A stretch of 397 nucleotides of DNA from the NCBI RefSeq assembly GCF_003334315.1, contig NZ_QOWR01000135.1, one strand, 5' to 3'. Under the pieces are notes generated by a model. The model worked only from the letters and a program-made list of their open reading frames with translations. It was not told the origin of the DNA and made no database searches. This DNA is from Escherichia coli. Lineage in GTDB: Bacteria > Pseudomonadota > Gammaproteobacteria > Enterobacterales > Enterobacteriaceae. Shown piece after piece: positions 1 through 397 of the stretch. The position numbers and the translations under genes were made by a program. Within the stretch, counting starts at the first letter, position 1; the number at the start of each line of letters is the position of its first letter.

Positions 1-159
1 CAGCCTGCCGTGACGGTCATACCGGTAAAGATAGTGCGCGTCACGGGCGATACGGTTATCCGGCCACATGCTGAGGGTGCTGTCCGGGTGCAGCTCCGGG
101 TCGGGCAGGCGGTTACCTGCCGGGTCTGTGGCATACGGGATATCAATGCCCAGGTTACA
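1..159 (-). CDS. Rhs-family YD-repeat protein, internal core fragment (partial; 5'-truncated, 3' end continues beyond window position 1); probable orphan rhs cassette or rhs pseudogene
   Basis: Reverse-complement frame with codons 159-157 down to 3-1 is open for 53 codons: [53 protein letters not shown]. It ends in the Rhs/YD-repeat signature Y-R-Y-D-x-x-G-R-L and closely resembles, from memory, an E. coli Rhs core segment (...[40 protein letters not shown]). GC about 63% versus about 29% in the adjacent spacer. The same frame stays open upstream to 186 ([11 protein letters not shown]-rich, no Rhs similarity) and is closed by TAA at 189-187; the open stretch 186-1 has no ATG/GTG/TTG before the Rhs-like sequence (first in-frame ATG is at 69-67). 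Confidence 0.85.
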
Positions 160-321
160 TATAATAATAAGAGCAATTAACTTAATTTATTTGTTTATAA
201 TGCGCTTACTTAATACAAACCATTGAATATACCCTCCTGACAGAAAATAAAGCCATATTATTATCGCCATAATATACTTACTATCAATCCTTACGCCAAT
301 AATGTCTGATACAGTCCCTAT
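160..321. other. AT-rich spacer (about 29% GC) between the Rhs core fragment and IS1
   Basis: Hand count gives 46 G+C in 161-320, against 95 G+C in 1-150. The composition changes abruptly around 150-160, where the Rhs-like sequence ends. Confidence 0.7.
187..321 (-). pseudogene. 3' remnant of an ORF interrupted by IS1 (hypothetical small hydrophobic protein; possibly an Rhs-associated immunity gene)
   Basis: Minus-strand frame starting at 321 is open for 44 codons (IGTVSDIIGVRIDSKYIMAIIIWLYFLSGGYIQWFVLSKRIINK) and stops at TAA 189-187. The other two minus-strand frames hit stops within their first 12 codons (TAG 320-318 and TAA 293-291; TGA 286-284). The open frame abuts the IS1 end at 322, and within IS1 the same frame has a stop at 339-337, so it is not read out of the element. 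Only internal ATG is at 270-268, with no convincing Shine-Dalgarno. Confidence 0.3.
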
Positions 322-344
322 GGTGATGATGCCAACTTACTGAT
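322..344 (+). repeat. IS1 left terminal inverted repeat (IRL, about 23 bp)
   Basis: GGTGATGATGCCAACTTACTGAT at the element boundary. Contains an IHF-like site on the complementary strand (about 333-345, CAACTTACTGATT read as YAANNNNcTGATW, 5/6 in the conserved hexamer); IHF binding within IS1 ends is established knowledge. Confidence 0.8.
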
Positions 345-356
345 TTAGTGTATGAT
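329..356 (+). promoter_or_regulatory. insA promoter (PIRL), partly within IRL: -35-like ATGCCA (329-334), 16-nt spacer, -10 TATGAT (351-356)
   Basis: Hexamers read directly from the sequence; -10 TATGAT is 5/6 to TATAAT. The IS1 transposase promoter is known to overlap IRL and to be repressed by InsA binding there. Exact hexamer assignment is my inference. Confidence 0.45.
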
Positions 357-376
357 GGTGTTTTTGAGGTGCTCCA

Positions 377-397
377 GTGGCTTCTGTTTCTATCAGC
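377..397 (+). CDS. insA: IS1 InsA (transposition regulator / N-terminal part of the InsAB' transposase), first 7 codons only
   Basis: GTG start at 377-379 preceded by Shine-Dalgarno GAGGTG (366-371, 5-nt spacing) and an in-frame TGA at 365-367. Codons GTG GCT TCT GTT TCT ATC AGC give (M)ASVSIS, matching the InsA N-terminus MASVSISCPSC. Frame ends exactly at the window edge. Confidence 0.85.

Follow-up and report, generated by a model that had tools for sequence, protein, structure and literature searches.

A 397-nt stretch of Escherichia coli DNA (contig NZ_QOWR01000135.1 of assembly GCF_003334315.1), referred to here in its full length as the window, carries on its minus strand an Rhs reading frame that sets in abruptly and has no visible start codon. 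This raises the question of what the frame is the beginning of: a full-length rhs gene that has been broken by mutation, a fragment cut off by a mobile element, or the upstream end of a displaced C-terminal module. Textbooks use orphan Rhs tips to illustrate how polymorphic toxins diversify. An earlier note on this DNA, made from the letters alone, favored an orphan and expected the rest of the core, a boundary motif, a variable toxin domain and a small immunity gene to the left of position 1. Under the published model of C-terminal displacement, a new tip, brought in on a piece of core, recombines into the resident gene and the old tip is shunted downstream (PMC2935791; Jackson et al. 2009), and modules of the orphan rhs-CT/rhsI type are regarded as a store of diverse toxins and immunity functions (PMC3150448; Poole et al. 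2011). We conclude with high confidence that the minus strand of window 1–156 holds the upstream end of ybfO, which is the orphan, or displaced, C-terminal tip belonging to the rhsC element of E. coli.

Layout of the window and position of the breakpoint

The sequence to the left of position 1 was read in five genomes whose DNA agrees fully or almost fully with window positions 1–321, namely K-12 MG1655 (L003), STN0717-20 (L001), L002, L011 and L012. With K-12 MG1655 the identity over this stretch is 100%, covering the 3' end of ybfB, a spacer and the 5' end of ybfO (Table 1). The window itself ends at position 1, and the tip and ybfC were seen only in the other genomes that match it. GC content is ~0.6–0.74 in window 1–150 and drops to ~0.2 in 150–225. 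A search of the window against Rfam gave no match.

Table 1 Features of the 397-nt window.
Feature	Window position	Strand	Remark
IS1 left end: terminal inverted repeat and insA start (GTG 377-379)	322–397	+	75 of 76 bases identical to K-12 IS1B/IS1C
ybfB 3' part, codons 65-108 and stop codon TAA (189-187)	187–321	-	100% identical to K-12 ybfB nt 193-327
AT-rich spacer, 30 nt, from the ybfB stop to the orphan	157–186	-	GC 0.167; no canonical start in the orphan frame
Junction-proximal 15 nt, not true core	142–156	-	8 of 15 positions as in rhsC; inside the PGAP partial RHS CDS
ybfO 5' core part, true core homology, continuing left of position 1	1–141	-	98.6% identical to internal K-12 rhsC
First in-frame ATG, nominal start of K-12 ybfO (b0703)	67–69	-	K-12 annotation (L003 7221 = window 69)

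As the earlier note had stated, the Rhs frame is open throughout the GC-rich segment, running on the minus strand from window 186 to 1. The onset of Rhs-like sequence had been placed near 150–159, which is close to what was found. At the protein level, annotation begins at 156 (the PGAP partial RHS CDS starts at L001 9156, equivalent to window 156), and a tblastn search of the window with the RhsC core returned a single significant match, from 159 to 1, to RhsC residues 893–945 (90.6% identity, E = 5.6e-31). At the DNA level, window 1–141 is 100% identical to K-12 ybfO, and its counterpart inside K-12 rhsC lies at L003 5278–5418; upstream of window 156, identity to rhsC is at chance level. The 15 nt in between contain seven sites at which the window differs from rhsC, and at all seven a full-length rhs gene of strain E2865 carries the rhsC-type base. 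Because of this allele pattern, we assign window 142–156 to junction sequence and let the orphan core copy begin at 141. These alleles place the true breakpoint, with single-base precision, at window 141/142.

The ten codons that separate the core from the TAA at 189-187 read ATT AAG TTA ATT GCT CTT ATT ATT ATA TGT, and none of them is a canonical start, in agreement with the earlier description of AT-rich codons only. From this TAA to the ATG at 69-67, no in-frame ATG, GTG or TTG occurs. The annotations differ at this point: K-12 ybfO is given as starting at that ATG, whereas PGAP calls a partial CDS from 156. No Shine-Dalgarno-like motif was found in the 25 nt before the ATG (GCTGCACCCGGACAGCACCCTCAGC), and on these sequence grounds the codon is not credible as an initiation site. 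ybfO thus lacks translation initiation signals of its own, a defining trait of orphan modules. The same TAA terminates ybfB, whose reading frame is also that of ybfO, a point that had been missed in the earlier note.

A start-less open frame could also be left by a frameshift or nonsense mutation in a full-length rhs gene just upstream of window 156, as the earlier note had considered. The open frame itself speaks for this, and nothing else does. With the RhsC core as query, tblastn found nothing significant in window 142–397 (best E = 0.44) and, in K-12, no Rhs core in the 803 nt that lie upstream of the corresponding region (best E = 3.2), in any frame; the DNA found there is instead ybfB (31% GC), preceded by the RhsC tip. 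A frameshifted full-length gene is ruled out by this lack of upstream core similarity, and we assign it a vanishingly small probability.

ybfO and ybfC lie behind rhsC and ybfB

Gene order in the matching genomes is kdp, ybfA, rhsC, ybfB, the partial RHS CDS (ybfO), ybfC, H-rpt/ISAs1 remnants (ybfQ, ybfL, ybfD) and ybgA. The full-length gene sharing the core, which had been anticipated elsewhere in the locus, is therefore rhsC, and in L001, L002, L003, L011 and L012 the fragment lies downstream of this same-clade rhs gene and its small ORF, ybfB; inside the window, the upstream context consists of the 3' end of ybfB and IS1 only. YbfB is a protein of 108 aa with about three hydrophobic segments and is presumed, by position, to provide immunity to the RhsC tip. 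At the counterpart of the window's ybfB, the PGAP label reads 'ybfB, missing N-terminus'. The orphan boundary itself (ybfB, spacer and ybfO; window 100–260) was found in 2,661 of 5,426 complete E. coli genomes.

In the matching genomes, the ybfO frame comprises 506 codons and is intact over 1,521 nt. As predicted, core sequence extends to the left of position 1: the Rhs core amounts to ~354 residues, of which the first ~52 codons lie inside the window. Over the core part, 338 of 357 residues are shared with RhsC 893–1249 (~95%), and the Pfam RHS domain (PF03527) is present. Searched against the NCBIfam profile RHS_core (NF041261), ybfO aligns to positions 908–1261 of 1261 with 767 bits (E = 4e-230). 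This equivalog describes a core of ~1,261 residues including the N-terminus and has a full-length cut-off of 2000 bits, by which ybfO is a core fragment only and not a full-length Rhs element core protein.

At the DNA level, rhsC and ybfO are ~96% identical over ~1.03 kb, the whole rhs core part of ybfO being ~1.04 kb long, and the similarity collapses at PVQYIDSMGL. The core boundary motif had been expected left of position 1, and this sequence supplies it in the matching genomes: it sits exactly where the rhsC/ybfO homology stops and is a D-S-x-G-L variant of the PxxxxDPxGL demarcation, with Ser for the consensus Pro. Such D[S/P/A]xGL variants are common to the tip family and to the full-length genes that carry the ybfO tip, and DSMGL is the form in most tip-family members. 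Beyond the motif, the 354 core residues continue in frame into an unrelated, AT-rich tip of 152 aa.

The small downstream ORF that had been proposed is ybfC, encoding 189 aa. It starts inside the ATGA that ends ybfO, so that the two genes overlap by 4 nt, and is preceded by GAGAGGA. The only hydrophobic stretch of YbfC is its signal-peptide-like N-terminus (residues 1–25). ybfC is presumed to be the immunity gene of the ybfO tip, and it is co-inherited with the tip, homologues being found behind tip homologues in other loci described below. No NCBIfam family was found for YbfC or YbfB, and a PDB search with YbfC returned only noise. GC content is 0.61 in both core copies, 0.41–0.43 in the two tips, 0.31 in ybfB and 0.37 in ybfC, a mosaic that is typical and reproduces the classic Rhs pattern.

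The genomes matching window 1–321 thus carry the orphan rhs architecture, a start-less 3' core portion followed by a variable tip, and both core and tip are present left of position 1. The earlier observation is confirmed and its orphan reading is supported; it fell short only on novelty and context.

An IS1 left end interrupts ybfB in the window

Window 322–397, which the earlier note had passed over, is the left end of an IS1 that splits ybfB after codon 64 of 108; in MG1655, by contrast, ybfB is intact. The left-end features seen in the window are the terminal inverted repeat, GGTGATG.TGCCAACTTACTGAT, and the start of insA, which points away from the orphan Rhs frame; the right end lies outside the window. 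A 100% match to this IS1 end was found in 364 E. coli records that carry the annotation IS1-like transposase, and in L001 the IS1 transposase begins, according to PGAP, at 9376.

In L001, a nearby IS1 inside ybfB has a clean target duplication of 9 bp (CAGTCCCTA) on its two sides, the mark of a simple insertion. The junction in the window (CCCTAT followed by GGTGATGATGCC) is 1 bp off that of L001, and its IS1 is a variant with A at position 8. Because of the 1-bp offset and the variant base, we regard the two insertions as independent. The target duplication of the window's IS1, which is expected beyond the right end, would be 9 bp, AGTCCCTAT. The exact IS1/ybfB junction turned up in none of the 5,426 complete E. 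coli genomes, nor in the GTDB representatives or the JGI metagenome contigs; the nearest junction, a 96.7% match 1 bp away, occurred in 17 of the complete E. coli genomes. In other strains, IS1 elements sit elsewhere in the AT-rich segment formed by the RhsC tip and ybfB, always in the same orientation.

The distance between IS1 and the upstream end of the Rhs annotation is only 165 bp (322 vs 156), which could suggest that IS1 truncated an rhs gene and thereby created the start-less fragment. Against this, strains with the same breakpoint have IS1 at other positions, and the IS1 of L001 went into ybfB as a simple insertion with its 9-bp duplication clean. IS1-mediated truncation is ruled out by K-12 and most of the 2,661 genomes with the orphan boundary, in which the breakpoint is the same, ybfB is whole and IS1 is missing; the probability we leave to it is negligible.

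The insertion would inactivate ybfB, cutting YbfB after residue 64. IS1 probably also blocks read-through transcription from rhsC. The IS1 in ybfB is the only unusual detail of the window and, among the collections searched, is private to the source strain.

The ybfO tip occurs both attached and displaced

DNA of the ybfO tip was found in 3,537–3,571 genomes of the complete E. coli set, often under the feature name 'RHS element core protein', which is reserved for proteins with a full-length core. In 2,954 of 3,571 genomes, identity of the tip is 99% or higher. Searches of protein clusters had returned short carriers only, as if the tip were only ever an orphan. This was ruled out by DNA searches, which found full-length carriers; these are hidden in clustered protein databases because the conserved core places them under representatives with other tips.

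The clearest case is strain E2865, in which a single rhs gene of 4,200 nt lies between ybfA and ybfD and is followed by ybfC, with the ybfO tip attached. Its length is exactly the sum of 2,679 nt, the part of rhsC ahead of the repeat, and the 1,521 nt of ybfO. A K-12-type RhsC tip, ybfB and an orphan are all missing from the locus. Of 39 sites that distinguish rhsC from ybfO in K-12, the E2865 gene is rhsC-like at the first seven (window 154–142) and ybfO-like at 31 of the other 32, the exception being the polymorphic window position 78. The 5' core of E2865 is 2.7% diverged from K-12 rhsC.

Attached tips were also found at other sites and in other organisms. In AR_0006, a 97.8% identical tip with a downstream ORF of 189 aa is part of a full-length rhs gene adjoining nikR. 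A primer specific for rhsC of EHEC EDL933 (PMC7216683) falls within ybfO-tip sequence, and the 'RhsC' of O157:H7 therefore carries the ybfO tip. In three metagenome loci (L005-L007), a 72% identical tip and a YbfC homologue lie behind a collinear, vgrG-linked rhs gene, which is broken by frame changes that differ in each of the three assemblies. A displaced arrangement was seen in Phytobacter ursingii (L004), where the tip/YbfC pair forms a second orphan behind a main rhs gene with a DUF4329 tip. The YbfC homologues behind tip homologues in Phytobacter and the metagenome loci share 60–67% identity. The tip is thus found on full-length rhs genes elsewhere (E2865, AR_0006 and L005-L007), and tip and YbfC travel together, both attached and orphaned.

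Decayed or rearranged versions were observed as well, in which an ISAs1 transposase is fused to the tip (P0029) or the core carries internal deletions (P0030 and P0032).

Proposed mechanism and alternative fates of the orphan

The attached and displaced states at one locus are what the published displacement and recombination model predicts, and the allele pattern of E2865 favors, but does not prove, the direction from attached to orphan. We propose that another tip, RhsC-CT with ybfB, borne on a stretch of core, would have recombined into the resident gene and shunted the ybfO tip downstream, where the orphan would not be translated into a toxin for delivery. The two 1.03-kb core repeats are offset by ~1.87 kb; if they recombined by a RecA-type route, RhsC-CT, ybfB and, in the strain of the window, IS1 would be lost, and a full-length rhs gene would arise again, this time with the ybfO tip as its toxin end. 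For Salmonella, an orphan has been reported to recombine onto the main rhs gene, as cited in PMC7043789. Meanwhile, ybfC, which has its own AGGA ribosome-binding site, could provide immunity against neighbours that deploy the ybfO tip.

The last of these steps could be all that is maintained. In that case the orphan would be an inert relic in which only ybfC is kept, as an orphan immunity gene, and core and tip persist as the displacement was recent, a reading that we consider possible but doubtful. The low diversity of the tip across the complete genomes is compatible with it, and given this low diversity the intact frame is not evidence of selection. The ribosome-binding site of ybfC and the existence of decayed versions (P0029, P0030 and P0032) point the same way, and the idea of orphan immunity is discussed in PMC3150448. 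On the other side, a direct repeat of 1.03 kb at 96% identity is an efficient substrate for recombination whether selected or not, and attached versions exist at the same locus, so that both states are found within the species.

Conversely, the orphan may not be silent at all. Salmonella has an orphan tip for which internal promoters and a CTG start provide expression (PMC7043789), and given this precedent the silent reading may be wrong. With a promoter inside the gene and a start other than ATG close to the end of the core, ybfO would yield a cytoplasmic YbfO-CT that forms a toxin–antitoxin-like pair with YbfC; this would add to, and not replace, the role as a recombination reservoir. The Salmonella transcription start lies 89 nt upstream of the PxxxxDPxGL-coding sequence, and with its CTG start the main rhs as well as the orphan gives a product that is toxic (PMC7043789). 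Further support comes from the ybfO frame, which is intact throughout its length with a tip 100% identical to a deployed copy, and from promoter-like hexamers on the minus strand in the 3' part of ybfB, at 287-260 and 299-271. Such matches are common, however, in DNA of 20–35% GC: four were found against 1.1 ± 1.1 expected, two of them on the relevant strand. In addition, the signal-peptide-like N-terminus of YbfC argues for periplasmic immunity and a periplasmic toxin and fits poorly with a cytoplasmic toxin–antitoxin module. Expression of this kind is, in our judgment, distinctly improbable.

Most literature matches to 'ybfO' concerned other subjects (Bacillus ybfO, YbFeO3). A survey of E. 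coli promoters gives (ybfOC) as an upstream unit, without a ybfO promoter.

The tip family

The earlier note had located a possible novel toxin to the left of position 1. The feature there is already known, ybfO/ybfC being an annotated and long-recognised part of the E. coli rhsC element; what stands of the claim is that the tip belongs to a family with no Pfam, PDB or fold match. The family is rare, with 28 cluster representatives among 1.84 billion. Conservation within it extends to cysteines, to the motifs SPYDYxxYCxxW, PGxDxKT, GYxCxxPYYFPEL and DDxxE, and to a basic ...RK tail. The tip gave no match in NCBIfam and none in Pfam, which was searched with a single sequence and with an 18-member alignment, and searches of PDB sequences with the single sequence and a profile gave no relative.

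Structure prediction with AlphaFold from 7 sequences gave a model with a pLDDT of 41.8, which was unusable. With 18 sequences the pLDDT rose to 63, with a core at ~80, in one of five models only. A Foldseek search of the tip model against the PDB found no fold match (best E = 3, TM <= 0.27). One tip homologue is named 'putative deoxyribonuclease RhsC', which is the label of its source and not evidence of activity.

A periplasmic site of action is suggested by the signal-peptide-like N-terminus of YbfC. Taken further, the tip could be a periplasm-acting toxin of undescribed fold and activity, and IS1 could, besides splitting ybfB, also have uncoupled the orphan and ybfC from rhsC transcription and removed immunity to the RhsC tip. 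We hold this combined scenario to be unlikely; if it is true, the IS1-caused loss of RhsC-tip immunity could select for tip-swapping recombination.

Significance and comparison with known systems

As a genome feature the orphan is ordinary, and the value of its analysis is modest. It lies in the fact that one site within a species displays both the attached and the displaced state of the same tip, with the breakpoint mapped to the base. The locus also holds a caution, since clustered protein databases misled on the carriers of the tip and a DNA search showed the opposite. The toxin family of the ybfO tip is still uncharacterised.

The closest counterpart is the K-12 pair ybfO (b0703) and ybfC (b0704) behind rhsC–ybfB, which, as seen in the matching genomes, has the same breakpoint, spacer, ybfB 3' end and gene order. 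The attached form is represented by RhsC of E2865, at the same chromosomal site, with ybfC and a tip that is 100% identical over 451 nt, but as a 1,399-aa protein with its own start.

Among described systems, the orphan rhs-CT/rhsI modules (PMC3150448, PMC2935791) are alike in the 3' core fragment with its variable tip, the lack of initiation signals, the small ORF, the presence of a same-clade rhs gene upstream and the occurrence of the tip on a full-length gene in other strains. They differ in the demarcation, with a DPxGL consensus against DSMGL in ybfO, and the ybfO/ybfC pair is known from its sequence. A more distant analogy is offered by the orphan cdiA-CT/cdiI modules (PMC3150448), which follow the same logic: start-less tips, each with a demarcation motif and a cognate immunity gene, are arrayed behind a main gene. 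The delivery protein, however, is another one (CdiA, with a VENN motif), and there is no sequence relationship to ybfO.

The orphan rhs of Salmonella Typhimurium (PMC7043789) has the same layout of main rhs gene, immunity gene, orphan and orphan immunity gene. Its tip is unrelated and the locus is linked to a T6SS (SPI-6), whereas the ybfO locus lies between ybfA and ybfC without vgrG. Internal expression has been demonstrated for the Salmonella orphan, whereas ybfO is known here from its DNA alone.

IS1 insertions in the RhsC-tip/ybfB segment

The window joins the left end of an IS1 element to ybfB, the presumed immunity gene of the RhsC tip, with the junction reading CCCTAT|GGTGATGATGCC. This exact junction was not found in 5,426 complete E. 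coli genomes, in the representative genomes of GTDB or in JGI metagenome contigs. Seventeen genomes carry an IS1 junction 1 bp from that of the window, bearing a different IS1 end variant. The AT-rich RhsC-tip/ybfB segment has been hit by independent IS1 insertions at four or more positions in different strains, including the annotated loci L001, L002, L011 and L012, and in all of these insA is oriented away from ybfO, the start-less orphan rhs fragment. In L001 and L011, ybfB is split while rhsC is annotated as intact.

Coordinates of features in the window and of IS1 elements in related loci
Feature	Location	Strand	Remarks
IS1 left end	window 322-397	+	junction 321/322; ybfB cut after codon 64
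Sigma-70-like pair TTGGCG-17-TATATT	window 299-271	minus	within ybfB 3' part, upstream of orphan
Sigma-70-like pair TTGATA-16-GATAAT	window 287-260	minus	within ybfB 3' part, upstream of orphan
ORF, 56 codons	window 10-180	+	antisense to Rhs core
ORF, 52 codons	window 68-226	+	antisense to Rhs core
IS1 in RhsC-tip/ybfB segment	L001 9321-10089
IS1 in RhsC-tip/ybfB segment	L002 9223-9990
IS1 in RhsC-tip/ybfB segment	L011 ~1942-2706
IS1 in RhsC-tip/ybfB segment	L012 ~2075-2842

Reading frames and candidate promoters

Where IS1 blocks read-through, two sigma-70-like hexamer pairs could drive transcription of ybfO and ybfC, its presumed immunity gene; both lie in AT-rich surroundings, and such matches are common in AT-rich DNA. 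The ybfB stop codon (window 187-189, minus strand) is in frame with the orphan rhs fragment (1-186), from which it is separated by ten sense codons, and this shared frame is probably a coincidence. The plus-strand ORFs are regarded as by-products of the GC-rich core, with no sign of being genes.

Variation in the core and in carriers of the ybfO tip

Window position 78, one of the sites diagnostic of rhsC versus ybfO, is T in the window and K-12 (Thr in DSTLS) and C in L001 (Ala). It is the sole diagnostic site of the ybfO core copy at which strain E2865 is rhsC-like, a pattern that would fit gene conversion between the core copies of rhsC and ybfO.

Among proteins carrying the ybfO tip, P0029 joins the N-terminus of an ISAs1/H-rpt transposase in frame to the tip, while the RhsC-like P0030 and P0032, the latter retaining the true N-terminus, have lost large stretches from inside the core, between YD repeats. 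Each of the three may reflect either a real rearrangement or repeats that collapsed during assembly. In three metagenome contigs (L005, L006, L007 6550-11250), frame changes interrupt a vgrG-linked rhs gene that carries a ybfO-like tip; since these changes differ between the assemblies, they suggest errors in sequencing and not a pseudogene. Further downstream lie three more orphan core ends (~11279, ~13203 and ~14624).

At the end of the ybfO core (L001 8092-8121), the motif is DSMGL rather than DPxGL. In an alignment of the tip family (A2), D[S/P/A]xGL variation follows the ybfO tip family through homologues from Escherichia, Salmonella, Phytobacter and metagenomes, and these variants are seen in full-length genes too.

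Follow-up and report, generated by a model that had tools for sequence, protein, structure and literature searches.

Dissociated rhs tips have been described by Jackson et al. (2009; PMC2935791) as bounded by a GC peak and by core homology, with core fragments that vary in length. The same authors have proposed that a circular intermediate takes part in the homologous recombination by which tips are displaced. Orphan rhs-CT/rhsI modules have been described by Poole et al. (2011; PMC3150448). Such orphans usually lack translation initiation signals and are activated through recombination of the main gene with the orphan (Koskiniemi et al., 2014; PMC3967940), and internal promoters near the tip have been reported for Salmonella orphans (PMC7043789). 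The DNA considered here is a stretch of 397 nucleotides from Escherichia coli (the window), and it contains an abrupt breakpoint at the edge of the rhs fragment ybfO. We regard it as very probable that an orphan ("dissociated") rhs toxin module of the E. coli RhsC element has its 5' boundary at this breakpoint, and that the breakpoint was brought there by the insertion of a cassette. Like the orphan rhs-CT/rhsI modules in the literature (PMC2935791; PMC3150448), ybfO is made up of a partial 3' core, a variable tip and a small downstream ORF. As in the dissociated modules of Jackson et al. (PMC2935791), its boundary is a GC peak together with the onset of core homology, and nothing essential differs. 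The rhs-main/rhs-CT-orphan pair of Salmonella Typhimurium LT2 (STM0291/STM0292; Koskiniemi et al., 2014; PMC3967940) likewise has an orphan without translation-initiation signals, whose homology to the main core permits the fusion of the orphan toxin to the delivery part. The homology between main gene and orphan is 1043 bp at about 97% for ybfO, compared with 522 bp at 95% in LT2, and the evidence for recombination of ybfO comes from natural chimeric alleles, whereas in LT2 the mechanism was shown experimentally (PMC3967940). Specific to ybfO, as against the described orphan modules, are a diverged patch of 15 nt at its edge and the presence of one junction before two displaced tips. Features of this kind, with their GC signature and their use as substrates of recombination, are already known from the literature, and the current understanding of them is unchanged; ybfO provides a clean and well-populated example.

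The window matches the RhsC locus of E. coli, with positions 1-321 being 100% identical to K-12 MG1655 (L003, 7289-6969) and the genes of the rhs locus lying on the minus strand (Table 1). The order in K-12 is ybfA, rhsC (4194 bp), ybfB (327 bp), the pseudogene ybfO and ybfC, followed by ISAs1/H-repeat remnants, and the start of ybfB overlaps the stop of rhsC. RhsC is said to have been described originally by Zhao et al. in 1993. For L001, a strain whose layout is that of the window, PGAP annotation gives an RHS fragment "missing N-terminus" that extends to window 156, a ybfB 3' fragment at 187-321 and then an IS1 transposase. The translation of 187-321 matches YbfB residues 64-108, and the AT-rich upstream ORF, correctly kept apart from the Rhs frame in an earlier note on this DNA, is therefore ybfB, the small ORF directly after rhsC. 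This ORF is presumed to be the RhsC immunity gene. The 5' edge of ybfO has been annotated inconsistently, by 87 nt, at window 69 in K-12 RefSeq and at window 156 by PGAP in other genomes. The K-12 pseudogene (b0703, NC_000913.3) is the same DNA as window 1-321; its record starts at the first in-frame ATG, window 69, and its core homology reaches 141-156. The edge of the pseudogene belongs at window 156, where core homology ends, and not at the first ATG.

Table 1. Features of the 397-nt window, in window positions
Feature	Positions	Strand	Remarks
ybfO orphan rhs core fragment, 5' part	1-141	-	Counterpart of core nt 2695-2835 in full-length rhs genes; falls within the match to NCBIfam RHS_core NF041261
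Diverged terminal patch of the core fragment	142-156	-	Same length as the core segment; PGAP pseudogene edge at 156
AT-rich 30-nt spacer, ybfB stop to core fragment	157-186	-	GC 16.7%; core match at chance
ybfB 3' part, codons 64-108 and stop TAA (189-187)	187-321	-	100% identical to K-12 ybfB; PGAP ybfB fragment
IS1 left end inserted in ybfB	322-397	+	insA start GTG at 377; aligns to annotated IS1 copies

Alignment of window 141-1 with the full-length cores of K-12 gave 141 of 141 identical positions for rhsA and for rhsB, 139 of 141 for rhsC and 115 of 141 for rhsD, with about 80% for rhsE. Nucleotide identity to rhsA and rhsB ends at window 141, which corresponds to core nt 2695. In the patch that follows, the orphan reads AACCTGGGCATTGAT and the core AATCTGGATATCCGC (N-L-G-I-D as against N-L-D-I-R), with 8 of 15 matches to rhsA (p=0.017) and 9 of 15 to rhsD (p=0.004). 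The spacer matches the core upstream of nt 2681 at 8 of 30 positions, which is chance. The 62-residue frame of the window covers positions 906 to 959 of the NCBIfam RHS_core profile NF041261, the alignment beginning at frame residue 9, about window 162, with profile position 906. On these alignments, we place the homology breakpoint proper at 156/157, with a diverged terminal patch on the core side. Since the PGAP edge and the start of the RHS_core alignment agree with a boundary near 156, the interval of 145-190 proposed in the earlier note does contain the junction; its estimate of where the core match stops needs correction, as nucleotide identity to full-length cores stops at 141 and not at 160. 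Its expectation that alignment to full-length rhs genes would find no core similarity running through 160-321 was confirmed, the match being at chance beyond 157. The same alignments uphold a recombination or truncation endpoint over gradual decay, with identity to rhsA and rhsB falling from 100% to the chance level across 16 nt. The patch may derive as a relic from an unsampled donor, may be a scar left when the join was made, or may be the extreme end of the homology, beyond the reach of gene conversion. Its coding variant G-I-D-I-P-Y had no match in 100,044 species representative genomes, nor, in core context, in JGI metagenomes.

The change in base composition at the breakpoint is sharp as well. 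GC amounts to 62.8% in window 1-156 as against 28.5% in 157-321, and the best single change point falls after 139-155, with a log-likelihood ratio of 20.8 compared with a maximum of 9.5 in 2000 shuffles. In a sliding profile of 30 nt, GC goes from 0.57 (121-150) to 0.27 (141-170). The sharp fall from 63% to 29% that had been read from the sequence earlier is thus borne out by both analyses. The step comes about where GC-rich DNA of the rhs core (about 63%) meets the AT-rich DNA of a tip/immunity cassette (about 28%); once it is recognised as the boundary of a module, ybfO need not be taken for an independent gene in decay. Minus-strand translation also agrees with a single in-frame TAA (189-187) between the AT-rich ORF and the Rhs frame. 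This stop is in frame with the Rhs frame, for which the chance expectation is one in three, and nothing in the minus-strand frame points to readthrough of it. An imperfect 20-nt palindrome at 161-201 spans the ybfB stop (70% complementary, 1-nt centre at 181, perfect core AATTAA-G-TTAATT); it is probably compositional, in DNA at 17% GC, and a repeat search of the window returned weak AT-rich matches only, this palindrome among them. At E <= 1 the window had no match in Rfam, the fold of window 120-230 on the minus strand showed no structure (z = -0.09), and a terminator scan of the window found none. Promoter-like sites numbered four in the window against 1.1 expected, all of them at 237-356 in AT-rich ybfB or IS1 DNA; the interval 145-190 held neither a promoter-like nor a terminator-like site in the window scan. 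Any internal promoters near the tip, of the sort reported for Salmonella (PMC7043789), would be located beyond the window.

Beyond the window, the core fragment of ybfO comprises the 3' part of the core only. Homology to rhsA spans core nt 2695-3737, the N-terminal region is absent, and beyond core nt about 3715-3737 the orphan no longer resembles rhsA, rhsB or rhsC. The orphan frame covers positions 906-1261 of the 1261 of the RHS_core profile and scores 770.8 bits, compared with a cut-off of 2000; with score and coverage both falling short, ybfO is a fragment and not an intact-protein member of NCBIfam NF041261. The Pfam family RHS PF03527 also matches the orphan frame, and TIGR03696, the Rhs-associated core domain, matches its residues 287-364. 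In K-12 the frame continues through YQYPLNPVQYIDSMGL, a demarcation motif of the PxxxxDPxGL type, into a unique tip of 152 residues. None of the three NCBIfam matches of the orphan frame reaches this YbfO-CT tip (frame residues 365-516), and YbfB and YbfC matched no NCBIfam family. The ybfC gene (189 aa), a candidate immunity gene, shares 4 nt with the end of the orphan frame. The order of rhsC (4194 bp), ybfB and orphan agrees with the position of an orphan rhs-CT/rhsI module. No in-frame ATG, GTG or TTG occurs from the TAA at 189-187 to the ATG at window 69-67. In every feature checked, ybfO appears to correspond to a rhs-CT/rhsI module of the orphan type, with the start signal judged from sequence.

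The junction is widespread within the species. A junction-spanning query of 116 nt, at a coverage of at least 80%, found it in 2664 of 5426 complete E. coli genomes. Among the matches listed, all 32 junction-spanning rows had ybfB annotated next to an RHS fragment, and every other core copy matched only from the position equal to window 141. A 24-mer of the junction was absent from all species representatives, which suggests that only a subset of E. coli carries the junction. A second location was found at the rpmE-metJ locus of strain EC21Z-144 (L021, 6998-9289), where the ybfB stop, the 30-nt spacer, the patch and the core fragment are identical base for base. There the core fragment runs into a different tip (…NIDPLGL|YEFKSKN…), which is followed by "dsORF-f3", and upstream of the junction lie a remnant of RhsC-CT cut by ISAs1 and an intact ybfB. 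The arrangement of ISAs1, RhsC-CT remnant and ybfB of this locus is present in 149 genomes. Because an identical junction precedes a different tip at rpmE-metJ, the junction travels with the RhsC-CT/ybfB cassette and not with the displaced tip. This observation weighs on a simpler explanation, in which a once full-length tandem rhs gene lost its first 2.7 kb or so by a deletion ending at 156/157, with no cassette insertion. Such a truncation would leave the same end product, a partial core without its 5' part, and the primordial joining event is beyond reconstruction; an identical junction, spacer and patch before a different tip at a second locus is, however, unexpected from a local deletion. 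The alleles of the RhsC locus described below, in which two-module and one-module forms differ by exactly one 1871-bp repeat unit and haplotypes are chimeric, speak against it as well, and we consider simple truncation unlikely.

The same start point at two loci could also be taken to mean that core nt ~2695 is a preferred cut or recombination site that generates orphans repeatedly. The flanks argue otherwise, as spacer and ybfB are identical at both loci, which indicates one junction that was copied. Orphans in K-12 start at core nt 2186 (rhsE), 2695 (ybfO), 3261 (yibJ), 3496 (ylbH) and 3531 (the second fragment of the RhsA locus), and Salmonella rhs fragments, in arrays with an RhsC-CT/ybfB-like module, start at yet other core positions. 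The DNA of the junction offers no notable fold, no Rfam match and only the weak AT-rich palindrome. A site-specific origin is for these reasons very unlikely, and the idea of a recurrent orphan start point, put forward in the earlier note for checking, has to be given up, with five different starts in K-12 and others in Salmonella. Its companion idea, that the junction is shared with other rhs fragments, stands in so far as the junction is copied at a second locus with identical flanks, and fails in that independent reuse of the site was not found. The concern that the junction might be unique does not apply, given the same-locus copies in the 2664 genomes and the copy at rpmE-metJ.

Relatives of YbfB are almost all from E. 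coli, the few named exceptions being one Shigella-labelled UniRef cluster and two Salmonella proteins. Contigs of Salmonella enterica (L011-L014 and L016) carry RhsC-CT-like modules of 79-83% amino acid identity as orphans in long rhs arrays. These modules are paired with YbfB-like ORFs of 66-74% amino acid identity, and L011 carries two copies. A further contig (L015, with 83% to YbfB) was left out, as it looks like an error-rich assembly. In the Salmonella ybfB-like cassette, homology to E. coli is lost about 7 codons before the ybfB stop, and a different spacer and a core fragment starting at about nt 3558 follow. With its different spacer and core start, this cassette was of no help in dating or placing the E. 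coli join.

The distribution of the tip extends beyond that of the junction. DNA searches found YbfO-CT and ybfC in 3518 genomes, about 850 more than the 2664 with the junction. At the same locus, kdp-ybfA…ybgA, strains EDL933, PF9285, PRO_A-1478, SX45, C 236-04A and F8111-1SC3 have one full-length rhs gene of 4200 bp with YbfO-CT as its tip and ybfC behind it, and lack RhsC-CT and ybfB. K-12 and PF9285 differ by exactly 1871 bp, which is the distance from core nt 2695 in the main gene to the same position in the orphan. Haplotypes were scored at the sites where the main core and the orphan core of K-12 differ. Four of the single genes carry K-12 "main" SNP alleles in their 5' part and "orphan" alleles in their 3' part, and the switches all lie 3' of the junction: at core nt 3679-3705 in PF9285, at 3523-3645 in SX45 (where nt 3408 is the one discordant site) and at 3022-3379 in PRO_A and C236. 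The simplest reading of these chimeras is at least three independent crossovers between main gene and orphan, each deleting RhsC-CT/ybfB and joining the orphan toxin to the delivery scaffold. EDL933 and F8111 are mosaics that fit neither simple haplotype pattern. The main core of STN0717-20 carries many "orphan" alleles, indicating that gene conversion between main gene and orphan also occurs, and the haplotype logic is blurred by it. We infer the direction of change between two-module and single-module alleles from the haplotype chimeras. At the nik/rhsB locus of strain WCHEC96200 (L010, 4276-9029), a full-length rhs gene carries a tip and immunity-type pair with 96% identity to YbfO-CT/ybfC, so that the predicted YbfO-CT toxin module is present at two rhs loci of the chromosome.

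The window closes on the right with a stretch, 322-397, that aligns at 98.7% to IS1 copies, namely the annotated one in L001 and three in L002. It interrupts ybfB after codon 63 (junction 321/322), where K-12 continues as an uninterrupted ybfB, and is evidently one end of an IS1 insertion sequence; the stretch at about 322-344 we take to be its terminal inverted repeat. This truncation of ybfB by an IS1 end had gone unrecognised in the earlier note. None of the genomes in the E. coli collection has IS1 exactly at 321/322. In about 60 genomes IS1 lies one nucleotide away and is of another variant (GGTGATGCTGCC, as against GGTGATGATGCC in the window), and this neighbouring insertion, also that of L001, is flanked by a 9-bp duplication, CAGTCCCTA. 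The copy in the window looks like an independent insertion. In L002 (6223-6990) IS1 occupies a different site of ybfB, with a 9-bp duplication equal to window 214-222, and in several of the top matches to the RhsC locus IS1 lies at yet other positions close by. IS1 appears to have targeted the AT-rich ybfB repeatedly. With an IS1 end 165 nt from the junction in such a target, an IS-mediated deletion or rearrangement might be invoked as the source of the junction. We consider this extremely improbable, since K-12 is identical over window 1-321 with ybfB intact and no IS1 there, and the junction occurs in 2664 genomes as against 67 that match a ybfB-IS1 query (window 275-397, matched over at least 80% of its length). 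No IS terminal inverted repeat is present at 156/157.

Along the minus strand, the locus runs through rhsC (full core and RhsC-CT), ybfB, the 30-nt spacer, a partial core of core nt about 2681/2695 to 3737 fused to YbfO-CT, and ybfC. Under the cassette-insertion account, which we prefer, we infer that a single illegitimate event created the join at 156/157, which has since been passed on with the RhsC-CT/ybfB cassette and forms its right-hand end. The cassette would enter a resident rhs gene via a homologous crossover in the core, and the resident tip would be pushed downstream behind the junction. Entry could be that of a circle by a single crossover or of a linear fragment by a double crossover, and the product would be the same. 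RhsC-CT and YbfO-CT are presumed to be toxins and YbfB an immunity protein. As a delivered toxin the orphan would be silent, because no in-frame start codon lies between the ybfB stop and the core. Its 1043 bp of core homology would provide a substrate for RecA-type recombination with the main gene, by which the 1871-bp unit with RhsC-CT/ybfB would be deleted and YbfO-CT grafted onto a full-length Rhs; the junction marks the upstream limit of the homology between main gene and orphan. The shared junction before two tips and the multiple natural crossovers support cassette integration, short of proof.

A more specific possibility, which we put forward tentatively and think somewhat less probable than its opposite, is that the spacer and patch are the closure scar of a mobile unit of about 1.87 kb (core nt 2695-3737, RhsC-CT, ybfB and spacer) that enters different resident rhs genes through homologous crossover. 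If so, the presence of one junction both before YbfO-CT at kdp-ybfA and, at rpmE-metJ, before the dsORF-f3-linked tip would amount to direct sequence evidence for the displacement by a circular intermediate that Jackson et al. hypothesised, and the several crossover points would show that orphan activation recurs in wild E. coli. Rhs loci are arsenals of polymorphic toxins in which orphan modules are held in silent reserve. The extent of core homology that an orphan offers for recombination with the expressed gene is determined by its 5' edge, which in this way affects the ease of toxin switching and the loss of the previous immunity gene.

Follow-up and report, generated by a model that had tools for sequence, protein, structure and literature searches.

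Introduction

Rhs toxin/immunity modules have a characteristic layout, in which a low-G+C tip comes after a conserved core and a small open reading frame (ORF) comes next, and additional modules of this kind are found as orphan rhs-CT/rhsI arrays (Poole et al., 2011, PMC3150448; Koskiniemi et al., 2014, PMC3967940). As a general rule, each rhs tip is followed by its own immunity ORF (Poole et al., 2011). The rhsC locus of Escherichia coli K-12 MG1655, where the gene order is rhsC, ybfB, ybfO (a pseudogene) and ybfC, resembles such arrays in that the pair rhsC and ybfB is followed by an orphan core fragment that brings along a tip and a small ORF of its own (ybfO/ybfC). The ORF directly behind rhsC was handled as ‘RhsCI’ in an in-silico study of EHEC (PMC7216683), and Jackson et al. 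(2009) mention neither IS1 nor rhsC. In K-12 this ORF is ybfB (b0702), whose product is annotated as ‘uncharacterized protein YbfB’ (NP_415230.1). Our literature search found no experimental work on ybfB or YbfB, but only mentions in lists and one guess based on map position.

Small inner-membrane proteins serve as immunity factors in other toxin systems. Those that act against pore-forming colicins, like CdiI of E. coli EC93, are ~100-180 residues long, carry several transmembrane helices, and are encoded next to the toxin gene.

Here we examine a 397-nucleotide stretch of E. coli DNA (contig NZ_QOWR01000135.1), hereafter called the window. A preliminary description, made from the letters alone, had proposed that positions 187-321 belong to a gene disrupted by IS1, which might be an Rhs immunity gene.

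Results and discussion

The window carries the 3´ end of ybfB

Read along the minus strand, the window consists of the left end of an IS1 element (397..322), an open frame (321..187), an AT-rich spacer, and G+C-rich Rhs core DNA (141..1). Positions 1-321 are 100% identical to E. coli K-12 MG1655, including the spacer and the start of ybfO, and a megablast search against 5,426 complete E. coli genomes maps the window to the rhsC locus, where the features under the match are annotated as ‘protein YbfB’, ‘RHS repeat-associated core domain-containing protein’ and ‘IS1 family transposase’. The open frame matches nucleotides 193-327 of K-12 ybfB (codons 65-108 plus the stop codon) at all 135 positions, with the codons at 321..190 and the TAA at 189..187. 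On the strength of this identity, the segment is the last 44 codons of a known gene, ybfB, cut off by IS1. K-12 has an intact ybfB of 327 nucleotides, whereas the gene in the window is interrupted after codon 64. The disruption of a gene by IS1 was thus recognized correctly at the outset, and RefSeq annotates split copies of ybfB in related strains as well.

On the 3´ side of the ybfB tail lies the 5´ end of an orphan Rhs fragment (141..1, minus strand), corresponding to the ybfO/rhsO pseudogene of K-12, which runs past the end of the window. Because window positions 1-141 are identical to rhsC nucleotides 2695-2835 at 139 of 141 positions, and homology to rhsC starts at position 141, we take the orphan core fragment to begin here. 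In RefSeq, the orphan Rhs coding sequence reaches position 156; its label is ‘RHS repeat-associated core domain-containing protein, missing N-terminus’ in the related genome L001, whereas K-12 lists it as the ybfO pseudogene. The neighbor of the ybfB tail on this side is therefore the start of ybfO (1-141 or 1-156, depending on the definition), and rhsC on the 5´ side is seen only in relatives. The AT-rich spacer occupies positions 142..186, from the ybfB stop codon to the onset of rhs-core homology. A gap of 28 bp between the stop codon and the Rhs fragment, as first reported, is approximate; the distance is 30 bp by the RefSeq coding sequence end and 45 bp by DNA homology. Segment 187-321 is 31.1% G+C and segment 157-186 is 16.7% G+C, such that an earlier figure of about 29% is fair for 157-321 (~28.5%), and the Rhs core portion (1..141) reaches 63%.

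Minus-strand positions 321..190 translate to IGTVSDIIGVRIDSKYIMAIIIWLYFLSGGYIQWFVLSKRIINK, which comprises 44 sense codons, and the frame also extends 6 codons into IS1 until it meets a TAA at 342..340. As originally described, the frame is open from the IS1 junction and both other minus-strand frames are closed by several stop codons each inside 187-321. One of these meets its first stop ~11 codons from the junction, and the other has a stop across the junction and another ~8 codons in. Although the probability of 44 stop-free codons in one given frame of this composition is 0.014, an open run of at least 44 codons appears in one of the six frames in 18% of composition-matched shuffles of the segment, and we therefore discarded ORF statistics as proof of coding. 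The coding status of the segment rests on identity to a conserved gene, since an open frame of this length could by itself arise by chance.

These shuffles, together with promoter-like matches in the segment that reflect mere AT-richness, could be taken to mean that the frame is a chance product of AT-rich non-coding DNA. We find this hardly credible, as the frame belongs to an ORF of 108 codons that is present in 2,694 of the 5,426 complete E. coli genomes, with at least 99% identity in 2,686 of them, and full-length protein homologues (53-78% identity) in Salmonella and elsewhere preserve its length, frame and motifs. The alignment of these homologues already refutes a chance frame. Furthermore, 2,659 of the 2,694 carrier genomes have ybfB as one uninterrupted match that spans at least 80% of the gene.

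The YbfB protein is a small and very hydrophobic membrane protein of 108 residues, with strong hydrophobic segments centered near residues 13 and 56-64 and a weaker one near residue 91. The third, weaker segment falls in the tail encoded by the window, as does a GGY(I/L)QW motif that is conserved in all full-length YbfB homologues. These homologues are few and confined to enterobacteria, and YbfB matches no Pfam or NCBIfam family. By parting the GGY(I/L)QW-containing tail from the first 64 codons, the IS1 insertion most likely abolishes YbfB function.

The insertion joins many others at the rhsC locus

The IS1 boundary at 321|322 proposed in the preliminary description is confirmed by the identity of bases 322-397 to known left ends: all 76 bases agree with the IS1 copy of L010, and 75 of 76 agree with the copies of L001, L002, L003, L011 and L013, which represent the canonical left end. 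The terminal inverted repeat IRL occupies positions 322-344 (plus strand), and the first seven codons of insA (GTG GCT TCT GTT TCT ATC AGC, encoding MASVSIS) occupy positions 377-397. The GTG at window position 377 agrees with the annotation of the IS1 transposase coding sequence from IS1 position 56 in L001. At window position 329 (IS1 position 8) there is an A instead of the canonical C, such that the left repeat is GGTGATGATGCC, whereas GGTGATGCTGCC is present in most copies. This variant repeat recurs in the IS1 copy located at ybfB nucleotide 20 of strain 2018-01-1CC and in three other records.

The closest counterparts of the window are found in ~17 genomes, including NZ_AP022482.1 (STN0717-20, locus L001), for which RefSeq annotates two ybfB pseudogene pieces around an IS1 whose junction lies 1 bp from that of the window. 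These ybfB::IS1 alleles share the gene and the IS1 orientation with the window, and carry rhsC upstream and the orphan Rhs fragment and ybfC downstream. They differ from the window in their target-site duplication, which is CAGTCCCTA rather than the expected AGTCCCTAT, and in having C rather than A at IS1 position 8. The window allele is a separate event from the L001 allele. A search with a 61-nucleotide query showed that the exact junction is absent from the 5,426 complete E. coli genomes, where the nearest junction is the one 1 bp away, and a 35-nucleotide junction pattern had no match among GTDB species-representative genomes or metagenome contigs. The exact junction is thus new to the collections searched, but its kind is the same as that of many others at the locus.

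The preliminary description proposed to test whether removal of IS1 and one copy of its target duplication gives a continuous ORF. When this reconstruction was conducted on relatives L001, L002 and L003, deletion of the 768-bp IS1 together with one of the two 9-bp repeats yielded an intact 327-nucleotide ybfB, which is identical to the K-12 gene in L001 as well as in L003 and differs from it at one position in L002. Among the relatives, IS1 at ybfB is 768 bp long and is flanked by duplications of 8-10 bp, which are perfect 9-bp repeats in L001, L003, L010 and L011, an 8-bp repeat in L013 and a 10-bp repeat in L012. The equivalent insertions in relatives are simple insertions. The duplication in L002 is imperfect, matching at 8 of 9 positions (GTGAAAGTT at 4429-4437 versus GTGAAAGTC at 5206-5214), and its reconstruction has the codon change R25K.

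In the reading that we favor, IS1 inserted between ybfB nucleotides 192 and 193, immediately after codon 64, with its left end toward the 3´ part of the gene. One copy of the expected 9-bp target-site duplication, AGTCCCTAT, would then occupy positions 313..321, and the second copy is expected past the right end of IS1. Codons 1-64, which encode the two strongest hydrophobic segments, are thereby separated from codons 65-108 and presumably still follow rhsC beyond the other end of the element.

Given that the window ends 76 bases into IS1 and the other junction lies outside, the junction might instead have arisen by an IS1-mediated deletion, inversion or recombination event, in which case the 5´ portion of ybfB, possibly along with rhsC, would be absent or elsewhere. 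There are precedents for such rearrangements at the locus (L017, L012 and L019), and some IS1 copies in the rhsC tip do mark larger rearrangements. In L017 (2178-3271), ybfA directly follows IS1 and the body of rhsC is missing, while in L012 (3435-6010) and L019 (2211-3786) the gene upstream of IS1 is annotated as rhsB with its C-terminus missing. For the window we consider a rearrangement quite unlikely, because, of the eight IS1 copies examined here that share the orientation of the window, seven have colinear flanks and duplications of 8-10 bp, the mark of a simple insertion. The eighth copy, that of L002, failed the automated flank check, but it has the duplication matching at 8 of 9 positions, and removal of IS1 restores ybfB. 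Moreover, the nearest neighbor, only 1 bp away, is a clean insertion.

At least 14 different IS1 sites are distributed over ~750 bp spanning the rhsC tip, ybfB and the spacer in complete E. coli genomes (cassette loci L001-L003, L010-L013 and L015-L020). Counted from ybfB nucleotide 1, the sites with IS1 in the orientation seen in the window are -420, -59, 20, 77, 193 (the window), 194, 264 and 292, and those in the opposite orientation are -196, -163, -94, 41, 206 and 332. IS1 favors AT-rich targets, and the many sites in this cassette fit that preference. We also considered a bias in IS1 orientation and dropped it, since the appearance of eight sites all in the same orientation was a search artefact, and a query with the right end of IS1 gave six opposite sites.

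The remnant lacks an evident route to expression

Within the open frame, no ATG, GTG or TTG precedes the ATG at 270..268 (Met82), and a mechanical ORF list therefore gives only an ORF of 27 amino acids (187..270). The frame that reads out of IS1 toward ybfB (window positions 322-345) ends …SWHHHHRDCIRHYWRKD at a stop codon and is not in register with the ybfB tail, because the window has an extra base relative to the L001-type allele, and the transposase gene of IS1 is directed away from the remnant. Given the lack of an early start, the register of the outward IS1 frame and the direction of the transposase gene, it is almost certain that the ybfB remnant yields no meaningful product. Continued expression of the tail was ruled out on the first two of these grounds and by the reading of the promoter-like matches as AT-richness. 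A predicted read-through product of 93 amino acids, joining YbfB residues 1-67 to IS1, is not on record. In L001 (4300-4340), the outward IS1 frame (…SKTPSYTKSVSWQHH) runs in register into the ybfB tail and has been called as a chimeric protein (P0037, 10 member sequences).

Gene context points to YbfB as a probable immunity protein of RhsC

When evaluating whether ybfB might be an Rhs immunity gene, as had been suggested, we noted that every feature of its context fits this proposal. First, in K-12 the ATG of ybfB overlaps the TAA of rhsC by 1 nucleotide (TAATG). Second, ybfB is 31% G+C, like the low-G+C tip of rhsC and unlike the rhs core at 62%. Third, homologues of the RhsC tip (79-83% identity) are followed within 0-3 nucleotides by homologues of YbfB (66% and 53% identity) in four Salmonella loci (L005-L008) and on one metagenome contig (L009), where these modules lie inside orphan Rhs module arrays. 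Overlapping start and stop codons, low G+C content and co-occurrence with a toxin tip together make up a standard signature of polymorphic-toxin immunity genes (Poole et al., 2011). It is therefore well supported by context that YbfB is the putative immunity protein of the RhsC C-terminal toxin. In the Salmonella enterica locus L005, two modules with an RhsC tip and a YbfB-like ORF (4086-4783 and 8683-9413) are found among the orphan Rhs modules, and the first copy of the tip is without its first ~58 residues.

YbfB, whose immunity role is putative, departs from the Rhs toxin/immunity modules used for comparison in being a polytopic membrane protein. Colicin immunity proteins and CdiI of EC93 provide a precedent for membrane-embedded immunity, but we found no sequence relation between these proteins and YbfB. 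Likewise, the RhsC tip is hydrophilic and cysteine-rich, with a structure model like that of papain-like hydrolases, and in this it differs from pore-forming colicins. If YbfB is an immunity protein, it may guard the producer and its siblings against the RhsC tip at the inner membrane.

An alternative is that ybfB is a real gene whose product is an unrelated small membrane passenger or accessory of the Rhs tip cassette and no immunity protein. The absence of a Pfam or NCBIfam family match would be compatible with such a role, rhsC is still intact in several lineages that lack functional ybfB such that YbfB could be dispensable for immunity, and one paper guessed at an osmotic role from the closeness of ybfB to kdp (PMC9976479). 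These points are outweighed by the 1-nucleotide overlap, the shared low G+C content and the invariable pairing with this toxin tip among the orphan modules of Salmonella. Furthermore, the known accessory genes of Rhs systems reside upstream of rhs rather than downstream, where ybfB is located. We thus judge an accessory role to be unlikely, and favor immunity to the RhsC tip as the function of YbfB.

A candidate hydrolase in the RhsC tip

The tip of RhsC comprises 150 residues (~1248-1397; L004 5327-5776) and is cysteine-rich, with at least eight conserved cysteines. H10 and C118 do not vary among 13 tips that share 48-99% identity, and H30 is nearly invariant. A helix (118-133) opens at C118, which is part of the motif ‘NCQDW’, and the order of histidine and cysteine fits permuted papain-like hydrolases of the NlpC/P60 clan. 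An AlphaFold model of the tip (mean pLDDT of 77) resembles permuted papain-like Cys-His hydrolases including YiiX, PLAAT, PPPDE and TseH with modest scores, and Foldseek gives weak matches to PPPDE and YaeF/YiiX, with fold-match Z values no higher than 7. The tip has no Pfam match even at E ≤10, and hence no NlpC/P60-clan profile match, and a search of PDB sequences with a tip profile gave matches confined to the end of the Rhs core. The papain-like fold suggested by the model is a lead rather than a family assignment.

These characteristics suggest the tentative possibility that the rhsC tip and ybfB constitute an uncharacterized toxin/immunity pair, wherein an envelope-acting permuted papain-like Cys-His hydrolase would be blocked by an inner-membrane protein with three hydrophobic segments, and for which natural immunity-minus, toxin-intact strains exist. 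We regard this full scheme as speculative and less likely than not. RhsC begins with MSGKPAARQGD, which we take to be PAAR-like and typical of type VI cargo.

Full-length rhsC persists beside split ybfB

If IS1 had split an immunity gene, then the cognate toxin might be expected to be inactive or absent, as the preliminary description anticipated. This expectation fails in relatives of the window. The L001-type rhsC is an ORF of 1397 codons with no internal stop, whose last 199 residues are identical to K-12, and rhsC is annotated as intact and full length in L002, L010, L013 and L015 as well. In L003 and L016, rhsC is a pseudogene. The full-length copies mean that a strain can lose ybfB and still keep the toxin gene. 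Most simply, the rhsC system would be silent or undelivered in strains with split ybfB. Under these circumstances the loss of YbfB would be tolerated, and insertions would therefore accumulate in this AT-rich DNA.

Taken together, we are highly confident that the window contains the dead 3´ end of ybfB, produced by insertion of IS1. The gene probably codes for the immunity protein of RhsC, and its loss would be tolerated. As a genetic feature this is an ordinary one, namely a known and already annotated gene truncated by IS1, and the finding itself is minor, being a further case of IS1 landing in an AT-rich accessory gene that the cell does not need. The allele nevertheless marks a broken presumed RhsC immunity gene and, with the related alleles, provides natural material on YbfB immunity and on the expression and delivery of rhsC. 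If our reading is true, immunity-minus, toxin-intact strains would either reveal a silent system or serve for testing the toxin/immunity pair.

Public protein sets hold further YbfB chimeras (P0019, P0028, P0029, P0039 and P0041), in which the portion outside YbfB does not stem from IS1 read-through. They suggest that other elements have inserted, or that YbfB has been fused to further orphan modules, one of them with PF15631.

Follow-up and report, generated by a model that had tools for sequence, protein, structure and literature searches.

The 397-nt stretch of Escherichia coli DNA analysed here (hereafter, the window) runs from the RhsC element into the first bases of an IS1 element, and the nine bases that precede this IS1 end are AGTCCCTAT. 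The locus raises the question of whether these nine bases represent one copy of the target-site duplication produced by a simple IS1 transposition, or whether the junction was formed or later altered by a rearrangement, so that adjacent DNA was lost.

Identity of the IS1 End

Positions 322–397 of the window (+ strand) were identical at 76 of 76 bases, by sequence match, to annotated IS1A/IS1B-family elements of E. coli. Because the match falls at the insA-proximal end of annotated IS1, the end present in the window is the left inverted repeat (IRL). In a reference locus (L005), IS1 starts at 901 and its transposase coding sequence at 956; in the window, the IRL begins at 322 and extends to about 344, reading GGTGATGATGCCAACTTACTGAT... 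(also written GGTGATGATGCCAACTTACTGATTTAGTG...), and the GTG start of insA is at 377. The terminal inverted repeat matches GGTGATGCTGCCAACTTACTGAT, with one variant base, and is followed by the insA start. The earlier note had named the element as IS1, its end as the IRL, and the boundary as 321/322, and all three assignments are borne out by the complete identity and the position of the match. The window covers 76 nt of the 768-bp element, and the remainder lies beyond the window edge.

The variant base is an A at IS1 position 8 (window 329), which replaces the usual C (GGTGATGATGCC). It is a real variant; the 76-mer identical to the IS1 end of the window was found in 364 E. coli records and is carried by both IS1A- and IS1B-annotated bodies. 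Among 11 natural IS1 copies with this A that were sampled, four (L005, L018, L029, and L033) had perfect 9-bp duplications, and seven had none. The perfect duplications at four loci indicate that the A variant is transposition-competent.

The Target Site in ybfB

The nine bases AGTCCCTAT occupy positions 313–321 (+ strand) and directly adjoin the IRL at 322; the coordinates proposed previously for both features were correct. Since nine bases adjoin the end of any insertion sequence, a 9-mer in this position has no statistical content on its own, and only one copy of AGTCCCTAT occurs in the window, even with one mismatch allowed. In many E. coli strains, among them K-12 derivatives, the uninterrupted RhsC element matched window positions 1–321 with 100% identity, and this flank is collinear with uninterrupted ybfO-ybfB up to base 321. 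The empty site reads ...GATAC AGTCCCTAT AAATATTAG in L003, and the uninterrupted site was also read as ...GATAC AGTCCCTAT AAATATTAGAGC... The 9-mer occurs once at the empty site, within ybfB, and AGTCCCTAT is therefore native, single-copy target DNA. It is a candidate for the left-hand copy in a 9-bp target-site duplication. The reverse complement of AGTCCCTAT, ATA GGG ACT, encodes I65-G66-T67 of YbfB.

ybfB is a small open reading frame (ORF) of 327 bp that is located directly downstream of rhsC in the RhsC element. IS1 splits this gene after the Thr67 codon: the window retains the 3' fragment at 187–321 (− strand; codons 65–108, with the stop at 187–189), that is, the last 44 codons, severed from the 5' part by IS1. 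Downstream of ybfB, positions 1–156 (− strand) hold the start of an orphan Rhs core fragment, a ybfO-type pseudogene, of which positions 1–141 are repeated in other Rhs cores. A role as rhsI immunity genes has generally been proposed for small ORFs directly downstream of rhs genes (PMC3150448), and YbfB is, we infer, a putative RhsC immunity protein; NCBIfam has no family for YbfB. The GC content across positions 151–330 ranged from 0.23 to 0.35, versus 0.58 to 0.72 in the Rhs core, and this AT-rich target fits the reported preference of IS1 for AT-rich targets (PMC5009759).

Probable Simple Insertion with a 9-bp Duplication

The junction is an ordinary textbook junction of IS1 with its target, and AGTCCCTAT is probably one of the two copies in the usual 9-bp duplication. 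Under the proposed mechanism, IS1 entered the AT-rich gene ybfB within the RhsC element, its left end coming to lie at window position 322. The IS1 transposase InsAB' would have made cuts staggered by 9 bp in the target, and repair of the gaps would have copied those nine bases, so that a second AGTCCCTAT would be expected directly after the right inverted repeat (IRR). The right junction would then read ...GGAGTCATTACC/AGTCCCTAT/AAATATTAGAGC, and the predicted flank after the IRR end GGAGTCA(T/C)TACC would be AGTCCCTATAAATATTAG. We assign a probability of about 0.7 to a simple insertion with duplication, in which nothing was lost and the second copy would lie on the right side. The earlier note gave the duplications of IS1 as 9 bp and sometimes 8 bp, in agreement with published work (PMC5009759, PMC12428005). 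Because T321 is the native base, a 9-bp duplication of AGTCCCTAT is the parsimonious register.

The evidence counted in favour of simple insertion includes the identity of the IS1 end to annotated elements, the match of the flank to uninterrupted loci, the AT-rich target, and the perfect duplications of A-variant copies at four loci, all described above. In mutation-accumulation lines, 758 new insertions of insertion sequences were recorded, compared with 98 deletions caused by recombination between such elements (PMC5009759). Also counted were the IS1 insertions in or beside ybfB that could be read on both sides, all five of which carried target duplications, four with perfect 9-bp copies and one at 8 of 9 bases. 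The perfect duplications were CAGTCCCTA (L001), TACAAACCA (L002), GAGCACTTC (L017), and CTCTGAATA (L018); at the fifth site (L016), the two copies were GTGAAAGTT and GTGAAAGTC, that is, GTGAAAGT(T/C). The L001 insertion shares the orientation of the window insertion and is offset from it by 1 bp to the left; 17 complete genomes carry both of its junctions.

At the L016 site (1368–1376 and 2145–2153 of that locus; NZ_AP027886.1, and also strain PM7), GTGAAAGTT lies beside the IRL and GTGAAAGTC follows the IRR, the wild-type base being C. This arrangement reflects either a duplication of 8 bp, with one T added at the IRL boundary, or a C>T substitution at precisely the junction position.

In and next to the 327-bp ybfB gene, at least 10 independent IS1 sites in both orientations were counted among complete genomes and protein records (L002, L016, L017, L018, and P0013; H183–H189), and the ybfB region is an AT-rich hot region for IS1. 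We considered whether IS1 insertions in ybfB favour one orientation, as a possible sign that read-out into the orphan toxin is selected, and rejected this, because the opposite orientation occurs at about five sites; with IS1 near ybfB in both orientations, there is no sign of orientation-specific selection. It is conceivable, though in our judgement quite improbable, that the recurrent IS1 knockout of ybfB reflects selected loss and not AT-richness alone, or that the T beside the IRL in both the window and L016 is the signature of an IS1 subtype with one extra base or with 8-bp duplications.

For the strain itself, the practical effect is that YbfB is cut short after residue 67, which adds one more IS1 allele in an AT-rich accessory gene. 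Whether or not the duplication is intact tells only whether the strain lost DNA on the rhsC side.

Searches for the Junctions

No exact match to the whole window was found in 5,426 complete E. coli genomes, in which the best single-piece match (99.2%) was the insertion offset by 1 bp. The left junction was also absent from those 5,426 genomes, and exact scans for it returned no matches in GTDB representative genomes and none in JGI metagenome contigs. Exact scans for the predicted right junction, TACC+AGTCCCTAT+AAATATT, likewise returned no matches in either of the latter two collections, and a BLAST search of complete E. coli genomes with a synthetic right junction recovered only the offset insertion and composite matches. 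Because the left junction is missing from the same DNA collections, the missing right junction is uninformative either way.

Protein records were searched as well. Exact look-up of 12 predicted read-through proteins joining YbfB residues 1–67 to IS1, in full and contig-truncated forms, retrieved none from the protein collection, in which the equivalent products of two other insertions, serving as positive controls, were found. Tracing a 67-aa partial YbfB (P0006) yielded nothing beyond contigs whose sequence stops at the junction and a scaffold gap that fits the offset insertion. The 37-aa ORF spanning the junction and a 56-aa ORF of the window had no record in the protein collection.

The edges of the window bear on where the right junction would be located. 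A 59-aa antisense edge ORF starting from base 1 of the window has entries in 747 public-assembly blocks, and 736 of these have contigs under 2 kb, which indicates that many draft assemblies break at this base; the longest contigs with this ORF all have an intact ybfB. Base 1 lies 141 nt into the repeated Rhs core, and base 397 lies 76 nt into IS1. The window is thus probably a whole repeat-bounded contig, in which case the right junction would be on another contig of the same assembly, and the sequence stops in IS1 because repeats break assemblies.

Junctions without a Matching Duplication

The main alternative is that the window junction lacks a matching duplication. Such a junction could have arisen by intramolecular IS1 transposition, with an adjacent deletion or inversion from a nearby IS1, or by a simple insertion that was later rearranged through IS1-IS1 recombination or through a deletion extending from the IRR; in these cases, the IRR would be followed by something other than the 5' ybfB sequence. 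A deletion or rearrangement mediated by IS1 is a realistic, if unlikely, origin for the window junction. The neighbouring L001-type insertion provides the closest illustration. Strain ETEC4091 (L038) shares its IS1 copy with L001 (768/768 bases) and has the same right junction, and its IRL adjoins ybfC, with 1,775 bp deleted. At least seven genomes among the matches listed carry the L001-type right junction and are absent from the left-junction set. By our estimate, the right junction of the neighbouring IS1 occurs in about 26 genomes, compared with 17 for the left junction, so that the left copy of the duplication has been lost in roughly 9 of about 26 genomes. To this may be added the seven of 11 sampled A-variant copies that lack a duplication and the IS1 of L003, which has a CRISPR array on one side and a truncated ybfC on the other and also lacks one. 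Rearranged IS1 ends are therefore common, and it is for this reason that simple insertion is held to about 0.7. Against a rearranged origin, a duplication was present at all IS1 insertions inside ybfB for which both sides were read, and de novo events of insertion sequences are mostly simple insertions (PMC5009759). In addition, the window junction is absent from the complete genomes searched and is hence probably recent, which would have left little time for secondary events.

Several IS1 arrangements were recorded in individual strains. In ETEC4091 (NZ_CP122617.1; IS1 at 1783–2550 of L038), the right junction is CAGTCCCTA, and the deletion removed the 3' part of ybfB, the orphan Rhs fragment, and the 5' part of ybfC. 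The duplication-free IS1 of L003 (383–1150; NZ_CP025842.1) lies between the CRISPR array and a ybfC that is truncated at its C-terminal end, which suggests that an IS1-mediated deletion or rearrangement joined the RhsC element to the CRISPR locus. Strain CFS3313 (NZ_CP026939.2; L037, 1700–1795) carries an IS3-family element inside the IRL of a ybfB-resident L001-type IS1, about 12 bp from its tip. A derivative of ATCC 8739 adapted to AgNO3 (NZ_CP022959.1; L004, 124–1668) carries a tandem pair of IS1 copies 9 bp apart (CTATGCAAC), the second of which has no matching duplication.

It is highly improbable that a simple insertion took place in another register, namely, with an 8-bp duplication, GTCCCTAT, which predicts GTCCCTATAAAT after the IRR end (TACC/GTCCCTAT), or with CAGTCCCTA duplicated as in L001 and T321 as an extra base at the IRL, which predicts CAGTCCCTATAAAT (TACC/CAGTCCCTA/T): although 8-bp as well as 9-bp duplications of IS1 are on report and an unexplained T is found beside the IRL in L016, T321 is the native base at the window site, so no extra event is needed, and clean 9-bp duplications, free of any additional T, are seen at other A-variant IS1 copies.

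Comparison with Known IS1 Insertions

Simple insertion with a 9-bp duplication, the reading that we prefer, can be set against three known cases. L001, found in E. coli STN0717-20 and 16 other complete genomes, is located in the same gene and has IS1 in the same orientation, and its 768-bp element is flanked by the 9-bp duplication read on both sides. L001 departs from the window in a junction offset by one base and in its IS1 position 8, which is the usual C and not A; the flanks also differ at window base 78, which is C in L001 and T in the window. On the basis of these three differences, we regard the window insertion as having arisen independently at a hot spot. ETEC4091, a case of adjacent deletion promoted by IS1, involves the same locus and the same element family, and demonstrates that non-duplicated sequence can adjoin an IS1 end within the RhsC element; in contrast to that strain, the DNA beside the IRL in the window is collinear with intact ybfB, with nothing missing on the visible side. 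Finally, the window resembles classical IS1 transposition, for which a 9-bp target duplication was described (Grindley 1978, as cited in PMC12428005), in its IRL sequence, its AT-rich target, and the native 9-mer adjoining the end. It differs from the classical case in that one junction is visible, so that the duplication is here a candidate.

Follow-up and report, generated by a model that had tools for sequence, protein, structure and literature searches.

Regulatory leader peptides and minigenes, among them ermCL, the cat-86 leader and the lambda bar minigenes, occupy 5′ leaders, where they are accompanied by defined RNA switches downstream or encode specific peptides. Initiation inside genes is described for Escherichia coli in the Ribo-RET study of Meydan et al. 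(10.1101/520783), which counts 74 out-of-frame internal sites, shows out-of-frame starts that yield peptides of 2–5 residues, such as the 5-residue birA ORF, and indicates that start-stop sites can modulate the host gene. A Shine-Dalgarno (SD) motif is reported neither to suffice for the definition of a start site nor to be required for it (PMC7043885; 10.1101/520783), and SD-like sequences within genes are depleted mainly where expression is high (PMC5100845). For the Rhs systems, a layout of toxin, immunity and orphan genes has been established (PMC3150448; PMC7043789).

Here we analyze a perfect SD hexamer followed by ATG and a five-codon reading frame in a window of E. coli DNA, by which we mean the whole stretch of 397 nucleotides under study (contig NZ_QOWR01000135.1, assembly GCF_003334315.1). 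We report that this arrangement is, with a probability of about 0.9, a by-product of the codons for G-G-Y-I-Q-W-F in the AT-rich gene ybfB and has no selected role in initiation. The original prediction had left three readings side by side, namely a fossil translation-initiation region, a short leader peptide or chance. The last of these is upheld, more exactly as a by-product of coding constraint in a reading frame that is the C-terminal part of annotated ybfB, and the first two are set aside on grounds given below.

The rhsC-ybfB-ybfO locus and its IS1 insertion

By megablast against complete E. coli genomes, the window falls in the rhsC-ybfB-ybfO region, and every gene lies on the window's minus strand; the three-part layout of the window follows the annotation of L001, a nearly identical locus, and that of K-12 MG1655 (L002). 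Positions 187–321 (minus strand) hold the 3′ remnant of ybfB, comprising the last 44 codons (I65–K108) and the TAA stop, and the corresponding stretch of L001 carries the PGAP annotation "ybfB, missing N-terminus". This segment equals K-12 b0702 base for base (L002 5969–6103), where ybfB is intact with 108 codons, and is 100% identical over all 135 nt to the K-12-derived BW25113. Among 5426 complete E. coli genomes, 2684 contain it with at least 95% identity. Because 2603 of these 2684 carry it at 99% or more, the constancy of the motif within E. coli is uninformative on selection.

Downstream of ybfB, an AT-rich spacer recognized by frame and composition (157–186, minus strand) leads from the ybfB stop to a 5′-truncated orphan Rhs core fragment (1–156, minus strand), which the annotation of L001 and L002 and its similarity to RhsC identify as the ybfO/rhsO pseudogene. 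The orphan fragment shares 95% protein identity with RhsC residues 893–1249. GC content rises from about 13–30% in the ybfB part to 55–72% in the Rhs core part, with the jump at about 140–160, and homology to rhsC (from nt 2695, residue 893) starts abruptly at about 159–141, in the same place. The ybfB stop (189–187) and the orphan Rhs core also share a reading frame, to which the spacer belongs, with a single TAA and 9–10 AT-rich codons between them. This shared frame and the abrupt onset of rhsC homology are probably just the recombination scar of the orphan module. Opposite the GC-rich Rhs core, the plus strand has two ORFs without supporting annotation, at 10–180 (56 codons) and 68–226 (52 codons); long antisense frames are common in coding DNA of high GC content, and these two are most likely of that kind.

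Comparison with the uninterrupted K-12 gene puts the junction of ybfB with an IS1 element between 321 and 322, after codon 64/65. The remaining 76 nt (322–397, plus strand) are the left end, or IRL side, of the element: they match IS1 copies annotated as encoding IS1 family transposases and carry the terminal IR and insA-side sequence; the opposite end of the element lies beyond the window. The IR variant in the window, GGTGATGATGCC, is one base off the IS1 copies in L001, L009 and L010. The exact junction in one piece was found in none of the complete E. coli genomes, and a scan for it in one genome per species, GGTGATGATGCC included, likewise gave no match. In L001, an IS1 (4321–5088) lies 1 bp from the window's junction and is flanked by the 9-bp duplication CAGTCCCTA. 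Other IS1 sites fall in the same AT-rich stretch that spans the rhsC tip and ybfB: in L015 the element sits between the two genes, and in L009 elsewhere in the stretch, which gives the region the look of an IS1 hot spot. Because ybfB is inactivated by IS1 in this genome, any role of the motif tied to ybfB expression is moot here.

The intact gene has a consistent neighborhood. In K-12 the ybfB start codon overlaps the rhsC stop, and the start of the ybfB homologue overlaps the upstream stop in L006, L007, L017, L019 and L020 as well. In six loci the C-termini encoded by the upstream genes are 69–93% identical to the Cys-rich RhsC tip, and one of these genes encodes a full-length DUF6531/RHS-repeat protein. 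The YbfB family is thus found directly downstream of, and co-occurring with, one family of toxin tips, as expected of an Rhs-CT immunity protein. The pairing of the Cys-rich tip of about 150 aa with a YbfB-type protein was seen every time (K-12, L002 5325–6103; L006, L007 and L017–L020), and the tip (69–93% identity) is better conserved than its YbfB partner (42–78%). We consider YbfB a putative RhsC-CT immunity protein, most likely the cognate one, because this synteny fits the established toxin-immunity-orphan layout of Rhs loci, and the RhsC tip and YbfB would then form an uncharacterized toxin/immunity pair. YbfB itself had no match in Pfam, NCBIfam or PDB; in the C-terminal 250 aa of RhsC only the RHS core domain was recognized by Pfam and NCBIfam, the toxin tip being without a match, and PDB gave none. 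A "YbfB" discussed in a 2018 BMC Biology paper is an unrelated protein of B. subtilis.

The motif within the ybfB reading frame

Read on the minus strand of the window, the motif consists of AGGAGG (238–233), the spacer GTATATTCA (232–224), ATG (223–221), the codons GTT TGT ATT AAG and the stop TAA (208–206). The original prediction had described an SD, a 9-nt spacer, an ATG and the five-codon ORF MVCIK between 238 and 206, and on re-reading every coordinate proved exact. Its further statement that the motif overlaps a larger ORF, in which the hexamer encodes S-G-G, is also correct: the motif lies within a 27-codon ORF (270–187, minus strand) that is YbfB from the internal Met82 to the stop. 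In the frame obtained by alignment to K-12 ybfB, the hexamer (233–238, minus strand) is tcA GGA GGg, over S92-G93-G94; the out-of-frame ATG (221–223, minus strand) is caA TGg, across Q97-W98; and the TAA that ends the out-of-frame mini-ORF (206–223, minus strand) is agT AAg, over S102-K103. Motif and mini-ORF together occupy codons 92–103 of the 108 of ybfB, with the hexamer 16 codons before the stop. In K-12 the ATG falls at NC_000913.3 734066–734068.

In its anatomy the arrangement corresponds to an out-of-frame internal start site, with an SD-like motif and a start codon of another frame inside a gene. Its hexamer is complementary to the 3′ end of 16S rRNA, and the distance to the start codon is a workable one (AGGAGG, 9 nt, ATG). 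How often such a pattern arises depends on what is held fixed. Of 200 dinucleotide shuffles of the whole window, 21 contained AGGAGG on one strand or the other and 3 contained AGGAGG-N4-10-ATG; when only the AT-rich part (160–321, 28% GC) was shuffled, the frequencies were 0.025 and 0.004. Measured against composition alone, the motif is uncommon per window, with about 100–170 expected per genome. Given the residues S-G-G-Y-I-Q-W and the codon usage of the family, the probability of AGGAGG with ATG is about 0.08, and that of GGAGG with ATG about 0.34. In 150 kb of E. coli K-12 there are seven AGGAGG-N4-10-ATG sites, three of them at annotated starts (hyaE, yfeS and cysA); the other four lie antisense to ycbZ and inside helD, etk and 23S rRNA, and are followed by ORFs of 1–30 codons.

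Hydropathy gives YbfB three hydrophobic segments, at residues of about 1–25, 44–67 and 80–103, and predicts a small three-segment membrane protein with the motif in the third segment. This location would suit a programmed elongation pause, in which the anti-SD pairs with AGGAGG and slows the ribosome while the last transmembrane segment of YbfB inserts. Pauses associated with SD sequences have been credited by later work largely to footprint-size selection. SD-like pause elements have been proposed for membrane-protein mRNAs (PMC4359368), and the predicted nature of YbfB agrees with that proposal, but slowing of elongation by SD-like sequences is itself controversial (PMC5100845). Moreover, the motif comes 16 codons before the stop and past both earlier hydrophobic segments, which is too late for targeting, and its wobble positions are unconserved. 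We therefore give a pause very little credence.

Conservation across the family and expression of ybfB

The preferred reading, a by-product of coding, makes the arrangement follow from a few residues. Gly93-Gly94 is written GGN-GGN, and a preceding codon ending in A together with GGA for Gly93 produces AGGAGG; Gln97-Trp98, as CAA TGG, places an ATG in the +2 frame; and AT-rich codons supply an early stop for the mini-ORF. On this reading, nothing in the arrangement is kept beyond the demands of the protein sequence and AT-biased codon usage.

To follow these positions in distant relatives, we used a search of 5.8 billion proteins and a profile search of 1.84 billion representatives (83 matches at E<=0.001). 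Seventeen YbfB-family members, with identity down to 28%, were aligned as proteins, and nine lineages keeping Gly-Gly were compared at the DNA level. Two candidate homologues (P0025 and P0026, L013 700–900) were dropped, their DNA being C-to-T converted throughout in a way that looks like bisulfite reads; their "variants" are artefacts and not natural alleles.

The family carries the motif G-[YF]-x-Q-W-F near its C-terminus. G94, Q97 and W98 are invariant in the 17 proteins, F99 is nearly so, and the ATG is therefore forced by the protein; in all nine Gly-Gly lineages the codons are CAA TGG, so that all nine have the ATG. Whether the SD part is present is decided by wobble bases and by G93; eight of the 17 proteins have S, A, V or W in place of G93, and AGGAGG is excluded in those eight. 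Among the nine Gly-Gly lineages, the hexamer site reads AGGAGG in three, xGGAGG in two, GGGGG in two and GGTGG in two, and its free positions thus vary as neutral wobble sites would. The equivalent out-of-frame ORFs are 5, 5, 5, 5, 23, 5, 6, 30 and 9 codons long, and their peptides differ, with only M-V in common, which is forced by W-F. Conservation of the SD-ATG arrangement among homologues, the check that the original prediction had proposed, is accordingly divided: the SD varies, and the spacing and the ATG are kept, but only through the protein motif G-[YF]-x-Q-W. Across nine lineages and 17 proteins, neither the SD nor the ORF is conserved beyond what the overlapping coding frame requires. 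The protein accounts for the bases that are conserved, the free ones vary, and we therefore infer that the arrangement is a by-product of coding that lacks a function of its own.

An alternative is that ribosomes bind the ybfB mRNA at AGGAGG-N9-AUG, translate MVCIK and stop, with a regulatory consequence such as interference with the ribosomes that are finishing ybfB, or the holding of ribosomes on the message ahead of ybfO-ybfC. The perfect 6-nt anti-SD complement, the usable 9-nt spacing and the AUG all suit such a start, the AT-rich and weakly structured region would be accessible, and initiation is plausible if the RNA is made; the out-of-frame sites in E. coli known from the Ribo-RET study (10.1101/520783), the birA ORF included, offer a precedent. 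At least GGAGG is retained in five of the nine Gly-Gly lineages, a 5-codon ORF was reported for six of the nine (the listed lengths include five of 5 codons), and with only nine lineages compared, weak selection may be at work. Against this, the SD is lost or weakened in the other four lineages and in every family member without G93, the length and peptide of the ORF are unconserved, the protein motif accounts for all conserved bases, and the downstream context differs among homologues. Meydan et al. (10.1101/520783) themselves find most of the Ribo-RET out-of-frame sites to be unconserved.

The expression data for ybfB bear on the same alternative. At the annotated ybfB start, INRI-seq gave peaks of 143–213 in all five in vitro replicates, and the in vivo Ribo-RET value (Meydan et al.) is 0 (PMC9825163 Table S2); the synthetic ybfB fragment used for INRI-seq ends at about codon 51, upstream of the motif. 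The PIRT-seq tables do not mention ybfB. Because its own start is without an in vivo Ribo-RET peak, ybfB does not appear to be highly expressed, and this lack of an in vivo initiation peak even at the gene's own start also counts against a used start inside it. At the ybfC start (NC_000913.3 735650) a peak was recorded in vitro and also, with a small value of 9.6, in vivo, and at the ybfB start (733776) in vitro only; the orphan partner ybfC seems to be translated when the main ybfB is not. Taken with the family comparison, a used start at the out-of-frame AUG with a regulatory effect appears improbable; adventitious initiation there may occur. The more specific form of a regulatory start, an out-of-frame "decoy" that adjusts how much of the presumed RhsC immunity protein is made or that puts ribosomes on the message before ybfO-ybfC, is a shade less probable again; if true, it would make the motif the only strong ribosome-binding site left on the remnant transcript of IS1-split alleles.

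Four promoter-like hexamer pairs occur in the window, against 1.1 expected. Two sigma-70-like pairs lie on the minus strand inside the ybfB remnant, upstream of AGGAGG, at 287–260 (TTGATA-16-GATAAT) and 299–271 (TTGGCG-17-TATATT). Promoter-like sites of this sort are what acquired DNA rich in AT commonly shows, and AT-rich loci of this kind are often silenced by H-NS.

The motif could also be read as the fossil ribosome-binding site of a gene that was once separate, or as a leader peptide controlling the downstream orphan Rhs module; for this would speak its appearance and its place upstream of the orphan Rhs fragment, at a distance of about 50–80 nt. In all relatives, however, one continuous protein of about 105–125 aa runs across the motif site, and no gene starting at the motif ATG was found in any homologue examined. 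The site of the supposed fossil initiation region is the third hydrophobic segment of a single continuous protein, of 108 aa in K-12, and that reading fails. The leader peptide fares no better: the motif lies near the 3′ end of a coding sequence and not in a 5′ leader, and its SD strength, ORF length and peptide are unconserved. A terminator scan of the window found no terminator-like site, a search of the window against Rfam gave no match at E<=1, the fold of 170–290 was not more stable than its shuffles (z=+0.58), and neither a terminator- or antiterminator-like structure nor an alternative structure was seen downstream of the motif. The ATG is still present in a homologue without a downstream orphan Rhs fragment (L016), and orphan Rhs and CDI toxin fragments are generally without initiation signals (PMC3150448). 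Both forms of this explanation are, in our judgment, highly improbable.

Comparison with described systems

The case illustrates that a textbook-perfect ribosome-binding site and start codon can come wholly from Gly-Gly and Gln-Trp constraints in AT-rich coding DNA, and we suggest that motif scans condition on the overlapping reading frame before they flag such sites. The finding itself matters little; the surrounding locus, with its Cys-rich RhsC tip, membrane partner and repeated IS1 insertion, is of modest separate interest.

The locus, as distinct from the SD motif, compares with the Rhs toxin/immunity/orphan modules described by Poole et al. (2011, PMC3150448) and Starsta et al. (2020, PMC7043789). 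Like them, it has a main rhs gene with a variable AT-rich tip, a small gene overlapping the rhs stop (ybfB) and then a 5′-truncated orphan rhs with its own partner, ybfC. Unlike them, the presumed immunity gene is split here by IS1.

For the motif, the regulatory leader peptides and minigenes offer a partial likeness, a few-codon ORF behind a strong SD, but the ybfB motif belongs to the 3′ third of its coding sequence, no structure follows it and its peptide is unconserved. It resembles in form the Ribo-RET out-of-frame sites, such as the birA ORF of 5 residues, sfsA and the start-stop sites (10.1101/520783): they too combine an SD-like motif with a start codon of a different frame and an ORF of very few codons. 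What defines those sites is an experimental initiation peak or toeprint, whereas the ybfB motif is known from sequence and its host gene lacks an in vivo initiation signal.

The ybfB motif is most like the SD-like sequences that occur within genes: its complementarity to the anti-SD comes from Gly-Gly codons in a poorly expressed, AT-rich and horizontally mobile gene, and its variation at wobble positions among relatives fits the purging of such sequences mainly from highly expressed genes (PMC5100845). Nothing material sets it apart from them; the ybfB motif has, in addition, an AUG at a usable distance, and that AUG is forced by Gln-Trp.

Follow-up and report, generated by a model that had tools for sequence, protein, structure and literature searches.

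An IS1 insertion interrupts ybfB beside a start-less orphan Rhs fragment in the rhsC element of Escherichia coli

We analysed a stretch of 397 nt of Escherichia coli DNA (assembly GCF_003334315.1, contig NZ_QOWR01000135.1), called the window below, which was placed in the rhsC element by comparison with 5,426 complete E. coli genomes. Positions 1-321 presented 100% identity with E. coli K-12 MG1655, where the genes follow each other as rhsC, ybfB, ybfO (pseudogene), ybfC, and H-repeat remnants. From left to right, the window contains a fragment of an orphan Rhs core, the 3' part of ybfB, and the left end of the insertion sequence IS1 (Table 1). An earlier reading, made by a model from the letters alone (the sequence-only reading), had described AT-rich DNA around an IS1 insertion at about 160 bp from an Rhs fragment. 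Both descriptions hold: the GC content is 0.20-0.35 across 141-320, and 165 nt separate the end of the Rhs homology (156) from the first IS1 base (322). No RNA family was found in the window at E <= 1.

Table 1. Features of the window, and IS1 insertions mapped in the surrounding interval, given in window-style positions
Feature	Positions	Strand or orientation	Composition or basis
Left part of the window	1-140		GC 0.58-0.72; composition profile
Orphan Rhs core fragment linked to rhsC (ybfO/rhsO in K-12): its 5' end, without N-terminus, running off the left edge	1-156	-	NF041261 match
First canonical in-frame start (ATG), the annotated start of K-12 pseudogene ybfO (L003 5221)	67-69	-	Translations, K-12 annotation
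Middle part, very AT-rich	~141-320		GC 0.20-0.35; composition profile
AT-rich spacer of 30 nt between ybfB stop and Rhs homology	157-186		Stop-free, in frame with both neighbours
ybfB 3' fragment, 44 codons plus TAA, residues ~65-108 of 108	187-321	-	Translation IGTVSDIIGVRIDSKYIMAIIIWLYFLSGGYIQWFVLSKRIINK, then stop, identical to the K-12 YbfB C-terminus
Two overlapping native promoter-like sites in ybfB directed toward Rhs: TTGGCG-17-TATATT (299-271) and TTGATA-16-GATAAT (287-260)	260-299	-	Promoter scan
Sole IS1-dependent outward promoter candidate: -35 TTGGCA (335-330, in IRL), 18-nt spacer, -10 TATCAG (311-306, in ybfB)	306-335	-	Read from sequence; weak
Left-hand repeat of the presumed 9-bp target-site duplication, AGTCCCTAT	313-321		Inferred from one junction and the 9-bp duplications of neighbouring IS1 copies
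IS1 left end, first 76 of 768 bp, ending at the window edge	322-397	+	Exact 76-mer in 364 records annotated IS1A/IS1B family
Right part of the window	322 onward		GC ~0.40-0.43; composition profile
IS1 left inverted repeat (IRL), variant GGTGATGATGCCAACTTACTGAT	322-344	+	Read from sequence
Promoter-like ATGCCA-16-TATGAT, overlapping IRL and reading into insA	329-356	+	Promoter scan; position fits the weak IS1 promoter PIS1
IHF-consensus-like site AATCAGTAAGTTG in the IS1 end, 1 mismatch	333-345	-	Not significant alone
insA start, GTG then MASVSIS, 7 codons in the window	377-397	+	Read from sequence
IS1 insertions in the interval	151-159, 214-222, 312-320, ~429-437, 486-494, 565-573, 926-934	Same as window	Mapping against K-12
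IS1 insertions in the interval	174-182, 198-206, 300-308, 466-473, 600-608, 702-710, plus the L011 IS1-bounded deletion	Opposite	Mapping against K-12

The right part of the window is a genuine IS1 end, and chance resemblance is excluded. The terminal inverted repeat of about 23 bp that marks IS1 (GGTGATGCTGCCAACTTACTGAT) is present, and positions 322-344 agree at 22 of 23 bases with the canonical IRL (GGTGATGCTGCC...), the form found in the homologous insertion of strain STN0717-20 (NZ_AP022482, here L001). The insA reading frame opens about 55 nt inside the repeat and reads inward, its GTG at 377 being IS1 base 56 and the base homologous to the annotated start of the IS1 CDS in L001 (locus 6376). 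The exact 76-mer, A variant included, was retrieved from E. coli records (Table 1), and IS1-like matches were present in 4,963 of the 5,426 genomes. The A variant of the IRL represents an isoform common in nature, also carried by two other insertions within the same interval (L007 and L008). Full 768-bp IS1 copies are present at homologous sites, and the one in L001 displays the features of a full element (IRR and the insAB' frameshift). Thus, the sequence-only reading had named the element correctly, and it was also right that insA points away from the Rhs fragment, since the GTG reads rightwards.

PIS1, whose place is matched by the promoter-like site reading into insA, is an extremely weak promoter that partially overlaps the IRL (PMC12428005). 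Besides the IHF-consensus-like site in the IS1 end, a second one with one mismatch (ATTCAATGGTTTG) lies at 216-228 on the minus strand, where it coincides with the insertion in L002 (duplication 214-222). Two or more such matches were obtained in 19 of 200 shuffled sequences, which makes them not significant, and IHF sites were dropped as the cause of target choice. Binding of IHF to IS1 ends is established, as reported by Gamas and colleagues in 1987.

For the Rhs fragment, the stop-free minus-strand translation of 1-165 matched profile positions 907-959 of 1261 of NCBIfam NF041261 (RHS_core; E = 7e-30), that is, C-terminal RHS core homology with neither N-terminus nor start. The homologue in L001 is annotated by PGAP as 'RHS repeat-associated core domain-containing protein, missing N-terminus', a pseudo-CDS ending at window 156. 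We found no in-frame ATG, GTG, or TTG upstream of the ATG at 69-67, so that about 30 codons have no start, and the fragment deserves the term 'start-less' that the sequence-only reading had given it. The remaining parts of an orphan module fall beyond the window and can be read in the K-12 locus, which is identical: the core ends in ...CAGGATCCGATTGGGCTG (QDPIGL, an instance of the DPxGL motif; L003 6112-6129), and it is followed by a divergent C-terminal domain of 174 codons and then by the small ORF ybfC.

At the DNA level, the core of the orphan is about 97% identical to that of rhsC over 1,045 nt, a homology that ends near window 141. Recombination between the two would loop out rhsC-CT, ybfB, and IS1 together. 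Activation of a Salmonella orphan by such core recombination was reportedly described by Koskiniemi in 2014. Recombination of the rhs core repeat is also treated elsewhere (PMC5526668).

Two further observations concern the surroundings of the fragment. On the minus strand (157-189), ybfB and the orphan Rhs fragment share a frame, divided by the ybfB TAA and 10 open codons, and after that TAA no stop interrupts the frame on its way into the Rhs core; this is probably a coincidence, or a leftover of orphan displacement. Apart from that, the orphan Rhs fragment is eroded by several IS types: in NZ_CP074359 (L009, 1-1456) and NZ_AP045826 (L014, 1-1456), an IS3 truncates it about 620 nt from its upstream end, besides the IS1 near ybfB.

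The AT-rich DNA between the Rhs fragment and IS1 is mostly a gene. Positions 187-321 on the minus strand are the 3' 135 nt of ybfB, and the insertion is therefore intragenic. The gene is an AT-rich, membrane-protein-like ORF upstream of the orphan ybfO/rhsO and ybfC; in K-12 it has 108 codons (327 bp), and it begins on the base with which rhsC ends (L003 4777). Across the site, K-12 reads ...cagtccctat directly followed by aaatatt, and the sequence continues as aaatattagagc..., the rest of ybfB, uninterrupted. In L001, PGAP lists along the window plus strand the RHS pseudo-CDS, 'ybfB, missing N-terminus' at the place matching 187-321, the IS1 transposase, ybfB missing its C-terminus, and rhsC. 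IS1 splits ybfB after about codon 64-67 of 108. Since the AT-rich DNA is ybfB coding sequence, the primary consequence is gene disruption, and the correct annotation of this stretch is a ybfB pseudogene fragment interrupted by IS1, not intergenic DNA upstream of Rhs.

At the protein level, the truncated ybfB product of L001 would have 67 native residues, then G, then a stop. The hydropathy profile of YbfB displayed hydrophobic segments centred near residues 10-22, 48-68, and ~92, the third being weaker, and the interrupted protein would lose its last 41-44 residues, including this third, weakly hydrophobic segment. The sole in-frame start in the 3' fragment is the ATG at 270, which gives 27 aa. 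A fusion ORF running from IS1 into the 3' part of ybfB was considered and ruled out, because a stop inside the IRL closes the ybfB frame.

The gene holds the position of the RhsC immunity gene: like an rhsI, it is a small ORF overlapping the rhs stop (L003 4777) with matching low GC (0.20-0.35). On this positional ground we regard it as a putative immunity gene. Searches retrieved no family for YbfB in Pfam, NCBIfam, or PADLOC, and none for RhsC-CT in Pfam or PADLOC. In the literature, we found no experimental paper on YbfB neutralising RhsC-CT and no report of an IS1 insertion in ybfB; one paper pairing rhsC with H-NS dealt with an incidental rhsC point mutation and was set aside as irrelevant to the ybfB insertion.

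To follow the site across the species, we queried the 5,426 complete genomes with 120 nt centred on the K-12 empty site. The empty site, with a match over at least 80% of the length, was retrieved from 2,664 genomes, and any match from 2,693, all of them chromosomal; K-12 and about 2,660 other genomes keep ybfB intact at the site. Using instead 120 nt centred on the window junction, a contiguous match was obtained in 17 genomes (H38-H54), none of them perfect. Their flank is one base shorter (cagtcccta, then GGTGATGCTGCC), and their 768-bp IS1 comes with a 9-bp duplication, CAGTCCCTA, at 312-320 in L001. The exact window junction (extra T and A-variant IRL) was absent from the 5,426 complete E. 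coli genomes and from the species-representative genomes, and a relaxed pattern holding both junction variants also gave no match in the latter set.

We consider it very probable that the window represents one junction of a 768-bp IS1 that transposed into the ybfB coding sequence, in a simple and near-neutral event of AT preference rather than a regulatory adaptation. As the window holds one junction, the insertion with its 9-bp duplication AGTCCCTAT is inferred, and it makes predictions for the other side: past the right end of IS1 we would expect AGTCCCTATAAATATTAGAGC..., which is the duplication and then the remaining ybfB, so that AGTCCCTAT would be followed by AAATATTAGAGC... at the right junction. 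The choice of target would reflect the taste of IS1 for AT-rich DNA, possibly bent or bound by nucleoid proteins.

IS1 is polar in both orientations, and therefore the orphan ybfO-ybfC would be uncoupled from any read-through from rhsC-ybfB. Laboratory E. coli appears to keep the locus transcriptionally silent, and the orphan is a pseudogene without a start; we therefore take the insertion to be most likely neutral, or close to it. Most likely, IS1 merely breaks ybfB, without switching on the neighbouring Rhs fragment. The insertion represents one route by which an Rhs toxin-immunity module decays.

The window is not an isolated case. We mapped further insertions with queries joining the flank to either IS1 end, placing each copy against K-12 and expressing its duplication in window-style positions (Table 1). 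At least 15 independent IS1 events, the window counted, fell within ~780 bp (151-934), which comprise the 3' end of rhsC, ybfB, and the spacer (loci L001, L002, and L004-L015). Eight of them are inside the 327-bp ybfB, and three are within 22 bp, at 300-321. Apart from the window itself, seven events have its orientation and seven the opposite one, the latter found with a chimeric IS1-right-end query.

As a matched control, 321 nt of phrB (GC 0.55) fused to the same IS1 end retrieved one event (two genomes) among 5,423 genomes. Seven same-orientation events against one in the control, with half as many genomes carrying the locus, gave a binomial P = 0.0025, although the size of the enrichment is approximate, as it comes from a single control region and from genome counts that are phylogenetically non-independent. 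The preference of IS1 for AT-rich targets (Zerbib et al. 1985, cited in PMC9330008), to which the sequence-only reading had appealed, is borne out at this locus, with at least 15 events in ~780 bp vs. one in the phrB control. These counts from natural genomes mark the segment as a natural hot region for IS1: the AT-rich portion of an rhs element that comprises the C-terminal and immunity sequences takes up IS1 far more often than a neighbouring gene of normal GC.

One could go further and regard rhsC-CT, ybfB, and the spacer as a genuine IS1 hot spot, arising either from a specific nucleoprotein structure (e.g., a bent filament bound by H-NS or IHF) or from recurrent selection, which would either inactivate the gene for RhsC immunity or insulate the orphan. 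We judge this unlikely; if true, the locus would allow the target choice of IS1, or the decay of an Rhs toxin-immunity pair, to be studied in a natural setting.

Some of the mapped loci present additional features. In NZ_CP151548 (L006, 3243-4010) and in L014 (3044-3386), the annotation upstream of IS1 names rhsB (missing C-terminus) instead of rhsC, which may come from recombination between rhs elements or from PGAP naming of near-identical cores. NZ_CP180600 (L002) carries another IS1 copy, IS1X2, at 902-1670, within the H-repeat/ybfQ remnant and flanked by an 8-bp duplication, CAAAAAAT. The two IS1 copies flanking ybfO-ybfC in this genome are a potential composite transposon or deletion substrate.

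The IS1 in the window could also mark the edge of a deletion or an inversion, or an IS1-IS1 recombination event, with the 5' part of ybfB, rhsC, or more gone or relocated. One related genome presents such an event in this interval. In NZ_CM136169 (L011, 1977-2745), IS1 is flanked by window-style 677 on one side and 4830 on the other, without a target duplication: a deletion of ~4.15 kb, bounded by IS1, removed almost all of rhsC and left ybfA next to IS1. Adjacent deletions mediated by IS1 are well known (PMC9330008), and the window junction was unique among the genomes searched. However, 13 of the 14 mapped IS1 copies are simple insertions (12 with perfect 8-9-bp duplications, and L004 with one mismatch in 9 bp), and the near-identical insertion one base away is simple in all 17 genomes that carry it. 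We therefore give a rearrangement at the window only a slim chance.

The sequence-only reading had raised the possibility that the IS1 end influences expression of the Rhs fragment. In its full form, this would mean that expression of the fragment and of ybfC is altered either by a fusion promoter, built on an outward -35 in IS1, or by the breaking of a silencing filament, as in bgl. The IRL does contain an outward TTGGCA, five of six bases identical to TTGACA, and fusion promoters involving IS1 have been described for bla-TEM-1, acrEF, and bla-TEM-6 (PMC9330008). A fitting -10 is missing, though: a 17-nt spacer leads to GTATCA, and an 18-nt spacer to TATCAG, the only well-placed candidate, which agrees at four of six bases and lacks the near-invariant final T. 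The promoter scan did not call this pair. It found four promoter-like sites in the window, compared to 1.1 +/- 1.1 in shuffled sequences, and the two native ones directed toward Rhs were not created by IS1, because they are identical in K-12; they could act if silencing were relieved.

The rhsC region in K-12 is reported to be a silenced, protein-occupied domain (PMC8282354). The silenced AT-rich target pictured by the sequence-only reading fits this published description, which equally fits a phenotypically silent insertion. Genomic SELEX placed an intragenic peak of RNA-polymerase holoenzyme, for two minor sigma factors, inside K-12 rhsC, in its AT-rich 3' part (PMC5493296). Such a peak suggests that AT-rich DNA resembling a promoter may also be present beyond the insertion, on its other side. 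Presumably it lies ~130 nt upstream of ybfB, as we estimate from older genome coordinates.

The mapped insertions speak against a regulatory benefit. Both orientations are equally used, which argues against selection for an outward-reading end facing the orphan, and orientation bias was dropped as a mark of such selection given the seven opposite-orientation events. Furthermore, the proposed target is a pseudogene whose first canonical start is 250 nt off. The orphan Rhs toxins of Salmonella owe their transcription to P2, an internal promoter of the conserved core, and not to upstream DNA (PMC7043789).

We looked at the corresponding stretch in E. coli, which lies ~730-840 nt beyond window position 1 in the orphan and is 72% identical to P2 in both K-12 copies (L003 6022-6129 in the orphan and 4151-4258 in rhsC). 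A Salmonella-type P2 was dropped as the driver of the orphan, the -35 (ATGATG) and -10 (TACAAC) being degraded. The hexamers are changed, and therefore internal expression of the E. coli RhsC-type toxins should not be assumed. This P2-like stretch neither supports nor replaces the idea of an IS1 influence.

Altogether, the sequence-only reading stands for the identity of IS1, the direction of insA, and the AT-rich preference, whereas it missed that the AT-rich DNA is ybfB, and its regulatory effect finds no support. With a weak -10, no orientation bias, and a start-less pseudogene as its object, an influence of IS1 on the Rhs fragment appears unsupported by the sequence, and we hold it to be very improbable.

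That recurrent IS1 in rhsC-CT/ybfB results from selection, either inactivating a costly or self-harmful toxin-immunity module or insulating the orphan, and not from target preference, is hardly credible: eight independent insertions in a 327-bp gene with three in 22 bp would suit it, as would the rhsC often still annotated intact among the examined ybfB-disrupted genomes, but the non-coding spacer and rhsC-CT are hit by insertions as well, their spread broadly tracks the AT-rich stretch and not one gene, they are rare (17 genomes of the ~2,690 with the locus for the commonest allele), the locus is silent in K-12 (PMC8282354), and losing immunity while keeping the toxin is expected to be harmful if the system is active.

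The reading we prefer, a simple IS1 insertion in ybfB, involves a known element and a known kind of event. Its closest relative is the adjacent insertion in 17 complete genomes, such as NZ_AP022482, which is in the same gene and the same orientation, is a full 768-bp IS1 with a 9-bp duplication, and is already annotated in these public genomes, where PGAP labels both ybfB halves as pseudogene pieces beside the IS1 transposase. However, its junction is one base to the left (...CAGTCCCTA vs. ...CAGTCCCTAT in the window), its IRL carries a C in place of the A of the window, and its flank carries one SNP at window 79. Most simply, the window would hold an independent insertion of a different IS1 isoform at a one-base offset.

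Compared to the activation of silent bgl by IS1 or IS5 and to IS1 fusion promoters (Prentki et al. 1986; PMC9330008), the locus presents an IS1 in AT-rich silenced DNA upstream of a coding region and an IS1 end with an outward-facing -35-like hexamer. Unlike in these systems, IS1 sits within a gene, with a start-less pseudogene as the downstream target at a distance of 165 nt; the -10 that would pair with the hexamer is poor, neither orientation predominates, and the case is known from its sequence alone.

Finally, the locus has the organization of the Rhs main and orphan loci (Poole 2011, PMC3150448; Koskiniemi 2014; Starsta 2020, PMC7043789): a main rhs gene, a small ORF, an orphan core with its own C-terminal domain, and a second small ORF (ybfC), with a 97%-identical core repeat of ~1 kb that flanks rhsC-CT/ybfB and could recombine. 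It differs in that RhsC-CT, YbfB, ybfO, and YbfC are here known only as sequences, and in that the P2 stretch of the Salmonella orphans has degraded hexamers at the rhsC locus. IS1, for its part, is an accidental passenger in this interval and no part of the Rhs system.
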